In this document: in pieces, positions 1 through 64,000 of the stretch | How positions within the stretch are numbered: position 1 is the first letter of the stretch | How the letters are laid out: each line of letters opens with the position of its first letter | Notes under the pieces: generated by a model | Database searches by the model: none | What the model was told of the DNA's origin: nothing | Seen by the model: only the letters and a program-made list of their open reading frames with translations | Translations under genes and position numbers: made by a program | NCBI GenBank assembly: GCA_049513895.1 | Contig: JBEKVO010000005.1 | Coordinates: forward strand, 13,389 to 77,388 | Direction of reading: 5' to 3' | Source: Rectinemataceae bacterium | GTDB taxonomy: Bacteria; Spirochaetota; Spirochaetia; Treponematales; Rectinemataceae | Length of the DNA: 64,000 nt

Positions 1-1116
1 CCCGAAAACCGGAGCGTCAATCTCAAGAAATACCTCTCCCAGCTCGTTTCCATGGTCACCTTCACCGCGGTCAATATCGACAAGTACCTGCCCGACGGCT
101 CCGTCAAGGCCGATCCCCTCGTAAAGCGCGTCGTGGGCCTCCCCGGCGAGAAGCTCATGATGATCGACGACGTCCTGTACGCCAAGCGCAAGGGCGATCA
201 GGCCTTCGCGCCGATAGAGGAAGACAAGACCTGGGCGAGCGTCGACCTCTGGAAACTGGATCCGGAAAGGCAGTCGCATATCGAGCTCCTGCCCATCGAC
301 GAGAAGCACCGGGCCGTGCTGAGCGCCTGGGACGCAAAGCGAAAAGCCGCCGATCCCGCGGCCCTGGCCTCTTCGATCGCGGCGTCGGCCCGCTCCATTT
401 TATCCAAGGCCGCCCCTCTCAAGGCTGAGGTCTTCATGAAGGAGCTCGAGAAGAAGCGACCCGCCGTCTATAAGGTCGTCGCCGACGACAGCCTCGCCTA
501 CGCGAAGAGCGTTCCCTCGGCCGACAACCTCATCGCCGCCGCGGGCACCCGCGCCGACGACCTCGCGATCGCTTTGGCCGCCTCTTCCTCGCCGGCATTC
601 CGCGCCGTCCTCGGATTCTATGCATCCGTCCCGAACCTCTCCGTGCCCGCCGCGGACGCCTACGCGCGGGGAGGGCACGTGCTCAATCTCCTGATAAAGG
701 ACAATATACTCGGGCGCGCGGCGCGCGAGGCCGAACTCATCGCCTCGGGGGCGACCTTCGATGCTTTTTCCGGGGACGCGACCCTCGCGGCGCTCAACAA
801 GGATGGCGGCGAGCTCGACTACTACCTTAACGGCCAGTACGCCGGCCTCTACGATGAGCGCAACATCCCCGTCTTCCCCGCCGGCGACGCGTATCTCGGC
901 AGTCAGCAGTACTTCGCCATGGGCGATAATCGCTATAATTCGCTGGACTTCCGCTACAGGACCGGCAATTTTTCGATAAAGCCGCTGGACCCATCGGATC
1001 CTGCTTCCGTCCTGTACTATTCGAACATAGACCCCTTCGCACTGGACCTGCGCTTTATCGAAGGCTATGCGCTGTTCAGGATTTGGCCGCTCTCACGGGT
1101 TGGAGCGATCCGCTAG
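1..1116 (+). CDS. lepB: Signal peptidase I, C-terminal part (frame is open to the window edge; track ORF 52..1116)
   Basis: VKRVVGLPGEKL and GDNRYNSLDFRY boxes typical of type I signal peptidase; no stop codon between nt 1 and 52 in this frame. Confidence 0.8.
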   Translation, partial: PENRSVNLKKYLSQLVSMVTFTAVNIDKYLPDGSVKADPLVKRVVGLPGEKLMMIDDVLYAKRKGDQAFAPIEEDKTWASVDLWKLDPERQSHIELLPIDEKHRAVLSAWDAKRKAADPAALASSIAASARSILSKAAPLKAEVFMKELEKKRPAVYKVVADDSLAYAKSVPSADNLIAAAGTRADDLAIALAASSSPAFRAVLGFYASVPNLSVPAADAYARGGHVLNLLIKDNILGRAAREAELIASGATFDAFSGDATLAALNKDGGELDYYLNGQYAGLYDERNIPVFPAGDAYLGSQQYFAMGDNRYNSLDFRYRTGNFSIKPLDPSDPASVLYYSNIDPFALDLRFIEGYALFRIWPLSRVGAIR

Positions 1117-1193
1117 CTCCGCTAGCGCGTAAATCGTAAAACACTCGCCTGTGAAGCCTTGATTATCGTCGATTTTTGTTCACAATTCTTGTC

Positions 1194-3905
1194 ATGAATA
1201 AATGCGACGCCGACACCGTGCTCATGGACCTTCCCGCCGAGGACTTCGCGGCCGCGGCCACCGCTTTGGCCGCCGTAGGGATAGCCGGCGCGGCCCTCGA
1301 TACGGCCGGGAGCGAGTGTATCGGCGGCTTTCTCCTTATCGGTGCCGATGCCTGGGATCGCGTCCGCGCCTGGGTGGAACCGCGGGCCTATACGGTCATT
1401 CTGATCGTCCCCCCCGAGCGCGAAGGGGCAGCCGCAGGCCTACTCGAGCAGGGCGTCTTCGACTCACTGGTCGGTGGAAATCCGGGCTGGGCCGAACGCG
1501 CGGCCGCCTATTTCCACGCCTTGATGGCGCTCGACAGACGCTTCGCCGGCGGCATTTCCAAGCTCGAGCGGCGTTACGAGGACCTCGTCCACTCCCTGCC
1601 CGATATCGTCTACGAGCTGGATTCGGAGGGTCGCTTCACCTTCGTCAACAATTCCATCAGTCTCCTCGGTTACGAGCCTTCCGACCTTCTTGGCAAGCAT
1701 TTTTCCATGCTCCTCGACGACGAGGACGCGGAAACGGTGGACAGGTCGTCGGTGCTCGAGGCCTTCCGCGGCATCACCACCGGACCGGGTCTCAGCCCCA
1801 AGCTCTTCAACGAAAGACGGAGTATCGAGCGAAGGACCGAGAACCTCGAAGTGCGGCTGCGGCCTCGGCCAAAGCCGGGCGCCCGCGTCGGTTCCACGGA
1901 AGACTTGATCGTAACCGTAATTTCGTATGGCGAGGTGACGGCCGCCGGGGAATACACCATGCGCTCCTCGATCCGGGACTTCATGGGGTCCGTCGGCGTC
2001 ATCCGGGATATCAGCCTAAGGCGCAAGTCGGAGGCGATGCTCCGCAAGCTCTATCAAGCGGTCGACCAGCTCTCCGCCGGGATTCTCGTCGCGGACCGCT
2101 CCTTCCTCATCGAGTACGTAAACCCGGGTTTCTTCAGGATCACGGGCTTAAGCCCCCAGGAAGTGATAGGCGCCGAACTATTCTCATTCTTCGACTTTCC
2201 GCCGGGCAAGGCCGCCGAGATACGCTCCCTCGTCCTCGAGGGCTTCGACGCCGAGATCGAGCTGCGGCTGGCGCGGTCCCGCGAGCGGTCTTCCGGCTCC
2301 GCGTCGGGCACCGCCCAGGGCGGGCCGTGGGTCGCCCTCCACGCGTCGCCCGTGCGCGCGCCCTCGGGTTTGATCACCCATGCCATTCTCATATGCGAGG
2401 ACATAAGCCAGCGCAAGGCCATGGAAGAGCTCATCAGCCTCGCCAAGGAGGAGGCCGAGCGCGCGAATGGCGCGAAGAGCGATTTCCTCGCCTCGATGAG
2501 CCATGAGCTCAAGAGTCCCGTCGCCAGCGTTCTCGCCGCCGCCAGGCTCATCGAGATGGGTGGGCCGGAGCCGGAGAGGCGCGCCGCCTCGATCATCGCG
2601 AGCGCGCAGGGACTCCTCGACATGCTCGGAGACATCCTGGACTTCGCCCGCTTCGAGACCGGCACGGGGACCCTCCGTAAATACGCTTTTCCCCTGGCCG
2701 GTTTCGTGGCGCGCATTTGCGGCGCCGCGCGCAAGAGAGCCGAGGCCAAGGGTCTCGGCTTCGAGGTCGGCTCGATCCCCGATGAGACCCTCCGTTCCGA
2801 TCCCGATCGGCTGGGACGCGCCTTCGCGGCGATACTGGACAACGCGGTATCCTTCACCGAGAACGGCAAGGTTCGCGTGGAGGCGGCCATCGAGCGGAGG
2901 CAAGGCAACGTTCCCTACCTTACGCTCTCGGTCTCGGATACGGGACCGGGCATCCTACCCGAGGACCAGGGCCGGATATTCTCGCCCTTCGTTCAGCTGG
3001 CCTCGCCTTACACCAAGCGCGGCGGCGCGGGAATAGGCCTGTCCCTGGCGCATACCATTGTCCGTGCCCTCGGGGGCGAGGTCCGAATCCAGAGCGACGT
3101 CGGCCGCGGCTCGGTATTTACCCTGCTCGTGCCCGTGGGCGATCTCGACGTTCCCTCCGCGGCCGCGCATGGCCCCGCGTACCGCCCCGAAAATCGCCGC
3201 GCGTATCGCCTGCTCGTCGTCGACGACAACGAGGTGAACCTGGAGTACATGGCCGCCATACTCGCCAACTCCGGGCATCGCACGCTCACCGCGGCGAGCG
3301 GGGCCGAGGCCCTGCGCCTTCTCGAGGAGATGCCGCCGGACGCGGCCATCCTCGACATACAGATGCCGGGCATGAGCGGCATAGACCTCGGCCGCAAGAT
3401 ACGCGACTACTCCGGCGGCCGCTACGATCCGAACCTGCCCCTCGTCGCGCTGACTGCCTTCGATTCGGAGGAGGTCGGGCGCTCGGGCATCGATTTCGAC
3501 GGAGTCTTCGACAAGCCCGTGGACGTGCCCAAGCTTCTGTCTTTTCTGGATACGGCCGTGGACCTGCGCGAGTCGCCCTCTGCATCGGCCTTCGCCGCCC
3601 ATTGGGCGGGCCGGGCGAAGGAGGGCGAGAGAATCCTCGCCGCCGCCCTCGAAGAAATTCCCGGCCTTGCCGCGAAGGTCAAGGACGCGATCGCCGCTGA
3701 AGACGTCGACGCGATGAGACCGGCCGCGCGCGCCCTTGGCGCGCAGTTGAGGCTCCTGGGCGACGAACGGGGCGCGGCCGCGTTCAGGCGGCTCGCCCTC
3801 GCCGTCTCGGACGAGGACAGGGCGGTCATGACCTGCCGGGCGGAGCGGCTCGCCTCGAACTGCGCCCTCGTTCTCAGGATGCTGAAGTCCCTATTGAACG
3901 GTTAG
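1194..3905 (+). CDS. Hybrid sensor histidine kinase/response regulator (PAS-PAS-HisKA-HATPase-REC plus HPt-like tail)
   Basis: H-box SHELKSP, G-boxes DTGPGI and GGAGIGL, receiver LLVVDDNEVN...ILDIQMPGMSG, helical C-terminal tail; first ATG at 1194 (TTG 1176 also in frame). Confidence 0.85.
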   Translation: MNKCDADTVLMDLPAEDFAAAATALAAVGIAGAALDTAGSECIGGFLLIGADAWDRVRAWVEPRAYTVILIVPPEREGAAAGLLEQGVFDSLVGGNPGWAERAAAYFHALMALDRRFAGGISKLERRYEDLVHSLPDIVYELDSEGRFTFVNNSISLLGYEPSDLLGKHFSMLLDDEDAETVDRSSVLEAFRGITTGPGLSPKLFNERRSIERRTENLEVRLRPRPKPGARVGSTEDLIVTVISYGEVTAAGEYTMRSSIRDFMGSVGVIRDISLRRKSEAMLRKLYQAVDQLSAGILVADRSFLIEYVNPGFFRITGLSPQEVIGAELFSFFDFPPGKAAEIRSLVLEGFDAEIELRLARSRERSSGSASGTAQGGPWVALHASPVRAPSGLITHAILICEDISQRKAMEELISLAKEEAERANGAKSDFLASMSHELKSPVASVLAAARLIEMGGPEPERRAASIIASAQGLLDMLGDILDFARFETGTGTLRKYAFPLAGFVARICGAARKRAEAKGLGFEVGSIPDETLRSDPDRLGRAFAAILDNAVSFTENGKVRVEAAIERRQGNVPYLTLSVSDTGPGILPEDQGRIFSPFVQLASPYTKRGGAGIGLSLAHTIVRALGGEVRIQSDVGRGSVFTLLVPVGDLDVPSAAAHGPAYRPENRRAYRLLVVDDNEVNLEYMAAILANSGHRTLTAASGAEALRLLEEMPPDAAILDIQMPGMSGIDLGRKIRDYSGGRYDPNLPLVALTAFDSEEVGRSGIDFDGVFDKPVDVPKLLSFLDTAVDLRESPSASAFAAHWAGRAKEGERILAAALEEIPGLAAKVKDAIAAEDVDAMRPAARALGAQLRLLGDERGAAAFRRLALAVSDEDRAVMTCRAERLASNCALVLRMLKSLLNG

Positions 3906-5869
3906 CTTCTGGCGCGAAGGGCGTTCGCTATGGCGAGGAGGGCCACGCCGACGTCGGCGATGACCGCCTCCCACATTTCGGCCTGGCCGGACGCGCCCAA
4001 GGCCAGGAACGCCGCCTTGACAATCAGCACCAGCAGCATCCCCTCGATTACGATGCGCCGCGTGCGCCGCGCTCGTACGACGGCCTCGCAGAGGCGAGAA
4101 GGCTCGTCCGTCATGAGCACGAGGTCGGCCTGCTCGACGGCGGCATCGGAGCCCGCGCCCATGGCCGCGCCGACGTCGGCCCTGGCAAGGGCTGGTGCGT
4201 CGTTGATCCCGTCGCCGAGGAAAATGGTGGTTCCGCCCGACGCGGCCGTTTCCGCGACCACCCTTTCGAGGTAGTCGAGCTTGCCCTGGGGCAGGAGATC
4301 GGCAACGACCTCGGCGATTCCCAGCCGGGCCGCTATGGGAAAGGATGACGAGGGGGCGTCGCCCGTGAGCATGACGGCTCGCGACGCGCCGAGATCGATC
4401 ATGGCGCGCACGGCGAGTGCCGCGTCGCTCTTGAGCTCGTCCTCGACCAGTATCCTGCCCGCGAGGAGTCCGTCCACCGCGACGTTCACCGTCGTGCCCG
4501 AGGCGTCGCAGTCTTCGTGGGGTATCGACTCGAGGTGGAGGAGCCTGTCGTTGCCCGCGGCGACGCGCCTTCCGCCGACGAATGCCACGACGCCCGCGCC
4601 CGGCCTTTCGCTGATGCCGGATGCCTCGTCCTCGACGCCCACCGAAAGGCCCCGCGCGGCGGCGGCGGCGCGAATCGACGCCGCTATCGGGTGGCGCGAA
4701 CGCGACTCGGCCGTTGCCGCCAACGCGAGAACCTCGTCCTCGCCGAAGCCGGGTTCGGGGCGGATGCTCCTCAAAGTGAACTCGCCCGCGGTCAGGGTGC
4801 CCGTCTTGTCGAAAACCACGGTCCGCGCCTTGGCGAGGGAGTCCAGGACCTCTCCTCCTTTTACCAGGATTCCACGTCGGGCCATGCCGCCCATCCCGCA
4901 GAAATACCCGAGGGGGACGCTGACGACCAGGGCGCAGGGGCAGGAAATCACGAGGAGTACGAGTGCGCGGTAGACCCAGACCGTAAGGGACTGGCCGGGA
5001 ACGAGGAGGGGCGGGAGGAAGGCGATAGCGGCGGCCCCTCCGACCACGATGGGAGTATAAACGGCCGCGAAACGCGTTATCATCCGCGCGGCCCTCGCCT
5101 TGGACTTCGAGGCGCCTTCGACGAGAGCCGCGATCCTCGCCGCTGCCGATTGATTGGCCGCCTTGAGGGCGACCGCCGTGAACGAGCCGTCGAGCGCCAC
5201 ACCGCCCGCGAGAACCTCCGAACCCGGCGACACGGGTCTCGGCAGCGACTCGCCCGAAAGGGCCGAGGTATCCACGAAGCATTCGCCCTCGACTACCCTG
5301 CCGTCCAGGGCGACGCGCTCGCCGGGCATCACCATGAACTCGTCGCCCGCCGCCGCCTCGGCGGGATCTACGAGCGTCCAGCCGCCTCCTCGGCGCAATC
5401 GAACCGTAGCGGGCCTCAATCCGAGGAGGGCTCGAACCGATGCGCGGCTTTTCCCGCTCGCCGATTCCTGGAGGGCCTCTCCTATTCTATAGAAGACCAT
5501 GACGCCGACCGCCTCTTCGTAGCGGCCGATGGCGATCGCGCCGAGGGTGGCTATGGCCATGAGAAAGAGCTCGTCGAAGACCCGACCGCGGAGGATGTTT
5601 CGCGCCGCGCCCAGGAGCACGTCGAGCCCCGCCAGAAGGTAGGCCGCAATGAATAGCAGATCGGACAGAAGTACGGATCCACCGATGGAGAGGGGCGTCC
5701 CTGCCTTGATCACGAGACCTAGACCGAATGCCGCCGCCACGGCACCGAGGAAAAAGAACTCGCGTTTCAAGGAGAAGCCGCCTTTCGAGAAAAAAGAGCC
5801 TCGAGAAGGGGCGGGGGCACAGTTGGAACAGGATCCGCCGGAGCGGGCCTCCATTAAATTATTTTCCAT
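3902..5869 (-). CDS. Heavy-metal translocating P1B-type ATPase (Cd/Zn/Co-type)
   Basis: CPCALVVS transmembrane metal site, DKTGTLT phosphorylation motif, GDGINDAP hinge; start chosen at MENNLMEAR (5869) so that it only slightly overlaps the upstream arsR-like gene. Confidence 0.85.
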   Translation of the reverse strand: MENNLMEARSGGSCSNCAPAPSRGSFFSKGGFSLKREFFFLGAVAAAFGLGLVIKAGTPLSIGGSVLLSDLLFIAAYLLAGLDVLLGAARNILRGRVFDELFLMAIATLGAIAIGRYEEAVGVMVFYRIGEALQESASGKSRASVRALLGLRPATVRLRRGGGWTLVDPAEAAAGDEFMVMPGERVALDGRVVEGECFVDTSALSGESLPRPVSPGSEVLAGGVALDGSFTAVALKAANQSAAARIAALVEGASKSKARAARMITRFAAVYTPIVVGGAAAIAFLPPLLVPGQSLTVWVYRALVLLVISCPCALVVSVPLGYFCGMGGMARRGILVKGGEVLDSLAKARTVVFDKTGTLTAGEFTLRSIRPEPGFGEDEVLALAATAESRSRHPIAASIRAAAAARGLSVGVEDEASGISERPGAGVVAFVGGRRVAAGNDRLLHLESIPHEDCDASGTTVNVAVDGLLAGRILVEDELKSDAALAVRAMIDLGASRAVMLTGDAPSSSFPIAARLGIAEVVADLLPQGKLDYLERVVAETAASGGTTIFLGDGINDAPALARADVGAAMGAGSDAAVEQADLVLMTDEPSRLCEAVVRARRTRRIVIEGMLLVLIVKAAFLALGASGQAEMWEAVIADVGVALLAIANALRARS

Positions 5870-6251
5870 CAGGCGTCTTCCCCGCGCGTTCGGAGGCGTG
5901 ATCCAGCCCCAGCCTGAGGAGGAGGCCGACATGATCATCGGCGAGACGGTAGTAGACCGTCTTGCCTTCGCGGCGATACGTGACGAGACGGGCCGAGCGG
6001 AGCAGGGCGAGCTGATGGCTGACCGCCGATTGGCTCGCGCCCAGGACAGCGCCTATATCGCAGACGCAGAGCTCGCCGCCGGCGAGCGCGCCCAGTATCC
6101 GCAACCTCGTGACGTCTGAAAACACTTTGAACAGCTCGCCGAGCTCGCGGAGCAGCTCGGGATCGATGGCCGTGGCGAGAGCGGCCTTCACTCGATCCGG
6201 GTGTACTTGAAAGGATGAACAATCGGTCTTTTCCATCACACTCAGTGCCAT
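5859..6251 (-). CDS. ArsR/SmtB family metal-responsive repressor
   Basis: ELCVCDIGAVLGASQSAVSHQLALLRSARLV winged-helix with CXC site; start at MALSVMEK (6251) has GAGGAAAG RBS; co-oriented with the ATPase. Confidence 0.8.
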   Translation of the reverse strand: MALSVMEKTDCSSFQVHPDRVKAALATAIDPELLRELGELFKVFSDVTRLRILGALAGGELCVCDIGAVLGASQSAVSHQLALLRSARLVTYRREGKTVYYRLADDHVGLLLRLGLDHASERAGKTPDGK

Positions 6252-6271
6252 GTCTTTCCTCGCAGGTGAAA

Positions 6272-6319
6272 TGAACATATGAACAATTGAACATATAAAG
6301 TATTATTATCGATATGTCA
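6272..6319. promoter_or_regulatory. Candidate ArsR/SmtB operator: TGAACATAT (6272-6280), TGAACATAT (6288-6296), inverted ATATGTCA (6312-6319) in AT-rich divergent promoter region
   Basis: Repeats read directly; TGAACA half-sites are known from SmtB/CzrA-type operators. Confidence 0.35.
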
Positions 6320-6349
6320 AGAGCCATGAGAATGGAGTATGATTCTTTC

Positions 6350-7819
6350 ATGAATATTCTCGATAAGAGGACCAAGATAGTCGCAACCCTCGGCCCGGCT
6401 TCCGATACGCCCGAGATACTGGAGTCCCTCCTCTTGGGCGGGGTCAACGTCTTTCGGCTCAATTTTTCCCACAGCGATCCGGAGGCCGCGAAGGCTACCG
6501 TGGAGATGATCCGCGCCGTACGTGAAAAGATGGGCCTGCCCGTCGCGATCATGGCCGACATCAAGGGCCCGGCGGTCAGGATGTACGGCTACGCCAAGGC
6601 GCTTCACGTGGAAGCCGGCTCCCTTCTGACGATTGAATCCAGGCTGCCCGAGGGTATCGAGGCCCTCGTCTCCCCGGCGCCGCTCACCGTATTTACCAAT
6701 CTGCCCGATATCGACGCGTTGTGCGCCGTAGGACAGAAAATACTCCTCATGGACGGCTACTTCGCGGGCGAAGTCGTTTCCAAGGCGCCGGGCTCTATCG
6801 CCGTCAGGATAGGCAACCCCGGCGACCTGCGACCCAAGGCCCACCTCACCATCCCCAACGTCGATTACCCCATTCCGTTCCTCTCCGACAAGGATATAAG
6901 GGACATAAGCTTCGCGGTCGCGAGCGAGGTCGAGTACATCGCGCTATCCTTCGTTCGCAACGCGACCGACATCGAGGAGGTGCGCCGCCTCGTCCAGCGC
7001 GTGAAGACCTCTTCCGGGCGCAGGCCCGTGGTCAAGCTCATCGGGAAGATCGAGAGCGCGAAGGGCCTGGCGGCCGCGGACGAGATCGTGGCCGCCGCCG
7101 ACGGCATCATGGTCGCGCGCGGCGACATGGGCGTGGAGATCGCCATCGAGATGGTACCCATCGCCCAGAAGCGCCTCATACGCACCGGCTTCCTCGGCGC
7201 CAAGCCCGTCATCACCGCGACGCAGATGCTCGAGTCCATGATCGAGAGCCCCATGCCCACCCGCGCCGAGGCGAGCGACGTCGCCAACGCCTGCTTCGAC
7301 TCGACGAGCGCCGTCATGCTCTCGGGCGAAACCGCCATAGGCCGTTTCCCCGTCAAGGTCGTCGAGACGATGAGCGCCATCATCCGCGCGGTCGAGGCCG
7401 AATTCGACTACGAGGAATTCCACAAACGCATGCCCCTTCACGCGCGCTCGGGCGACCTACCGGCGGTGCTCTCGTACAACGCGCTGTCGTTGGCATATGA
7501 GATCGGCGCTGCCGGCATCGTCGTGCTCACCGAGACCGGCCACGCAGCCCAACTCATCTCGCGCCTGCGGCCCCGGATGCCCATCTTCGCGTTTACCAAG
7601 GAGAAGGCCGTCTACAATCAGCTCGCGATGAACTGGGGCGTGTACCCCTTCATGCTCGCCGGCCCCGAGGAGAGCATGGACGCTCTCGTCGCCGAGACGC
7701 TGGACAGCTGCAAGTACGCCGGCGTCCTCGAGAAGGGTGATTTGGTGGTCTTCGTCGCGGGGCTGCCGCTGGCCCACAGGGGGACGACCAACATGATCCG
7801 CGTCGAGACGGTGTCATAA
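6350..7819 (+). CDS. pyk: Pyruvate kinase
   Basis: MNILDKRTKIVATLGPAS N-terminus, MVARGDMGVEI active-site region, full-length ~490 aa. Confidence 0.9.
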   Translation: MNILDKRTKIVATLGPASDTPEILESLLLGGVNVFRLNFSHSDPEAAKATVEMIRAVREKMGLPVAIMADIKGPAVRMYGYAKALHVEAGSLLTIESRLPEGIEALVSPAPLTVFTNLPDIDALCAVGQKILLMDGYFAGEVVSKAPGSIAVRIGNPGDLRPKAHLTIPNVDYPIPFLSDKDIRDISFAVASEVEYIALSFVRNATDIEEVRRLVQRVKTSSGRRPVVKLIGKIESAKGLAAADEIVAAADGIMVARGDMGVEIAIEMVPIAQKRLIRTGFLGAKPVITATQMLESMIESPMPTRAEASDVANACFDSTSAVMLSGETAIGRFPVKVVETMSAIIRAVEAEFDYEEFHKRMPLHARSGDLPAVLSYNALSLAYEIGAAGIVVLTETGHAAQLISRLRPRMPIFAFTKEKAVYNQLAMNWGVYPFMLAGPEESMDALVAETLDSCKYAGVLEKGDLVVFVAGLPLAHRGTTNMIRVETVS

Positions 7820-8418
7820 GGGGGGAGCGCTTGTCGCCTATGGCGACAGCGTACAATAAATTTCCTTACAGCCTAGCGAGCGTAGCGAGCGTTAGAACAT
7901 CGGTGTATTAAACCAAGACTCCCCGCTATTGGCGGGTCAGCGGCGAAGAGACATTTTTAATACTGCCCGAGGTGGGGCCTGTCGCGCGAATCCGCGTACC
8001 ACGCTTCGCCTCGATTCATTGGGGCTCCGCGAGGTCCGTGGTTCGCGCGATACCCACCGCGACCTGCAGTTCTCAACAGTGTCACGGCACTCACCCGTTT
8101 CGCGCCGCATCCTCTCCCGAACGCGATGCGCTCCCTTGGCACCTGGGAGCCTGCTGCCACATTACGCAACTGTTCCGCCGACTCCGCGTCTCCCCCTTCG
8201 CTCCGGCGTCCTCGGAAAGGCGCGATATCCATGGCGCGCCTTTCCTGCGGTCGCCTTCGCTACCCCCTCTCACGCTGTGCGCGAAAGGAGGTCGGGGACT
8301 TCGACGGATATTTCATACAGGGCATCCGGATCAGGCTCCGCACGGCGTTCCGGGCGCCTCGTGAGCTGCCACTACCGAGGTGGGCGGCTATAATTTTTAC
8401 TATCACTCAATATAGCCT

Positions 8419-9237
8419 TCAGAGCGCGCTCGTGAATCCCACTTGGCCGGCGACGTGCGGAGAGTACTGATAATAGCGATCTTCCAGATAAAGTCCGGCC
8501 ATGAGGGCGGCGTAGACGGAGAGCCGTCCGGACAGAGATTTTTGCAGAATGCCGATGGCTTGGAGCACCTGGGATTGGTAGCCAGAGGCGGGCACGATGA
8601 GGAACGAGTCGTTGAGTCCAACCATGATGCCGGAGCCGATCGACAGCAGCGCGTAGGCATCGTTGAACAAATCTATGTCGCTTTTGGCAAGGACGCAATT
8701 CGCATATGCCTCGTAGAAGTAGCCGCCGCCGCCGTCGACATTGAAATAATTGACGTGGAAGGTATTGGAGAAGGCGAAAGGGCCGAATGCGAACTTGAGG
8801 GTGGGGGCGACGGAGACTATATAGCCGATAGCATTCTTGGAGCTGAGCGAGTCGAGCGTGTTCGTATCGAACGCTGCGCTATATCCCGCGAGATCGTGGA
8901 AGCCATAGCCAAGTCCGCTGTAATATCCCGCGAACTTAGCCGAGACTGCCAAGTCGAAAATCGCGATTGGCTCCGCGTCGACGAAGGCTCCTATGAAATC
9001 GTAGGCGGGAGAAAGTTCGTTGCCGAGGCCGGCATCGATTTTCGCGGATTCCCAAAGGACGCCCTTCCCGATGTCGAGCGGCATGCGATAGAGGAACTTC
9101 GTGCCCAACTGGACGCCGAGGGGGTTGTACGCCCCTCCGAGGTTTTGGTCGAGATAAAAACCTTGCACGGCGGGTTCGGCGGATATAAACGACGCCACGG
9201 CCATGATGAAGGCGCATGCTGCGATACGTATCTTCAT
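8419..9237 (-). CDS. Secreted hypothetical protein, probable outer-membrane beta-barrel
   Basis: Signal peptide MKIRIAACAFIMAVASFISA; alternating aromatic/Gly-rich strands; C-terminal aromatic-rich end. Confidence 0.6.
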   Translation of the reverse strand: MKIRIAACAFIMAVASFISAEPAVQGFYLDQNLGGAYNPLGVQLGTKFLYRMPLDIGKGVLWESAKIDAGLGNELSPAYDFIGAFVDAEPIAIFDLAVSAKFAGYYSGLGYGFHDLAGYSAAFDTNTLDSLSSKNAIGYIVSVAPTLKFAFGPFAFSNTFHVNYFNVDGGGGYFYEAYANCVLAKSDIDLFNDAYALLSIGSGIMVGLNDSFLIVPASGYQSQVLQAIGILQKSLSGRLSVYAALMAGLYLEDRYYQYSPHVAGQVGFTSAL

Positions 9238-9239
9238 TT

Positions 9240-9950
9240 CTAGACTCCTGCTTCATAGGATATATCGGCGCCGTCAAGGAGCTGCAAGGCGGTAGTAATG
9301 CCCTCCAGCCCCAATCTGACAGTGCCGTCGGAACCGTCGACCGCTCCCGTTCCGATAGGCTTGAATACGGCCTTGGCCGTTCCTTCGCCGATGGCGATCG
9401 GGCACTCGTAGATCAGCGAAGGCTGGCCCGTGACGCCCGAGTTCGCTCGGGTGTAGCGCTCATTGTAATCATAACTGCGGTTGATTTCGAGCTTGACGAC
9501 ATAGCTTCCCTTTGGCAGAGCGGCGGCGAGGGCCGATTCGCGCATCGTTGTCCCTGCCGGAGTCGCACCCGTGACCGCGTCGGCCGCTGCCGTCTTCCCC
9601 TCCTGCAGATGGAACCAGACGGGAAGGGCCTCCGGGCGGCCTCCGCGTGGAGCGAAAACCCAGTTTTTCCTGGAGCCCTTCGCAGTCACATAGATCGTAT
9701 CTATGTAGCCGCCTTGAGGCGTCTCGATCCAGCAGGCTACCTGGGGATAGATCGTCACGGGAAAAACGTTGGCCCATGATACGAACTTGTACGCCGGTCC
9801 CGGAACGAGATGGAGGCTGAAACGACTGCCCTGGATGCGGGTTGTCGTCGAGGGGATTGGTTTATTCGCGCAGGAGGCGAGAATCGCGACCGCGAGAAGG
9901 CTCGCGATGAGAAGGGCAATCGTCCTTCGGACCGCGTCAAGCTGTTTCAT
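9240..9950 (-). CDS. Lipoprotein, DUF2271-like periplasmic protein
   Basis: Lipobox LASC after MKQLDAVRR..., GGAG RBS 6 nt upstream of ATG 9950; WIETPQGGYIDTIYVT...RPEALPVW...ADAVTGATP pattern resembles DUF2271; family call is tentative. Confidence 0.55.
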   Translation of the reverse strand: MKQLDAVRRTIALLIASLLAVAILASCANKPIPSTTTRIQGSRFSLHLVPGPAYKFVSWANVFPVTIYPQVACWIETPQGGYIDTIYVTAKGSRKNWVFAPRGGRPEALPVWFHLQEGKTAAADAVTGATPAGTTMRESALAAALPKGSYVVKLEINRSYDYNERYTRANSGVTGQPSLIYECPIAIGEGTAKAVFKPIGTGAVDGSDGTVRLGLEGITTALQLLDGADISYEAGV

Positions 9951-10209
9951 TATAATCTCCATTAGATGATGTTGTTCGTGTCCAGTCTTTCCAATGGCAT
10001 TGGGCGACCTCAACTATGCCAAGTTCCCGTAATCCGCGGTATAAGATACGACAGTGGTTCATAGATCGACTAGAAGAAGTGCTCTGCAATCGGCGGGAAA
10101 GATGGTTTAAACCGAGATATGTGCATTGGTCCCACCTTCTGCGGCCCCAATTTTACATCACTCGGACCGTGTATCAAGGGGCACTCGTCCCGTGAAATCG
10201 AGCCGAACG

Positions 10210-12069
10210 CTAGTATCGCACCAGGCACTTGGGCCCGCTGCCGATGAGATCTCGCCTGCCCGCCAGGATAAGCGCCTCATGGACGAGCTCGCGGTTCTCG
10301 GGTTTATTGAACTGAAGGAGGGCGCGCTGCATCGCCCTCTCGCGCTCGCCGCGGGCGACGTGAACGGCATCGCCCGTGGTCGGGTCCATCCCGGTCCAGT
10401 ACATCGCGGTCGCGAGGGTTCCCGGCGTGGGATAGAAGTCCTGCGCCTGGTCGGGCACGAAACCCGCGTCGCGCAGGTACAGGGCGAGCTCGACGGCCTC
10501 GCGGAGGCCAGCGCCGGGATGGGCCGAGATGAAGTAGGGCACGAGGTACTGCTTGAGTCCGACCTCGCGATTGAGTTCCGCATAACGCTTGGAGAAAACC
10601 GCATAGGCCGCGTTGCCGGGTTTGCCCATCAGGCGCAGAACCGTCTCGGATACGTGCTCGGGCGCCACCTTGAGCTGGCCCGAGATGTGATGCTCTACGA
10701 GCTCGCGGAAAAAAGTCTCGTCGCGGTCGAGCGTGAGGTAGTCGAAGCGTATGCCCGAGCGTATGAATACCTTCTTCACGCCGGGGAGCCTGCGAATCGC
10801 ACGCAGTATGCCCAGGTACTCGCCATGGTCCACCTGGAGATTGGGACAGGGCTCGGGGGAGAGGCAGAGCCTGTCGGGGCAGGACCCCGACTCGTCGGTC
10901 TTGCGGCAGGCCGAGGCGCGAAAATCGGCGGTGGGTCCGCCGAGGTCGTGGATGTATCCCTTGAAGTCCGGCATGCCCGCGAGGATCGCGGCCTCGCGCA
11001 GAAGGGACTCGCGGCTTCTCGAGGAGATGGCCTTGCCCTGGTGCAGGGTGATCGAGCAGAAGGAGCAGCCCCCGAAGCAACCCCGACTCGAGACCAGGGA
11101 AAACTTGACCTCGGAGAAGGCGGGAACGCCGCCGAAGGCATCGTACATGGAATGCCAGGCGCGTTCGTAGGGCAGCTCGTGAACGCGGTCGAGCTCAGGC
11201 CGCGAGAGCGGAAGAGAGGGCGGCTCCTGAATCACGAAACGCGTATCGCTGCGCTCGACGAGGGCTTTCGCGTAATGCGGGTCCGCGTTGGCGTAGCGCA
11301 CGCGGGTGGCCTCGAGGAAGGCCGCCTTGTCGGAGGAGCTCTCCTCGTAGGAAGGCAACAGGATAAAGGAACCCGGCTCGAGCTCGGGCGGCTTGGATGC
11401 GTGCCAGGCCGTACCCGCTATCCCGCGCAGATCGGCGACGGCGCCCGAAAGCGCGGCCGCGGCGAGACGCCCAAGTATTTCGGATACCGCCTGCTCGCCC
11501 ATCCCGTGGACCAGGATGTCCGCCTTCGAGTCGAGGAGGATGGAGCGGCGCACCTTGTCGGACCAATAGTCGTAGTGGGCTAAAGAGCGAAGCGAGGCCT
11601 CGACGCCGCCGACCACGACGCGTACTCCCTTATAGGCCTCTCTGGCCTTGGCCGCGTAGGCGATGACCGCCCGATCCGGCCTCGCTTGGGTCCTCCCCGC
11701 GACTCCCTTCCCGATCGTGCCGTCGCCGCGCAGGCAAAGTTCGGCTCTCCCTCCCGGCGCGTAGTCGTCCTCGGATCGGGGTTTGCGGTTGGCCGTGTAC
11801 GAGGAGACCATCGAATCGAGGGCCCCCGCAGTGACGAGGAAGGCGAGCCGCGGTCTTCCGAGGAGGCGGAAGGCCGAGACGTCGTCGGGGTCGGGGCGGG
11901 CGATGACGCCGACGCGATAGCCCTCGGCCTCGAGGAGGCGTCCGAGCAGGGCGACGCCGAAGGATGCGTGGTCCACGTAGGCGTCGCCCGTGACGAAGAT
12001 CGCGTCGAGGCCGCCGGGATTGAGGCCCCACGCGGCGAAGTCGGGGGCCAGGGCCGGGAGGAAGGGCAT
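10210..12069 (-). CDS. ygiQ: YgiQ family (UPF0313) radical SAM protein
   Basis: MPFLPALAPDFAAWGLNPGGLDAIFVTGDAYVDHASFG N-terminus and CFGGCSFCS radical-SAM cluster motif. Confidence 0.85.
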   Translation of the reverse strand: MPFLPALAPDFAAWGLNPGGLDAIFVTGDAYVDHASFGVALLGRLLEAEGYRVGVIARPDPDDVSAFRLLGRPRLAFLVTAGALDSMVSSYTANRKPRSEDDYAPGGRAELCLRGDGTIGKGVAGRTQARPDRAVIAYAAKAREAYKGVRVVVGGVEASLRSLAHYDYWSDKVRRSILLDSKADILVHGMGEQAVSEILGRLAAAALSGAVADLRGIAGTAWHASKPPELEPGSFILLPSYEESSSDKAAFLEATRVRYANADPHYAKALVERSDTRFVIQEPPSLPLSRPELDRVHELPYERAWHSMYDAFGGVPAFSEVKFSLVSSRGCFGGCSFCSITLHQGKAISSRSRESLLREAAILAGMPDFKGYIHDLGGPTADFRASACRKTDESGSCPDRLCLSPEPCPNLQVDHGEYLGILRAIRRLPGVKKVFIRSGIRFDYLTLDRDETFFRELVEHHISGQLKVAPEHVSETVLRLMGKPGNAAYAVFSKRYAELNREVGLKQYLVPYFISAHPGAGLREAVELALYLRDAGFVPDQAQDFYPTPGTLATAMYWTGMDPTTGDAVHVARGERERAMQRALLQFNKPENRELVHEALILAGRRDLIGSGPKCLVRY

Positions 12070-12212
12070 GCGGCGATTATACCAAGGTCTGCGATAGTAA
12101 GGCGACATGCTCCGCATGTCGCAAACTTAAGGAAGGCTTGGTGAGAGGCCTTCATTGCGACGCTCCCTTTGGTCGTGTCGCCTTATTAATGAAGGCCGCT
12201 ATAGGTCTCGCG

Positions 12213-13877
12213 TCATCCCTTGGCGAGGCTCCTGTTGACCGCGGAGAGAACTGCGCGCACGCCGGCCGCCGCGATGCTCGGGTCGGTGCCGACGCCCCAG
12301 GACTTGCCCTCGCCGGGTCCGCGCGCCAGCACATAGGCGACGGCGAGCGCGTCGGAGCCCGAGGAGAGGGCGTCCTCGTGGAAGGACAGGACGCTCACTC
12401 CCGCGATGCCGAGGGTGGAGAGGCTGTGCACGAAGGCGTCGATGGGGCCCTTGCCCTTGCCGACTATCTCGCGCTCCTCGCCGCGGAAGCGGACGCGGGA
12501 CCGCCAGGTCGTCTCGCCGTTGGCGTGGTCGGGTATCTCGTTGAAGGACAGGAGGGCGAGCGGAGCGGTCACGTTGAGGAACTCGGTCTCGTAGAGCGCG
12601 CGAATTTCGTCGATCGAGAGCTCGGTGCCTCGCCTGTCGGCGATGCGATTGATGAACATCCCCACTTCCGGGTGCATCGCCTTGGGCAGGTCGTAGCCGG
12701 CGTTCTCCTTGAGGATATAGGCGACGCCGCCCTTGCCCGACTGGCTGTTGATGCGGATGATCGCCTCGTAGTTCCTGCCCAGGTCCTTCGGGTCGATGGG
12801 GAGGTACGGCACTTCCCAGGGCGCCTCGGGGTCGACGAGTTTGGCTCGCATTTCGATGCCTTTTTTAATCGCGTCCTGGTGCGAGCCCGAGAAGGCCGTG
12901 TACACGAGCTCTCCCGCGTAGGGGTGTCGCTGGGCCACTTCCATCCCGGTAAAGCCCGAGTAGGCCGAGACTATGCGCGGCAGGTCGTAGAGATCGAGAC
13001 CGGGATCTATCCCCTGGCTGTACAAGTTGAGCGCCATCGTGACTATGTCGAGGTTGCCCGTTCGCTCCCCGTTGCCGAACAGCGTGCCCTCCACCCGGTC
13101 GGCCCCGGCGAGCAGAGCCAGCTCGCTGGCCGCGACTCCCGTGCCGCGGTCATTGTGCGTGTGAAGGCTCACGATCGCCGAGTCGCGGCGCGACAGGTGC
13201 GTGATGAACCACTCGATCATGTCCGCGTAGAGATTGGGCGTCGAGGATTCCACGGTGGCGGGGAGATTGAGGATGATGGGCTTATTCGGCGTGGGCCCCC
13301 ACTCGTCCATCACCGCCTCGCATACCTCGAGGGCATACTCGACCTCGGTGTTGGAGAAGCTCTCGGGCGAGTACTCGAGGATCAGGTCGGTGCCCGGCAC
13401 ACGCCCGAGGCCAGCCTTGACGAGCCGCGTACCCTCGATCGCGATGGCCTTGATCTCGTCCTTCGACATTCCGAAAGTCACCTTGCGCTGCACCGGCGAC
13501 GTCGAGTTGTAGATGTGGAAAATCGCCTTCTTCGCCCCGGCGAGACTCTCGAAAGTGCGCTCGACCAGATGCTCCCTGCATTGGCAGAGCACTTGAATCG
13601 CGACCCCTTCGGGAATCCTCCCATGCTCGATCAGCTCGCGCGCGAAGTCGAACTCTATCTGGCTCGCCGAGGGGAAGCCGATTTCGATCTCTTTAAAGCC
13701 GATGTCGAGGAGGAGGTCGAAGTACTCGAGTTTCTCGTCCACGCCCATGGGCTCGACGAGGGCCTGGTTGCCGTCGCGAAGGTCCACCGAGCACCAGCGC
13801 GGGGCCTTCTCGATGCTCCGGCCGGGCCAGGCCCGATCGACGGAAGGCGGTTTTGGGAAGGAGCTGTACTTGGCCAT
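12213..13877 (-). CDS. leuA: 2-isopropylmalate synthase (long, actinobacterial-type form)
   Basis: RWCSVDLRDGNQALVEPMG, HTHNDRGTGVA motifs; CAGGAGGACAAG RBS before ATG 13877. Confidence 0.9.
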   Translation of the reverse strand: MAKYSSFPKPPSVDRAWPGRSIEKAPRWCSVDLRDGNQALVEPMGVDEKLEYFDLLLDIGFKEIEIGFPSASQIEFDFARELIEHGRIPEGVAIQVLCQCREHLVERTFESLAGAKKAIFHIYNSTSPVQRKVTFGMSKDEIKAIAIEGTRLVKAGLGRVPGTDLILEYSPESFSNTEVEYALEVCEAVMDEWGPTPNKPIILNLPATVESSTPNLYADMIEWFITHLSRRDSAIVSLHTHNDRGTGVAASELALLAGADRVEGTLFGNGERTGNLDIVTMALNLYSQGIDPGLDLYDLPRIVSAYSGFTGMEVAQRHPYAGELVYTAFSGSHQDAIKKGIEMRAKLVDPEAPWEVPYLPIDPKDLGRNYEAIIRINSQSGKGGVAYILKENAGYDLPKAMHPEVGMFINRIADRRGTELSIDEIRALYETEFLNVTAPLALLSFNEIPDHANGETTWRSRVRFRGEEREIVGKGKGPIDAFVHSLSTLGIAGVSVLSFHEDALSSGSDALAVAYVLARGPGEGKSWGVGTDPSIAAAGVRAVLSAVNRSLAKG

Positions 13878-13914
13878 CTTGTCCTCCTGTATCCATGAGC
13901 TCCGGCGGCGAGCC

Positions 13915-13950
13915 AAAAAAAGGCCCGCGTGCCGTGAGCGGCAGCGGGCC
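13915..13950 (-). terminator. Rho-independent terminator of the leuA leader (attenuator)
   Basis: On minus strand GGCCCGCTGCCG-CTCA-CGGCA(C)GCGGGCC followed by TTTTTTT, 37 nt upstream of leuA ATG. Confidence 0.7.
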
Positions 13951-13971
13951 TAATCGAGGGGTAAAATCCCC

Positions 13972-14109
13972 CTATCCGGCTTGTATCGCCGAACCCGCGC
14001 CGCTCATGCTCCTAAGGAGGAGCCCGCTAAGGAGGAGGCCGTTGAGTAGGAGGCCGCTCGAGCCGAGGGGGAGGAGTTCGCGCGATTCGAAAGTCGGAGT
14101 GTTCTTCAT
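13972..14109 (-). CDS. Leucine-rich leader peptide (45 aa) of leuA
   Basis: Hand translation: MKNTPTFESRELLPLGSSGLLLNGLLLSGLLLRSMSGAGSAIQAG; 13 Leu including three LLL runs; ends 22 nt before the terminator stem. Confidence 0.6.
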   Translation of the reverse strand: MKNTPTFESRELLPLGSSGLLLNGLLLSGLLLRSMSGAGSAIQAG

Positions 14110-14196
14110 TCGGTGTTCCTACGGGCAGAGGCTATAGGAGCTTTCCCTCTTGGTCAAGCCCCCGGAGGCCGGTATTGGGTTATACTCGAAGCCGAT

Positions 14197-14649
14197 ATGA
14201 ACCCAGCGCAGACTTTTAGCCAAACGCAGATCGCCTATTTGCTCGTCGTGGCCGTCATTGTCGCGGCGGCCCTGATCGCCCTCGGGCTGTACCTCGGCTT
14301 GCGCCTTGGAAAACGCTCCGGCAGGCTCGAGGCCGAGCGCGGCTTGCCCGACCGTCTCGCGTCGGAGCGGGGCGACGCCGTGCGCCGCTCGCGCGCCGTC
14401 CTTGGCGGCCTCGCGGCCGAGCAGCTCGCACCCTACCTTCCCGGCTTCCCCTTCGACCCTACGGAGCTGCGCTTCATCGGCAAGCCCGTCGACTTTCTCG
14501 CTTTCGTCGGCGCCTCGAAGGGGAAGATCGAGGAAGTGGCCTTCGTGGAAGTGAAGTCGGGCAACGCGGCATTAAGCCCCGTCGAGCGCAGCCTGCGCGA
14601 AGCCGTGAAGGCGGGCCGCGTGCGCTGGGTGGAATATAGGGCGCCCTAA
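14197..14649 (+). CDS. Membrane-anchored Holliday-junction-resolvase-like endonuclease family protein (PF10107-like)
   Basis: N-terminal TM helix, then RRSRAVLGGLAAEQLAPYLPGFPF...FIGKPVDFLAF...VAFVEVKSGNAALSPVERSLREAV pattern. Confidence 0.6.
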   Translation: MNPAQTFSQTQIAYLLVVAVIVAAALIALGLYLGLRLGKRSGRLEAERGLPDRLASERGDAVRRSRAVLGGLAAEQLAPYLPGFPFDPTELRFIGKPVDFLAFVGASKGKIEEVAFVEVKSGNAALSPVERSLREAVKAGRVRWVEYRAP

Positions 14650-14656
14650 GGCCGGG

Positions 14657-15484
14657 TCATTCGGGCCTTCCGCCGAAGGCGAGGATGGCCTCGAGGACGC
14701 CGCCCGCGACGGCTCGGGCCTTGTCCGAGACCGAGAGGCAGTGCGCGGTCTCGCCGCGCGGGTCGACGTCGGCCACCTTGAGGCCGGCGCGGACGGTTAT
14801 GCCGGGACGGATGAGGCCCCGGAGAGTGCCGTCCAGCGCGGAGGGCACGATGAGACGCGACTCGGTATCGGGATCGCACAACGCGAGGATCGGCTCTCCC
14901 GCGGCGACGCCGTCGCCGATTCTTCGCAGGGCTTCCACGACTCCGGCGGCCGGGGCATGCACTACGCGCTCGACTCCCCGTCCGCCGACGATACCGGGAA
15001 TGCCGGTGTCCGGCTCAACCGATCCCTCGCGGATGACCCTGCCGAGGTGATGGCCGCGGTTAGTCTCTACGACGGCGTGGGCGTCCCGGGGAGCCTCGAA
15101 GCCGGGTCCGAGGGCCACCACGATCGGGGCCATGGATGGCCTTGTGCCGAGATTCCTCTTTGCCAGTATTGCATCGACGAGGGCGATGGGCGACAGCGCG
15201 GAAAGACATTCACAGAGCGGGTCTACGAGAATGGGCACGATCCCGTCGCGCATGAAATCCATCGCCTCGGAAGCCGACCCGGCCCTTCTGGCGAGCTGCC
15301 CCTCCACGCGGGCCTCGCCGTCGTAGACCGCCTCGGAGAAGGCGACGGTTCGCCGTATAGCCGTCGGAGCGGCGATCTCGAGGGCCGCGACGCGGAATCC
15401 CGACCTGACGAGGCGCAGGATAACGCCCGTCGCGAGGTCCCCGGCCCCCCGGACGACGACGATGCCGTGAAAGCGTTGGATCAC
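14657..15484 (-). CDS. yqeB: Selenium-dependent molybdenum hydroxylase system protein, YqeB family
   Basis: VVVRGAGDLATGVILRLVRSGFRVAALEIAAPTAIRRTVAFSEAVYDG N-terminal signature; ~275 aa. Confidence 0.7.
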   Translation of the reverse strand: MIQRFHGIVVVRGAGDLATGVILRLVRSGFRVAALEIAAPTAIRRTVAFSEAVYDGEARVEGQLARRAGSASEAMDFMRDGIVPILVDPLCECLSALSPIALVDAILAKRNLGTRPSMAPIVVALGPGFEAPRDAHAVVETNRGHHLGRVIREGSVEPDTGIPGIVGGRGVERVVHAPAAGVVEALRRIGDGVAAGEPILALCDPDTESRLIVPSALDGTLRGLIRPGITVRAGLKVADVDPRGETAHCLSVSDKARAVAGGVLEAILAFGGRPE

Positions 15485-16278
15485 CGCGATCCTCCATCCG
15501 CGATATCGCCGAAGGCACCGACGACGACGGCGTCAGCCACCTCCGCCGCGGCGAGCGTCGCCGCGCATTCATCCGCGAGCGCTTGGGAAACCGTGTCGGC
15601 CTTGTTGAGCACCACGATCCTGCGGGCGCCGGAAGGCGTCCCTTTGAAGAGGCCTTGGGGCGAGGCGACGAGTCGGACGAGGTGCTCGGGCGAAATAGCC
15701 TCGCCGGGAGCGCAGGAGACCAGGGGGCCGAAGAGCTCCGGCTTGTACGCGATCCACCCGTCCATCGCCGCTCCTAACGCGTCCAGGCCGATAAGGCCGA
15801 CGACTACGGAACAATGCGAGGGGACTACGGGCTCGTAAAGCGCGGGCGCCTTGATGGAAAGTCCCCGGGCCCCGTCGGCCTCGACGAGGACGACATCGAA
15901 AAGGACCTTGAGGGCCGAAATGGATTCCGGATCTATGCCGAATAATTTGCCGTCTTCATCGCAGCCCGAGCCGAGTACGACGCGGGGCCCTTCCGATCGC
16001 ATAAGCTCGATGGACGCCGGCGAGGACGGATCGGGCAACATGAGGACCCTGCCGAATCCCTTTCCCTCTCGCGCGGAGGCCGCGTCGGGATTGAGTATCC
16101 TCGTGGTCGTCGTGGCCAGAATCCGAGTTCCCGAGGATGCGAGGGACCGCGCGAGGGCGAACATCGCGCTCGTTTTGCCCCCGGCGCCCACGAAGGCCAC
16201 GACGGCTGCGCCGGGAGCGGTGGAGGCTTCCAGTACGAGGGAACGGAGCTCGACGAGCCCTCGAATCGCCTCGCTCAT
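15481..16278 (-). CDS. yqeC: Selenium cofactor biosynthesis accessory protein YqeC
   Basis: VAFVGAGGKTSAMFALA P-loop and ILATTTTRILNP; ATGA overlap with upstream methyltransferase (16275-16278) and 4-nt overlap with yqeB. Confidence 0.65.
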   Translation of the reverse strand: MSEAIRGLVELRSLVLEASTAPGAAVVAFVGAGGKTSAMFALARSLASSGTRILATTTTRILNPDAASAREGKGFGRVLMLPDPSSPASIELMRSEGPRVVLGSGCDEDGKLFGIDPESISALKVLFDVVLVEADGARGLSIKAPALYEPVVPSHCSVVVGLIGLDALGAAMDGWIAYKPELFGPLVSCAPGEAISPEHLVRLVASPQGLFKGTPSGARRIVVLNKADTVSQALADECAATLAAAEVADAVVVGAFGDIADGGSR

Positions 16279-17123
16279 TTCGACTTCCCGTGTCTGGGCG
16301 CCGGCCAGTACAAAAGCGCGGACCGCGTCGAGGGCGGCCATTCGTACCGGCCATCACAGTATGTCAGGCGCCGCCGCAGTATGGCGGTGAGCAAATCGTC
16401 GTGTTTTTTCGAACCGACTATATCTAGCCTCCACTTGATCTCGCTCAGGGCGTCCTCCAAAGTGGGATGCGTCCACGGTTCCCATGGATCGCTTTCTTCC
16501 ATCAAAATATTCGGACTGATCCCCATCTGCACAAGGACATTGAAAGCCACGACCACGTTCGCGCTATCATGGGGCTGTCCCCACACCAGCATGGCGGCTT
16601 CCGCCATGACACTGTCGAGAAGAGGGACGCGCATGAGGAGATAGCACTCGCGGCGGGTCAGGTCCTCCATCCTTCGGATGAAGGAGGGAAGATCGGCACT
16701 GTCGTACATGGCATGCGAGCAGAAGGAATAATCATGCGGCGCGACTTCGACCTCCGGCCAACGGCCCTGCACGATCTCGACCTTGCGGATGGATTCGGCA
16801 TCGAGCCTCTCGCGCAGCACCTCGATCATGGCCGACGAGGGTTCGACGGCGGTGACCATGCGCGCGCGTCGGGCAATCAGAGCGGCCCAGGCGCCCGTCC
16901 CGGCACCGATATCGAGCACCGTGCAACCCGCATCCAGCCGCGAGGCGATGAATTCGCGCAAGGAATCGGGCCTGGTCCAGCGGCGTCTTATGGCATCGTC
17001 GAAATCGCGCGCCTTTAAGCGCCAAAAATCTTCTTCCTTCCCGTGCCCCGCGGCTTCCCGTCCCCTGGCGTGGGCCTGGACCAGTTCCCGCCATAGGGCG
17101 GCCCAATCCGTTGTCTTTTCCAT
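16275..17123 (-). CDS. Class I SAM-dependent methyltransferase
   Basis: VLDIGAGTGAWAALIA motif I; ATG 17123 (MEKTTDW) preferred over TTG 17135. Confidence 0.75.
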   Translation of the reverse strand: MEKTTDWAALWRELVQAHARGREAAGHGKEEDFWRLKARDFDDAIRRRWTRPDSLREFIASRLDAGCTVLDIGAGTGAWAALIARRARMVTAVEPSSAMIEVLRERLDAESIRKVEIVQGRWPEVEVAPHDYSFCSHAMYDSADLPSFIRRMEDLTRRECYLLMRVPLLDSVMAEAAMLVWGQPHDSANVVVAFNVLVQMGISPNILMEESDPWEPWTHPTLEDALSEIKWRLDIVGSKKHDDLLTAILRRRLTYCDGRYEWPPSTRSALLYWPAPRHGKSK

Positions 17124-17194
17124 AAGGGCTTCCAAGCCTCTCAGTATACTCTATTGTCAAGCTTTCGAGAGTTCGTCGAATCGACACGAGCTCT

Positions 17195-17854
17195 TCAAGA
17201 ACATTTTCGAGGCAGTGGCCGCAGGACCACCACGCAGCGATCATCCTCGAGGAATGGAACTTTTATGGGGAGTATCTCGGCGCTGGAGTAGAGTCCTTTT
17301 ATCTCCGAAAGCTCGGCGCGGGCCTTGTCCGCCTTTCCCTTATACGCGACCACCGCTCCCTTTGGGCCGCATAACGCGAAGACGCGCTTGAAAAGCTTGT
17401 GCTCGAAGGGCTTGAATGCCCGAAAAGTGACGAGGGCGTACTCGCCGCGCGCGTGCTCGACCTGGACTTCGATTACCTCGGCGTTGTCGATGGGAATGAG
17501 GTCGATGAGGCCGCGAAGAAAATCGGTGCGACGGGTCATGCGGTCGATGAGGGAGACGCGGGCATCCGGCAGGGCGAGGGCGAGGGGAACGCCGGGGAGG
17601 CCCGCGCCGGTACCCAGGTCGGCGATGCGGGGGTGGGGCCCGTCGGCGATGAGGTTTTTAATTATTTCCAGGGGAGCGAGGCTGTCGAGGATATGCTTGG
17701 TGACGAGCTCGTCGCCCGAAGCCCCCACGAGGCCAAGGCTGGGGTTGAGTCGCTCGATCTCCGCAATGTAGCGGCGCAGCTTGTCGGTCAGGCCGCCGGA
17801 AGGCGGTAGGCCGAGGGATTCGAGGCCGCGTCCGAGTATATCGGTCTCCGACAT
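17195..17854 (-). CDS. rsmG: 16S rRNA (guanine527-N7)-methyltransferase
   Basis: KHILDSL..., DLGTGAGLPGVPLAL motif; GGGAG RBS before ATG 17854. Confidence 0.85.
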   Translation of the reverse strand: MSETDILGRGLESLGLPPSGGLTDKLRRYIAEIERLNPSLGLVGASGDELVTKHILDSLAPLEIIKNLIADGPHPRIADLGTGAGLPGVPLALALPDARVSLIDRMTRRTDFLRGLIDLIPIDNAEVIEVQVEHARGEYALVTFRAFKPFEHKLFKRVFALCGPKGAVVAYKGKADKARAELSEIKGLYSSAEILPIKVPFLEDDRCVVVLRPLPRKCS

Positions 17855-17915
17855 TCTGCTCCCTTTTTTGGAACGAATTGAGATAGAATAACTGGAACTC
17901 CAGCTTAAGTTCCAG

Positions 17916-20846
17916 GTGGCTATCGTGGACATCTTTACCAACTGCGTCATCACCGCATCTGACGAGAAGCAGGCGGAGGTCTTTCGCGCTCTTATTGCCA
18001 GGCGCATCGAGGCGGGCCTCTACCCGCGCGAGATAGACTTCACCGTGTGCGCGGATCCCCCCGGAGGCAGGGTCGGATCGGGCGGCGGCACGCTGTGGGC
18101 GCTCCGCGGCGTGGCTGCACGGCTGGAACTTGAAAGAAAAATCCTTGGAATGGGAGGCTCGCGAGTCCTCATCATCCATGCGGGAGGCGAATCGCGCAGG
18201 CTTCCTGCCTATGTTCCCGAAGGCAAGCTGTTCGCCCCCTTGCCTTCCCCTTCGAGCAGTCTCGTGCAGCCCGTCATTTTCGATCACATGCTCGCTCTAT
18301 TCCTGCGCTACCCCTGGCGGGACGACGAGCTGGTGGTCTGCTCGGGGGACGTGGTCATCGATTTCGAGACCGAGCTCCTGGACCTGCCCGATGGGCCTTT
18401 ATGCGGATTCGCCGCTCCCGATTCTTTCGAGCGCGGCTCGAGGCACGGGGTATTCGCCTTCGACCCGCTTACAGGCGCCGTGGCCGATTATTTCCAGAAA
18501 GCCTCGAAGGAGACGCTGGAGCGTGAGGCCAGGATGGATGGCCGGGACGCCTGCGCGGTGGATCTCGGCATCGCCTCGTTCCGAGGACAAGCCCTCGAAG
18601 CGCTGAAGGAGCTCGCCGATAGGCGCATCGGATCCATTACCGGGTCGAGCGACGAGGCGTTCCGCTTCGATCTCTATCTCGAGTTGATGAGCGCCTGCCT
18701 CGGGAATCTCGATCTCGAGTCCTATGTCGCACGCGTTAAGGCATCCAGCCGTCTCTCTCGAGCGGCTCTGGAGGAAATGTATGAGCTCTTTCATCCCTGC
18801 GGCCTCTCCGGGGTATTGGTGAAAAGCCCCCTGTTTTTGCATTTCGGGAGCGCCGCGGAGTATCCCTCGGCATGCGCCGAGCTGTGCGAGAAGGGCCATG
18901 CGGCCTTTTACGCGTTGCCCGGCGAGGAGCTCGTACCCGAGGCTGGAAGATCGCTGGTCCGATTTTCCTGCTTCGATACCGAATTCGACCTGCGCGGCCC
19001 CGGATCCTATGCCGAGAATTGCTGCAAGCTTCGCGCCGCCCTCGAGGGAGAGAATATGCTCGTCGGTGTCCAAGCTCTCGAGCTTCGCGATCCCTTGCCT
19101 CGCGGAATCTGCATCGACGAGCGCCGCATCGGCTCCGGTCGCGGCGTCGAATCATATAGGCTTGTGTATCATTTCGGCGATACCTTCAAACCCGTTTCTT
19201 CAATGAGCGCCGCCCGATTCTGCGGCATCGGGATGAAGGAGTGGCTCGAGGAGCGTACTCTCGCGGGGGAGGATATCGGCGTCGGCGAGGGACCCTTCGA
19301 TCTCTATCGAGCGGAATTGTTCACGGCTTCCGGCGACGGGGATTTTCTCTCGGGCTACTGGCGTCGTCCGAGCGATCCCGCGGAATGGGGGCGGAAGTTC
19401 AAGGGCTCCAGGCGAATCTCCATCGCGTGGGCCAATGAAAATTCGGACGCCTCGGCGCGGGATCGAGAGAGGTCGCACATGCGCGAAGGTGAATTGAAGG
19501 CCGTGTTGGGGCGCGGCGGTTTCTTCGCCCTGCCCGCGGGAGACCTGGCGATCCTCGTCTCGGCCGGGCTTGATACGGCCGTCCTCGCGAAGCGCTACGC
19601 GACTACCGACGATCCCCTTTTAAAATCGTATAGGGGCGCCGCCCTCAGGAAGGCGGGGGTCGCCGGAATCCCCGCCGGCGAGCGCATCGAAATGAATTTC
19701 GCCCCAAAACTCGGCGGCGAGGGCTTACGGATATCGGTAAAGCTGGACCAGATAGTATGGGCTCGCTCCCCCGCGCGGCTCGACATAGCCGGCGGATGGA
19801 CCGATACGCCGCCCTATACGAATCGCTATGGTGGGGCGGTAGTCAATCTCGCCGTCGATCTGAACGGACAGAGCCCGATACAGGTATTCATTCGGCGGAC
19901 GCCCGAGCCGCGGATCCGCATCCATTCCATCGATATCGGCCTGACCGAAACCATAACCGACACGACGGGGATACGCGGCTACCGCGATCCGGGCTCTCCC
20001 TTTGCGCTGCCGAAGGCGGCTCTTGTCCTTCTCGGGCTCGGCGCCGGGCTGGCCGACGGAGCGCCCCTGTCCCCCGCGCTCGAGGCGGCGGGGGGAGGCC
20101 TCGAGCTGACCCTGCTCTCCGCCATCCCGAAGGGCTCGGGCCTCGGCACCTCGTCGATACTCGCGGGCACGATCCTGGCTGCGCTCGAGCGTTTTTTCGG
20201 CCAATCGAGCCCCCCCGAAACGCTCTTTCTCCAGGTTCTCGAGATGGAGCAGATGTTGACGACGGGTGGCGGCTGGCAGGATCAGATCGGCGGCTTGGCG
20301 GGCGGGGTCAAATATATCGAGTCGCGCCCGGGCTTAAAGCCGCGGCCGATGATCCATCAATTGGATCCCTGGGCCTTCGAGGATCCTTCGAGCGTGGAGC
20401 TCATGACGCTCTTTTATTCCGGTGTGACCCGCCTCGCGAAGAATATATTGCAGGACGTCGTGGCTCGGGTGAACGGGATGGAACGGGCCTACCTCTTCAC
20501 GCACGGGCGGCTCGCGAACCTGGCCCGCGGCGCCCGCGACGCGATATCCCTGCGGGATCTCGTTATGCTCAGACGGATCGTCGCGGAGTCTTTCCGTGAG
20601 AACAAGCTCATCCACGCGAGCACGACGAACGGGGAAATCGACGCGATGGCGGCGAGGACTGCCCCTTATTGCGGGGGGATGAAGCTCCTCGGCGCGGGCG
20701 GCGGCGGCTTTGCCCTGTTCTTGTCCCCCGATCGCGGCGCGGTAGATGCCCTCAGAGGGATACTGACGCGCGAGTTCGAGGACGACCGCGCCCGCATCGT
20801 CGATTTTTCGCTGAATAAAAGAGGACTTCAGGTTACGGTGAGCTGA
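17916..20846 (+). CDS. fkp: Bifunctional L-fucokinase / fucose-1-phosphate guanylyltransferase
   Basis: N-terminal fucokinase/nucleotidyltransferase region (DPPGGRVGSGGGTLWAL), C-terminal GHMP kinase motif PKGSGLGTSS; GTG start. Confidence 0.8.
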   Translation: MAIVDIFTNCVITASDEKQAEVFRALIARRIEAGLYPREIDFTVCADPPGGRVGSGGGTLWALRGVAARLELERKILGMGGSRVLIIHAGGESRRLPAYVPEGKLFAPLPSPSSSLVQPVIFDHMLALFLRYPWRDDELVVCSGDVVIDFETELLDLPDGPLCGFAAPDSFERGSRHGVFAFDPLTGAVADYFQKASKETLEREARMDGRDACAVDLGIASFRGQALEALKELADRRIGSITGSSDEAFRFDLYLELMSACLGNLDLESYVARVKASSRLSRAALEEMYELFHPCGLSGVLVKSPLFLHFGSAAEYPSACAELCEKGHAAFYALPGEELVPEAGRSLVRFSCFDTEFDLRGPGSYAENCCKLRAALEGENMLVGVQALELRDPLPRGICIDERRIGSGRGVESYRLVYHFGDTFKPVSSMSAARFCGIGMKEWLEERTLAGEDIGVGEGPFDLYRAELFTASGDGDFLSGYWRRPSDPAEWGRKFKGSRRISIAWANENSDASARDRERSHMREGELKAVLGRGGFFALPAGDLAILVSAGLDTAVLAKRYATTDDPLLKSYRGAALRKAGVAGIPAGERIEMNFAPKLGGEGLRISVKLDQIVWARSPARLDIAGGWTDTPPYTNRYGGAVVNLAVDLNGQSPIQVFIRRTPEPRIRIHSIDIGLTETITDTTGIRGYRDPGSPFALPKAALVLLGLGAGLADGAPLSPALEAAGGGLELTLLSAIPKGSGLGTSSILAGTILAALERFFGQSSPPETLFLQVLEMEQMLTTGGGWQDQIGGLAGGVKYIESRPGLKPRPMIHQLDPWAFEDPSSVELMTLFYSGVTRLAKNILQDVVARVNGMERAYLFTHGRLANLARGARDAISLRDLVMLRRIVAESFRENKLIHASTTNGEIDAMAARTAPYCGGMKLLGAGGGGFALFLSPDRGAVDALRGILTREFEDDRARIVDFSLNKRGLQVTVS

Positions 20847-20865
20847 GCATCCTAATGGAGGGGAA

Positions 20866-22182
20866 ATGAATATTACGATCATCGGCGCCGGCTACGTCGG
20901 CCTCGTCACGGGAGCCTGCCTCGCCGAGAGCGGCAACGACGTCGTCTGCGCGGACATAGACGAGGCCAAAATCGGCAGGCTCCTCGAGGGAGGGATCCCG
21001 ATTTACGAGCCCGGCCTCGCCGAGCTGATAGCCCAGAACCGCGAGGACGGCCGCATCGATTTTACGACCGACCTGCGCCGTGGCATCGAGCACGGCGACA
21101 TACTGTTCATCGCCGTCGGAACGCCCATGAGCGAAAACGGGGAGCCCGACCTCTCCTACGTTTTCGCGGCCGCAAAGGATATCGGTTCCCACATGGATCG
21201 CTACAAGGTCGTCGTGGACAAGTCGACCGTTCCCGTCGGCACGGCGGACAAGGTGGCGGAGATCATCGGGAAGAGCGCGAAGCACGAATACGACGTCGTC
21301 TCCAATCCCGAATTCCTGAAGGAGGGCACGGCGATAGTCGATTTCATGAAGCCCGACCGGGTAGTGGTCGGCGGAAGCTCGAAGCGGGCCCTCGACATGA
21401 TGCACGAGCTCTACGAGCCCTTCCTCCGGACCTTCCACCCCCTCATCGTCATGGATATCCGCAGCGCGGAGATGTCGAAGTACGCGGCGAATTGCTTTCT
21501 CGCCACGAAGATTTCGTTCATCAACGAGATATCGAATCTTTGCGAGAAGACGGGGGCCGACATCGCCGCGGTGCGCGAGGCGATCGGGGCCGACAGACGC
21601 ATCGGCTACGAGTTTCTCTTCCCCGGCGTCGGGTACGGGGGCTCCTGTTTCCCTAAAGACGTACGGGCCCTTATTCATACCGGCCACGAGCTCGGGGCCG
21701 ACATGAAGATCCTCCGCGCCGTCGAGGACGTCAACCTGGACCAGAAGTCCTCGCTGGTCGCGAAGATACTCGCGCGCTTCGGAAAGGGCGCGGGCGCCGG
21801 GAGCCTCGAGGGTTCGTGCTTCGGCCTCTGGGGCCTGAGCTTCAAGCCGCAGACGGACGACATGCGCGCGGCCCCGTCGCTGGTGATCGCGAAGAGGCTC
21901 ACCGAGCTCGGGGCGAGGGTGAAGGCCTTCGACCCGGAGGCCATGGCCGAGGCGAGGAAGGCCCTCGGCGATTCCGTCGAGTACGCGGAGAACTCCTACC
22001 GGGCGCTGGAGGGATGCGACGCCCTCGTGCTCGTGACGGAGTGGAACGAATTCCGCCGTCCATCCTGGCAGCGGGTAAAGTCCGCGATGCGCGGGAGAGT
22101 GATCTTCGACGGCCGGAACATCTACGATCCCAAGCGGCTCCGGGAGGAAGGCTTCGAGTACTACGGCATGGGGCGGGCGTGA
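20866..22182 (+). CDS. ugd: UDP-glucose 6-dehydrogenase
   Basis: MNITIIGAGYVGLVTGACLA Rossmann start, GGSCFPKD catalytic Cys motif. Confidence 0.9.
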   Translation: MNITIIGAGYVGLVTGACLAESGNDVVCADIDEAKIGRLLEGGIPIYEPGLAELIAQNREDGRIDFTTDLRRGIEHGDILFIAVGTPMSENGEPDLSYVFAAAKDIGSHMDRYKVVVDKSTVPVGTADKVAEIIGKSAKHEYDVVSNPEFLKEGTAIVDFMKPDRVVVGGSSKRALDMMHELYEPFLRTFHPLIVMDIRSAEMSKYAANCFLATKISFINEISNLCEKTGADIAAVREAIGADRRIGYEFLFPGVGYGGSCFPKDVRALIHTGHELGADMKILRAVEDVNLDQKSSLVAKILARFGKGAGAGSLEGSCFGLWGLSFKPQTDDMRAAPSLVIAKRLTELGARVKAFDPEAMAEARKALGDSVEYAENSYRALEGCDALVLVTEWNEFRRPSWQRVKSAMRGRVIFDGRNIYDPKRLREEGFEYYGMGRA

Positions 22183-23162
22183 GGGCCCTCGTGGCCGGCG
22201 CCGCCGGATTCCTCGGCTCGCACCTCTGCGACAGGCTCGTGGCCGAAGGCTTCGAAGTCCTGGCGGTCGACAATCTCTATACCGGCCGGAGGAAGAACCT
22301 GTGCCATCTCGAAGGAGTACGGGGTTTCAGCTTCCTCGAGCGCGATATCACGCGTCCTATCGAGCCCGCCGCGGCGGGCTCGCTAGACCTGATTTTCAAC
22401 CTCGCCTGTCCCGCATCGCCGCCGCACTATCAGCGCGATCCCATTTTCACGCTGGATACGAACTACCTGGGGACGAAGAACCTCCTCGAGCTCGCCGCGT
22501 CCAAGAAGGCGAGAATTCTCCAGGCCTCGACGAGCGAGGTATACGGCGACCCCGCCGTCCATCCCCAGAGGGAGGATTATTGGGGAAACGTCAATTGCTT
22601 CGGCCCGCGGAGCTGCTACGACGAGGGCAAGCGGATCGCAGAGACGCTCATGCTCGAGTACGCGCGCAAGTACGGGATCGAGATCAAGGTTGTCCGGATC
22701 TTCAACACCTACGGCCCGCGCATGGACCCCGACGACGGCCGCATCGTCTCTAATTTCATCGTACAGGCCCTGAAGGGGAGGCCCATGACCATTTACGGCG
22801 ACGGGAGCCAGACACGATCCTTCTGCTACGTCGACGATCTCGTCGAGGGTTTCCTGCGGATGGCGAGGAGCGAGCCCTCGCTTACCGGCCCCATCAATAT
22901 AGGGAATCCGGGCGAGTTCACCGTGCGCGAGGCCGCGGAGATCGTCAAGGAATTGACGGCTTCCCCTTCGGAGATCGTCTATCGCCCATCGCCCGGCGAC
23001 GATCCGAAAAGGCGCAAGCCCGAAATCGGTCTCGCGGTTTCGAGGCTCGGATGGCGCCCCGAGGTTCCCTTCCGGGAGGGACTACTGCGCGCGATCGAAT
23101 ATTTCCGCGATCCCGATGCGTGGAGTCCGAAGGTCTCGGGACGACGAGGGACCGGCTTTTAG
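22179..23162 (+). CDS. UDP-glucuronate decarboxylase (UDP-xylose synthase)
   Basis: GAAGFLGSHL Rossmann motif, SCYDEGKR catalytic motif; GTGA start/stop overlap with ugd; upstream part of track ORF 21816.. is inside ugd. Confidence 0.85.
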   Translation: MRALVAGAAGFLGSHLCDRLVAEGFEVLAVDNLYTGRRKNLCHLEGVRGFSFLERDITRPIEPAAAGSLDLIFNLACPASPPHYQRDPIFTLDTNYLGTKNLLELAASKKARILQASTSEVYGDPAVHPQREDYWGNVNCFGPRSCYDEGKRIAETLMLEYARKYGIEIKVVRIFNTYGPRMDPDDGRIVSNFIVQALKGRPMTIYGDGSQTRSFCYVDDLVEGFLRMARSEPSLTGPINIGNPGEFTVREAAEIVKELTASPSEIVYRPSPGDDPKRRKPEIGLAVSRLGWRPEVPFREGLLRAIEYFRDPDAWSPKVSGRRGTGF

Positions 23163-23515
23163 GCCCGAGCGAGCTGCTTGTAGAGCTGGTCCGCGAGGCC
23201 GAAGCCGGCGTTTTTGGCCATGGACCTGGAGTACTCGTCGTCGAGCATATCCGAGTAGATATCCTCCGCCCAGCCGCCCGAGAGGAGGGAATCGGTCTTG
23301 TCGACGCTGTTGCGCATCTCCTTGAGCATCATTTTGACGAAGATCGATTCGAATTCCTGGCATTGCTCGAAGAGTTTGGATTTTTTGTCGACGTGGGAAG
23401 CATCCGCGACGCGGGCCCCCGTACCCGCGACCTGGGCCGCGCCGGAGGGGTGGCGCCCCGTAGGGGCGACCAGTGGCTTGTTGTGGAATTGAAGCAGTGC
23501 CGCGTCGATTTGCAT
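23159..23515 (-). CDS. flgJ: Flagellar rod-binding protein (FlgJ N-terminal domain-like)
   Basis: EFESIFVKMMLKEMR...GGWAEDIYSDMLDDEYS...GFGLADQLY pattern of rod-binding domain; directly downstream of flgG. Confidence 0.55.
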   Translation of the reverse strand: MQIDAALLQFHNKPLVAPTGRHPSGAAQVAGTGARVADASHVDKKSKLFEQCQEFESIFVKMMLKEMRNSVDKTDSLLSGGWAEDIYSDMLDDEYSRSMAKNAGFGLADQLYKQLARA

Positions 23516-23524
23516 TTCATCTTC

Positions 23525-24319
23525 CTATCGCTTGAGGCTGGTCGCGGTAGCGAGCATGTTGTCGCTGGTCTGGATGGCTTTGGAGTTGAACTCGTAGGCG
23601 CGCTGGGCGACTATCATGTTCACCATCTCGCGGACGACCGACACGTTGGACATTTCCAGGAACTTGTGGACAGTCTTGCCCATGCCGTCGAAGCCCGGGC
23701 GCCCCGCGATGGGGTTGCCTGAGGCGTTGGATAGCTTATAGAGGTCGTCGCCGACGGAGGTGAGGCCGACGGGGTTGGCGAAGCGGTAGAGCTCGAGCTG
23801 GCCGACCTGGATCGGATCGTCGCGGCCGGGCACCTTTACGCTGACCCGTCCGTCCTGGGAGACGGAGAGCGTTTCGGGGATATAGCCCTGCGGCAGGGTG
23901 AGTTCGGGCATGAGCTTGTAGCCGTCGGAGGTGACGAACTGGCCGTTGGAGTCGATCTTGAAGGCGCCGTCCCGTGTGTACGCGAAGGAGCCGTCGTAGG
24001 TCATGATGCGGAAGAATCCGTCGCCCTGGATGGCTATGTCGGATAGGTTCTCGGTGTTCTGGAGGGCACCCTGGAGGAACTCGCGCTGGGTGGCCGCGAG
24101 CTTGACGCCGTGGCCCATCTGTATCGGCACGGGGACGACGGTGTCCTCGGTGGCGGGGGTGCCGGCGACCTGGGTTGTCTGGTAAATGAGGTCTTCGAAG
24201 TCGGCCCGCATTTTTTTGAAACCTGGAGTGTTGACGTTTGCCAGGTTGTTGGAGATGGTGTCTATGCTCGACTGCTGGCCGATCATTCCGCTCGCGGCGG
24301 TCCACAAACTACGGACCAT
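23525..24319 (-). CDS. flgG: Flagellar basal-body distal rod protein FlgG
   Basis: MVRSLWTAASGMIGQQSSIDTISNNLANVNTPGFKK and C-terminal VNMIVAQRAYEFNSKAIQTSD. Confidence 0.9.
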   Translation of the reverse strand: MVRSLWTAASGMIGQQSSIDTISNNLANVNTPGFKKMRADFEDLIYQTTQVAGTPATEDTVVPVPIQMGHGVKLAATQREFLQGALQNTENLSDIAIQGDGFFRIMTYDGSFAYTRDGAFKIDSNGQFVTSDGYKLMPELTLPQGYIPETLSVSQDGRVSVKVPGRDDPIQVGQLELYRFANPVGLTSVGDDLYKLSNASGNPIAGRPGFDGMGKTVHKFLEMSNVSVVREMVNMIVAQRAYEFNSKAIQTSDNMLATATSLKR

Positions 24320-24380
24320 ATATCACTCCTCTTAGGCCAATTCAATGAATTTCCCGACATACTAGCGGGCGAAGCGAGCT

Positions 24381-25232
24381 TTATCCTACGCGCGCTACTT
24401 CGTTTATAAGCCTCCCGAGCATCGAGTCCTCGGACTGTATGGTTTTTTGATTGGCTTCGTAGGCGCGGTTCACTTCTATCATCCGCACCATCTCGAGGAC
24501 CGGATTGACATTGCTGGCCTCGACGAAGCCCTGGGATATCTTGGGTCGAGAGCCGGCGGCCAGGACGGCCGCGTCGCCGGATTCCTCGGTGGAGCGCCAG
24601 AGGCTCGAGCCCTGTTTGGCGATGAATCGGTCTTTCGGGAAATCGACTATCTTCAGGGTGTCGAGCTTTTGCAGACCTTCCCACGTATTCTCTTCGCGCG
24701 AGACGAGGCGGAAGGGGTCGGCCTGGAAGTCTTTATTTACGAAGATATTGCCGTTCTTATCCACTTTGAAGTTATTCGCCTTCACTTCGATAGGGCCTTT
24801 CTCTCCGAGGACGGGGTAGCCTTCCTTGGTCTCGAGCAGGCCTTCCTTGCCGAGAACGAAGGCTCCGGAGCGGGTGTAGCGCTCGCCATAGGGGGTCTGG
24901 ACGGTGAAGAAGCCCTTGCCGTCCATCGCGAGGTCGAAATCGTTTTCCGTCTGCTTGAGCGCGCCCTGTTCCTGCTCGGTGAAGATTTCGTTGTTCTCGA
25001 CGCCTGTGCCGATCTTGCCGATTACGGGGGCCGAGTCGCCGGAGCCGAAGGGGTTGAGGCTGACCCCGTCGTCGTTCGTGCGTCTTAGGAGGAGTTCCGC
25101 GAAGGCCTTGTGTACGGCGACGTCGCGCTTATAGCCTTCGGTATCGACGTTGGCGAGGTTGTTGGATATGGCGTCGAGCCGGATCTGCTGGGCGTTCATT
25201 CCGCTCGCACCGGTATACAGGCCTCGGATCAC
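24381..25232 (-). CDS. flgF: Flagellar basal-body rod protein, FlgF/FlgG family
   Basis: MIRGLYTGASGMNAQQIRLDAISNNLANVDTEGYKR and C-terminal MIEVNRAYEANQK. Confidence 0.75.
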   Translation of the reverse strand: MIRGLYTGASGMNAQQIRLDAISNNLANVDTEGYKRDVAVHKAFAELLLRRTNDDGVSLNPFGSGDSAPVIGKIGTGVENNEIFTEQEQGALKQTENDFDLAMDGKGFFTVQTPYGERYTRSGAFVLGKEGLLETKEGYPVLGEKGPIEVKANNFKVDKNGNIFVNKDFQADPFRLVSREENTWEGLQKLDTLKIVDFPKDRFIAKQGSSLWRSTEESGDAAVLAAGSRPKISQGFVEASNVNPVLEMVRMIEVNRAYEANQKTIQSEDSMLGRLINEVARVG

Positions 25233-25313
25233 GGTGATCCTCCTTCCTATGAAGTATCGGAAGGCGTGGGCCCAAGTTGACCCTTTTTATCCTGGGGAGA
25301 TATAGTAAAGAGC

Positions 25314-25646
25314 ATGAGAGAAATGCCGATGGGAATCGACCGCGAAGCGATCGTACGCGCGGTTTCGGCTGCTGTACAACCGAAAAAGATAATCCTGTTT
25401 GGGTCCAAAGCCCGGGGTGATGATAGGCCGGATAGCGATATGGATATCTGCGTGATCGTGGACAAGCTGGAAGGTCGGAATATCGACGCCACGATTGCGA
25501 TTAGGCACGAACTTCACAAGGAACCGATAGGGGCCTTCGATCTGGTATTATACGAGGAGAACAATTTCAACGAGCGGAGCGTTTTTCAAAGCACGTTCGA
25601 GCATACTATCCGCGATGAAGGGGTTCTCCTCTATGACCGTTCGTGA
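25314..25646 (+). CDS. mntA: MNT-type nucleotidyltransferase (antitoxin of HEPN-MNT module)
   Basis: ILFGSKARGDDRPDSDMDICVIV (G-S...D-x-D) minimal nucleotidyltransferase motif. Confidence 0.75.
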   Translation: MREMPMGIDREAIVRAVSAAVQPKKIILFGSKARGDDRPDSDMDICVIVDKLEGRNIDATIAIRHELHKEPIGAFDLVLYEENNFNERSVFQSTFEHTIRDEGVLLYDRS

Positions 25647-26016
25647 TCTCGCGGATGAATGGATCGATTACTCCTCCGCGGATTTGGCCTCGGCCCGATT
25701 TCTTTTAGCAATGAAACCGATGCCTGCCGAAATCATATGCTTCCATTGTCAGCAATCGGCCGAGAAATCGTTGAAAGCGTTATTGGCGCTCTGGGATCGG
25801 TCGATTCCGCGAACGCATGCGCTCGTCCAGCTTCTCGGGCTGATTGTACCCGACGCACCCAGCACGAAGGCGCTGGAAAGCGACGCGGAGTCCTTGACGG
25901 AATACGGATCCGATATTCGCTATCCTTCGAAGAAACCCCTGTCCGAATCCGACGCGCGCGAGGCGATCGCCGCCGCCGAGCGCGTGCTCGCGGCTGTAAG
26001 AAGCATCCTCGTCTAG
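25633..26016 (+). CDS. hepT: HEPN domain protein (toxin of HEPN-MNT module)
   Basis: Overlaps MNT gene by 14 nt; helical protein with SIPRTHALVQLL (R-x-H region) and DIRYP motif. Confidence 0.7.
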   Translation: MTVRDLADEWIDYSSADLASARFLLAMKPMPAEIICFHCQQSAEKSLKALLALWDRSIPRTHALVQLLGLIVPDAPSTKALESDAESLTEYGSDIRYPSKKPLSESDAREAIAAAERVLAAVRSILV

Positions 26017-26456
26017 ATCGTCACCAGCTTGCCTGAGTCTATTTCCTTGACGAAGATTCGGGCGAAGCGGCCGGAAGGCTCGGGCCCCGAGCCGGCGCAG
26101 TTGCTTTCGGCGAGGAAGTACATGACGTCGGCCATGTCGGCGAAGGACTCGCTGTTCGTCCAGCGGTAATAGATGCGGTCCCGCCACTTTACGAGGATGG
26201 AGAGGCGCCAAGGGTCTTTCTCGATGACGGGATCGCAGCGCTCGCGGAGGACGGCGCGAAGGCCGCCGTACCAGGAGCGTTGGAGGCAGAAAAGGTTGAG
26301 CTTCCCTTTGCGGTCCCGGTAATAGAGCTCGGCGATGCCGCCGATCGCGGGCACCGAGCGGGCTATATCGTATTTATCGGCCTTGGCGAAGGGGGACCAG
26401 CGAAGGCTGTAGTAAGCGTTGCCGCCCTCGTCCTCGCGGGTGATGACGTAATCCAC
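26013..26456 (-). CDS. Hypothetical protein
   Basis: 147-aa ORF with protein-like composition, no motif recognised. Confidence 0.45.
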   Translation of the reverse strand: MDYVITREDEGGNAYYSLRWSPFAKADKYDIARSVPAIGGIAELYYRDRKGKLNLFCLQRSWYGGLRAVLRERCDPVIEKDPWRLSILVKWRDRIYYRWTNSESFADMADVMYFLAESNCAGSGPEPSGRFARIFVKEIDSGKLVTI

Positions 26457-26493
26457 GGTATTAAGGATAGCACGCGGACCCCCCGCCCCTCAA

Positions 26494-26522
26494 TTGACAG
26501 TAAGAGCCCCTTCCGGGATACT
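26494..26522 (+). promoter_or_regulatory. Sigma70-like promoter TTGACA-17-GATACT ending 8 nt before the pyrG ATG
   Basis: Hexamers and spacing counted directly. Confidence 0.4.
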
Positions 26523-26530
26523 GAAAACCC

Positions 26531-28141
26531 ATGAAGAAGCTAATCTTCGTGACGGGGGGCGTATGCTCCTCCCTCGGAAAGGGAGTGGCCGCCTCCTCGA
26601 TCGGCGCTCTCATGGAAGCGCGCGGGCTCTCCGTGCGCATGGTCAAGATCGACCCCTACCTCAACGTGGACGCGGGTACGATGAGTCCCTACCAGCACGG
26701 CGAGGTCTACGTGACCGACGACGGGGCGGAGACGGACCTCGACCTGGGCAATTACGGGCGTTACACGCACTCGCCGCTCTCCAAGGTAAACTCGATCACG
26801 ACGGGCCAGGTCTACCAGGCGGTGATCAACAAGGAGCGCGAGGGCCGCTATCTCGGGCGTACGGTCCAGGTGATCCCGCACATTACCGACGAGATCAAGA
26901 ATCGAGTGCTCGCGCCGGGAAAGGATCCTGAGGTCGACATAACGATCGTCGAGGTGGGCGGAACCGTCGGCGACATGGAGTCGATACCCTTCCTCGAGGC
27001 GGCGCGCCAGATAATCCACGAGGTGGGCAGGCAGAACGCGCTTTCGGTGCACGTTACCCTGGTGCCGGCCGTCTCGGGCGGCGAACTCAAGACCAAGCCC
27101 ACCCAGCATGCGGTCAAGGAATTGCAGGAGAACGGCATCCAACCCGACGCCCTGGTGATACGGAGCGCCGAGCCCATCGACGAGGGGATGCGCCGCAAGA
27201 TCGCGGGCTTCACGAACGTGGAGTTCGAGGGCGTGATCTCCGGTCACGACGCGAAGACGACCATCTACGAGCTCCCTCTTCTCTATCACTCTCAGGGCTT
27301 CGATACTTTTCTGCTCAAAAAGATGGGGATCGAGAGCCGGCATGCCGACCTCCGCGAGTGGATCGAGGTGGTGCGCAAGTACCGCGAGCCCAAGCGCCGG
27401 GTGCGGGTCGGGGTTGTGGGCAAGTACATGGATCTCAACGACTCGTACAAGTCGGTCTGGGAGGCTCTCTCCCACGGCGGAATCGCCAATGAGGCGGCCG
27501 TCGACGCGGTGAAGATAGACTCCGGTAAGCTGGAAGTCGAGGGTGCCGATATGGCCCAGGTCTTCGCCGACGTCGACGGGATTCTGGTGCCCGGCGGATA
27601 CGGTCAGCGCGGTTCCGCAGGCATGGTCAAGGCGGCGCGCTACGCCCGCGAGGCCAAGGTACCCTACTTCGGCATCTGTCTCGGAATGCAGATGATGGTC
27701 ATCGAATGGGCGCGAGACGTCCTCAAATGGGAAGACGCCGACTCTACCGAGTTCAACCAGGACAGCGCGCACGGCGTGATCAGCCTTCTGGAAGACCAGG
27801 TGGACGTGAAGAGCTACGGCGGCACGCAGCGCCTGGGCAAGAGCGAGAGCGTACTCAAGCCGGGAACGCTTATGCGCAAGATATACGGTACGGATTCCAT
27901 TTGGGAGAGGCACAGACACAGGTACGAGGTCTCCAACGCATTTCGGCCGGATCTCGAGAGGACGGGTCTCCTGATAACCGCACTGACGCCCGACGGCAGC
28001 CTCGTGGAGGCGGTCGAGTGGGCCGACCATCCCTGGGGCCTCGGTGTCCAGTGTCACCCCGAGTTCAAGTCGAGGCCGGTTCAGCCGGCGCCGATTTTTA
28101 AAAGCTTCATCGGGGCCTGCATCAAGAATGCCAAGAGCTGA
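26531..28141 (+). CDS. pyrG: CTP synthase
   Basis: MKKLIFVTGGVCSSLGKG start, GICLGMQ glutaminase Cys, full length. Confidence 0.95.
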   Translation: MKKLIFVTGGVCSSLGKGVAASSIGALMEARGLSVRMVKIDPYLNVDAGTMSPYQHGEVYVTDDGAETDLDLGNYGRYTHSPLSKVNSITTGQVYQAVINKEREGRYLGRTVQVIPHITDEIKNRVLAPGKDPEVDITIVEVGGTVGDMESIPFLEAARQIIHEVGRQNALSVHVTLVPAVSGGELKTKPTQHAVKELQENGIQPDALVIRSAEPIDEGMRRKIAGFTNVEFEGVISGHDAKTTIYELPLLYHSQGFDTFLLKKMGIESRHADLREWIEVVRKYREPKRRVRVGVVGKYMDLNDSYKSVWEALSHGGIANEAAVDAVKIDSGKLEVEGADMAQVFADVDGILVPGGYGQRGSAGMVKAARYAREAKVPYFGICLGMQMMVIEWARDVLKWEDADSTEFNQDSAHGVISLLEDQVDVKSYGGTQRLGKSESVLKPGTLMRKIYGTDSIWERHRHRYEVSNAFRPDLERTGLLITALTPDGSLVEAVEWADHPWGLGVQCHPEFKSRPVQPAPIFKSFIGACIKNAKS

Positions 28142-28748
28142 ACGCCGCCGTTCCGGCAGGGACGGCCGACGCGCCGCGGCATCGGTCACGGCAGTCGCCG
28201 TAGCGGCGACATTCTTTGCCGCCTGCAGCCTGGCGGGATATACCGCCCAGGCTCCAGAGCGCGAAGAAGAGTACCCCGTCGCCGTCTTCTCCGGCTACTC
28301 GCATACGGTCGTGGTCAGGGGTAAAAGGAATTTCGAGCTGAAAGCCGATAAGGCCGAGCTCTACGAAACGAGCAAGAAAACGATCCTCTCCGGCGTAAGC
28401 TTCTCGGAATACGATACGGATACGGGTGAGCTTCTCTCGCTCGGTCGAGCCGATGACGCGATCTATCATACGGACACGAAGGACGCCGAATTTTTCGGCA
28501 ACGTAAGGCTCGAATCGAAGAGGCAGGACGCCGTCCTCCAAGGCGAGTACCTTCGCTGGATAGACAAGGACAAGAGGCTCGAAGGGCGCTTGGACGGGAC
28601 GGTAACCATAAGCCGCGCGGATGGCTCCCAGGTGAGCGGGGCAGGCTTCGATGCCGATACGCGCAAGCGCACATTCGCCTTCCGCGAGAGCGTCGAAGGG
28701 CGGATCGAGTCCAAGGAAGAGCCCGATTCCACGGAAGAGCCCAAGTGA
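28128..28748 (+). CDS. lptC: LptC-like LPS export protein (lipobox FAAC)
   Basis: Position upstream of lptA/lptB, N-terminal anchor, beta-jellyroll-like repeats; start ATG 28128 overlaps pyrG end. Confidence 0.5.
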   Translation: MPRAERRRSGRDGRRAAASVTAVAVAATFFAACSLAGYTAQAPEREEEYPVAVFSGYSHTVVVRGKRNFELKADKAELYETSKKTILSGVSFSEYDTDTGELLSLGRADDAIYHTDTKDAEFFGNVRLESKRQDAVLQGEYLRWIDKDKRLEGRLDGTVTISRADGSQVSGAGFDADTRKRTFAFRESVEGRIESKEEPDSTEEPK

Positions 28749-29395
28749 GAACAAGGGCTCCGATCAGGCTGCTCCTGGCCGCCCTTCTCTGCGGCCCTTT
28801 TTTAGCGGAAGCCGCGAGCACGGAGCCCATTACCTTCAGCGCGGACGGCGTTCAGAGCAGCCTGGCGAAGGACAAGGAAAGAACCATCCTCACGGGCAAG
28901 GCGAGCGTAAAGACGGGTTCGATCTCCATCCTTGCCGACCGCATCGAGCTTTTCGGCAAAGACTTCACCTTCCTCGATTGCTCCGGCTCCGTTACGGTAG
29001 TGGATACCGAGCGGCAGATACGCCTCGAGGCACCCTCTCTTTATTACGACAGGACGAAAAAGCTCACGAGGGCGCAGGGGCCCTCGGTTCTGCAGGACGA
29101 CAGGAACAAGCTCGTGCTCAAGGCCGAGTGGATCGAGAGCGACGGCGAGAAGGAAATTACCCTGGCCGAGATCGCCGTACGCATACTCAAGGACAAGCTC
29201 GCCTGCCGTGCGGAATACGCCCTCTACCGGCGCAACGAGAACATCCTCGAGCTCACCGGGGCGCCCTCGGCCTATAAGGACGGGGATAAATACGAGGCCT
29301 CGAGGATAATCGTGAATACCGAGACGGAAGATATCCACCTCGAGGGCGAAGTCAAGGGAAGCGTTACGGACAAAAGCGCGAAGGGCGATAAGTGA
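28745..29395 (+). CDS. lptA: LptA/OstA-N domain periplasmic protein
   Basis: Signal peptide, ITFSADGVQSSLAKDKERTILTGKASV...ILADRIELF OstA-like repeats; GTGA overlap with lptC. Confidence 0.6.
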   Translation: MRTRAPIRLLLAALLCGPFLAEAASTEPITFSADGVQSSLAKDKERTILTGKASVKTGSISILADRIELFGKDFTFLDCSGSVTVVDTERQIRLEAPSLYYDRTKKLTRAQGPSVLQDDRNKLVLKAEWIESDGEKEITLAEIAVRILKDKLACRAEYALYRRNENILELTGAPSAYKDGDKYEASRIIVNTETEDIHLEGEVKGSVTDKSAKGDK

Positions 29396-30144
29396 TCGCG
29401 CAAACGGGCGAGGGCGGGACCCATATACTCGAGACTCACGGGCTTCGCAAGCTATACCGTAAAAAAGTGGCAGTGGGCGACGTCTCGTTCTCGATGTCGA
29501 CGGGCGAGGTCGTCGGTCTCCTCGGGCCGAACGGCGCTGGAAAAACTACCGTGTTCTACATGATCGTCGGCTTCATCAGGCCGACGGCGGGCAGAGTATC
29601 GATCGACCATCGCGAGATAGGCGCCTTGCCGATGTATAAGCGCGCGAGGCTGGGCATCGCCTACCTGCCCCAGGAGCCGTCGATCTTCCGGCGGCTTTCG
29701 GTCCAGGACAATATCCGTGCGGTATTGGAAACGAGGGCCGACATCTCGGAGCGCCGAAAGCGCGAACTCCTCGAGGAGCTCCTGGAGGAGTTCGGCATAA
29801 TGCGGCTGCGCCGGCAAAAAGCCTACACCCTCTCGGGGGGCGAGCGCCGCCGGACGGAAATCGCCCGCGCACTCGCCCTCGAGCCCAAATTCCTCCTCCT
29901 GGACGAGCCTTTCGCCGGAATAGACCCGATTGCGGTGCACGAAATCAAGAGCATCGTACGGAGGCTCTCCGAGGCGGGCATCGGAGTGCTCATCACCGAC
30001 CACAATGTGCGCGATACTTTGGAGATCACCCATAGGGCGCATATCATCAATCTCGGCGATATCGTCGTATCGGGGAACAGGGATGAAGTCCTGGCCTCCG
30101 AGACGGCGCGGAAGATCTACTTGGGAGAGGAATTCAGGATGTAG
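29392..30144 (+). CDS. lptB: LPS export ABC transporter ATP-binding protein
   Basis: GLLGPNGAGKTT, LSGGERRR, LLLDEPFAGIDP; GTGA overlap with lptA. Confidence 0.85.
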   Translation: MIAQTGEGGTHILETHGLRKLYRKKVAVGDVSFSMSTGEVVGLLGPNGAGKTTVFYMIVGFIRPTAGRVSIDHREIGALPMYKRARLGIAYLPQEPSIFRRLSVQDNIRAVLETRADISERRKRELLEELLEEFGIMRLRRQKAYTLSGGERRRTEIARALALEPKFLLLDEPFAGIDPIAVHEIKSIVRRLSEAGIGVLITDHNVRDTLEITHRAHIINLGDIVVSGNRDEVLASETARKIYLGEEFRM

Positions 30145-30340
30145 CGCTGCCGCGTATATTGACGCATTCAAGGTCGGGTTGGTATAGTTCCGGTCGGAAA
30201 GCCTCCGGGAGTCGTTCCCGTCTCAATTTTTGCCATAAAGTCGTCGCATATGTCGAGTTGACGACGGTCCTGGCTCGTGCTACATTTATCCTGCCCCGTT
30301 TGGGATTCTACATCACCACCAGTACACATACGGAAGACAG

Positions 30341-31132
30341 ATGCAGTATTTCGACACTCACGCCCACATCGGGCTTATTTACGATGACCCGATCGAACAA
30401 CTTTTGGTTTGCCAAGAGGCGAAGCAGGCCGGAGTCACGCGGATAGTCAGCATCTGCAACAGTCTCATGGACTTCAAGCAGGTCTACGATAATCTCAAGA
30501 CCATGGAGCACGTCTTCCACGCGGTCGGAGTCTCGCCATCCGAGGTCCAGAACCCCGGGAAAGACTGGCATCGCACCATCGAGGATGCGGTCAAGCTGCC
30601 TCGGGTCATAGCTCTTGGCGAAATAGGCCTCGACTACTACCATAAATTCGGCGATCGCAAGAGCCAAATCGAGCTCTTCATAGATCAGCTGGACTTCGCG
30701 GCGCGGCTTGACCTGCCGGTCATCGTGCATAACCGCGAGGCCGGCAAGGACGTCATAGACATCCTGAGGGACCGTCTGCCGCCCTCCGGCGGCGTTCTCC
30801 ACTGCTATTCCGAGGACGCCGACTACGCTCGCCGCGTGCTTGGCCTCGACCTCAACCTCTACTTTTCCTTCGCGGGCAATCTGACCTATCGCAATGCGCG
30901 GAACCTCCACGAGACCGTGGGGGTGCTGCCCCTGGAACGCATCCTTATCGAGAGCGAGGCGCCGTTCATGGTGCCCGCCGATTTCCGTGGAAAGCGCAAC
31001 AAGCCCGAATATTTGCCCTCAACCTGCGCCTTCCTCGCCGAGATCCTCGAGATGGATCCCGAGCTGGTGTCGCGGGCGATCTTCGAGAATGCCTGCAGGT
31101 TCTTCAAGCTGCCGGTCCCCGTCTGGAGTTGA
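30341..31132 (+). CDS. tatD: TatD family metal-dependent hydrolase
   Basis: MQYFDTHAHIG start, GEIGLDY, HCYS, ESEAPFM motifs. Confidence 0.85.
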   Translation: MQYFDTHAHIGLIYDDPIEQLLVCQEAKQAGVTRIVSICNSLMDFKQVYDNLKTMEHVFHAVGVSPSEVQNPGKDWHRTIEDAVKLPRVIALGEIGLDYYHKFGDRKSQIELFIDQLDFAARLDLPVIVHNREAGKDVIDILRDRLPPSGGVLHCYSEDADYARRVLGLDLNLYFSFAGNLTYRNARNLHETVGVLPLERILIESEAPFMVPADFRGKRNKPEYLPSTCAFLAEILEMDPELVSRAIFENACRFFKLPVPVWS

Positions 31133-31150
31133 CGGCCGAACGCGAAGAGG

Positions 31151-31262
31151 ACACGGAGATAAGGAGATCACGGAGAAAAGGGATATAGGGAATTTATAGA
31201 ATGGGAGAAGCGATTCTACTTTTTACCCTGATATCCCTCCGTGTTCTCCGTGATCTCCGTGT
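31151..31262. repeat. ~110-nt imperfect palindrome built from CACGGAGA-type units
   Basis: Left arm ACACGGAGATAAGGAGATCACGGAGAAAAGGGATATAGGG; right arm reverse-complements to ACACGGAGATCACGGAGAACACGGAGGGATATCAGGG. Confidence 0.6.
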
Positions 31263-31295
31263 AGAAATTTCAGATGATGTCTCAATAGGTGTATC

Positions 31296-32288
31296 GTGGA
31301 TTTGTATCACTCCGTGAAGGTCGGTAGCGTCGAGCTGCCCGGAAACATTTTCCTCGCGCCCGTGGCGGGCTACTCCGACGCGGCATTCCGTTCGGTATGC
31401 TTCGGTCTCGGAGCCGACCTATGCTACACCGAAATGGTGAGCTCGGAGGCGCTGACGCGGGGACACCCCAAGACTAAACTCCTTTTAGATAGGGCCGAGA
31501 ATGAGACGCGGTACGCGATTCAGCTTTTCGGCTCGCGGCCCGAGACGCTCGCGGCCGCCGCTCGTCTCGCGGCCGGGTACGGGCCCGCGCTTATTGACCT
31601 CAATTGCGGCTGCCCCGTGCCCAAGATAGTCAAGGCGGGGGCGGGTTCCGCCCTCATGAAGAAACCCGAGCTCATTCGGGATATCGTCGCGGCGATGGTG
31701 GAAGCTCTAGGGCCGAAGGGGCCCCCCGTTTCCGTGAAGATACGCTCGGGCTGGGACGAAGGCAGCCTGAACTACCGTGAGGCCGCGGACGCCGCCGTCG
31801 AGGGAGGGGCCTCCGCGGTGACCCTGCACGCCCGCACGCGGGCGCAGGGCTATGCGGGCGTGGCCGATTGGGGGCACATTCGCGACCTTGCCGCGCGCCT
31901 CCCGGTGCCCGTCTTCGGGTCGGGGGACGTGGCGGTCCCGGCCGACGCCGCCCGAATGATCGCCGAGACGCTCTGCGCCGGGGTGATGATCGCTCGCGGC
32001 GCGATGGGCTATCCTCACATTTTCCGCATGGCGAGGGCCGCGATGGAGGGTTCGGCCGGCGAGGCCCCAACAACCTTGGATCTCGTGGACGCCGCGAGGA
32101 GACACCTGGCTCTTTCCGCGCGCTTTCTCGGCGAAAGGACGGCCTGCGTCGAGTTCCGAAAGCAGTTCTGCTCTTATACGCGCGGCGCGCGTGGCGGGCC
32201 AAAACTGCGCGCGGCAGGCGTCAAGGCAGGCAGTCTCGACGATTTCGATGCCCTTTTCGAGGAATGGCTATCGGTCGCTTCTCACTGA
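31296..32288 (+). CDS. dusB: tRNA-dihydrouridine synthase
   Basis: LAPVAGYSDAAFR, IDLNCGCPVPKI catalytic Cys region; GTG start. Confidence 0.85.
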   Translation: MDLYHSVKVGSVELPGNIFLAPVAGYSDAAFRSVCFGLGADLCYTEMVSSEALTRGHPKTKLLLDRAENETRYAIQLFGSRPETLAAAARLAAGYGPALIDLNCGCPVPKIVKAGAGSALMKKPELIRDIVAAMVEALGPKGPPVSVKIRSGWDEGSLNYREAADAAVEGGASAVTLHARTRAQGYAGVADWGHIRDLAARLPVPVFGSGDVAVPADAARMIAETLCAGVMIARGAMGYPHIFRMARAAMEGSAGEAPTTLDLVDAARRHLALSARFLGERTACVEFRKQFCSYTRGARGGPKLRAAGVKAGSLDDFDALFEEWLSVASH

Positions 32289-33571
32289 CGGGAGCCGCGC
32301 TTTCGGAAATCCATTATCCGCTCGGACAGCGCACGCATCTTCTCGGAGAGGCCGTCGGGCCTGCCCGCGGTTGCCTCTTGCGCCCAGGGCGCCACTACGG
32401 CCGCTTCGAGGGCTGGCCAGTCGGCGGGCGCCGCGGCCGCGGGTGCGATGAGCAGGGCGGCCGGGGGAACGTGGCCGACGAGGGCGGGGAAGAAGTTCGG
32501 AAGTATCTCTTCGTTGACGGAGCGAAGCGAAGAGAAGCCGCCGACAATGCCAAAGGAGTAGTCGAGGGCGCGGACGCGGCGCGATCTTTCCAGGATGGCG
32601 CGCTGCGCCTCGCTTCCGAGGAGCCAGCGCAGGAAGGCCTCGGCGGTTTTTCGGCCAGGGGCGCCGTTGACGAGGCCGGCGCAGACGATGCCGTCGGAGA
32701 AGAGGACACTGCCGTTCCGCGAGAACCAGCGAAAATCGAGGTCGGTCCGCCTCTTCTCCGGGGTGAGGAAGAAGTCCGACGAGTCCATACCGGCATAGAG
32801 GGCGCGGCCTTCTTTTAAATAGCGATAGGGGGGGGCGAACAGGTACCGGAATTGGAAGTCGTCTTCGAGGGCGGCCGAGACGTTGGCGCGGGACACCCAA
32901 TCGATTATTTCTCCTAACGCGGATTCGAGCCCCGGCCCGTTCCACTCGGGCTCCTTGCCTTCCGGGAAGATCGCGCCGCCGGCCTCCAGGGCCGATATCA
33001 GAAAACGCCCGTCCCATCGCGGGGAGAAGCCCATCCGCGTATAGGCGCCCCCCTCTTTCCGGTTGAAAGCGGCGGAAGAACGGTACATGTCGGCCAGGGA
33101 AAGCGTGAAACCGTCGCCCACGGAAGGTGTGCCGCGCGCGAAGACGATCGCCGGTAGGTTGAAAGAGATCGGGAGCAGGATGCGCCTGCCCCTGATCTTC
33201 CCCATCTCGAGCAAGTCGGGATAGAAGGCTCCCTTTTTGATGCGGCCACCTCTGAGCAGATAATCGAGTGTCGCGAACCTATCGCTCGTGGACGAGTTCC
33301 CCAGATAACGACCGATGGCGAGGGCGGGCGGAATTTTCGCGGATCGGAGGGCTTCGGCCAGGTCGGGTTTCCAATGGAGCTCGACGGTACTCGAGCGCTC
33401 GCCGACCCGCCCGTTTGCGGGGGAGGCAGGCTGCGCATCGAAGAGCTCGACGGCGAGGGCGAGTTCGGGGACATCGGTCCAAATGACCGCGCTTCCCCCG
33501 GAGGAGCCGGAGCATGAGACGAGACTGGAGGCAAGAAATGCGGCGAGCAGGGCCGCCGCGATGCGTCGCAT
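32282..33571 (-). CDS. Lipoprotein, periplasmic solute-binding-protein-like
   Basis: MRRIAAALLAAFLASSLVSCSG lipobox; size and composition like family-1 extracellular solute-binding proteins; function tentative. Confidence 0.5.
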   Translation of the reverse strand: MRRIAAALLAAFLASSLVSCSGSSGGSAVIWTDVPELALAVELFDAQPASPANGRVGERSSTVELHWKPDLAEALRSAKIPPALAIGRYLGNSSTSDRFATLDYLLRGGRIKKGAFYPDLLEMGKIRGRRILLPISFNLPAIVFARGTPSVGDGFTLSLADMYRSSAAFNRKEGGAYTRMGFSPRWDGRFLISALEAGGAIFPEGKEPEWNGPGLESALGEIIDWVSRANVSAALEDDFQFRYLFAPPYRYLKEGRALYAGMDSSDFFLTPEKRRTDLDFRWFSRNGSVLFSDGIVCAGLVNGAPGRKTAEAFLRWLLGSEAQRAILERSRRVRALDYSFGIVGGFSSLRSVNEEILPNFFPALVGHVPPAALLIAPAAAAPADWPALEAAVVAPWAQEATAGRPDGLSEKMRALSERIMDFRKRGSRQ

Positions 33572-33699
33572 GATGGACGACGATAATCCGAGCGATGAGG
33601 TCGCGCAAGTATCGCGGACCTATAGCCAGCCCTTCCCTTGCAAGGCATGAACGGGCACCTGTAGCGGTTGTACATGAAGTGGGCTATAATTCGCTCTAC

Positions 33700-34185
33700 A
33701 TGCAGATCAACGATACTGAGATATTTACGGCCGTGGAAGGGATAGGCGAGCATTTTCGGAACAATATTTCCAACCGATTCACCCGCAACGGAATTTTCTC
33801 GATGTTCCTGGTTCCGGGAACCTGGAGCCTCATAGAGGAACTTACCGAGAAGGTTGAGAATTACCGCTATCAGGGCTATCACTTCGACGAGATATACGCC
33901 CAGATACTCGCGATGGCCAGATTCGTCCACCAGGCGAAGCGTGAACTTCTGCCGAACATTCGCTCCCTGGCCACCGGAGGCGGCGATCGCGTGGAAGCTT
34001 CGGATAAAGTCCTTCGTGATATGGCTATCACTAACTTCGGCCCCAATCTCAAGATACTCGCCGACAAGGTGAACGAACTCTACGTCAAGGTCGCAGCGAT
34101 CGACAGGGAGAACGCCGGGATCAAGAGCCCGGTTTTCAACCAGATACCCGAACTGAAAGAGATCGGACGCTACCTGGTGGAATGA
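33700..34185 (+). CDS. Hypothetical protein
   Basis: 161-aa ORF from ATG 33700; TATAAT (33685-33690) lies 9 nt upstream of the ATG. Confidence 0.5.
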   Translation: MQINDTEIFTAVEGIGEHFRNNISNRFTRNGIFSMFLVPGTWSLIEELTEKVENYRYQGYHFDEIYAQILAMARFVHQAKRELLPNIRSLATGGGDRVEASDKVLRDMAITNFGPNLKILADKVNELYVKVAAIDRENAGIKSPVFNQIPELKEIGRYLVE

Positions 34186-34201
34186 CCGTTATGTGCGCTT
34201 A

Positions 34202-34230
34202 TTGACAACGACCCGCCAATCGCGTATGTT
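34202..34230 (+). promoter_or_regulatory. Sigma70-like promoter TTGACA-17-TATGTT for the tRNA/SRP RNA array
   Basis: Hexamers and 17-nt spacer counted directly; 17 nt upstream of first tRNA. Confidence 0.5.
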
Positions 34231-34247
34231 TTGCTACCGCGTTTACT

Positions 34248-34332
34248 GGAGCGGTGTCCGAGGGGTTTAAGGAGGCGGTCTTGAAAACCGCTGTGCCGCA
34301 AGGCACCGAGGGTTCGAATCCCTCCTGCTCCG
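34248..34332 (+). tRNA. tRNA-Ser (anticodon UGA)
   Basis: Manual cloverleaf: acceptor GGAGCGG/CTGCTCC, anticodon arm GCGGT-CTTGAAA-ACCGC, long variable arm GTGCC..GGCAC, T-arm GAGGG-TTCGAAT-CCCTC. Confidence 0.9.
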
Positions 34333-34352
34333 CGACCGTATTTGTCTTAATT

Positions 34353-34440
<88 letters not shown>

Positions 34441-34444
34441 TCCC

Positions 34445-34518
34445 GAGGTTATAGCTCAGATGGATAGAGCATCAGATTGCGGATCTGAAGGTCGGTGGTT
34501 CGAATCCACTTAGCCTCA
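34445..34518 (+). tRNA. tRNA-Arg (anticodon GCG)
   Basis: Acceptor GAGGTTA/TAGCCTC, D-arm GCTC-AGATGGATA-GAGC, anticodon arm TCAGA-TTGCGGA-TCTGA, T-arm GGTGG-TTCGAAT-CCACT. Confidence 0.85.
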
Positions 34519-34527
34519 TCGCCCATT

Positions 34528-34614
34528 GGAGAGATGCGAGAGCGGTTGAATCGGGCGGTCTCGAAAACCGTTGAACCCGTAAGGGTTCCGGGGGTTCGAA
34601 TCCCCCTCTCTCCG
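34528..34614 (+). tRNA. tRNA-Ser (anticodon CGA)
   Basis: Acceptor GGAGAGA/TCTCTCC, anticodon arm GCGGT-CTCGAAA-ACCGT, long variable arm, T-arm GGGGG-TTCGAAT-CCCCC. Confidence 0.9.
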
Positions 34615-34642
34615 CTTAACTTCAAGTAAAAATCGCACACTT

Positions 34643-34729
34643 GGAGAGATGGCCGAGCGGTCGAAGGCGCACGATTGGAAGTCGTGTTTACTCGTAAGGG
34701 TAACTAGGGTTCAAATCCCTATCTCTCCG
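34643..34729 (+). tRNA. tRNA-Ser (anticodon GGA)
   Basis: Acceptor GGAGAGA/TCTCTCC, anticodon arm CACGA-TTGGAAG-TCGTG, long variable arm, T-arm TAGGG-TTCAAAT-CCCTA. Confidence 0.9.
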
Positions 34730-34744
34730 GATCGGCTTCCCGCT

Positions 34745-34867
34745 CTTCGAGCGCCCGAAGCCAGGCACTGCGCTCGTGGCCGCCGCCTAAACCCGCCAGG
34801 TCCGGAAGGAAGCAACGGTAAGCGGTAGGCGCGGTGATGCAGAGCGCCTGGCTTCGAGCGCTCGAAG
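34745..34867 (+). ncRNA. ffs: Signal recognition particle RNA, small (4.5S-type)
   Basis: Conserved domain IV motif CCAGGTCCGGAAGGAAGCA at 34796-34814 at the tip of a ~120-nt hairpin (CTTCGAGCGCCCGAAGCCAGGC... pairs with ...GCCTGGCTTCGAGCGCTCGAAG); sits upstream of dnaX as in Bacillus. Confidence 0.85.
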
Positions 34868-34904
34868 TCTTTACCGACACTCCTCCTTGTGCTATTTTCA
34901 TTCC

Positions 34905-36656
34905 ATGCCTTATGAGATTACGGCTACCCGTAAGCGCCCCCAAAGTTTCGCGGAGCTCGCCGGACAGGAATTCGTATCGGCGACTTTGGAAGCCAGCCTG
35001 GCGAACGGCCGGATAGCCCATGCCTATCTTTTTTCGGGCCCCCGCGGCTGTGGCAAGACGAGCACGGCGCGCATTCTCGCGAGGGCCCTCAACTGCGAGA
35101 AGGGACCCTCGGCGCGACCCTGCGGGAAGTGCCGCTCGTGCGTCGAGATCGCCCGGGGCGCCAGCCTCGACGTGATCGAGATTGACGGCGCCTCCAACAC
35201 CTCGGTCGACAACGTTCGTCAGATCAAGGACGAGGTGCTCTTTCCTCCCAACGGCGGGCGTTACAAAGTCTATATCATTGACGAAGTGCACATGCTCTCG
35301 AACAGCGCCTTCAACGCGCTGCTCAAGACCATCGAGGAGCCGCCCCCCTACATCGTCTTCATCTTCGCGACCACCGAACTTCACAAGGTGCCGGCGACGA
35401 TAAAGAGCCGCTGTCAGCAATTCGCCTTCCGCTTGCTTCGTATCGATACCGTGAAGTCCCTCCTCGCCGTCGCCGCCGCGGAGACGGGAGTCGAGGCCGA
35501 GGACGACGCCCTCCTCTGGATAGCGAAGGAATCGGGCGGCTCGCCCCGCGATGCCTATACCCTCTTCGACCAGGTCGTTTCCTTCTCCGAGGGCAAGATC
35601 ACCTACGCCCTCATTCGCGACAAGCTCGGGCTCACCGGCCTCGATGCGCTGGGAAGCCTCTTCGGCGCGAGCGCAGCGGGGGACACGGGAGCCGCCCTCA
35701 TCGCCCTTGACGAGATTCTCGCCCGCGGCGTGTCGCCCGAGCAGATCGCCTCGGAGGCAGCCGAGTATTGTCGATCCCTCCTCCTCATCCGCAACGGCAT
35801 AACCAAGGCCGCTCTGCTCGGTGCCCCCACATCGTCCTATAACGCGGCCGCGCTGGAGATATTCACGAGCGAGCACCTGGAGCGCGCACTCGCCGAGCTC
35901 CTCGACCTGTACCGCGACCTGCGCTATACGGTCGATCCTCGCTTCGAACTCGAACTCGTCGTGGCCAAACTCTGCCGTCTCGCCGACTACGTGTCGGAGT
36001 CCGAACTGGCGAAGGTGGTATCCTCGCTCAAGCGCCGCCTCGCGGGCGAGGGGACCATCGACGGCATAGCGGCCGACACGATGATCCCCCGCAAGGCTAT
36101 TCCCGACGTTTCTCCCCCGGAAGAAAAAAAAAAGCCTGAGTTACCCCCGCAGCTGAGCGCGGCCTTCGACAGTCTTGCCGCAACGGCGTCGCGACCCCGC
36201 ATCATGAGCGACGCGTCCGAAGCGGATGCGGAAGCGGAGGGCGAGACAATCGCCGGTCCAATCTCCGGCGAGTCGCCCCCGGTCGGCGGGCCCGATCCGC
36301 TCCGGGCCGCGGTGATCGACGCCTTGGGGCGATCGAGTCCGCTGCTCAAGACGGGGTTAGCATCATCCTTGCCTTGGCGCGTCGAGGAGAGGCGGATTGT
36401 CATCCCGTTCCGCTCGGGAATGGATGAGAGCGTCGTACGGAGCAGTCTCGCCGACATAGCGGCCAAAGCCTCGGAACTCGCCGGAAGGCAGCTGAAGGTC
36501 GAGCTCAAGGTGGAGTCGACGCCGAGGCCAGCTGACGTCGCGGCGTCGAAAAATCCGGTTGAGGCCGGGCCCGATCCGGTGGCCATCGTGGAGAGGGTAT
36601 TCAGAGGCACCAGGATGCCCGATAGTGGACGAGGAGCGCATGATGAACTTCGCTGA
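34905..36656 (+). CDS. dnaX: DNA polymerase III subunits gamma and tau
   Basis: AHAYLFSGPRGCGKTSTARILARALNC, clamp-loader Zn module CGKCRSC, SRC motif region; first ATG 34905. Confidence 0.9.
   Translation: MPYEITATRKRPQSFAELAGQEFVSATLEASLANGRIAHAYLFSGPRGCGKTSTARILARALNCEKGPSARPCGKCRSCVEIARGASLDVIEIDGASNTSVDNVRQIKDEVLFPPNGGRYKVYIIDEVHMLSNSAFNALLKTIEEPPPYIVFIFATTELHKVPATIKSRCQQFAFRLLRIDTVKSLLAVAAAETGVEAEDDALLWIAKESGGSPRDAYTLFDQVVSFSEGKITYALIRDKLGLTGLDALGSLFGASAAGDTGAALIALDEILARGVSPEQIASEAAEYCRSLLLIRNGITKAALLGAPTSSYNAAALEIFTSEHLERALAELLDLYRDLRYTVDPRFELELVVAKLCRLADYVSESELAKVVSSLKRRLAGEGTIDGIAADTMIPRKAIPDVSPPEEKKKPELPPQLSAAFDSLAATASRPRIMSDASEADAEAEGETIAGPISGESPPVGGPDPLRAAVIDALGRSSPLLKTGLASSLPWRVEERRIVIPFRSGMDESVVRSSLADIAAKASELAGRQLKVELKVESTPRPADVAASKNPVEAGPDPVAIVERVFRGTRMPDSGRGAHDELR
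36124..36139 (+). other. A10 run containing in-frame A AAA AAG slippery heptamer followed by a -1 frame GCC TGA stop (candidate gamma-subunit recoding site)
   Basis: Zero frame GAA GAA AAA AAA AAG CCT GAG (EEKKKPE); -1 frame after slip reads AAA AAA GCC TGA. Confidence 0.55.
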
Positions 36657-36972
36657 GATCATGGAGATGCTGAGGAACCCCCAGGCGTTGCAGGCGCAGA
36701 TGACCGAGCTGCGCGAGAAGACCGAGAGGATACGGGCCACGGGAAACTCCGGCGGCGGCATGGTGCGCGTGACCTTGAATGGAGCCTTGGAGATGCTTTC
36801 CTGCGAGATATCTCCCGAGATCGTCGCGGGAGGCGATACGGCCCTCATCCAGGACCTCGTGCGAGGCGCCTTCAACGACGCGGCAGCGAAGGTCAAGGAG
36901 TCGCTGCAGGCCGAGCTTTCTTCGGGGATGGGGGGCATGCCCTTTCCGCCCGGGATGCTCGGGGGACTGTAG
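36640..36972 (+). CDS. ybaB: Nucleoid-associated protein YbaB/EbfC
   Basis: MMNFAEIMEMLRNPQALQAQMTELREK...GGGMVRVTLNG...; canonical dnaX-ybaB-recR order. Confidence 0.85.
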   Translation: MMNFAEIMEMLRNPQALQAQMTELREKTERIRATGNSGGGMVRVTLNGALEMLSCEISPEIVAGGDTALIQDLVRGAFNDAAAKVKESLQAELSSGMGGMPFPPGMLGGL

Positions 36973-37559
36973 TGAGGGCTCTCGAGGAGCTCGTGAGCCT
37001 TCTTACGAGGCTTCCGGGCATCGGGCGCAAGAGCGCCCTCAGGGTGACATATTATCTGCTCAAAACCGATGGATCCTTCGCACAGGCCCTTGCGGACAGA
37101 ATACGCGAGCTCAAGGGATCCATAACCTTCTGCTCGCTCTGCGGCTCGTATACGGAATCCGATCCCTGCCCGGTCTGCTCCTCGCCCTCCCGCGACCACT
37201 GTCTCATCTGCGCCGTGGAGCAGCCCCAGGACGTCGTGACAATCGAGGCTTCGCGCGAATATCATGGTCTTTACCACGTTCTCGGCGGTCTAATCTCTCC
37301 CCTGGACGGAGTCGGCCCCGAGGACCTCAAGATACGCGAGCTCGTCGCGAGAGCCGGCTCGGGCGAGGTGACGGAGGTTGTGGTCGCGACGAATCCGACC
37401 GTAGAGGGGGATACCACCGCGCTCTATCTAAAACGCCTCCTCGAGCCCACCGGCGTCGCGGTCACGAGGCTCGCTACGGGTATTCCGGTTGGCGGGGACC
37501 TCGAGTATGCCGATCGGCTGACTCTGGCGCGTTCGTTCCGCGGCCGTACGAAGCTGTAA
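36972..37559 (+). CDS. recR: Recombination protein RecR
   Basis: LPGIGRKSALR helix-hairpin-helix, CSLCGSYTESDPCPVC zinc finger, Toprim region; GTG start overlapping ybaB stop. Confidence 0.9.
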   Translation: MRALEELVSLLTRLPGIGRKSALRVTYYLLKTDGSFAQALADRIRELKGSITFCSLCGSYTESDPCPVCSSPSRDHCLICAVEQPQDVVTIEASREYHGLYHVLGGLISPLDGVGPEDLKIRELVARAGSGEVTEVVVATNPTVEGDTTALYLKRLLEPTGVAVTRLATGIPVGGDLEYADRLTLARSFRGRTKL

Positions 37560-37570
37560 CGGGGGGTTCG

Positions 37571-38341
37571 ATGATGGATTGGGATCCGTCGCAGTATCTG
37601 CGATTCGTGGCGGAGCGGACTCGACCTTCCGCCGACCTGGCGGCTCGGATCGAAGTTGCGGAGCCATCGGCCATCGTCGACATAGGCTGCGGCCCGGGCA
37701 ACAGCACGCGCGTGCTGCGCGACAGGTGGCCGCAAAGCTCCATCCTCGGTCTGGATAGCTCCCCCGCGATGATAGCGCAGGCCAAACAGGAATATAATGA
37801 GATGTCATGGACCGTAGCCGACGCGTCGGACTTCGACGCGCGGGAGGCCTACGATGTCGTTTTCTCGAACGCGGCGCTGCAGTGGATCCCCGATCACGCC
37901 CGCCTCGTGCCGAAGCTTTTCGGCGCGGTCCGGCCTCGCGGAGCCCTGGCGATCCAAATCCCTCAATTCACGTCCATGCCGATAAGCGCCGCGATGGAGG
38001 CGGTGGCCGGATCCGTTCGATGGGCAAAGCACACCGAAGGCTGTGCCGCGAACTTCACCTACCATGATGCGAAGTACTACTACGATCTCCTCTGCCCTCT
38101 TTCGAGCGGGATCGACCTATGGGAAACCTGGTATTTCCACGTTCTGCCTTCCCACGGAGCGCTGATCGATTTCATCCGCAGCACGGGAATGAAACCCTAC
38201 CTCGACGCGATCTCCGGCGAGGCCAACAAGGCCGAGTTCGAGCGCGACGTTCTCGCCAGGGTGGAGAAGGCCTATCCCTCCGGCGCGGACGGTAAAGTCC
38301 TTTTCCCCTTCGACAGACTTTTCTTCATCGCGTACAGATAG
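37571..38341 (+). CDS. tam: Trans-aconitate 2-methyltransferase
   Basis: MMDWDPSQYLRFVAERTRPSADLAARI...VDIGCGPGNST...GLDSSPAMIAQAK closely parallels E. coli Tam N-terminus. Confidence 0.8.
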   Translation: MMDWDPSQYLRFVAERTRPSADLAARIEVAEPSAIVDIGCGPGNSTRVLRDRWPQSSILGLDSSPAMIAQAKQEYNEMSWTVADASDFDAREAYDVVFSNAALQWIPDHARLVPKLFGAVRPRGALAIQIPQFTSMPISAAMEAVAGSVRWAKHTEGCAANFTYHDAKYYYDLLCPLSSGIDLWETWYFHVLPSHGALIDFIRSTGMKPYLDAISGEANKAEFERDVLARVEKAYPSGADGKVLFPFDRLFFIAYR

Positions 38342-38349
38342 TGAGTCCG

Positions 38350-40203
38350 CTACAGTTTCTTGAAGCAGGACTCGATGATCGGCAGCAGGCTCGGCATCGA
38401 AAAGCCGAGTGCCTCGACGGTATCGTGCTCCGCGGAATGTTCCCAATCCATGAAGGGATCGTCGTAGTGCGCGGTGATGAAGCCGTAAACTTGGTCTTCC
38501 GCGTCGTTGGCTTCCGTACCGAAAATTCCGTGGCTCCTCGTCTGGCTTGCCAATAGCGTGCGATGGATGTGGTCGCGCACTTTCGCGAGGAATATTTCCT
38601 TGTAGACGTCATAGGTCCTGCCTGAGAGCTTGCGGATGGAGTCGGAAATGGAGTCCCGCTTGGCCCGGATCTCCCGTACCGGTTCGGGGCCCGCGGGAAC
38701 GCGTCCCAGGAGCCGACCGCCCTTGGCCGCGGGGCGGAGCATGGCCGAACCCGCGCTGACGCCCACGGCTTTGCTTGTTGCATCGTCGTGCGCGCTCGAG
38801 GGCGCCGGTATGCGGCGCTCGGGAGGGGCCGTGACGCGAGAAGCGGCGCGGAGGCCGAGGCCTTTGTCGCGCGGCGCTTGGTCCGTTTGAGCGCGCAAAG
38901 ACGTCGCCCCGAGGACGAAACTCGGCGGTGCCGTAATCCGCCCTCTCGAGCTCGAGCGCTGCGCGACCCGCGTGGGCAGCTCGTCGTCAGCCGGAGGCCC
39001 ATTCTTCGCCGGGAAGGGCGGTACGGGGCGCGCCTCGATAGGGCCCTTGGCCGATGACGATATCGAGGCTCTCCGGGTGCGCACCCTCGACTCGGGCGAG
39101 GGGCCGGCACGAGTTGTCGCTTCGGGTCCCGGCACGGCCAGGCGCTCGGCCACAACTCGATCGTCCATGCGTGCGCGCAGTCGGCGCCACATGATCTGCA
39201 TATAAAGATCGCCGCTCACCGAATAGCTGTAGCTCGTCGTGAGGATCGCGGCGACGGAGCTCAATATTTCATCGTCGGTGGCTCCATGGGCACGCTCGAG
39301 TTTGATCGTGCGGAAGACCTCGAAATGCTTTCCGCCGAATTTGCGCGAGAAGAGGAAGACTATTCGCTCGAAGGACGCGTCTTTCACATGAGGCCAGTAT
39401 TTCGCGCAGAGGGCGAGGACTTTATCCTCGCGTCTAGTCAGGGATGGAGATATCTCCACCCGCGCCTTGTCGGCCTCGGTGAACTTTATTCGATCGGGAT
39501 CGAAATAGTTGTGGCTCCGCGTCCTGGAGCTCTGACGCCTTCGCTCGAGACTCGCGCTCCTGGAAACGAAGTCGTAGCTCTCTTCCGCCGGACCCGCCGG
39601 AGAGTAAGCGTCCGGGTGTTGCGAGGAGGCCCGGCGCTGCGCCTCGATGGCGGCGCTACGGGCGATGAAGTCGTACTCGGAGGGTGCATCGGCTCGGCTA
39701 ACGGCGTCGTATTCTCGGACCAGGTCGAGGGCGCGCCTGACGAGGACCTCGCGATGACCGAGGATGCGTGCGAATTGGTCGTAGCGGATGAGGAGGTCGA
39801 GGGCGCCATCGGTTTCGCCCGGAATGCGAGAAAGGACGGATTCCACCGCCTTGAGCGCGTGCAGCGCGTCCGAGAGGTCTGCCCTCTCGAGGGGAGCGAT
39901 TATCAGGTCTATGTTGGAGCGGATCCGCGCGGAGAGCCGTGCGGCGAAGCCGAGAACGAGGCTTTCCTGGTATGCCGCGTAGCGTGGGTCGTTCTCGCGG
40001 AAGAGCTTGAGCAGAAGTACTCGCGCGGTGTCGTCGGGGTAGCGCACTCGGAGAGTCCCGTTGTAGACGGAAAGGGCGTAACCGAGTCTGCCCGCCTTGC
40101 GCAGTTCGAAGTAGCGCTCGATGTCGGGGTCGCCTCCGAAGCGCAGGTCGGGGAAGACCAGCTTGACGATCTCGCGTTTCTTCTCGGTACTCAGCTCGTC
40201 CAT
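38350..40203 (-). CDS. Hypothetical protein with central Arg/Ser/Pro/Ala-rich low-complexity region
   Basis: Long ORF; start placed at MDELSTEKK (40203) because the flaB terminator occupies 40266-40297. Confidence 0.55.
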   Translation of the reverse strand: MDELSTEKKREIVKLVFPDLRFGGDPDIERYFELRKAGRLGYALSVYNGTLRVRYPDDTARVLLLKLFRENDPRYAAYQESLVLGFAARLSARIRSNIDLIIAPLERADLSDALHALKAVESVLSRIPGETDGALDLLIRYDQFARILGHREVLVRRALDLVREYDAVSRADAPSEYDFIARSAAIEAQRRASSQHPDAYSPAGPAEESYDFVSRSASLERRRQSSRTRSHNYFDPDRIKFTEADKARVEISPSLTRREDKVLALCAKYWPHVKDASFERIVFLFSRKFGGKHFEVFRTIKLERAHGATDDEILSSVAAILTTSYSYSVSGDLYMQIMWRRLRARMDDRVVAERLAVPGPEATTRAGPSPESRVRTRRASISSSAKGPIEARPVPPFPAKNGPPADDELPTRVAQRSSSRGRITAPPSFVLGATSLRAQTDQAPRDKGLGLRAASRVTAPPERRIPAPSSAHDDATSKAVGVSAGSAMLRPAAKGGRLLGRVPAGPEPVREIRAKRDSISDSIRKLSGRTYDVYKEIFLAKVRDHIHRTLLASQTRSHGIFGTEANDAEDQVYGFITAHYDDPFMDWEHSAEHDTVEALGFSMPSLLPIIESCFKKL

Positions 40204-40265
40204 CGCGGGGATTATACGCGGCAAAGGGACGACACACAACGGCAAAAGGAGCCTGTTCCTCCTCA

Positions 40266-40297
40266 TAGAAAACGGCCGCCCCGTTTGGGGCGGCCGT
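40266..40297 (-). terminator. Rho-independent terminator of flaB
   Basis: Minus strand ACGGCCGCCCC-AAAC-GGGGCGGCCGT followed by TTTTCTAT, 20 nt after the flaB stop. Confidence 0.7.
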
Positions 40298-40317
40298 CGC
40301 GCCGTGCGCCGGGGGGC

Positions 40318-41178
40318 TTACTGGAGGAGCGACAAAACCTGCTGAGTTTTCTGATTGGCCTGGGCGAGCATCGCGTTTCCAGCCTGAGCGAGTATGCGGT
40401 TCTTGGTGTAGTTGACCATTTCGTTGGCCATGTCGGTGTCCCTGATCCGGCTCTCGGCGGCTTGGAGGTTTTCGGCCCCCACGTCGATGCCTTTTATCGC
40501 GTGCTCGAGGCGGTTCTGGTAGGCGCCGAGGTCGGCACGCTGCTTGTTGATCCGCTTCAGAGCCTGGTCCAGGGTGCCGATGGCGCGATTGGAACCGTCG
40601 GGCGTACCGACCGAAATGATCGAGTCATCGCCGAAGTTCCGTACGCCGAGGGCCTTAGAGGTCATCGTCCCGATGAAGACCTGCATGCGCTGGTCGATGT
40701 TGGATCCGATGTGGAACCACATGGAGCCGGTAACGCTGTTCTCCCCAGTGGGGCGCGCGAAGCGCCCGGTGAGGAGGTTGAGCCCGTTGAACTGCGCGTG
40801 GCTGGCGATCCTGTCGATCTCGTCGACGAGCTGGCTGACCTCCACCTGGATCTGCATCCTGTCCTCAGCGGTGTAAACGCCGTTCGAGGATTGGACCGCG
40901 AGCTCGCGTAGCCGCTGGATTATATCCTGCGACTCCCCGAGGTAGCCTTCCGTCGTCTGGATAAACGAAATACCATCCTGCGCGTTCTTCGAGGCCCGCT
41001 CGAGGCCGCGGATCTGACTGCGCATCTTTTCGGAGACGGCGAGCCCGGAGGCGTCGTCTCCCGCGCGGTTGATCCTGATCCCCGATGAGAGCTTTTCCAT
41101 CCCCTTCGTAGTCTCGTCGTTGACGGTCCGGAGAGAACGATCGGCGAACATGGCGCTGAGATTGTGATTGATAATCAT
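40318..41178 (-). CDS. flaB: Flagellar filament core protein (spirochaete FlaB-type flagellin)
   Basis: [17 protein letters not shown]...[30 protein letters not shown] and C-terminal [15 protein letters not shown]; 286 aa. Confidence 0.9.
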
Positions 41179-41351
41179 GCCTTACTCCTTAATGGCTCAC
41201 GACGGCCTTCTAATGACCGTCTCGGCTTCCTTGCCGGCTTGTGGCGCGCCGGTCCCGCTCGCGTCCTCCGCGATTCCTTCCGCGGCGTCGACGCTGAGGA
41301 AGCCCCGGTCTCGCGCATGACACGCTCACACCGGGTATTCCTACCTTCCGA

Positions 41352-41378
41352 GTATCGGAATCAGGCCGCGCCGCTTTA
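41352..41378 (-). promoter_or_regulatory. Sigma28 (FliA)-type promoter TAAA-N15-TCCGATAC upstream of flaB
   Basis: Minus strand CTAAAGCGGCGCGGCCTGATTCCGATACT; consensus TAAA-N15-GCCGATAA; implies ~165-nt leader. Confidence 0.5.
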
Positions 41379-41461
41379 GAATAAAAGGTGGCGTCAGGCG
41401 ATGGGGCCCTCGTATTGGCCCAGAGGAACGAGACATGGTATAATTATGCGAGGCTTAAGCG

Positions 41462-41821
41462 ATGACCATACGACGAGTAGCGGAGATTCTCGAAGCTAAG
41501 ATAGCCACCGGCGAGGATCAGCTTGAACTGGAGGTGAGCGCCGCTTGCGGCGCCGATCTGATGAGCGACGTGATGGCCTTCGTCAAGGAGAAGGTAGTCC
41601 TGCTCACCGGTCTCGTGAACCCGCAGGCGATACGCACCGCCGATCTCATGGATATCCGCGTAGTCGTGCTCGTTCGCGGCAAAAGCCCTACCGAGGATAT
41701 CGTGGACATGGCCCGCGACAACGGCATGGTCCTACTCTCCACGAAATATTCCATGTTCCTCGCTTGCGGGAGGCTCTATGAAGCCGGTCTTCGCAGCGGA
41801 GGGATCAGGGATATCGTTTGA
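41462..41821 (+). CDS. DRTGG domain protein
   Basis: CGADLMSDVMAFV...VLLTGLVNPQAIRTADLMDI...VLVRG pattern of DRTGG domain. Confidence 0.6.
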   Translation: MTIRRVAEILEAKIATGEDQLELEVSAACGADLMSDVMAFVKEKVVLLTGLVNPQAIRTADLMDIRVVVLVRGKSPTEDIVDMARDNGMVLLSTKYSMFLACGRLYEAGLRSGGIRDIV

Positions 41822-42135
41822 AGAGATAGCGCCTCCGGGTCCGGATCGGAAGCCGAAGTTCGAGTAGCGGGGTTATCACCGATCGAGACGCCCGCGCGAG
41901 TAAAGGTATAAAGGATTTTGTAGCCTTCCTTGACATGCTTGGCGACAAGGCGGCGAATGGTTTTATCCCTTTCGAGGAGCGTCTGGTATCGATGCAGGCG
42001 CTCCCTCTCCTTTCCGAGGCCTATGCGCCATGAGGCGCATAGTGCGTAGGGCGAGTCCAGTACTGGCTGGCGATCATGGACTGTGTAGTAGTGGGTCTTG
42101 CCGTCCTTGCCCTGCTTGTACAAGGTTATAATCAT
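41776..42135 (-). CDS. WGR-domain-like small protein
   Basis: KTHYYTVHDRQPVLDSPYALCASWRIGLGKERE resembles the WGR core (W-G/R-R-I-G); 3' end overlaps DRTGG gene by 46 nt (convergent). Confidence 0.5.
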   Translation of the reverse strand: MIITLYKQGKDGKTHYYTVHDRQPVLDSPYALCASWRIGLGKERERLHRYQTLLERDKTIRRLVAKHVKEGYKILYTFTRAGVSIGDNPATRTSASDPDPEALSLQTISLIPPLRRPAS

Positions 42136-42176
42136 CTGGATATCCTATCGGCCGTGGGTATCGCGGAAGTAAACAT

Positions 42177-42209
42177 AAAAAAGGGCCGACGCCTGCCGGC
42201 GGGGCCCCC
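42177..42209 (-). terminator. Rho-independent terminator-like hairpin 41 nt upstream of the WGR gene start
   Basis: Minus strand GGGGGCCCCGCC-GGCA-GGCGTCGGCCC followed by TTTTTT. Confidence 0.55.
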
Positions 42210-42749
42210 ATTCGAAGCTAACGCCGCGTTGAGGACCGAAGTCCATCGAACTTATCCGCGGCGAGCGAATGCTTTAAAAAAAGCATTGCAGAGCCCTTTG
42301 GCTCGATGATAAAAGCGCGACGCGCGACCTGCTAACAAAACAAAAGTACGCTGCCGCGTTGCGCGAACCCGTCGCCCCTTCGGCGGCCGCGCCTACCGTA
42401 GTTCTCGATCCCAGCTGACCCTCGCCGGGTCACTGGGACACAAACCGGAAAAAATCGCGGCCGGCATCCCCTGGCGGTTGCTATCTGCCCGAGGCCGGCT
42501 CGGAACTCTCGGGCGGGGCTTCCATATCGGACCTCCTCTCCCTATCGTCCCGGCATCCGATTGCCGCTCGATTGGCGGGTCGGACCCTGCGAAAATTTTT
42601 AAATGCGCACTTAATTTCAAGGACTACTAGCATTAACATACGCTATTGGTCCCATAAATCAATAGTAATAAACTCGTCTTTTTGTATTTTTTCTCCTTGA
42701 GATATGTCTATACAGGCATGGATGATGCATATTTCGCATCCCATTCAAT

Positions 42750-42778
42750 TTGACAAAGCTCCAAAAGGACACTATATT
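42750..42778 (+). promoter_or_regulatory. Sigma70-like promoter TTGACA-17-TATATT for the glycoside hydrolase gene
   Basis: Hexamers and spacing counted directly in an AT-rich stretch. Confidence 0.5.
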
Positions 42779-42882
42779 AATTCTTTAACCGTAAAATGTC
42801 GTTTCTCTGAAAAGCGTAGAAAATCCTGCGGTCTCTCGCGTACCTCGTGCCGAGGCAGCAGTCGGGTATAAGGGGTTCGTCT

Positions 42883-44355
42883 TTGAATAAACGGGATTTT
42901 CCGCGTGTGCATTTCTATGATCAAGACTTCGTCGAGGTGTATGATCGCACCTGGGCATGGATCGCAGATTGTTGGGCTTCCGGCGGAGTAGGGACGCCGA
43001 TAGAGAAATCCAAGTATTTCCAGTACAACAACGAACCCGTAATCGATTTGTTGGATCAGGTCTTCTCGTCTTTTTTTCTCGTCTATTCCAATAGGATATA
43101 TGCCGCGTCAAGCGGCCTCGATACTCTTTACGCGCTTCAGGAATCCAATGGCGCGATTCGATCACGCTACGATGCGGAGACGGGTAGTCCAATTTTTCCG
43201 AAGGACAATCCCGAAGGCCTCGGCCTCCCTCTCTTCGCTTGGGCAGAGTACAACCTCTACCACAAGACCGCGAACAAGAAGCGCGTTAAGGAGGTGATGC
43301 CCTCCCTCCAGCGCCACTGGGCTTGGATGGAATCGACCTTCAAGCGCGAGAACGGTCTCTACGATGTCCCTGTCTCGGCCACGGGAATGGAGAACTCTCC
43401 CCGCGCCGGCGCTCTTTACCTCTCGGACTTCAACGCGGCGATGGCGATGAACGCCCTCTACCTGTCTGCCCTCGGCGACATTCTCAACGATAAGGAAGCC
43501 TCTTTCCAATTCAAGCGCTCCTATTTTTCGCTAAAAACGCGCATCAATTCCCTGATGTGGAACGCCGTCGACGGCTTCTACTACGATCTCGACAAAGACG
43601 AAAAACAGGTACCGACGAAGACCATAGGCGGCTATTGGCCGCTCCTCGCCGAGATACCCAACGAAGAGCGTTCCGAGCGGCTCATCGCTCACTTGAAGGA
43701 TCCAGCCATTTTCGGTACTGAGCACCCCTTCCCCACTCTTGCCGCCGATCAGAAGGCCTACGACAAACGGGGCATGGGCTACAGAGGGTCGGTCGTTCCG
43801 CCTTTTACCTATATGGTCATCAAGGGCCTTGAAAAGTACAATCAGTACGAGCTGGCCCGCGACTGCGCGATCCGCCACCTCTATTTTGTCCTTGACTCGA
43901 TGCACCAAGGCGGCGAGGACCGCGATGAAGACGGGGACAGGCGTTCCGAGAAGGGCTCGCCCGAGCATAGGCCCACCGTTTGGGAAGCCTACCAGCCGCA
44001 GAATGAGGGCAAGGCAATCTGGCCGGAACGTCCCGAATGGCCCCGCCCCCAGTTTCTCGCCTTTACGGGCCTGTCGACCATCGCCCTCATGATCGAGAAC
44101 ATCGTCGGGCTCTATATCTCCCTGCCGCGCAAGACGGTCGATTGGATCATCCCCAACCTCGAGATCATGGGCATCGAGAATCTCTCGCTCAAGCGCAATC
44201 TCGTGACCATACTCTCCAATAAATCGGGCCGAGGCTGGGAGATCCACATGGAGAGCGAGAAGCTCTACTATTTTACGATCAACGTGCTCGGCAAGAAGAA
44301 GAAGACCCTGCCAATTCCCTCGGGCAAGTGCTCGATGCTCATAGACAAGATATAA
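42883..44355 (+). CDS. Six-hairpin glycoside hydrolase (GH63/MGH1-like or trehalase-like)
   Basis: GLYDVPVSATGMENSPR and WEAYQPQNE motifs of (alpha/alpha)6 glucosidase/trehalase-type enzymes; TTG 42883 has a GGGG RBS, GTG 42847 is the alternative start. Confidence 0.65.
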   Translation: MNKRDFPRVHFYDQDFVEVYDRTWAWIADCWASGGVGTPIEKSKYFQYNNEPVIDLLDQVFSSFFLVYSNRIYAASSGLDTLYALQESNGAIRSRYDAETGSPIFPKDNPEGLGLPLFAWAEYNLYHKTANKKRVKEVMPSLQRHWAWMESTFKRENGLYDVPVSATGMENSPRAGALYLSDFNAAMAMNALYLSALGDILNDKEASFQFKRSYFSLKTRINSLMWNAVDGFYYDLDKDEKQVPTKTIGGYWPLLAEIPNEERSERLIAHLKDPAIFGTEHPFPTLAADQKAYDKRGMGYRGSVVPPFTYMVIKGLEKYNQYELARDCAIRHLYFVLDSMHQGGEDRDEDGDRRSEKGSPEHRPTVWEAYQPQNEGKAIWPERPEWPRPQFLAFTGLSTIALMIENIVGLYISLPRKTVDWIIPNLEIMGIENLSLKRNLVTILSNKSGRGWEIHMESEKLYYFTINVLGKKKKTLPIPSGKCSMLIDKI

Positions 44356-44397
44356 GTTGAGCGGGATACCCTTGCAGACATTATCTAAGGCCGCCTC

Positions 44398-44560
44398 TTC
44401 GACGGGTCCCAGCTCGCGAAAAGCGTCTCCAGACAAGCTGGGGGCGTTTTTCGCGGCGTGTCCCGTCAAGGGGTGGTCCTCGGGATGTCAGGACGGGGGT
44501 TACCCATTCAAGCTGCATTCTATTTCATGAGCATGAGCGCGTTGTTTTTGCACCGTTAAA
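44398..44560. repeat. Left copy of island-flanking repeats: X (44398-44466) followed by Y (44486-44560)
   Basis: X matches the reverse complement of 47515-47592 almost base for base; Y aligns in direct orientation with 47353-47430 at roughly 70 percent identity by eye. Confidence 0.7.
44419..44451 (+). terminator. Bidirectional rho-independent terminator after the glycoside hydrolase gene (core of repeat X)
   Basis: AAAAGCGTCTCCAG-ACAAG-CTGGGGGCGTTTTT. Confidence 0.65.
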
Positions 44561-45080
44561 TATTCCCGAATCGAACGTAGGACCCCCCTTAGCGGAGTAG
44601 CTTTGCGCGTTGGGCGATCGCTGAATGATTATTAGCGGAGGTCCAGGCCTATTCGAGGAACTTCCGATACTCGACGCCCAATGCATCTCCGAGCTTGCGC
44701 TCCATCGTGAGGACACAACCGCGCGCCGATCATTCTCAACCGCGGAGAGGTTTGGATACCGCGTATCGATAGCTTCATGACGCTGGCGCGATCCTCGCGG
44801 AGATACCCATACCCGGCGATTCAAAACCAGGTTCTGGAGTTCTGGAGTACAAACCCGAAAGTATCGTGGGTTAGCGTACACAGAAACCAACACTGAACCC
44901 GCATTAGAAGCAGTTCAAGCACAGCTCATGCAACAGAGCTGGATACTTAGGTCTACTCCGTGGAACTTATTCTAGGGCCCCCTCAACACACCGGATAAAG
45001 GTGGTATCGAGGCTTTTCGGCACATTGACCTCATTTGATTGAATCAACATAATAGCCGCCGACAATCAAGGAGAAGGACA

Positions 45081-46211
45081 ATGGGATTCACATCGCTCAC
45101 AATACAAGATTTTCGCGCATTCAAAGATCTTCAAATTGACGGTTTTGGGAATGTCAACTTGATTGTTGGGCGCAACAACACAGGCAAGACCTCCCTACTA
45201 GAAGCATTACTCTTGATAACGGGAATGTCCAATCCCGGACTTCCGATCGCCATACACAATTGGCGAGATCTCATACTAACAGAAGCTGATGATTTTCAAT
45301 TCATGTTCCACAATCTTGACTTCAGCAATATTATTCATATCACCGCCGTCCAGTTTGACGGGAAGGTGCGGAATCTTAAAATTGAGCCTCAATATGGCAT
45401 CACCCCGGGGAGTCTTATTCCTGGGAGTCTTATTCCTGGTGGCTTTATCCCTGGGCCCCAAGGAATTGATCAATCCAGCGAGACTATCGGAGGTAAAAAA
45501 AGTGGAACCCATTCCCTGGCTTCTACGCTATCCAACAAAAACATCACAGGAATTCAACTTTCTTTCACTACACCAGAGGGGAATCCCCTGACCACTTACG
45601 TCAATATCTTTCAGGGGGGCAGTGTAACCACCGCACCGCCCGTTTACAAGGATGAGCTAGTAGGCGTATTCCTCAATCCTAGAACGATAAATCTCGGTTT
45701 CGAAATTATCTGGGAAAGGCTATTGCGTGAAAAGAAAACAGACTTCGTGATCAAGGCACTCAAACAAATAGAGCCGCGAATACAACGTATTGATATCGGA
45801 ACACGGGGTATGCTCTGGGTCGACATTGGGCTCGAAACACTGGCTCCCATCAACATCCTTGGCGACGGCTTCCGACATATATTCACAGTGCTCGCATCTC
45901 TCTATACGGCTCAAAACGGGGTGCTAATCATCGATGAAATCGAAAACGGTTTACATCATTCTACCCTAGAAGTCATGTGGGATGCGTTGCTGGCAGCTAG
46001 CCAGGACTACAATGTTCAGGTTTTTGCAACAACACATTCCTACGAGTGTGTTGTTGCTTATGCTGATGCAGTAGAAAAGATTTATCCTATTGCCCCCGAT
46101 TCCGCCAAACTTTTTCGGTTAGAAAGAATACCCGAAGGCGGCCATAGAGCTGTCCCGTACACTTCGAAAGTCATGAGAACAGCGCTTGACCAAGGGTATG
46201 AGGTTCGATGA
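45081..46211 (+). CDS. ABC/SMC-type ATPase (AAA_21/AAA_15-like, OLD/AriA/AbiLi-class)
   Basis: Walker A GRNNTGKTS, Walker B VLIIDEIENGLH, H-loop ATTHS, long variable insert between them; AAGGAGAAGG RBS before ATG 45081. Confidence 0.8.
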   Translation: MGFTSLTIQDFRAFKDLQIDGFGNVNLIVGRNNTGKTSLLEALLLITGMSNPGLPIAIHNWRDLILTEADDFQFMFHNLDFSNIIHITAVQFDGKVRNLKIEPQYGITPGSLIPGSLIPGGFIPGPQGIDQSSETIGGKKSGTHSLASTLSNKNITGIQLSFTTPEGNPLTTYVNIFQGGSVTTAPPVYKDELVGVFLNPRTINLGFEIIWERLLREKKTDFVIKALKQIEPRIQRIDIGTRGMLWVDIGLETLAPINILGDGFRHIFTVLASLYTAQNGVLIIDEIENGLHHSTLEVMWDALLAASQDYNVQVFATTHSYECVVAYADAVEKIYPIAPDSAKLFRLERIPEGGHRAVPYTSKVMRTALDQGYEVR

Positions 46212-46855
46212 TGGCTACACGAACACTACCTCCTCCTCAGCCACTCACCTCTCACCGCCTGCTTGCAGTTGAAGGCCTTGATGAGTGCAATTTTTTCAAA
46301 GCGTTAGCGAAGCTACTGCCTATTCACGATGTACAGATCAGAAATGTCGGCGGCAATATAAAATTTGCAGAAGAGTTTGAAGCCCTCCAGAAAATGGAGG
46401 GCTTTAACGCATTAACGGCTATAGGAATTGTGCGTGACGCAGAGCAAGACCCCGCCACGCACGCTTTCCAAAGTGTATGCCACATTCTAAACAATTTTGG
46501 GCTACCATTCCCTGCTGCTCCTGGTCAAGTTAGCCTTGCGCAGACTCCCTCGGTAGGTGTATTTATCATGCCGGACAATGCCTCCCTGGGGATGCTCGAA
46601 GATCTCTGTTTAGAGACACTTCAAGGGACCCCCATAGAAGACTGTTTGCAGCATTATGTTGCTTGCTTTTCTTCCACACAGTTGCCAGAAGAACAAAAAC
46701 ACTTCAAGCCTTCTAAGGCTCATGTGCAAGCGTATTTAGCATCGAGGGCACCAATCGTTCCCTCTTTGGGACTAGGGGCACTACACAATTATTGGGATTT
46801 GGACCATTCATGTTTTAGCGAAATCAAGCGCTTTTTAACGGCCCTTTTCCCGTAA
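46208..46855 (+). CDS. Small TOPRIM-like protein (DUF4276/DUF3226/DUF4435/RloB-like partner of ABC ATPases)
   Basis: ATGATG overlap with the ATPase stop; LLAVEGLDE (strand + invariant Glu), IGIVRDAEQD and FIMPDNASLGMLEDL acidic clusters; family not resolvable by eye. Confidence 0.65.
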   Translation: MMATRTLPPPQPLTSHRLLAVEGLDECNFFKALAKLLPIHDVQIRNVGGNIKFAEEFEALQKMEGFNALTAIGIVRDAEQDPATHAFQSVCHILNNFGLPFPAAPGQVSLAQTPSVGVFIMPDNASLGMLEDLCLETLQGTPIEDCLQHYVACFSSTQLPEEQKHFKPSKAHVQAYLASRAPIVPSLGLGALHNYWDLDHSCFSEIKRFLTALFP

Positions 46856-47099
46856 TTGCGCGCTCCGCGGCGTAGTCAACGCCGGCGAGGCCGATCTTGA
46901 GATCAAGGTCGCGCACGAGCCGCTGGCTGTAGGCCCGGCGGTCGAAGGTCTCGACGCCCGCTGACCCTGATTCGACGACCTGCTCGAAGGCGCTCCACGT
47001 CCGTTTCGGTCGAAGATTCCATGAGTCCGAGAATAGAATGTTCTCGAGCTCATGGACAAACGCATACTCTGTCTCGCGTTGGGGATTGTCCTAAATTCC

Positions 47100-47365
47100 G
47101 GGCTCGGTATACCAAGCCCAGAACGAGTTCTTAAAGAAAAAAGTACAGACATTGCGTTACGATAAAAGCTCAGAAAAAGTACCTCGCGGTCACGCGCGAA
47201 GACGCGCTCAAAGCCTTCGAACACTTTGTCGAGTCTTTTGGGGCGAAATATCCGAAGGCGGTGGAATTTTTCATGAAGGACAAAGATAACTTCTTCGCGT
47301 TCTATGACTTCCCCGCCGCCCATTGGATTCACCTGAGAACTACAAATCCTATCGAGTCGAGTGTC
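47100..47365 (+). pseudogene. Decayed, frameshifted C-terminal relic of an IS256-family transposase
   Basis: EDALKAFEHFVESFGAKYPKAVEFFMKDKDNFFAFYDFPAAHWIHLRTTNPIES matches the conserved IS256 C-terminal block; upstream KKVQTLRYDKSSEKVP is a degenerate QRCxVHKxRN region in another frame; no DDE core present. Confidence 0.7.
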
Positions 47366-47592
47366 AGGACGGGGTTTACCCGCTCAGGCTGTCCCTTTTC
47401 CCCGAGCGCATGGGCGCGTTGTTGTAAACCATCAACTCCGCGCGCTGAAGTAGCATTGCCTTTCGATGACGCCGACACGGGTGGACGCAGCGCTGATATG
47501 TCCCAAGGCTGCCGATCCGCCGGGACACCGCGTAAAAACGCCCCCAGCTTGTCTGGGGTCGTTTTTCGCGAGCTGGGACCCGGCGGAGGGGT
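47353..47592. repeat. Right copy of island-flanking repeats: Y (47353-47430, direct) and X (47515-47592, inverted)
   Basis: See left copy; read and aligned by hand. Confidence 0.7.
47534..47566 (-). terminator. Bidirectional terminator after the EamA gene (core of repeat X)
   Basis: AAAAACGCCCCCAG-CTTGT-CTGGGGTCGTTTTT. Confidence 0.6.
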
Positions 47593-47617
47593 AGCCTTGA
47601 ATCATGTAGAGCCTCAA

Positions 47618-48535
47618 TTACGCGTTCGCCGATTGGGAGGGCTTTGTCGACTCAAGTTGGGAGATGATGGTGCCGCAGAGCATGAGGAGGCCTCCCGCGA
47701 CGAGGCGCGGCGTCAGAGGCTCCCCGAGCAGGATGATTCCTCCGATCGCGGCGAAGAGCGACTCCAGCGACAGAATGATCGACGCGTGGGCCGGGTGCGC
47801 GGTCTTCTGCGCGTAGATCTGAAGCGTGAAGGCGACGCCGGTCGAGAATATTCCGCCGTAGAGAATGGGCACGGCCGCCGCGAGGGTCCCCGCGAAGGGG
47901 GCGCTCTCGAGGGTCAGGGCGCCGAACAGGCTGAAAAGCGAACAGAGGGCGTACTGGCCGATCGCCAACTCGAGACCGTCCATGCGGCCGCCGAAGCGCC
48001 CGACTACCAGTATGTGAAGGGCCCAGAAAAAGGCGCCCACCAGCTCGAGTAGATCGCCGCGGGCAATCGTGAAGCCCGAGCCTATGCTGAGAATGTAGAG
48101 ACCCGTGAGGGCGATAAGAGCGCCCGCCCAGATGCGCGGCCCCGATCTCCTGCCGAAGGCGAAGCCGACGAGGGGCACGAGGATTACATAGAGGCAGGTG
48201 ATAAAGCCCGAATTTCCCGCCGTGGTGGTGACTAGGCCCATCTGTTGGAAGCTCGTGCCACAGAAGAGTACCGCCCCCGTTACGGAGATGTAGGCGAGCT
48301 TTTTCGCAAGGCCCGGTCTGGGGCCGCCCGAGGGGCCGGCGGCGCGAGTGCGGCGTTTCACGACAAGGAGGATGGGCAGGACGCTGAGCGCGCCTACCGC
48401 GAAGCGAACGGCGTTGAAGGCGAAGGGCCCGATGCTCTCCATGCCGCTCCGCTGTGCCGAGAATGCGGAGCCCCAGATGACGGCCGTGATGACGAGGAGG
48501 CCGTCGGACTTAAGATCGTCCTTGGAGATTCGCAT
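47618..48535 (-). CDS. EamA/DMT family transporter
   Basis: Ten predicted TM helices, two EamA repeats (VIWGSAFSAQR...); ATG 48535 preferred, 48604 possible. Confidence 0.8.
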   Translation of the reverse strand: MRISKDDLKSDGLLVITAVIWGSAFSAQRSGMESIGPFAFNAVRFAVGALSVLPILLVVKRRTRAAGPSGGPRPGLAKKLAYISVTGAVLFCGTSFQQMGLVTTTAGNSGFITCLYVILVPLVGFAFGRRSGPRIWAGALIALTGLYILSIGSGFTIARGDLLELVGAFFWALHILVVGRFGGRMDGLELAIGQYALCSLFSLFGALTLESAPFAGTLAAAVPILYGGIFSTGVAFTLQIYAQKTAHPAHASIILSLESLFAAIGGIILLGEPLTPRLVAGGLLMLCGTIISQLESTKPSQSANA

Positions 48536-48630
48536 AAGCGCGAGATTATACGACCTAATGCCGCGGGGGCAAGCGGGCGGTTCTTGGGACTCGATGAAGG
48601 TCATCTCGTTTCGTGCCGATACTATTGGGG

Positions 48631-49410
48631 ATGCTCGATAGAATCGGACGAGCTACGCTCGGCGCCATCGACGAATTCTTCTATAGCCTCGGCTTTTTCG
48701 CCCAAGTGCTGAAGGAGTCCGCCCTCCTCTTCCGTCGAAGGCAGGTGGGATTCCGCGTCCTCGTGATGCAGATACTCTTCACGGGGATCGAAGCATTAGG
48801 CATTGCCGCGGCCATGGCCCTCGCCATCGGCGCCGCGATTAACCTTATAGGTTCCTCCCTCCTCGCCGAGTTCGGCCAGGGCAAGCTCATGTATACGATC
48901 CTCATCGTAGTCATTGCGCGCGAGCTCGGACCTCTACTCACCGCCTTCATCGTCATAGCGCGCTCGGGTACGGCCATCGCAACCGAGCTCGGCGGGATGG
49001 CCGTGGGGCACGAACTCGAGGCCTACGTCGCCGTCGGAGTGAATCCCATCGCCTATATCGCAGCGCCTCGTTTTCTCGGAGTCGTCGTCTCGATGGTCGT
49101 CCTGGACGTCTACTTCAACGTCTTCGGCCTCCTCGGTTCCTTCGCGGTCGTGCAATTCCTCCGCCCGATAGGCTTCGATGAATATTTCCGCAGCCTCTTC
49201 GCAGCTCTTACTCCGGGCGACCTCCTCTCGGGCTTCGTCAAGAGCCTCGTATTCGGCGTCATTATCTCCGTAGTGTCCCTTTACCGCGGCTTCGCGGTGG
49301 AGAGGTCGGTCACCGAGGTGCCCGTCGCGGGAATTAAAGCAGTTGGGTCGAGCTTCGTGCTCTGCATTTTTGCGGACGTCGTCATGACGGCGATTCAGTA
49401 CCTGGGATAG
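48631..49410 (+). CDS. mlaE: MlaE-family ABC transporter permease
   Basis: VIARELGPLLTAFIVIARSGTAIATELGGM signature. Confidence 0.75.
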   Translation: MLDRIGRATLGAIDEFFYSLGFFAQVLKESALLFRRRQVGFRVLVMQILFTGIEALGIAAAMALAIGAAINLIGSSLLAEFGQGKLMYTILIVVIARELGPLLTAFIVIARSGTAIATELGGMAVGHELEAYVAVGVNPIAYIAAPRFLGVVVSMVVLDVYFNVFGLLGSFAVVQFLRPIGFDEYFRSLFAALTPGDLLSGFVKSLVFGVIISVVSLYRGFAVERSVTEVPVAGIKAVGSSFVLCIFADVVMTAIQYLG

Positions 49411-49414
49411 CGCG

Positions 49415-50239
49415 ATGACGGCCATTCCCGAAATCGAACTGCGCGGCATCAGTTCTCGGCGGGGCGGCTACGAGGCGCTTCGCGACGTGAATCTATCGCT
49501 CGCGTCGGGAGAAACCCTCTTCACGATGGGCGGCGCCGGGTCGGGTAAGTCGATTCTCCTCAAGACGGCTGCGGGCATCGTGCTTCCGGATGAGGGCGAG
49601 GTCCTATACAAGGGCAAGTCTCTCGAACGCATGTCGACGCGCGAGGAGGCGGCGTTCAGGAAGGCATCGGGCTTCGTGTTCCAGGACGCTGCCCTGTGGG
49701 CAAACCAAAGTCTCTATGACAATCTGGCTTTGCCGGCGCGGCTCCACGAACCGCGCTGGGGCAATGCGGATGTCGATCGCGCCGTCAGGCGCGCCGCGGA
49801 GATCGTCGGTTACGACCAGGAGCTGCGCACGAGGCCCGCCGATATTTCGTCGGGCGGACGCAAGCTTATCGGCCTCGCTCGCGCCCTCGTTCTCGACCCG
49901 GAGCTGCTGTTCATGGACGACCCCACGTCCATCCTGGATGAAGCCTCCTCGGCGAGGGTGCCGGAGATCATCGATGCGCTTAAGGCCCGGGGTTGCAGCA
50001 TTCTTGTGGCGAGCGCGGTCTCGGATTTCGCCTCGCGTTGCGCGGATTCCGTCGCCGTCCTATTAAATGGGACGCTGGCCGCATACGGCGTCTATGCCGA
50101 TACGGTGGAATGGACGGATCCTCTTGTGCGTGGGGTTACCGGTCGGATGAAGGCTCGCGGGTCCGTCGCGGACCCGCGAGGCGCATCTGCATTGGGTGAT
50201 ATCATCAACGACGCAGGCGATGAGAAGGATGGGGCATGA
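49415..50239 (+). CDS. mlaF: MlaF-like ABC transporter ATP-binding protein
   Basis: GGAGSGKS Walker A, ISSGGRKLIGLARAL signature, LLFMDDP Walker B. Confidence 0.75.
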   Translation: MTAIPEIELRGISSRRGGYEALRDVNLSLASGETLFTMGGAGSGKSILLKTAAGIVLPDEGEVLYKGKSLERMSTREEAAFRKASGFVFQDAALWANQSLYDNLALPARLHEPRWGNADVDRAVRRAAEIVGYDQELRTRPADISSGGRKLIGLARALVLDPELLFMDDPTSILDEASSARVPEIIDALKARGCSILVASAVSDFASRCADSVAVLLNGTLAAYGVYADTVEWTDPLVRGVTGRMKARGSVADPRGASALGDIINDAGDEKDGA

Positions 50240-51312
50240 GATTCAGGATAAAACACGCCGACAAGGTAGTCGGGTTCTTCGTGCTTCTCGCGGTGATCTT
50301 TCTGGCGGGAGGCATTATTTTCCTAGGCGCCAACCAACGCTGGTTCTCGAAAGACATACACTTTACGACGCGTTTTGCGTCGGCCGCGGGCGCATCGCCC
50401 GGTACGGCGATCATGATGCGAGGCTTCCAGGTCGGCAAGGTGACCAAGGTGAAGCTCAATGCGCAAAACGTAGTCGACGCGGATTTCGTCATCTACGACA
50501 GCTACTACCCGAAGGTGAAGGTGAACTCCGTCCTCGAACTCGTCACTTCGCCGATAGGCCTCGGGACCCAGCTTCTCTTCCACCCCGGCAAGGACGAGGC
50601 GCTCGCGCCCCCGGGGAGCAACGTGCCCCTCGCCGACTCCGACGAAGGCAGAGACCTCATCGATCAGGGCCTCGTCGACATACCGGTAAAGGACGACACC
50701 ATAACCCGCCTCATCGCGGGGGTGAATCCCTTGATCGAGAACGCCAACAAGACCGTAATCACGATAAACCGCACCTTGACCGAAATAAACCGCGCCCTTG
50801 CCGGCCAGAGTTCCGGCCCCCTCGGTTCGATAGTGACGAGCGCTTCTGCGGCGGCTGCACACGCCGATGGCTTGCTCGCGGACGTCTCAGCCGAGGCAAA
50901 GGGGCTCGTCACCAAGGCCAACGGCCTCATCGACTCCGTCAACGCCATTACCAAGAACCTCGAAGCCACCACCTCGGCGATACGCGACCCGACGGGGCTC
51001 GTACCCAAGCTCCTCGACGCGAAGGGCTCGATCAAGACCCTGCTCGACGACAATAACGCGTTATTCGACAGCATCAACACGAGCCTGGGTGAGCTCCAGA
51101 AGACCCTGAAGAACGTTCAGGATATATCGAGCTCGGTGAGCGGGCAGATGCCGACGATCGCGGTGACGATAGACGAGGGGAGGACGGCCATCAGGCAAGC
51201 CCAGGACGTGCTTACAGGCCTCAAGAATAACCCGCTTTTGAAAGGCGGAATCCCCTCTCGGGCCGAACAAGTCCCAATGAGTCAGAGCCTGAGGGAGGGA
51301 TCCTTCCAATGA
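50236..51312 (+). CDS. mlaD: MlaD/MCE-domain protein
   Basis: N-terminal TM anchor then MCE fold start (FASAAGASPGTAIMMRGFQVGKVTKVKL), long helical tail. Confidence 0.7.
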   Translation: MRFRIKHADKVVGFFVLLAVIFLAGGIIFLGANQRWFSKDIHFTTRFASAAGASPGTAIMMRGFQVGKVTKVKLNAQNVVDADFVIYDSYYPKVKVNSVLELVTSPIGLGTQLLFHPGKDEALAPPGSNVPLADSDEGRDLIDQGLVDIPVKDDTITRLIAGVNPLIENANKTVITINRTLTEINRALAGQSSGPLGSIVTSASAAAAHADGLLADVSAEAKGLVTKANGLIDSVNAITKNLEATTSAIRDPTGLVPKLLDAKGSIKTLLDDNNALFDSINTSLGELQKTLKNVQDISSSVSGQMPTIAVTIDEGRTAIRQAQDVLTGLKNNPLLKGGIPSRAEQVPMSQSLREGSFQ

Positions 51313-52286
51313 CGCGTCCTCATCGGGCCGAGATTCTTATCATAGCGTCGGCCGTCGTCACGGGCGCGATCTTTTTCGCATCGTGCTCATCGGCGCCCAA
51401 GCCCCCGGATGGGGTGTACGATGCGCGAAACAAGGCCGCCGAGCTCGCCAAGCTCGGCGACGGCTTCATGTCCAAGGCGCAGTACGCTTCCGCGCTCCAG
51501 TACTACGCCGACGCCCTAAAGGCTAACTCCGCGGTGGACGACCTCCTCGGCGTAGCCGCATCGCACGCGTCGATGGGCAGGGCCTATCTGGCAGCGGGCG
51601 AGGCGGATGCGGCCAAGCTCGAGTACGAGGCTTCCCTCGAGTACGCCCGCTTCTCCGGTTCGACCGAGGCTCAATCCGTCGCCAAGTCGGGTTTGGGAGA
51701 GATCGCCTTCGCCGGAGGTGCCAAGGCCGAGGCCCTCGCCTACTTCGAAGAGGCGATGTCGCTTGCTCCCGCCGTGGGAGCGGCGAAGGACGAGAAAGCC
51801 TTCGCCATAGCGCTGCACGACGCCGCCGTCGCGAAGGCCGCTCTGGGGCGAGCTCCCGAGGCGATAGTCGACCTCGAGCGGGCTCAGGGCATGAACCTCA
51901 AGGCGAAGCGCTGGGTCGAGCTGGGGGCGAACCGTTACGCCCTCGCCTCGGCGCTGTCGGGCGAGGGCCGCACGAGCGAGGCGCTCGGGGCCGCCCTCGG
52001 CGCCCTGGACGCGGACAAGCGCGCCGAGAACGCGAGGGCCGTGCCCCTCGACCTTGCGGCCGCCGCGAGCCTGTGCAACAAGCTGGGCAGGGGCGCCGAT
52101 GCCTGGGATTATTGGCATAGGTCCTTCGACTCCGCCCTGTCGGCCGACGATGCCTCCTCCGTGCGGAAGGCGCTCAACGCGTTGGTCGAACTGGCCCCGA
52201 AATTGAAAAAAAACGGAGCGCGTTATGCGGCGCTTCTCGATAAACTCGACCAGGCCGAGGGGAAGACGAGTACCGATTCCCCTTAG
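51309..52286 (+). CDS. TPR-repeat lipoprotein
   Basis: Lipobox FFASCS; repeated A-x-x-Y-Y/A-L-G TPR-like helices; translationally coupled to mlaD-like gene. Confidence 0.65.
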   Translation: MTRPHRAEILIIASAVVTGAIFFASCSSAPKPPDGVYDARNKAAELAKLGDGFMSKAQYASALQYYADALKANSAVDDLLGVAASHASMGRAYLAAGEADAAKLEYEASLEYARFSGSTEAQSVAKSGLGEIAFAGGAKAEALAYFEEAMSLAPAVGAAKDEKAFAIALHDAAVAKAALGRAPEAIVDLERAQGMNLKAKRWVELGANRYALASALSGEGRTSEALGAALGALDADKRAENARAVPLDLAAAASLCNKLGRGADAWDYWHRSFDSALSADDASSVRKALNALVELAPKLKKNGARYAALLDKLDQAEGKTSTDSP

Positions 52287-52295
52287 CGCTTCGTA

Positions 52296-52544
52296 TTACA
52301 CGACGATGTATTTGGCGCTGGTCTCGGGCAAGGCGTCGAGTTTCTGTACCATCTGTCGGATCTCGGGCTCCTCTCCGACGACTTCCATAAGGACGAGGCC
52401 AGCGGGTGAACAGGCGTCGGTCGGCGTGTCGTGGAGGCCCAACCTGACTTTGATAAAGCAGCCATGCTCGGTAAGGATTCGTTGCATGTCTTGCGCGACA
52501 CCCTCCCGGTTCCCGACTTTCACCGCGACGATCTTGTAGTCCAT
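52296..52544 (-). CDS. Small ACT-like protein, TM1266 family (putative iron-only hydrogenase system regulator)
   Basis: 82 aa, MDYKIVAVKVGNREGVAQDMQRILTEHGCFIKVRLGL... resembles TM1266-type proteins; tentative. Confidence 0.45.
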   Translation of the reverse strand: MDYKIVAVKVGNREGVAQDMQRILTEHGCFIKVRLGLHDTPTDACSPAGLVLMEVVGEEPEIRQMVQKLDALPETSAKYIVV

Positions 52545-52558
52545 ATGGTCCTCCGTCC

Positions 52559-53212
52559 CTATTGCGTATAACCCAGCTGCATGATGAATAAGGGCGATTC
52601 TTCTTTTGTGAGCCTTGCCGCTTCCGCCACCGCGGCGGGATTCACATTGAACATTACGATCGAAGCGAGCTTCAGCCCGGCGGCCGCCAGAGCGATGTTT
52701 TCGGCGCCGTAGCTGGCCGTTGCCATGGCCATATCCTTGCCCGCGGCGGGGTTTCCCTTGACGAAAACGGGAAGCTTGGCGGAATCATAGGTAAAGAGCA
52801 GCATGAACGCCGACGTGGCTATGTTCTCGCTCGTGATGCTGCCGCGTTCGTCCTTGGCGGCAAGCTGCTTTAATAGATTGCTCTCGGGAAGGTAGCGATA
52901 CACGCCTTTGGCGGTCAGCACGTAGAGGTTAATGTAGTTGACGTCGCCAGAGACGGGGAAGGTGCCGCCAGCCTTGGAGGCGGAGGAGATCGCGTCGGGG
53001 CTTCTTTTCAGGCCATTGCCCGCCCAGACGATAGTCGAAAGATCCGCAACCGGTACGTCTCTCTGCACGAAGGCCCGCGCGGCAACCCGCGCCCTGATGG
53101 CGTCGAGCAGATCCACGCCAAGCTTGGCCGGCGGCTTACTCAGGCTGATGTCCTGGCTGAAGATAAGCGTCGCGCTTAGGGCCATACCAAGGACCAAAAT
53201 GCTTTTATTCAC
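52559..53212 (-). CDS. Secreted nitroreductase-family protein
   Basis: AAGGAGG RBS 5 nt before GTG 53212; signal peptide; RARVAARAF...STIVWAGNG and C-terminal nitroreductase-fold pattern. Confidence 0.6.
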   Translation of the reverse strand: MNKSILVLGMALSATLIFSQDISLSKPPAKLGVDLLDAIRARVAARAFVQRDVPVADLSTIVWAGNGLKRSPDAISSASKAGGTFPVSGDVNYINLYVLTAKGVYRYLPESNLLKQLAAKDERGSITSENIATSAFMLLFTYDSAKLPVFVKGNPAAGKDMAMATASYGAENIALAAAGLKLASIVMFNVNPAAVAEAARLTKEESPLFIMQLGYTQ

Positions 53213-53300
53213 GTAATCCTCCTTATCGAGGCACCAAATTTTCGAAGACCGTCTCATATAGTATATAGAACTCGGCGATGGTCTTGGCAAGATTTAAAAA

Positions 53301-53993
53301 TTATTCGGGTCCTATCAGAGTTCCCACGAAGCTTTCGCCCTCGAGTATGCGACGGATATTGTCGAGGTCGCGGCCGGCCGCGCATATGACGGAGAGACCG
53401 AGGTCGGCGGCCTTGCGTGTCGCGATCGGGTCGAAGGGGAGGTTCTTGCCGGGGCTCCACTCGTCGCCGACTATGGCGCGGAAGCCGGCCCAGGAGATCG
53501 CGTCGATCGGCTTGGCCGAAGGGTCGATTCGGGGATCGGAGCTGTAGACTTTCGCGATGTTGGAAAGGTTGAGCACTCGGGTCGCGCCGAAACGCTCGGC
53601 GAGGAGGACTGCGTCGTAGTCGGTGGAGAAGCCGGGTTTCCAGCCGGCGGCGACGAGGACTCTTCCCATGAAAATGGTCAGGGAAGTCGGGTCGATGGTC
53701 ACGTCCTGGGGGCAGAGGGGGCCTAGGAGGGCCTTCACGAGCTGGGCGTTGAGGCGCGTTGCCATTATGCCGATCCAGTCCTGGGCGTCGTGCTCTTGAA
53801 CAGGGCCGCCGGACTCTCGGTAGGCTCGCTGCCAGGCGCGCGCCGGGCCGCCGCCGCCCACGACGAGGATGAGCCTGCGCTCGGGGGAGACGGCGAGGTG
53901 CTCGCGAACGAGGGCGATAAAGGAGGAGAGGAAGGCGGAATCCGGACCTTCGGGCGCTACGATCGAGCCGCCAAGGGAAAGTACTGTAGTCAT
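53301..53993 (-). CDS. pyrH: Amino-acid-kinase family protein, archaeal-type UMP kinase-like
   Basis: LSLGGSIV, LVVGGGGPAR glycine-rich motifs, ~230 aa. Confidence 0.5.
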   Translation of the reverse strand: MTTVLSLGGSIVAPEGPDSAFLSSFIALVREHLAVSPERRLILVVGGGGPARAWQRAYRESGGPVQEHDAQDWIGIMATRLNAQLVKALLGPLCPQDVTIDPTSLTIFMGRVLVAAGWKPGFSTDYDAVLLAERFGATRVLNLSNIAKVYSSDPRIDPSAKPIDAISWAGFRAIVGDEWSPGKNLPFDPIATRKAADLGLSVICAAGRDLDNIRRILEGESFVGTLIGPE

Positions 53994-54041
53994 GCGGGAA
54001 TGATAGCCCCGCGGGCCGATCTCGTAAAGCGCGACCGATGC

Positions 54042-55172
54042 TCAGAAGCCATCGGGAGACGCGAAGAAATCGTCATCGCTCGAGAAGGCTTCGCCGTCGG
54101 GGTCGCGCTGTCGGAACAGTTCCTCGATATAGCGGTAACGGGCGACTTGCGTGGCGAGCTTCTCGCGCTCGGCCCGCACCGATTGTATGAAATCGCCCGC
54201 GGTTTGGCCGGGCCGGATATCCCGTCTCTCGTCAGCCGTTCCCGCGATGGCGTCGGATATCTCGTCCACTCTGTAATAGACGCGCTCGAATACGAAGAGG
54301 ATTTTCCTGATATTGAGGAGGTAGCCCGCGATTTCCTTCTTCTCGCGCATAACCGCCGGATTGAGGGGATTGATCTTGGCTCCGGTTCTGTCCTCCTCGG
54401 CCCATTTTTTTGCCGTCGGCGACTTTTGGAAGGGATCGTAGGCGGCCGCGAATTCAGCCGAGAGATCGGCATAGCGCGTGGCATAATCGGCGAGAGCGCG
54501 GGGCGCGTCGGCCCTGAATGCAGCGATTTCGTCCGTTATCCACCTCTGGCTGAAACCCCTGACCGAGGATACGGCGACGGGAAGGAACCGAAGCCGCTCG
54601 CCGGGCCGTTTTTCGAGGACCTTGCCCGCGCTCACCTCGACCTCTTCCATGCCGTCGTTCACGGCTACCTTGCTCTCCATGCAGGTGACCAGAACGGCCT
54701 GTTGGGCATTGGCGCTCGCATCGTCGGCATTGATCGACACGACGACCTCGTATTCGGTCCCGCGCACGGCCATCACGGCGCTACTCGAGGTCACGGTTAC
54801 CGTAGGGCTGCTTCCCGTGAGCTTGTTCACCTTGGAGCCGATGGCGCCGGTTAGAATCTGTATCTGTGTGCGGGGCTCGCCTTTGACGTCGTCCAGGTTG
54901 ATATAGAGGGAAGATCTCGGTCGGACGGTGATTTTCCCGTTCATGCCGGTGTTCTTGTCCATCGCGATTATGAGCATACCGTCGCCCTGTGTCTTGATGA
55001 AGTCGCCGGAGAGGATCGGGTCGCCGATGTTGGGAGCCGAGATTACCTTGCCTCCTCTGCCGATGGTAACTACGCCTTCCGCATAGTCGATACCGCCGAC
55101 TTTGGGAGAGGATAGCGCTGCGACCGCCATGGTTGAAATAAAGAGGAGGGCGCCGATGATGAGTTTTCTCAT
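54042..55172 (-). CDS. FecR-domain protein with signal peptide
   Basis: ILSGDFIKTQGDGMLIIAMD...VTVRPRSSLYI...AVMAVRGTEYEV pattern of FecR/PF04773. Confidence 0.65.
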   Translation of the reverse strand: MRKLIIGALLFISTMAVAALSSPKVGGIDYAEGVVTIGRGGKVISAPNIGDPILSGDFIKTQGDGMLIIAMDKNTGMNGKITVRPRSSLYINLDDVKGEPRTQIQILTGAIGSKVNKLTGSSPTVTVTSSSAVMAVRGTEYEVVVSINADDASANAQQAVLVTCMESKVAVNDGMEEVEVSAGKVLEKRPGERLRFLPVAVSSVRGFSQRWITDEIAAFRADAPRALADYATRYADLSAEFAAAYDPFQKSPTAKKWAEEDRTGAKINPLNPAVMREKKEIAGYLLNIRKILFVFERVYYRVDEISDAIAGTADERRDIRPGQTAGDFIQSVRAEREKLATQVARYRYIEELFRQRDPDGEAFSSDDDFFASPDGF

Positions 55173-55227
55173 TGCGATTCGCTCCTTGGGCGAGCTTCCT
55201 GTCCGGAAGCGGCACTCGACAAATATA

Positions 55228-56400
55228 CTATATCTTCACGCCCAAGAACCACTTGGGCCAGACGGTGAATCCCCCGTCGAATAGAGAGCCTCTCCAGCCT
55301 TCGCCAGCTTTTAGGGCCTGGGGAACCCGGTTGCCGAGGGCGTCTACGTCGATATCCGCCTTGACACCGCCGATTATCTGAAAATGCCTGCCGATGGGCA
55401 GACCGGCTGTGAGCCTGATGGAGGGATAGGGTTTCAGCATGCTCCAACCTTCCCACGCTCTCCAATCCCCGGACCAGTCGAAGGTCTTATAGGGCAGGGT
55501 GCCGATAGGCTGCTCGGCGGATATGTCGAGGTCCAGGTCGAGGCCGAACCAATGCGTTCGCGAGCCCAGGCCGAAGCTGGCTACGAAACTCGTGAAGTCG
55601 CTCAACCAATCGCCCGAGGGCGCGCCCACTCCGGCGACCGTGTATAAAGCCGGCGCGCCCGCCTGCCAGTGCGCGTAGGCGTAGCCGGTAATAGGCTCAT
55701 AGGAGACGCCGATGGAATCGACGCCGTTGCCCGCGATGTTTACCAGGCCGATCTGAACGCCGTCGATATGGCGAGCGACGTTGACTAATCCGACTTGGAT
55801 ACCGGCGACGCGGTCGGCCTTGTTGAAGAGGCCGGCCGCCTGACCGCCCGCAACGCTGACCGCGATGTTGAAGATGCCCGCGCCCTGGAAGCCGTATATC
55901 TCCTCGACGATGTTGAACACCCCGGCTGCCTGGAAGGGGGCGCGAACTATGCCCGCGATGTTAAAAACCCCTGCGCTCTGTAAGCCGGAGAGCTTTCCCT
56001 GCGAGATGTTGAAGACCCCTGCGCCCTGGAAGCCGAGTACGTCTCTCGAGATATTGAAGACGCCCGCCCCTTGGATGCCTCGGACGTCCCTAGAGATATT
56101 GAAGACACCCGAGCCTTCGGCTCCCTCGATGTCTCGGGTGATGCTGCCTATCGCCCCGGCGGCGAGAGAGCTGTCGTAATAGCCGAAGGGGAATGAAATT
56201 CCGGGAACGAAGGAGATCAGGATGGGAGTGTAGGGGACTTCGCTTGGAGATTCGGCGCCGGGGCCCTTGTCTCGCAAGTACTTGGACCGGGCGGAATCGA
56301 GCGCCCGCCGTTCGGATGGCTCGCCCGATTCCTGAGCGAAAGCGATTCCGACTTGGAAAAACAGCACTGTCAGGGCGATGATGGATAGGATGCGTTTCAT
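55228..56400 (-). CDS. Secreted repeat protein (about nine ~15-aa G-x-Q-x-A-G-V/L-F-N-I repeats) with C-terminal beta-barrel-like domain
   Basis: Signal peptide MKRILSIIALTVLFFQVGIAFA at ATG 56400; the 5' extension of track ORF to 56913 runs antisense through mtfA and is rejected. Confidence 0.7.
   Translation of the reverse strand: MKRILSIIALTVLFFQVGIAFAQESGEPSERRALDSARSKYLRDKGPGAESPSEVPYTPILISFVPGISFPFGYYDSSLAAGAIGSITRDIEGAEGSGVFNISRDVRGIQGAGVFNISRDVLGFQGAGVFNISQGKLSGLQSAGVFNIAGIVRAPFQAAGVFNIVEEIYGFQGAGIFNIAVSVAGGQAAGLFNKADRVAGIQVGLVNVARHIDGVQIGLVNIAGNGVDSIGVSYEPITGYAYAHWQAGAPALYTVAGVGAPSGDWLSDFTSFVASFGLGSRTHWFGLDLDLDISAEQPIGTLPYKTFDWSGDWRAWEGWSMLKPYPSIRLTAGLPIGRHFQIIGGVKADIDVDALGNRVPQALKAGEGWRGSLFDGGFTVWPKWFLGVKI
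55725..56140. repeat. Tandem ~45-bp coding repeats inside the secreted repeat protein gene
   Basis: e.g. GAGATGTTGAAGACCCCTGCGCCCTGGAAGCC / GAGATATTGAAGACGCCCGCCCCTTGGATGCC / GAGATATTGAAGACACCCGAGCCTTCGGCTCC at 56003-56138. Confidence 0.7.
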
Positions 56401-56556
56401 GACTCTCCCCTTCAGGCGAGATTGTAGTCGCGCCTCCGAAAGGGAGCGCGCGCCCTGTAAAAATACCGCAACTTCGACAAAAAAACATACTGTCACGCAT
56501 TCCGAAACACCGAGTGCCTGTTGATCTGTTACCGCACGGCGGCTATTCTGAGGGCC

Positions 56557-57369
56557 ATGAGTTTTTTTTCGCCCTTTCGGGCGGCGCGTCGCAGGCGCAT
56601 ACTCGAGCGTTCCCCCATAAATGAAGAGCTTTGGGAATGGGCGATCAAGGAACACAGAATATTCCACTGGCTCGATGAAACGGACCGTGCGAGGCTCCGT
56701 GAGCTTTCGACGATCTTCCTCGCGGAAAAGCTTTTCGACCCCGTCGGCGGCGTCGAGCTGGATGATGAGCTCAAGGTCTCCATCGCCTCCCAGGCCTGCC
56801 TGCCAATCCTCGGCCTCGATATGGATTGGTATTCCGACTGGTCGACTATCATCGTCACGCCGAGGGAATACGACGTCAAGAAACGCGACGTCGACGACGC
56901 TGGCGTCGTCCACGAGTACGACGACGAGTTTTCCGGCGAGGCCTTCGATCTCGGGCCCGTGGCCCTATCCCGCGTCGACGTGGAAGCGTCGGGTTGGGGC
57001 GATGGCTATAATGTCGTGATTCACGAGATGGCGCACAAGCTCGACGGCAGGGACGGCGCCTACGACGGTTGTCCGCCTCTTCATAGCGGCATGGATTACG
57101 GCGCCTGGCGCGACGCCTTTCGCCCGGCCTACGAGGCGCTTCGCGCGTCCCTCGAGCGGCCGACCCCGCGCCGCGGACGAAGTTCCCGCGCGAAGCGGGG
57201 GCCGCGCATCGATTCCTACGCCGCCGAATCTCCCGACGAGTTTTTCGCGGTGACGACCGAGTATTTCTTCGAGAAGCCCGCCCTTCTCCGCTCGGAGTAT
57301 CCCGAGGTGTTCGCGCAGCTCGCTCTGTTTTTCAGACGAGATCCGACGGCGGGCATACGATCGCGCTAA
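56557..57369 (+). CDS. mtfA: MtfA (Mlc titration factor A) zinc peptidase family protein
   Basis: VIHEMAHKLD zinc motif, C-terminal DEFFAVTTEYFFEKP. Confidence 0.8.
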   Translation: MSFFSPFRAARRRRILERSPINEELWEWAIKEHRIFHWLDETDRARLRELSTIFLAEKLFDPVGGVELDDELKVSIASQACLPILGLDMDWYSDWSTIIVTPREYDVKKRDVDDAGVVHEYDDEFSGEAFDLGPVALSRVDVEASGWGDGYNVVIHEMAHKLDGRDGAYDGCPPLHSGMDYGAWRDAFRPAYEALRASLERPTPRRGRSSRAKRGPRIDSYAAESPDEFFAVTTEYFFEKPALLRSEYPEVFAQLALFFRRDPTAGIRSR

Positions 57370-57755
57370 GCCTTGCGGACGTAGAGGGGAGACGTGAGGG
57401 CCTCGCGGCCGTCCACCGACAGGGTGATGCCGATCGTTCCTTCGCGGCTCATGGGCGTGCTCACGAAGTTGAAGACGCTATGGACCACGCGGGAGGAGCC
57501 CGAGAAATCGCCCACCGTCAGCTCTCCTTCGATGGGATGGACGATCTCGGAGCCGTCGGGGCCCGCGAACTCGATCTTTATCGGGTGAGAGCCCTCCTCG
57601 TGGATGTAGAAGCGCAGGCGCACGGCGAGGCACATGAAGGGGTGCACGGCCGGGAACTGCCTCGCGAAGACCGTGTCGAAGGCGCCCACGATGGTGAGCT
57701 TGCCGCCGCTTTCCTGGGCATAGTCGCACAACGTGAAGATATCCACGTGCATCAC
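57366..57755 (-). CDS. Hypothetical protein
   Basis: 129-aa ORF, 4-nt overlap with upstream GGDEF gene. Confidence 0.5.
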   Translation of the reverse strand: MMHVDIFTLCDYAQESGGKLTIVGAFDTVFARQFPAVHPFMCLAVRLRFYIHEEGSHPIKIEFAGPDGSEIVHPIEGELTVGDFSGSSRVVHSVFNFVSTPMSREGTIGITLSVDGREALTSPLYVRKA

Positions 57756-58801
57756 TGCTTCCCCTCGAAGTCCAATGCCGCCAGGAGGTTCTCGCCTATC
57801 GCGAGGGGACCGACCTTCCTGCGGTAGAGGTCCTTGTCCGACTCGCGAAAGAGCTCGTCGAAATCGGCCTCGCCCGAGCTGTGTACGCCCAGGGACACCG
57901 AGAAGGGCGGTATGTGCGCCGCTCCCACCTTGGATAGGGCCTCCTCGAACCTCGTTCTCGCGATCTCGGCGTCCTCGCTTCCCGTGGCCGGCAAAAGGAC
58001 GAGGAACTCGTCGCCTCCATATCGGGCGAGGGAGTCCGCGCCCCGCATCGCGAGCGAGAGCGTCTGCGCGACCGTCCTGAGCACCTCGTCGCCCGCCGCG
58101 TGCCCGAAACCGTCGTTGATCGCCTTGAAGCGGTCGATGTCGGCGAGCACTACCGAGAGTTCTCCGCCGTAGCGTGCACGCCTGGCCGTCTCGCGGCCGA
58201 TCGCCCGGTCGAGACCGCGGCGGTTGAGGACATTGGTGAGAGGGTCTCGCTCGGAGACTCGGCGCGCCTCGGCGAGGTAGTAGGACTTCTCCACGGCGAT
58301 CGCGGCAAAGTCGGCGATAGTGGAAAGTACGCGCATGTCGAAGGCGGAGAAGTGCTCGCCGTTCAGGCGGTTGAGCAGCTCGATGACGCCAAAGACCTTA
58401 TCGCCGGAGCGCAGGGGCACGGCGATGATGGATTCGGTCTTGAAGCCGGTTAGGGCGTCGAGGCGTTCCGACCAGCGCGGATCCTCGGTGGGATTCTCGA
58501 TAACGGCGCTCGAGCCCCGTTGGGCCACCCATCCGGCCACCCCCTCGCCCAGCGCGACGCGCTGTCCCGTCAGGGCCTCGGCCGCGCGGCCCACGACGCG
58601 GGCGAAGACGAGCTCGTTCTTGGCCGAGTCCACGAGGAGGAGGGACCAGTTGGTGGGACCGAAGAAAGAGCCGATGTGCTCCATTACTCGGTCGAGGACG
58701 CCGCGGATGCTTCTCTCCGCGACGATGCTCGTGCCGATGGCCGAGAAGACCGAGAGACGAATGAGGTCGTCCATGTCCGGTTCGCCTTCATTTTCAGACA
58801 T
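57752..58801 (-). CDS. GAF domain-containing diguanylate cyclase
   Basis: GAF region then RYGGDEFLVLLP (GGDEF) active site; GGAGG RBS before ATG 58801. Confidence 0.85.
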   Translation of the reverse strand: MSENEGEPDMDDLIRLSVFSAIGTSIVAERSIRGVLDRVMEHIGSFFGPTNWSLLLVDSAKNELVFARVVGRAAEALTGQRVALGEGVAGWVAQRGSSAVIENPTEDPRWSERLDALTGFKTESIIAVPLRSGDKVFGVIELLNRLNGEHFSAFDMRVLSTIADFAAIAVEKSYYLAEARRVSERDPLTNVLNRRGLDRAIGRETARRARYGGELSVVLADIDRFKAINDGFGHAAGDEVLRTVAQTLSLAMRGADSLARYGGDEFLVLLPATGSEDAEIARTRFEEALSKVGAAHIPPFSVSLGVHSSGEADFDELFRESDKDLYRRKVGPLAIGENLLAALDFEGKQ

Positions 58802-58859
58802 TTTGCCTCCGGTTACGAATATGCCTTGTCCGTTGTCCGGAGGCAAGGTGCGGTCGCGT

Positions 58860-59246
58860 TCAATCGGCACTGGAAAAGTAAGAGTAAATGAGGATCTCCG
58901 CGAGGACGTAGAACAGGGCTATGCCCGATTGTATAAGCTTATGCTTCGTGTTTATCCCGAAATCCATCTTGACGAGACGCTCGATGAGGTAGACCCACGA
59001 ATAGAATATCGCCGTGCCGGAATAGATGAGGAGGAAGTAGGATAGGAAGCATTTCCGGTCCATCGGCGCCGCCCGCACGGGCGTCGGGAAGGCCTGGGGC
59101 ATGAGGGGGAGCGGAAGCTTCCTTTTCCTGAACGCGGCCTCGAACTTCGATCTTCGATCGGCGTCGAGCGTGTAGTACCCGTTGATGTAACGGCTCACGA
59201 GCTCGAGCCTCGAAAGCCTGTCCGGGTCGCACGGCATCATTTCCAT
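58860..59246 (-). CDS. Hypothetical small membrane protein
   Basis: Two hydrophobic helices in the C-terminal half. Confidence 0.45.
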   Translation of the reverse strand: MEMMPCDPDRLSRLELVSRYINGYYTLDADRRSKFEAAFRKRKLPLPLMPQAFPTPVRAAPMDRKCFLSYFLLIYSGTAIFYSWVYLIERLVKMDFGINTKHKLIQSGIALFYVLAEILIYSYFSSAD

Positions 59247-59355
59247 GACGACGCGCTCCTGTATAAAGTATTACGCATGGCGCCGGACTTGTCATTAGTC
59301 GCAGCGACTGAGTATCTTTCGCTGCGCGAGCGCGAGAAGGTCAGGAGGCTCGAGA

Positions 59356-60636
59356 ATGGGCGAGAGAAAACGCAATCGGCTCGGCAGCATATCCCTCGCC
59401 GCGGCGATCGGGGGCTTCCTTGTCGTCGAGCTCCAGCCATGGCTGGCCCTCGCCTCCGTCGCGCTTTTCGGGGGGCTGTCCCTCAAGGGCCTCCTCGAGG
59501 CCTTCTTCGCGGCTTCCATGGCGGGCGCCTTCGCCGATTGGTACGCGGTTACCGCCCTTTTCAAGGACCCACTCGGTATACGCCTCCCCCATACGAATAT
59601 CCTCGCCAAAAACAAGGACGCCATCGCCGATGCCATTCCCCGCTTTCTTACCGGCTTCGTGAACTCCAGGGCCATTTCCGATGAGCTCGGGAAGATCGAC
59701 TACGCCTCCAAGGCCGCCGAGGCGCTATCGGCGGGCGGTTCGCGGGAGGAGCTGCATTCTTTCCTGCGGATCAGGGCCGCCGAACTCCTTTCGGCCTACG
59801 GCGGCGGCGACGCGAACAAGTCGGCGGTTCTTCGACGCTTCGTGGACGAGATACTCGGCTTCGTCTCCGAAAACGTCGATGCGCCGGCCGAGGCCACGGT
59901 TCTCCTCTCCTGGGCGAGGAAGGAGGGCTTCGACGAGAGGGCGGTGGAAGCGATCGCGGAGTACGTTCGCTTGGAGACGGGGCGGAACCGCGTCAGGCTC
60001 GTCGCGATCCTCACGCCGCTAATAAGGCGCAACGCTGGCTGGCAGGGCCTGTTCATCGGCGCGGGCACGGTCGACCGTTTTCTCGTGGGCATCCAGGAAG
60101 AGCTCTCCGCCATTAAGGCCGACAAGGCCAACGAGCTCAGGCGCTATATTCTCGCCTCGATTTCGACCTACGCGGACGAGCTGGCGGGCGATGGGTTCGC
60201 GAAAGAGGAGTTGTCGAAGGCCTTCCGCGAGGTGCTGGCAGGCGAGGGCTTCCGCCGCGGTTTTGCGCTCTTCGTCGCGCAGTTCCTCTCCCGCCTCGGC
60301 GAGGACCTCTCCGGTGTCGATGGCCGTTTCATTCCTTCGCTGGAGCGCGTCGAAAACGCGCTCGTCGCGCGGCTTTCCGGCGACGCGGAGCTGCGCGCGG
60401 GGTTCAACTCGATGGTCGCTTCCTTGATCGGGGGCGTCCTCGAGCGCGGGCGCGTCGTCGAGGGAATCACCGAGTATCTATCGAAGCTCCTACGGTCGAC
60501 CGACGAGCGCTACTTCGTCGAAAAAATCGAAGAGTCCGTGGGAGACGACCTGCAATACATCCGCGTGAACGGCGCCGTAGTCGGCGGCCTGGTGGGCCTC
60601 GCGATGGCAATCATCAAGGCGGCGCTGAGCATTTAA
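59356..60636 (+). CDS. DUF445 domain-containing membrane protein
   Basis: FADWYAVTALFKDPLGIRLPHTNILAKNKDAIADAIPRFL hallmark of DUF445. Confidence 0.75.
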   Translation: MGERKRNRLGSISLAAAIGGFLVVELQPWLALASVALFGGLSLKGLLEAFFAASMAGAFADWYAVTALFKDPLGIRLPHTNILAKNKDAIADAIPRFLTGFVNSRAISDELGKIDYASKAAEALSAGGSREELHSFLRIRAAELLSAYGGGDANKSAVLRRFVDEILGFVSENVDAPAEATVLLSWARKEGFDERAVEAIAEYVRLETGRNRVRLVAILTPLIRRNAGWQGLFIGAGTVDRFLVGIQEELSAIKADKANELRRYILASISTYADELAGDGFAKEELSKAFREVLAGEGFRRGFALFVAQFLSRLGEDLSGVDGRFIPSLERVENALVARLSGDAELRAGFNSMVASLIGGVLERGRVVEGITEYLSKLLRSTDERYFVEKIEESVGDDLQYIRVNGAVVGGLVGLAMAIIKAALSI

Positions 60637-60754
60637 CCGCCAGCCTCCAGCCCCTCCCGATAATGAGCGACGCGACGTGGCGGGCGGATCGGATGCCATC
60701 GGGGGAATGCCATGATGGACCGCGCCGCCCCCTATCGGTTGCGCTCGTCCGGAT

Positions 60755-62143
60755 TCATCGGCCGGTAGGCCCGGTTTCCTTCTCCATAAAAGCCAGATAG
60801 CTCTTCTCGTCCAGTGGATAAAGATGGATGAGGACCATGGCGAGGACGAGGAAGACTGCGGGTATGGGCCCGATCAGGAACCGGATCGCCAGCTTGGCCG
60901 AGTCGGTCTGAACGGCGTTGGCGACGAAACCGCCGAGCGAAAGGACGAGACCCGTCGCCAGAAAGGCGATAGCCTGGCCGATCTTGGACGTGAGGAGCCA
61001 CATGCCGTAGAACGCGCCTTCCTTGCGTTTGCCCGACTTCACCGCGTCGTATTCGATCGTGTCGGGCACCATGGAATAAGGTGCGACGTAGCCGAAACCG
61101 ACGCCTATCCCCGCGTAGAGCATCATGCCGAGGAAAAATCGCGGTCCGAGACTTTGTCCGAAGAAAAAGAGCACGAGGCTTGCGGTAGCCAGTACGAAGA
61201 AACAGATTTGGTAGGTCATTTTCTTGCCGATGCGTTTGGAGACGAGGACGGAGATCGGGATACAGATCATCGCCGTCACGAGGAGGATGGCCATCGCGTA
61301 CATGATGAGGTCCTCGCGGCCGTAGATATAGCGGAAATAATAGGTGATGACGCCCTGAAGGAAGGCGAGACCGATGAGGTTGCAGGCGTAGGCGAAAAGG
61401 GCAAGCACATAGGGCTTGTTTTTGAACACGGAGGCGTAGGTCGCCAGGATGCCGCCTTCGGGCTTGGGCTCCTTCGAGTGGTCGGGCTCCCGCACCGAGA
61501 GGGCGGTGATGATCGCCGTTACGAGCATGATGCCGCCGAAGAGGAAACCCACCATCGAGAAGCCGCGGCTCTTGTCCCCGCCGTTCGCGCCGCCGAATGC
61601 GCCGAGAATGGGCTGGACGGCGACGCCGCCCAGGAGCGTCCCGACGACAGCGAACATGAATCGGTAGCCGTTGAGGCTCGATCGCTCGTTGTAGTCCTTC
61701 GTGAGCTCCGGCGTCAGGGAAGAATACGGGATATTGACGACGGAGTAGATCATGTTGAGGAGGATGAAGGCGAAGGCTCCCCACGCGACGAGGAGTTTCG
61801 GGTCGGCGATGCGCGGGTTCGTGAAGAAGAACCACATTGCGAGGAAGAGAGGCACGGAGCCGAGGAGCATGTAGGGCCTTCGGCGGCCCCACTTCGTCCG
61901 CGTTCGGTCGGAAAGGTAGCCGAGAAAGGGGTCCCAGAGGGCGTCGCATAGCTTGCCGATCATGATGACCGCGCCGGCGACGACCGCCGGGATGCCGACG
62001 GTGTCGGTGAGGTAGATCATCGCGTAGAAGCCGAGGGCGGTGAAGAATAGGTTGCCGCCGAGGTCGCAGACGCCGAATCCGAGCTTGGTCCCGACGGAGA
62101 GCCTGCCCGTCGCGACGGGCCGTTTACCGATTGCTTCGCTCAT
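60755..62143 (-). CDS. MFS transporter, glycoside-pentoside-hexuronide:cation symporter family
   Basis: 12 TM helices, LSDRTRTKWGRRRPYML (GPH family D-x-x-x-G-R-R-R-P motif). Confidence 0.8.
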   Translation of the reverse strand: MSEAIGKRPVATGRLSVGTKLGFGVCDLGGNLFFTALGFYAMIYLTDTVGIPAVVAGAVIMIGKLCDALWDPFLGYLSDRTRTKWGRRRPYMLLGSVPLFLAMWFFFTNPRIADPKLLVAWGAFAFILLNMIYSVVNIPYSSLTPELTKDYNERSSLNGYRFMFAVVGTLLGGVAVQPILGAFGGANGGDKSRGFSMVGFLFGGIMLVTAIITALSVREPDHSKEPKPEGGILATYASVFKNKPYVLALFAYACNLIGLAFLQGVITYYFRYIYGREDLIMYAMAILLVTAMICIPISVLVSKRIGKKMTYQICFFVLATASLVLFFFGQSLGPRFFLGMMLYAGIGVGFGYVAPYSMVPDTIEYDAVKSGKRKEGAFYGMWLLTSKIGQAIAFLATGLVLSLGGFVANAVQTDSAKLAIRFLIGPIPAVFLVLAMVLIHLYPLDEKSYLAFMEKETGPTGR

Positions 62144-63497
62144 CGATGTGCTCCTTGATACTGTCCATATAGCTTTTCTCGAGCGCCGATAAGGCGGAAT
62201 CCATCGCGCCTTTTCTGTCGTTCGCGTATTGGGCGTACCGCTCCGTCAGGTCGATCGGCGGAGCGATGGAGACCAGCGCGCGGCGGGCGATGACGGAGGG
62301 CCTGTCGGAAATATTGCCGCCCGTGATCCGCGACGCGAAGTCGACGGCGCTGTAGGCGGTCTCCACGAGGCGGTCGAAGGAGATGCTTTCGCCGCCGCGA
62401 GGGTAGGCCGAGTCGAGGTAGTGGCAGAGGTCGACGAACTCCATGTGTTGCATGACGTACCGGGCTTCGCCGGCCCTGCGGTCGGCGAGACGGCGCGCCA
62501 GCGACTCATCCTGAGGGAGCCCCGACTCGGGATATATCCGATCCCAGCCCTCCTGCCTGATCCTGTAGACGCGGGTGATCCTGTCGCCTTCCGGCCGGAG
62601 GCCGAAGGTGGCTTCGGCGCGCGAAAGAGCCGTCTCGAGGAGGGCGTCCAACCGCTCGTCTCGGGAGGCCGCACTCGCCGGGATGCCGTAGTAGACTTCG
62701 GCGGCGGAGATCAGCGCGAGGTCGGCGGCCTCGAGCCGCGACAGGAGGGCGGCCCTGCGTTCATCGCGTCCGAGGCCGACCGCCGACGGTCGGAGCGGCA
62801 GGCCGAGGTCGGCCTCCAGCCGCGCGACGAGGGCCTCGATCTTGCCTATGCCACCCTCGTCAAATCGGTAGTGGACCGAGATCGGGAGTACGACAACCCG
62901 TTCCGCGCGGCCGGCCGCCCGAAGTTCTTCGGCGCACCAGAAGCCCAGGCGCAGGGCGCCGCGCTCGATGCGGGGCAGGGCCTCCGAGCGGTATGAAACC
63001 TGGCCTTCCGGGGCGAGGGCGAGGGGATTGGGGCCCTCCCTCAGTATCGCGAGTATGCGCTCGACGCTCGGCTTGTCGAACTTGACGTGGTAGACGGGGA
63101 CGGCGCCCGAGCGGGGAATTATCCAGCGGGTAAACGCATCGCACCAAAGGACTAGTTCGTAGCCGTGCACGAAGCGCGCGAGAGTCGGCCCGAGGAGGGG
63201 CGCGCCCATGCCGCGCGCGATGCGCGGGAGCAAGGAGAAGACCCGGGAAAGAAGCTGGGGCTCCTCTCCGTAGGCATGGCGGAAGGCGAGGATGAGGCGG
63301 GTCCGCCCCGCTTGATGGTCCCGCCAGGCCTCGACGAGGCGTTCGGGATGGCGGTATTCGAGACCGTGCACGCGGAGAACGAAGCGGAGGTAGGCGCCGC
63401 CGAGGACGCGCGTGAGACCGACGGCAAGAGGTCTGATGCGTGATTCGGGCATGCGATGTCTGGGCAGGGCCTTGGATATCAGCTTGTGCGGCTTCAT
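62124..63497 (-). CDS. Putative acyltransferase (PlsC/GPAT-like), function uncertain
   Basis: LILAFRHAYGEEP resembles an H-x4-D/E acyltransferase block; 20-nt overlap with downstream transporter gene. Confidence 0.4.
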   Translation of the reverse strand: MKPHKLISKALPRHRMPESRIRPLAVGLTRVLGGAYLRFVLRVHGLEYRHPERLVEAWRDHQAGRTRLILAFRHAYGEEPQLLSRVFSLLPRIARGMGAPLLGPTLARFVHGYELVLWCDAFTRWIIPRSGAVPVYHVKFDKPSVERILAILREGPNPLALAPEGQVSYRSEALPRIERGALRLGFWCAEELRAAGRAERVVVLPISVHYRFDEGGIGKIEALVARLEADLGLPLRPSAVGLGRDERRAALLSRLEAADLALISAAEVYYGIPASAASRDERLDALLETALSRAEATFGLRPEGDRITRVYRIRQEGWDRIYPESGLPQDESLARRLADRRAGEARYVMQHMEFVDLCHYLDSAYPRGGESISFDRLVETAYSAVDFASRITGGNISDRPSVIARRALVSIAPPIDLTERYAQYANDRKGAMDSALSALEKSYMDSIKEHIDERSNR

Positions 63498-63532
63498 GTT
63501 TGCTCCAAGGGAGTACTTAAGGTGTTTGTACC

Positions 63533-64000
63533 CTAACGATTGCGGGGCGTGGAGGCAATACCCCTATCCTCATAGGCGTGCTTGACGGACAGAGCCACGA
63601 GCGCCGTCCGGGCGCCGGTGTACCAGAGGTCGATCAGGCGCCGGAGGGAGCTCCTCGCGTTCGCGCGCCGGATTTCCCTCAGCCTCAAATCGTAGAAAAG
63701 CTCCACCAGAAAGCCGATCTCCCGGCGGGCCCGGTGGTCGGGCAGGCTGGAGAGGGCTTTTCGGACGGCGGAGGAAGCGGAAAGGGCGAGATTGGCTATA
63801 TCGGCTGCGGCTCGAGGCTCGCCCGCGGCGAGCTCGTGATAGGCGGCAAGCCTGGCGCAATTCAGCTCGAGTATCGCTCCCGATATCGCGTATTCGGAGG
63901 CCTCGCCGCGAACCGTTCGGGTTTCGGGGGATTCCGATTCGGCTACCGCCGCCGATGCCGCCGAGAGCATCGCCTCGGCGCGGCGGAGATGTTCGAAGAG
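63533..64000 (-). CDS. Hypothetical protein, possibly 5'-truncated by the window edge
   Basis: ORF 63533..63970 with frame still open to nt 64000. Confidence 0.4.
   Translation of the reverse strand, partial: LFEHLRRAEAMLSAASAAVAESESPETRTVRGEASEYAISGAILELNCARLAAYHELAAGEPRAAADIANLALSASSAVRKALSSLPDHRARREIGFLVELFYDLRLREIRRANARSSLRRLIDLWYTGARTALVALSVKHAYEDRGIASTPRNR

Follow-up and report, generated by a model that had tools for sequence, protein, structure and literature searches.

The region upstream of leuA in this Rectinemataceae genome raises the question of whether a short leucine-rich open reading frame, followed by a GC-rich hairpin and a run of U residues, could work as a leader-peptide attenuator of leucine biosynthesis. 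The sequence analysed (the window) is a stretch of 64,000 nucleotides, and all the features of the locus are on its minus strand unless stated otherwise. The analysis supports that all the sequence-level components of a classical leader-peptide attenuator are present and that they are conserved in 20 sequences in front of leuA. Ribosome stalling and a response to leucine are what this arrangement predicts.

The gene concerned, leuA (12213..13877), encodes a type-2 2-isopropylmalate synthase of 554 aa (TIGR00970, 719 bits versus a cutoff of 697). Its ATG is at 13877 and is preceded by the Shine-Dalgarno sequence AGGAGGA (13882..13888), which is complementary, as seen in the sequence and in the folding, to the UCCUCCU of the second and third Leu runs of the short ORF. 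No other leucine-pathway gene is adjacent to leuA, which stands apart from any leuBCD. The gene directly downstream, after a gap of 95 nt, belongs to the YgiQ family of radical SAM proteins (10210-12117, profile match), and hence the attenuator probably controls leuA alone. On the other side of the leader, an ORF of the plus strand opens at ~14197 and is apparently divergent from it, so the hairpin at 13922-13950 is not the terminator of that gene. No tRNA-Leu gene was found in the window, where the tRNA genes present are those for Ser and Arg and are irrelevant to the leader. They form a tight cluster at 34248-34856 of the plus strand, where four tRNA-Ser genes (tga, gct, cga, gga) stand with a single tRNA-Arg gene (gcg), and the small SRP RNA comes next.

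The leader ORF (leuL-like, 13972..14109) starts with ATG, has 45 codons followed by UAG and translates to MKNTPTFESRELLPLGSSGLLLNGLLLSGLLLRSMSGAGSAIQAG*. This agrees with the initial annotation of the locus, which described a minus-strand leader of 45 aa with three LLL runs; the 13 Leu residues counted there must be corrected to 12 out of 45. Nine of the 12 Leu codons are inside three G-LLL-x units, with the Leu runs at 14044-14052, 14029-14037 and 14014-14022. In the repeat and codon analysis they appear as a tandem repeat with a period of 15 nt and 3.1 copies (14012..14058). Among the 386 small ATG ORFs of the window, the leader is alone in having at least two LLL runs or at least 28% Leu, and it holds the sole 3xLLL stretch found in any frame. 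Regarding codon usage, the leader uses CUC, the major Leu codon.

Relatives were collected by a LeuA scan with one genome per species, and then by a metagenome scan with a pattern based on run 2. The neighbours of the window in the LeuA scan are uncultured high-GC Spirochaetota/Treponemataceae MAGs with 79-90% LeuA identity, and the same leader is present in all the close relatives that have upstream sequence. The family thus obtained has 20 distinct sequences (the window and 19 others, from MAGs and metagenome contigs), with leuA after each of them (MAKYSPFP.../MPKYSPFP...). Half of the sequences (10/20) came from the pattern, which fixes run 2, and the other 10 were found via LeuA, independently of any DNA pattern. 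Conservation of the Leu run upstream of leuA in relatives had been proposed as a check, and the leader ORF is in frame in 20/20 sequences; the lack of conservation that would count against an attenuator was not found. The start codon is ATG in 19 sequences and GTG in one. Seven different lengths, from 42 to 75 nt and all divisible by 3, separate the start codon from run 2, and in every sequence the stop is at a constant 66 nt from where the run-2 block begins. As a consensus, the peptide reads M(K/N)xxPSxxSRE...G-LLL-x-G-LLL-S-G-LLL-(R/G)S-x-SG-x-GSA-xx-AG*. Apart from its Leu codons the peptide changes freely, with frequent non-synonymous changes. In the second and third Leu codons of run 3, positions 1 and 2 are invariably C and U and the wobble position takes all four bases, even though these nucleotides are in a hairpin loop; this is a codon-level (coding) signature and not an RNA-level one. 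Runs 1 and 3 vary synonymously. Run 2, GGC CUC CUC CUU (CCUCCUCCUU), does not vary even at its wobble positions among the 10 sequences that came from the LeuA scan (down to 79% LeuA identity), and yet its CUU is little used (11% usage, with 2 of the 50 Leu codons in leuA).

The G-LLL-x-G-LLL-S-G-LLL-RS motif is conserved at the peptide level, as would be expected if the ORF encoded a functional small hydrophobic protein, with the hairpin as its own partly leaky terminator and without any sensing. This explanation is scarcely credible, since the remaining peptide is poorly conserved and the ORF is always directly upstream of leuA, even where the upstream synteny has changed (in L005-L009 the synteny differs and the leader is still with leuA). 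Moreover, a conserved alternative pairing overlaps the terminator, and non-homologous Leu-run mini-ORFs are found at the same position in other phyla.

The leader RNA would start from a putative sigma-70-type promoter read from the sequence (14131..14157), with the -35 box TTGACC at 14152-14157, a spacer of 15 nt and the -10 box TATAGC at 14131-14136. Most relatives retain TTGAC at -35 and a TA-rich box at -10. The promoter scanner is limited to spacers of 16-18 nt and for this reason passed over the one of 15 nt. A weak Shine-Dalgarno sequence, AGGAA, lies 6 nt 5' of the leader ATG (14116..14120), and 17 of the 20 family sequences have an AGG(A/U)(A/U) box ~6-10 nt upstream of the leader start. 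Two relatives, L005 (2190-2268) and L006 (2182-2260), have no AGG box, and a -10-like box is only ~10 nt away from the start of their leader ORF. In these two, the mRNA may be leaderless or almost leaderless.

The leader ORF is followed by an intrinsic terminator (13915..13950), identified by RNAfold and by comparison of the family, which consists of a GC stem of 12 bp, interrupted by a single bulged C (13922-13950), and U7 (13915-13921). Its sequence at 13922-13950 is GGCCCGCUGCCG/CUCA/CGGCA(C)GCGGGCC. A simple terminator scanner missed this hairpin, probably owing to the bulge, and RNAfold finds it. The end of the U-tract is 37 nt from the leuA start, in accordance with the initial coordinates. 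In one subclade (L003, L070 and L124) there are 87 nt from the U-tract to the leuA ATG, with ~50 extra nt between the terminator and the leuA Shine-Dalgarno that contain an internal inverted repeat, GUCGCAAAG...CCUUGCGAU.

The 5' arm and loop of the terminator, GGCCCGCUGCCGCUCA (13935..13950), are also the 3' strand of the antiterminator, as indicated by folds and pair counts. The 5' strand of the antiterminator is UGAGCGGCGCGGGUU (13992..14006), located in leader codons 35-40 and recognised by folds, pair counts and shuffles. The pairing between 13992-14006 and the terminator 5' arm and loop had already been proposed, and it holds with 15 pairs, a duplex energy of -29.0 kcal/mol, matched by 0 of 500 dinucleotide shuffles of the leader, and conservation in the family. 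Across the family, the antiterminator is a helix of 12-16 bp which closes a three-way junction whose other arms are two hairpins seen in the folds. The first one, P-a (13977..13991, CGGC-GAUACAA-GCCG), is in the last leader codons; 98.8% of its alignment cells are paired and the stem scarcely varies. The second one, P-b (13957..13973, AGGGG-GAUUUUA-CCCCU), overlaps the stop codon and appears in 20/20 per-sequence folds with differing inner base pairs, two pairs being changed on both sides in the unrefined MAFFT alignment.

Folding for mutually exclusive structures had been suggested as another check. In the full untranslated leader the terminator is intact in the folds of 20/20 sequences, and in RNAs cut at the terminator loop, so that the 3' arm is missing, the antiterminator three-way junction forms in 20/20. 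Across the family, the junction has energies from -38 to -47 kcal/mol, and the isolated terminator hairpin has energies from -20 to -29 kcal/mol. In pair counts, also taken on the unrefined MAFFT alignment, 89% of cells are paired in the antiterminator helix versus at most 49% when the partner was slid by 1-3 columns. This helix shows three compensatory pairs, including U-A to C-G in L005, L006 and L100, and a G-C pair becomes A-U in L009 with a G-U intermediate in L118. The terminator likewise has 89% of cells paired and three pairs changed on both sides. These changes are to be read against a limited sequence variation in the helices (effective sequence number of 1.5).

Other pairings of the leader are less defined. 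Two candidate protectors of the antiterminator strand appeared, one in per-sequence folds, where the strand pairs with the 5' coding region (scattered Leu codons), and the other in RNAalifold, where it pairs with run 2. Neither of them shows covariation, and before the 3' arm exists the antiterminator at equilibrium beats both. Furthermore, run 3 and the Arg-Ser codons form a hairpin (14008..14023, GCUCCU-CCUU-AGGAGC) that is paired in 20/20 sequences, with UA changed to UG at one pair in three of them. The minor Arg codon AGG of this hairpin (14% usage) is kept in 17/20. The hairpin is a candidate RNA-polymerase pause hairpin or could be part of a protector. Finally, downstream of the U-tract there is a box, CUCGCCGCCGGAGCUC (13897..13912), recognised by family comparison and RNAalifold, which looks as if the terminator 5' arm had been duplicated. 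This post-terminator box is semi-conserved (CCGC[G/C]GCCGG; CCCGCGGCCGGAGC in relatives) in 17/20 sequences and absent from L096, L139 and L153.

Such a degree of structure could also suggest a structured cis-regulatory RNA, riboswitch-like or protein-binding (the latter has been proposed for the LEU element of actinobacteria), that senses leucine or a regulator directly, the ORF being incidental. The nucleotide conservation is very high (81% mean column identity from run 2 to the terminator), the three-way junction is conserved, and dependence on translation has been doubted before for the leuA of Streptomyces. Nevertheless, this possibility is very unlikely. The ORF is open with start, stop and frame in 20/20 sequences and all the indels are multiples of 3, and the loop of the run-3 hairpin varies with codon periodicity. 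Conservation is concentrated in helices and codons, with junction linkers and hairpin loops of variable sequence and length, which argues against a ligand pocket and fits an attenuator. In addition, no Rfam family, T-box included, matched at E up to 10. T-box, riboswitch and small-protein readings were rejected on the absence of an Rfam match, the conservation of the frame, the linkage to leuA and the alternative pairing.

The attenuator reading also requires that the position of the ribosome decides which structure is formed. In the model used, the ribosome masks the nucleotides from -15 to +12 relative to the A-site codon. As long as the 3' arm has not been transcribed, the probability of the antiterminator is ~0.9 with the A site at codons 1-31, declines over codons 32-33 and is ~0 for codons 34-41, with a range of collapse of 33-43; the antiterminator returns once the A site is at the last codons and the stop. 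The model is thus consistent with the first proposal that a ribosome stalled at the Leu codons would leave the antiterminator free. This would hold for a stall at practically every Leu codon, and a ribosome that has gone past run 3 would block the antiterminator. On the other hand, it does not agree with the second part of that proposal, in which a ribosome at the stop (13972) masks the antiterminator strand, because the footprint covers this strand at A-site codons 33-43 only. A ribosome at the stop would plausibly lie between the two strands of the helix and melt P-a and P-b, and in this way the closure of the junction could be prevented.

Once the terminator is complete, the picture given by the same model is different. 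With one ribosome in the leader of the window, the probability of termination is at least 0.7, and mostly at least 0.9, at any position, and the same equilibrium test in the family favours the terminator at nearly all positions in most sequences. A purely thermodynamic switch was rejected on this ground. Since the terminator is favoured at equilibrium wherever the ribosome sits, the decision would have to be kinetic. The decision is likewise kinetic in the trp paradigm of E. coli. Masks representing a ribosome queue, with trailing ribosomes every 10 codons, lowered the probability of the terminator only in the window and L001-L006. An effect of such a queue on termination is an unproven suggestion of the model.

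With these elements, the following mechanism can be proposed. The promoter ~45 nt upstream would start the leader RNA, and a ribosome would translate the 45-codon ORF. When Leu-tRNA is scarce, the ribosome would stall with its A site at or before codon 31-32 and leave 13992-14006 free. This segment would pair with 13935-13950 once it is transcribed, giving the 15-bp helix and the three-way junction with P-a and P-b. The terminator 3' arm would then be without a partner and RNA polymerase would read through into leuA. When Leu-tRNA is plentiful, the ribosome would move onto codons 33-45, where it would cover the antiterminator strand or sit in the junction at the stop. The GC hairpin and U7 would then form and transcription would end at ~13915. 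It seems, therefore, that a classical ribosome-mediated transcription attenuator coupling leuA transcription to the supply of charged tRNA-Leu is a likely reading of this locus, and one that we hold with good confidence from the sequence data.

A further question is whether the Leu runs have a second function after read-through. The invariance of run 2 including its wobble positions in the 10 sequences found via LeuA, despite the minor codon CUU and the synonymous variation of runs 1 and 3, could be explained by a control at two levels. Run 2 (and run 3) would act in the read-through mRNA as an anti-Shine-Dalgarno on AGGAGGA, in addition to the attenuator, and translation of leuA would be restricted to the time in which ribosomes are present or stalled at the Leu codons. 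Such a control would combine the attenuator with the actinobacterial LEU element, whose base stem is formed by the run of Leu codons and the Shine-Dalgarno of leuA (PMC1262725). In the RNAalifold consensus of 13 read-through RNAs, CUCCU of run 2 pairs with AGGAG of the Shine-Dalgarno, the antiterminator is kept, and the terminator 3' arm pairs with the post-terminator box. In the window itself, the minimum free energy fold and the ensemble give the leuA Shine-Dalgarno as 95% paired to runs 2 and 3.

However, any CUC-rich stretch complements any GGAG Shine-Dalgarno, and this pairing is therefore expected by composition. Run 2 and the Shine-Dalgarno are both invariant, so no covariation can be read from them, and about half of the family ensembles pair the Shine-Dalgarno with other CU-rich stretches or leave it open. 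Other causes of an invariant run 2 could be its pairing with the antiterminator strand or with an upstream CUAAG, or a need for a single isoacceptor, tRNA-Leu(GAG). Control at two levels is thus possible, though on balance unlikely.

A more tentative and rather doubtful extension of the model is a sensor with two outputs. The sequence CCUCCUUA of the leader Leu runs is the same as the anti-Shine-Dalgarno end of the 16S rRNA. Runs 2 and 3 (six Leu codons) might time termination and also, as an exact mimic of this end (CCUCCUUA), sequester the leuA ribosome-binding site, and the post-terminator box might lock the terminator 3' arm. If this were true, neither transcription nor translation of leuA could proceed without a ribosome, or a queue of them on a leader of such unusual length, stalled at the Leu codons, and a mechanistic link would appear between classical attenuators and the unexplained LEU element of actinobacteria. 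In any case, the invariant anti-Shine-Dalgarno-like Leu run offers a testable route to the interplay between Leu runs and the leuA ribosome-binding site, a point that is open for the LEU element.

The enterobacterial leuL (RF00512, Leu_leader) follows the same logic as the spirochaete leader, with a short ORF carrying tandem Leu codons and a terminator/antiterminator pair in front of leuA. Nevertheless, there is no homology of sequence or structure with it (cmscan, E up to 10). The covariance models of Rfam 15, RF00512 included, gave no match to the leader region at the gathering threshold, and the matches at E up to 10 were only sub-threshold and unrelated sRNA, miRNA and cis-regulatory models, largely over the terminator hairpin. 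In E. coli, leuL has 28 codons and one run of four Leu, with rare CUA codons. The spirochaete leader, in contrast, has 45 codons and three LLL runs in a 15-nt tandem repeat with the major codon CUC, and its stop codon lies within an antiterminator folded as a three-way junction. The target is different too, being a monocistronic type-2 leuA instead of leuABCD.

Leucine leaders are on record in Proteobacteria and in Streptococcus (PMC5314783). The leuA leaders of Streptococcus were described by PASIFIC/Term-seq as uORFs with Leu runs and a terminator/antiterminator, unrelated to the leuL of E. coli (PMC5314783). They share the design with the spirochaete leader and are also non-proteobacterial, but they belong to another phylum, have another sequence and are backed by Term-seq, whereas the spirochaete leader is known here from sequence alone. 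In actinobacteria, the LEU element upstream of type-2 leuA has a uORF with a Leu run and a pseudoknot and has no terminator, and Seliverstov et al. (2005, PMC1262725), who described it, regarded classical attenuation as unlikely in this case. The same work reports that mutations in the leader codons of Streptomyces leuA did not behave as classical attenuation predicts (PMC1262725). Hence, a uORF with a Leu run is not by itself a proof of mechanism. The spirochaete leader resembles the LEU element in having a uORF with a Leu run before leuA and Leu codons complementary to the leuA Shine-Dalgarno, and differs from it in its conserved core, which is a strong terminator and an antiterminator.

In the set of 80 LeuA loci, short mini-ORFs with Leu runs also precede leuA in the cultured Treponema sp. 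C6A8 and Treponema sp. JC4, many Treponemataceae MAGs, Desulforhopalus, Methylacidiphilales and others. The loci include L034, L043, L033, L027 and L029 (Treponema), L035, L056 and L068 (Desulforhopalus), and L064, L013, L018 and L025. These mini-ORFs have 16-28 codons and one run of 3-6 Leu, are often AT-rich with CUA, and lie upstream of orthologous type-2 leuA. For them too, neither Rfam nor the literature searched gave an earlier account. A strong hairpin and a U-run follow the mini-ORF in most of the 14 loci folded, and are less clear in three Methylacidiphilales loci. Although the design is alike, the leaders of Treponema, Desulforhopalus and Methylacidiphilales are shorter, have a single run and are undetected by R1, the covariance model of the window family, which gave only weak terminator-like matches in 70 more distant leuA loci. 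As delimited by this search, the RNA family does not extend beyond the high-GC spirochaete clade, and Leu-run leaders before type-2 leuA apparently recur independently in Treponema, Desulforhopalus, Verrucomicrobia and others.

The Methylacidiphilales/Verrucomicrobiae loci L052 (~2240-2500), L063 and L021 have the leaders MQITALSLRLTLLLPGRTGSAEAI and share with the spirochaete family a GCCGCCGGGAC box and the 13-mer ACGGGUUCGGCGG, which is read in both groups as T-G-S-A. As leaders, they have only ACGGGUUCGGCGG and the peptide TGSAEA in common with the family. This likeness could reflect distant homology or the co-transfer of the leader with leuA.

The initial annotation had presented this locus as the enterobacterial leu logic in a lineage where it is rarely annotated. 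The logic stands, and no earlier description of leuA attenuation in spirochaetes or Treponema was found in Rfam or in the literature searched; the Leu-run leaders upstream of leuA are in themselves widespread in Spirochaetota and elsewhere. The basic mechanism is not new, and the novelty is a putative leucine attenuator at the level of a family, in a phylum for which no earlier description was found. Its unusual features would be the length, the triplicated G-LLL unit, the three-way-junction antiterminator that contains the stop codon, and the invariant anti-Shine-Dalgarno-like run. Compared with the systems on record, the leader would extend textbook amino-acid attenuation to Spirochaetota, and it provides a family of 20 sequences for annotation or for an Rfam-type model. 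It could be useful for the annotation of MAGs and for predicting amino-acid prototrophy and its regulation in uncultured bacteria.

Follow-up and report, generated by a model that had tools for sequence, protein, structure and literature searches.

The dnaX gene considered here lies in a 64-kb stretch of DNA (the window, GC content about 62%) in its usual context: five tRNA genes are followed by the gene for SRP RNA, dnaX itself, ybaB and recR (Table 1). Its identity is beyond doubt. The 583-aa product matches, residue for residue, a protein annotated in a Rectinemataceae (Spirochaetota) MAG. In a profile search it scored 414.6 bits against TIGR02397 dnaX_nterm (cutoff 250), and the Pfam domains DNA_pol3_delta2, DNAX_ATPase_lid and DNA_pol3_gamma3 (gamma domain III) were found on it. 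In the window, dnaX is a single unbroken ORF of 583 codons, without the two-ORF arrangement in which a zero-frame stop lies just past the homopolymeric run. Gamma domain III ends at about residue 370, and a tract of ten A residues (A10) covers residues 407-410. Genes for tRNA-Lys are absent from the 64-kb window; in the genome as a whole, a tRNA-Lys(CUU) dedicated to AAG alongside tRNA-Lys(UUU) would make an A_AAA_AAG heptamer much less slippery.

Table 1. Features at and around the dnaX A10 site (coordinates are those of the 64-kb window).
Feature	Position	Strand	Remarks
Five tRNA genes	34248-34730		Precede SRP RNA
SRP RNA	34759..34856	+	Immediately 5' of dnaX
dnaX CDS (tau, 583 aa)	34905..36656	+	Start ATG at 34905 matches the MPYEITAT N-terminus of homologues
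A10 tract, phase xAA AAA AAA AAn	36124..36133	+	Conserved slippage-prone element
A_AAA_AAG heptamer, zero-frame X_XXY_YYZ phase	36128..36134	+	3' G varies within the family
-1 frame TGA	36137..36139	+	One codon (GCC, 36134-36136) past the run
First conserved tau-only peptide motif ELPPQLSAAFDSLAA	36138..36182	+	Directly 3' of the A10 site
+1 frame TGA	36154..36156	+	Seven codons past the run
ybaB/ebfC	36643-36972	+	Usual dnaX operon partner
recR	36972-37559	+	Usual dnaX operon partner

The zero frame of dnaX reads GAA (36120) GAA AAA AAA AAG (36132) CCT GAG across the tract, encoding EEKKKPE. The initial annotation had drawn attention to these codons, to the run of ten A residues, to the in-phase A_AAA_AAG heptamer at its 3' end and to the GCC TGA that follows in the -1 frame, and all of these are present as it described them (36120-36139). 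It had also placed the site past the clamp-loader core, and had predicted a shortened DnaX, gamma, of about 410 aa alongside full-length tau. Both points agree with the sequence: with domain III ending near residue 370, the A10 site lies some 40 aa beyond the core, at a relative position in the protein similar to that in E. coli, and either a -1 slip or an mRNA with eleven A residues (A11) would yield 411 aa ending in ...EEKKKA. The +1 frame stop listed in Table 1 had not featured in that account. The predicted gamma would lack the tau-only motif ELPPQLSAAFDSLAA and all sequence beyond it.

The run cannot be put down to chance, since shuffled sequences predict 0.04 A10 tracts where the window has one, and since no base forms a longer homopolymer anywhere in these 64 kb. 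In the window's genes Lys is encoded by AAA in 25% of cases, Glu by GAA in 29% and Pro by CCT in 9%, so that GAA-AAA-AAA-AAG-CCT runs against codon bias at nearly all of its synonymous positions. Stop placement was evaluated over 8,263 codon positions in the same genes. Closure of the -1 frame no later than one codon on has P=0.023 and closure of the +1 frame by the seventh codon P=0.20, with P=0.003 for the two together. Assembly error does not account for the tract, because five independent assemblies of the window's species all encode an intact 583-aa DnaX. A role of the tract as a terminator was considered and ruled out, the promoter and terminator scan having found no promoter-like or terminator-like signal overlapping it on either strand.

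Comparison was then extended to the family. DNA was obtained for 12 members by exact-protein look-up and for one more, L081, from a metagenome scan; the 13 sequences compared are the window and 12 relatives, with L165, which has lost the run, set aside. They share 55-85% protein identity, and the GC content of the gene ranges from 0.61 to 0.70. Of the 13, 12 have exactly ten A residues, phased as xAA AAA AAA AAn with respect to the C-terminal frame of tau, the sole exception being an A9 on a contig named in long-read style (L164). The flanks (30 nt 5' and 36 nt 3' of the run) are unalignable, with column majorities of 30-60%. The base immediately 3' of the run is G in eight sequences and C in five (L162, L164, L166, L167 and L172); as this base changes while A10 stays constant, conservation attaches to the run and not to the heptamer. 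Measured against the frame of tau, the -1 frame closes after one codon in ten sequences and within eight codons in all 13, the codon past the run ending in T before GAR or GAT (CCT, CAT, GTT or GCT) and thereby creating UGA. The +1 frame closes within 3-14 codons in all 13. The initial annotation had named conservation of the heptamer together with the -1 stop in related genomes as a check: a -1 stop is indeed kept within eight codons in all 13, whereas the 3' G of the heptamer has given way to C in 5/13.

Among the best 120 homologues (52-100% identity), 90 read [E/Q]KK[K/N] at the site, a motif set in an otherwise hypervariable linker, the variation being in length as well as sequence. The residue before KK[K/N] in these 90 is E in 79, Q in ten and R in one (P0079, a frame-disrupted call), that is, residues with codons able to end in AA, which fits what an A10 run demands. 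The site can be lost, as seen from the decayed tract CAA AAA GAA AAA CCA AAG of L165 (78% identity), whose tau is shorter. The anatomy of the site, a run whose length and phase are strictly kept in the face of codon bias, and the closure of both alternative frames are direct observations; as far as comparison of sequences can speak, they show that the A10 tract is under selection, and a function of the site is almost certain.

The model that we favour is provided by Thermus thermophilus, where RNA polymerase slips on an A9 run in dnaX, and transcripts of lengths other than 9+3n give rise to gamma, at about 50% (PMC1088944). That scheme needs stops in both alternative frames, and Baranov et al. 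have pointed out that a GC-rich genome is unlikely to contain long A/T runs in the absence of positive selection (PMC1088944). The features of the present site correspond: a sense-strand run of at least nine A residues lies within the tau ORF past domain III, -1 and +1 stops are near, and across the 13 family sequences the length of the run is kept while its flanks and 3' neighbour vary. A run longer than a heptamer needs, with both frames closed, favours the Thermus scheme for the whole family. The A10 tract is thus probably a selected recoding site, from which tau and gamma would both arise by programmed transcriptional realignment of the Thermus type.

In detail, RNA polymerase would slip on the T10 template and release mRNAs whose run is n residues longer or shorter than A10, so that one dnaX gene would give tau (583 aa, about 64 kDa) and a truncated gamma of 411-417 aa and about 45 kDa that keeps clamp-loader domains I-III and has shed all tau-specific sequence. 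Transcripts with A10 or A13 would be translated to tau, with one extra Lys (EEKKKKPE) in the case of A13, a form that no other transcript would give. Those with A11 or A8 would run into the UGA at 36137 after a single Ala (...EEKKKA), the 411-aa product of A11 being the same as that of a -1 ribosomal slip. Those with A9 or A12 would end at the UGA at 36154 (...KSLSYPRS), giving a 416-aa protein with the terminus ...EEKKSLSYPRS from A9 and one of 417 aa from A12. The ends ...EEKKSLSYPRS and ...EEKKKSLSYPRS would be diagnostic, arising only from A9 and A12 transcripts or from +1 shifts. That slippage takes place here at all is something we infer, along with its efficiency and the resulting tau:gamma ratio.

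Ribosomal frameshifting is the obvious competitor, and was the headline of the initial annotation. According to this explanation gamma would be made mainly by -1 programmed ribosomal frameshifting (PRF) on A_AAA_AAG, a tandem slip of tRNA-Lys being followed by GCC and UGA to yield the 411-aa protein. The window has a perfect heptamer in phase (36128-36134), identical to that of E. coli dnaX (PMC3711429; PMC5009743), with an immediate -1 stop one codon on (36134-36139); moreover, the phase of the run is invariant across the family, and of the two stops the -1 stop is the nearer and the better conserved. In E. coli, however, the cassette comprises not only the heptamer but also an internal Shine-Dalgarno (SD) sequence about 10 nt 5' of it and a 3' stem-loop (PMC3711429), and the absence of such stimulators at the present site is directly established. 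GGAG, GAGG and AGGA are all missing from the 30 nt 5' of the site in the window and in eight other sequences, and where the remaining relatives have an SD-like motif its position varies. No stable 3' hairpin was detected in the 60 and 90 nt downstream, which are less stably folded than dinucleotide shuffles (z of +0.85 and +1.13, respectively), nor is a hairpin shared among nine relatives, whose folds differ in place and strength. A cmscan search of positions 33000-38000 (E<=1) returned tRNAs, SRP RNA and noise only, with no match to the Rfam DnaX frameshifting element. Conservation within the family also argues against the ribosome as the main agent: the C that replaces the 3' G in five of the 13 sequences turns the heptamer into A_AAA_AAC, on which E. 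coli ribosomes shift far less readily than on A_AAA_AAG (PMC5009743), and the three 5'-most A residues, superfluous for a heptamer, are nevertheless invariant and force GAA or CAA against codon bias. We consider ribosomal frameshifting unlikely as the main route, although it could dominate at a perfect heptamer with an immediate -1 stop; with G following the run, a -1 slip of the ribosome may in this genome supply part of the 411-aa product. The outcome proposed in the initial annotation, gamma by recoding, is strongly supported by the comparative conservation and is probably right, whereas its E. coli-like ribosomal mechanism is not what is conserved and is probably wrong. Its side remark on Thermus-type transcriptional slippage is the better fit to a site with A10 in 12/13 sequences and no E. 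coli stimulators found, a site that is probably Thermus-like.

Two further points count against the favoured model. The propensity to slip depends on the species, and in the AT-rich spirochete Borrelia long A/T runs are not avoided, a pattern that Baranov et al. attribute to suppressed slippage (PMC1088944); and KKKPELP also occurs in some Lachnospiraceae DnaX proteins where it is encoded without an A run, so that part of the amino-acid conservation may lie at the protein level. Conceivably, no recoding takes place and only tau is made, the tract being kept for another reason, such as a functional Lys-rich peptide, EKKKPELP, with which the tau-specific region opens, or a DNA or RNA signal. In the Lachnospiraceae sequences (L102, L018 and L043) the KKKPELP-like peptide is written AAG AAA AAA CCG GAA and lacks a -1 stop, tau has been proposed as the sole product of Borrelia dnaX (10.1101/2022.10.17.512582), and the run has been lost in L165. 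Selection on the protein would nevertheless leave unexplained the all-A synonymous choices, the third-position T that creates UGA (in CCT, CAT, GTT and GCT) and the closure of both alternative frames in 13/13 sequences, and no promoter-like or terminator-like site was found at the tract. Absence of recoding appears quite improbable. A hypermutable (phase-variable) site at the DNA level, or an assembly artefact, with the recoding layout merely incidental, is suggested by truncated dnaX calls at or beside the run in metagenome assemblies of relatives (L164 and P0127, both A9 versions) and by an extra C located 5 nt 5' of the run in L162. This we regard as very improbable indeed, given that the 583-aa gene is intact in five independent assemblies of the species, that the same A10 is found in lineages with as little as 55% identity, and that dnaX is essential, which makes on/off switching implausible. 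Most truncated calls sit on contigs named in long-read (Flye-like) style, and one of them, L162, has an intact 593-aa cluster mate (P0121), from which it differs by the one extra C. In P0055 the indel lies 3' of the run. Assembly errors, mostly in long-read-style contigs, are the probable cause of the truncated calls in relatives; the call of L163 is ambiguous. A reversed architecture, with gamma in the zero frame, would have been proof of efficient slippage; it was considered for the truncated calls P0058, P0079, P0062 and P0055 and rejected, as these are mostly explained by indels in or beside the homopolymer.

Scans of genome and metagenome contigs for universal DnaX motifs yielded mostly distant phyla and few close relatives, and served as a survey of dnaX at large. 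The sample consisted of 80 GTDB species representatives, picked by N-terminal motifs only among the matches listed. A run of A9-A11 located 326-378 aa past Walker A is present in 12 of these 80 listed dnaX genes (15%), with carriers in Leptospira, Bacteroidota, Ignavibacteriota, Fibrobacterota, Planctomycetota and Omnitrophota. No such run occurs in the N-terminal 325 aa of any of the 80 among the matches listed, nor do any of them have T, G or C runs of at least 9. Both other frames are closed within nine codons at every surveyed run, except in L053 (Bacteroidetes), a two-ORF dnaX with tau in the -1 frame. Counting loci, A10 was found in 24 of the 172 among the matches listed, and in all 24 on the sense strand of dnaX.

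Descriptions of dnaX PRF come from Escherichia, Salmonella, Neisseria and Vibrio, and of slippage from Thermus; no description of this dnaX site in spirochetes was found in the literature consulted. The slippage mechanism itself is already known, and it is the lineage and the site that are new in the literature reached. It is tempting to speculate that the A10 tract represents the first programmed transcriptional-slippage site in Spirochaetota and samples a larger, largely unannotated class comprising some 15% of dnaX genes, a proposal that we put forward tentatively. The same tentative reading, if correct, would make RNA polymerase slippage, and not ribosomal frameshifting, the commonest bacterial route to gamma. 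In runs that end in G, slippage by polymerase and by ribosome may converge on the same 411-aa product, and the natural series of G-ending and C-ending runs within the family could be used to separate the two. What bacteria gain from two forms of DnaX is still debated, and one of the main arguments for the importance of gamma is that the tau/gamma split has been arrived at along different routes in unrelated lineages; a family-wide A10 in GC-rich spirochetes would add an independent lineage to this argument. On the practical side, annotation pipelines call tau only at this dnaX, and homopolymer-linked assembly indels (miscalled run lengths as well as indels in the flanks, chiefly on contigs of long-read style) would generate spurious truncated dnaX genes in related MAGs.

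Among known systems, Caulobacter crescentus arrives at the same outcome, a DnaX lacking the C-terminus of tau, by partial proteolysis of tau by ClpXP; this happens after translation, with no slippery element in DNA or RNA. In the best-studied spirochete, Borrelia, dnaX appears to be without a frameshift element and might make only tau (10.1101/2022.10.17.512582). The -1 PRF cassette of E. coli and other enterobacteria shares with the present site the heptamer in phase, the -1 stop one codon on and an outcome of tau plus gamma. It differs in possessing the SD sequence about 10 nt 5', the 3' stem-loop and the Rfam family match that are absent here, and the present site has a 3' G that varies in relatives and a run three A residues longer than the heptamer. 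Parallels are also found in the 17 two-ORF dnaX genes reported by Antonov et al. (2013, PMC3711429), nine of which carry A10: here too the element is poly-A with A10 as the commonest form, its place in dnaX is the same, and the mechanism has been inferred to be transcriptional. In the two-ORF genes, however, tau is the recoded product, whereas here tau is the product of the zero frame and gamma would be the recoded one; the relatives L162, L163 and L164, which look like two-ORF genes, resemble assembly indels more than true reversals. The nearest match is dnaX of Thermus thermophilus (Larsen et al. 2000, as cited in PMC1088944 and PMC5009743), with a single tau ORF, a sense-strand run of at least nine A residues past the core, near stops in both alternative frames, gamma from transcripts of non-3n length and no need for RNA stimulators. 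The present site differs from it in having A10 instead of A9, in belonging to the family Rectinemataceae of the Spirochaetota, with slippage predicted from sequence, and in that the run is here followed by G and so doubles as an E. coli-type heptamer.

A run of nine to eleven A residues lying just 3′ of domain III, the last clamp-loader core domain, was found in 12 of the 80 GTDB species-representative dnaX loci that had been picked by N-terminal motifs from the matches listed, and the carriers belong to unrelated phyla. Both alternative frames close within 9 codons in these carriers, L053 excepted. One carrier, a MAG labelled Leptospira (L008), has two A9 runs spaced 95 nt apart. This class of dnaX genes appears to be mostly without annotation. 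The sequence GAAAAAAAAAAGCCTGA of the window also recurs, identically, in a distant dnaX (36% identity, 48% GC) from a metagenome; its presence in both reflects either convergence or deep conservation. In a family relative of 78% identity (L165) the tract is interrupted, with the codons CAA AAA GAA AAA CCA AAG around aa 395–405, and tau is shortened to 541 aa; this looks like a lineage in which the recoding site has been lost. Some Lachnospiraceae DnaX proteins carry a KKKPELP, KRKPELP or KKPEVP peptide at a relative position equal to that of the site in the window. The peptide is encoded by AAG AAA AAA CCG GAA, with neither a long A run nor a −1 stop, and represents either a protein-level motif opening the tau-specific region or the remnant of a lost slippage site.

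Features of the window and of other dnaX loci, with positions in the sequence named; the A runs listed are examples.
Feature	Sequence	Position	Remark
A run	L008	2673	
A run	L008	2768	
A run	L042	2665	
A run	L058	2669	
A run	L061	2721	
A run	L068	2666	
A run	L069	2643	
A run	L070	1601	
A10	L053	2604-2613	Bacteroidetes
GAAAAAAAAAAGCCTGA	L109	2720-2735	
KKKPELP-like peptide	L102	~1747-1790	Lachnospiraceae
KKKPELP-like peptide	L018	~2711-2750	Lachnospiraceae
KKKPELP-like peptide	L043	~2746-2790	Lachnospiraceae
tRNA cluster (n=5)	window	34248-34856	closely packed, directly 5′ of dnaX; range includes SRP RNA
SRP RNA	window	34759-34856	after tRNA cluster
G8	window	32828-32835	next-longest homopolymer
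A8	window	52206-52213	next-longest homopolymer; close to 3′ end of ORF 51309-52286
T8	window	56562-56569	next-longest homopolymer; close to start of ORF 56521-57369

Homopolymer tracts like the A10 of dnaX are a hazard for annotation. Truncated or frame-scrambled dnaX calls in related MAGs (loci L162 and L164, protein calls P0055, P0126 and P0127) result from indels in or beside homopolymers, namely A9 replacing A10, one additional C, or an altered C-run, and the majority of the contigs concerned are named in long-read style. The DnaX N-terminus on a contig labelled Eggerthellaceae (Actinomycetota; L007) is 57% identical to the DnaX of the window, much closer than expected, which may reflect mis-binning or contamination.

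No Pfam match, even at E≤1, was obtained for the 173 C-terminal residues specific to tau (window 36135-36653), and conservation of this region within the family is high (ELPPQLSAAFDSLAA..., ...LGRSSPLLKTGL...IPFRSGMEES...VERVFRG). In this lineage, the C-terminal domain of tau lies outside what current models cover.

The tRNA cluster upstream of dnaX comprises four tRNA-Ser isoacceptors (TGA, GCT, CGA, GGA) and tRNA-Arg(GCG). Minus-strand Rfam matches to ‘Plastid-psbl-rps4’, below threshold, were rejected as the antisense of tRNA-Ser. Elsewhere in the window, GC content falls to 0.52 across 44001-48000, compared to about 0.62 in the remainder, and this segment may be foreign or otherwise atypical.

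A different arrangement is evident in the Bacteroidetes dnaX (L053), in which a zero-frame stop lies one codon past the A10 run and the −1 frame stays open for 215 codons. This corresponds to the two-ORF architecture, with tau produced by recoding, of Antonov et al. 2013 (PMC3711429).
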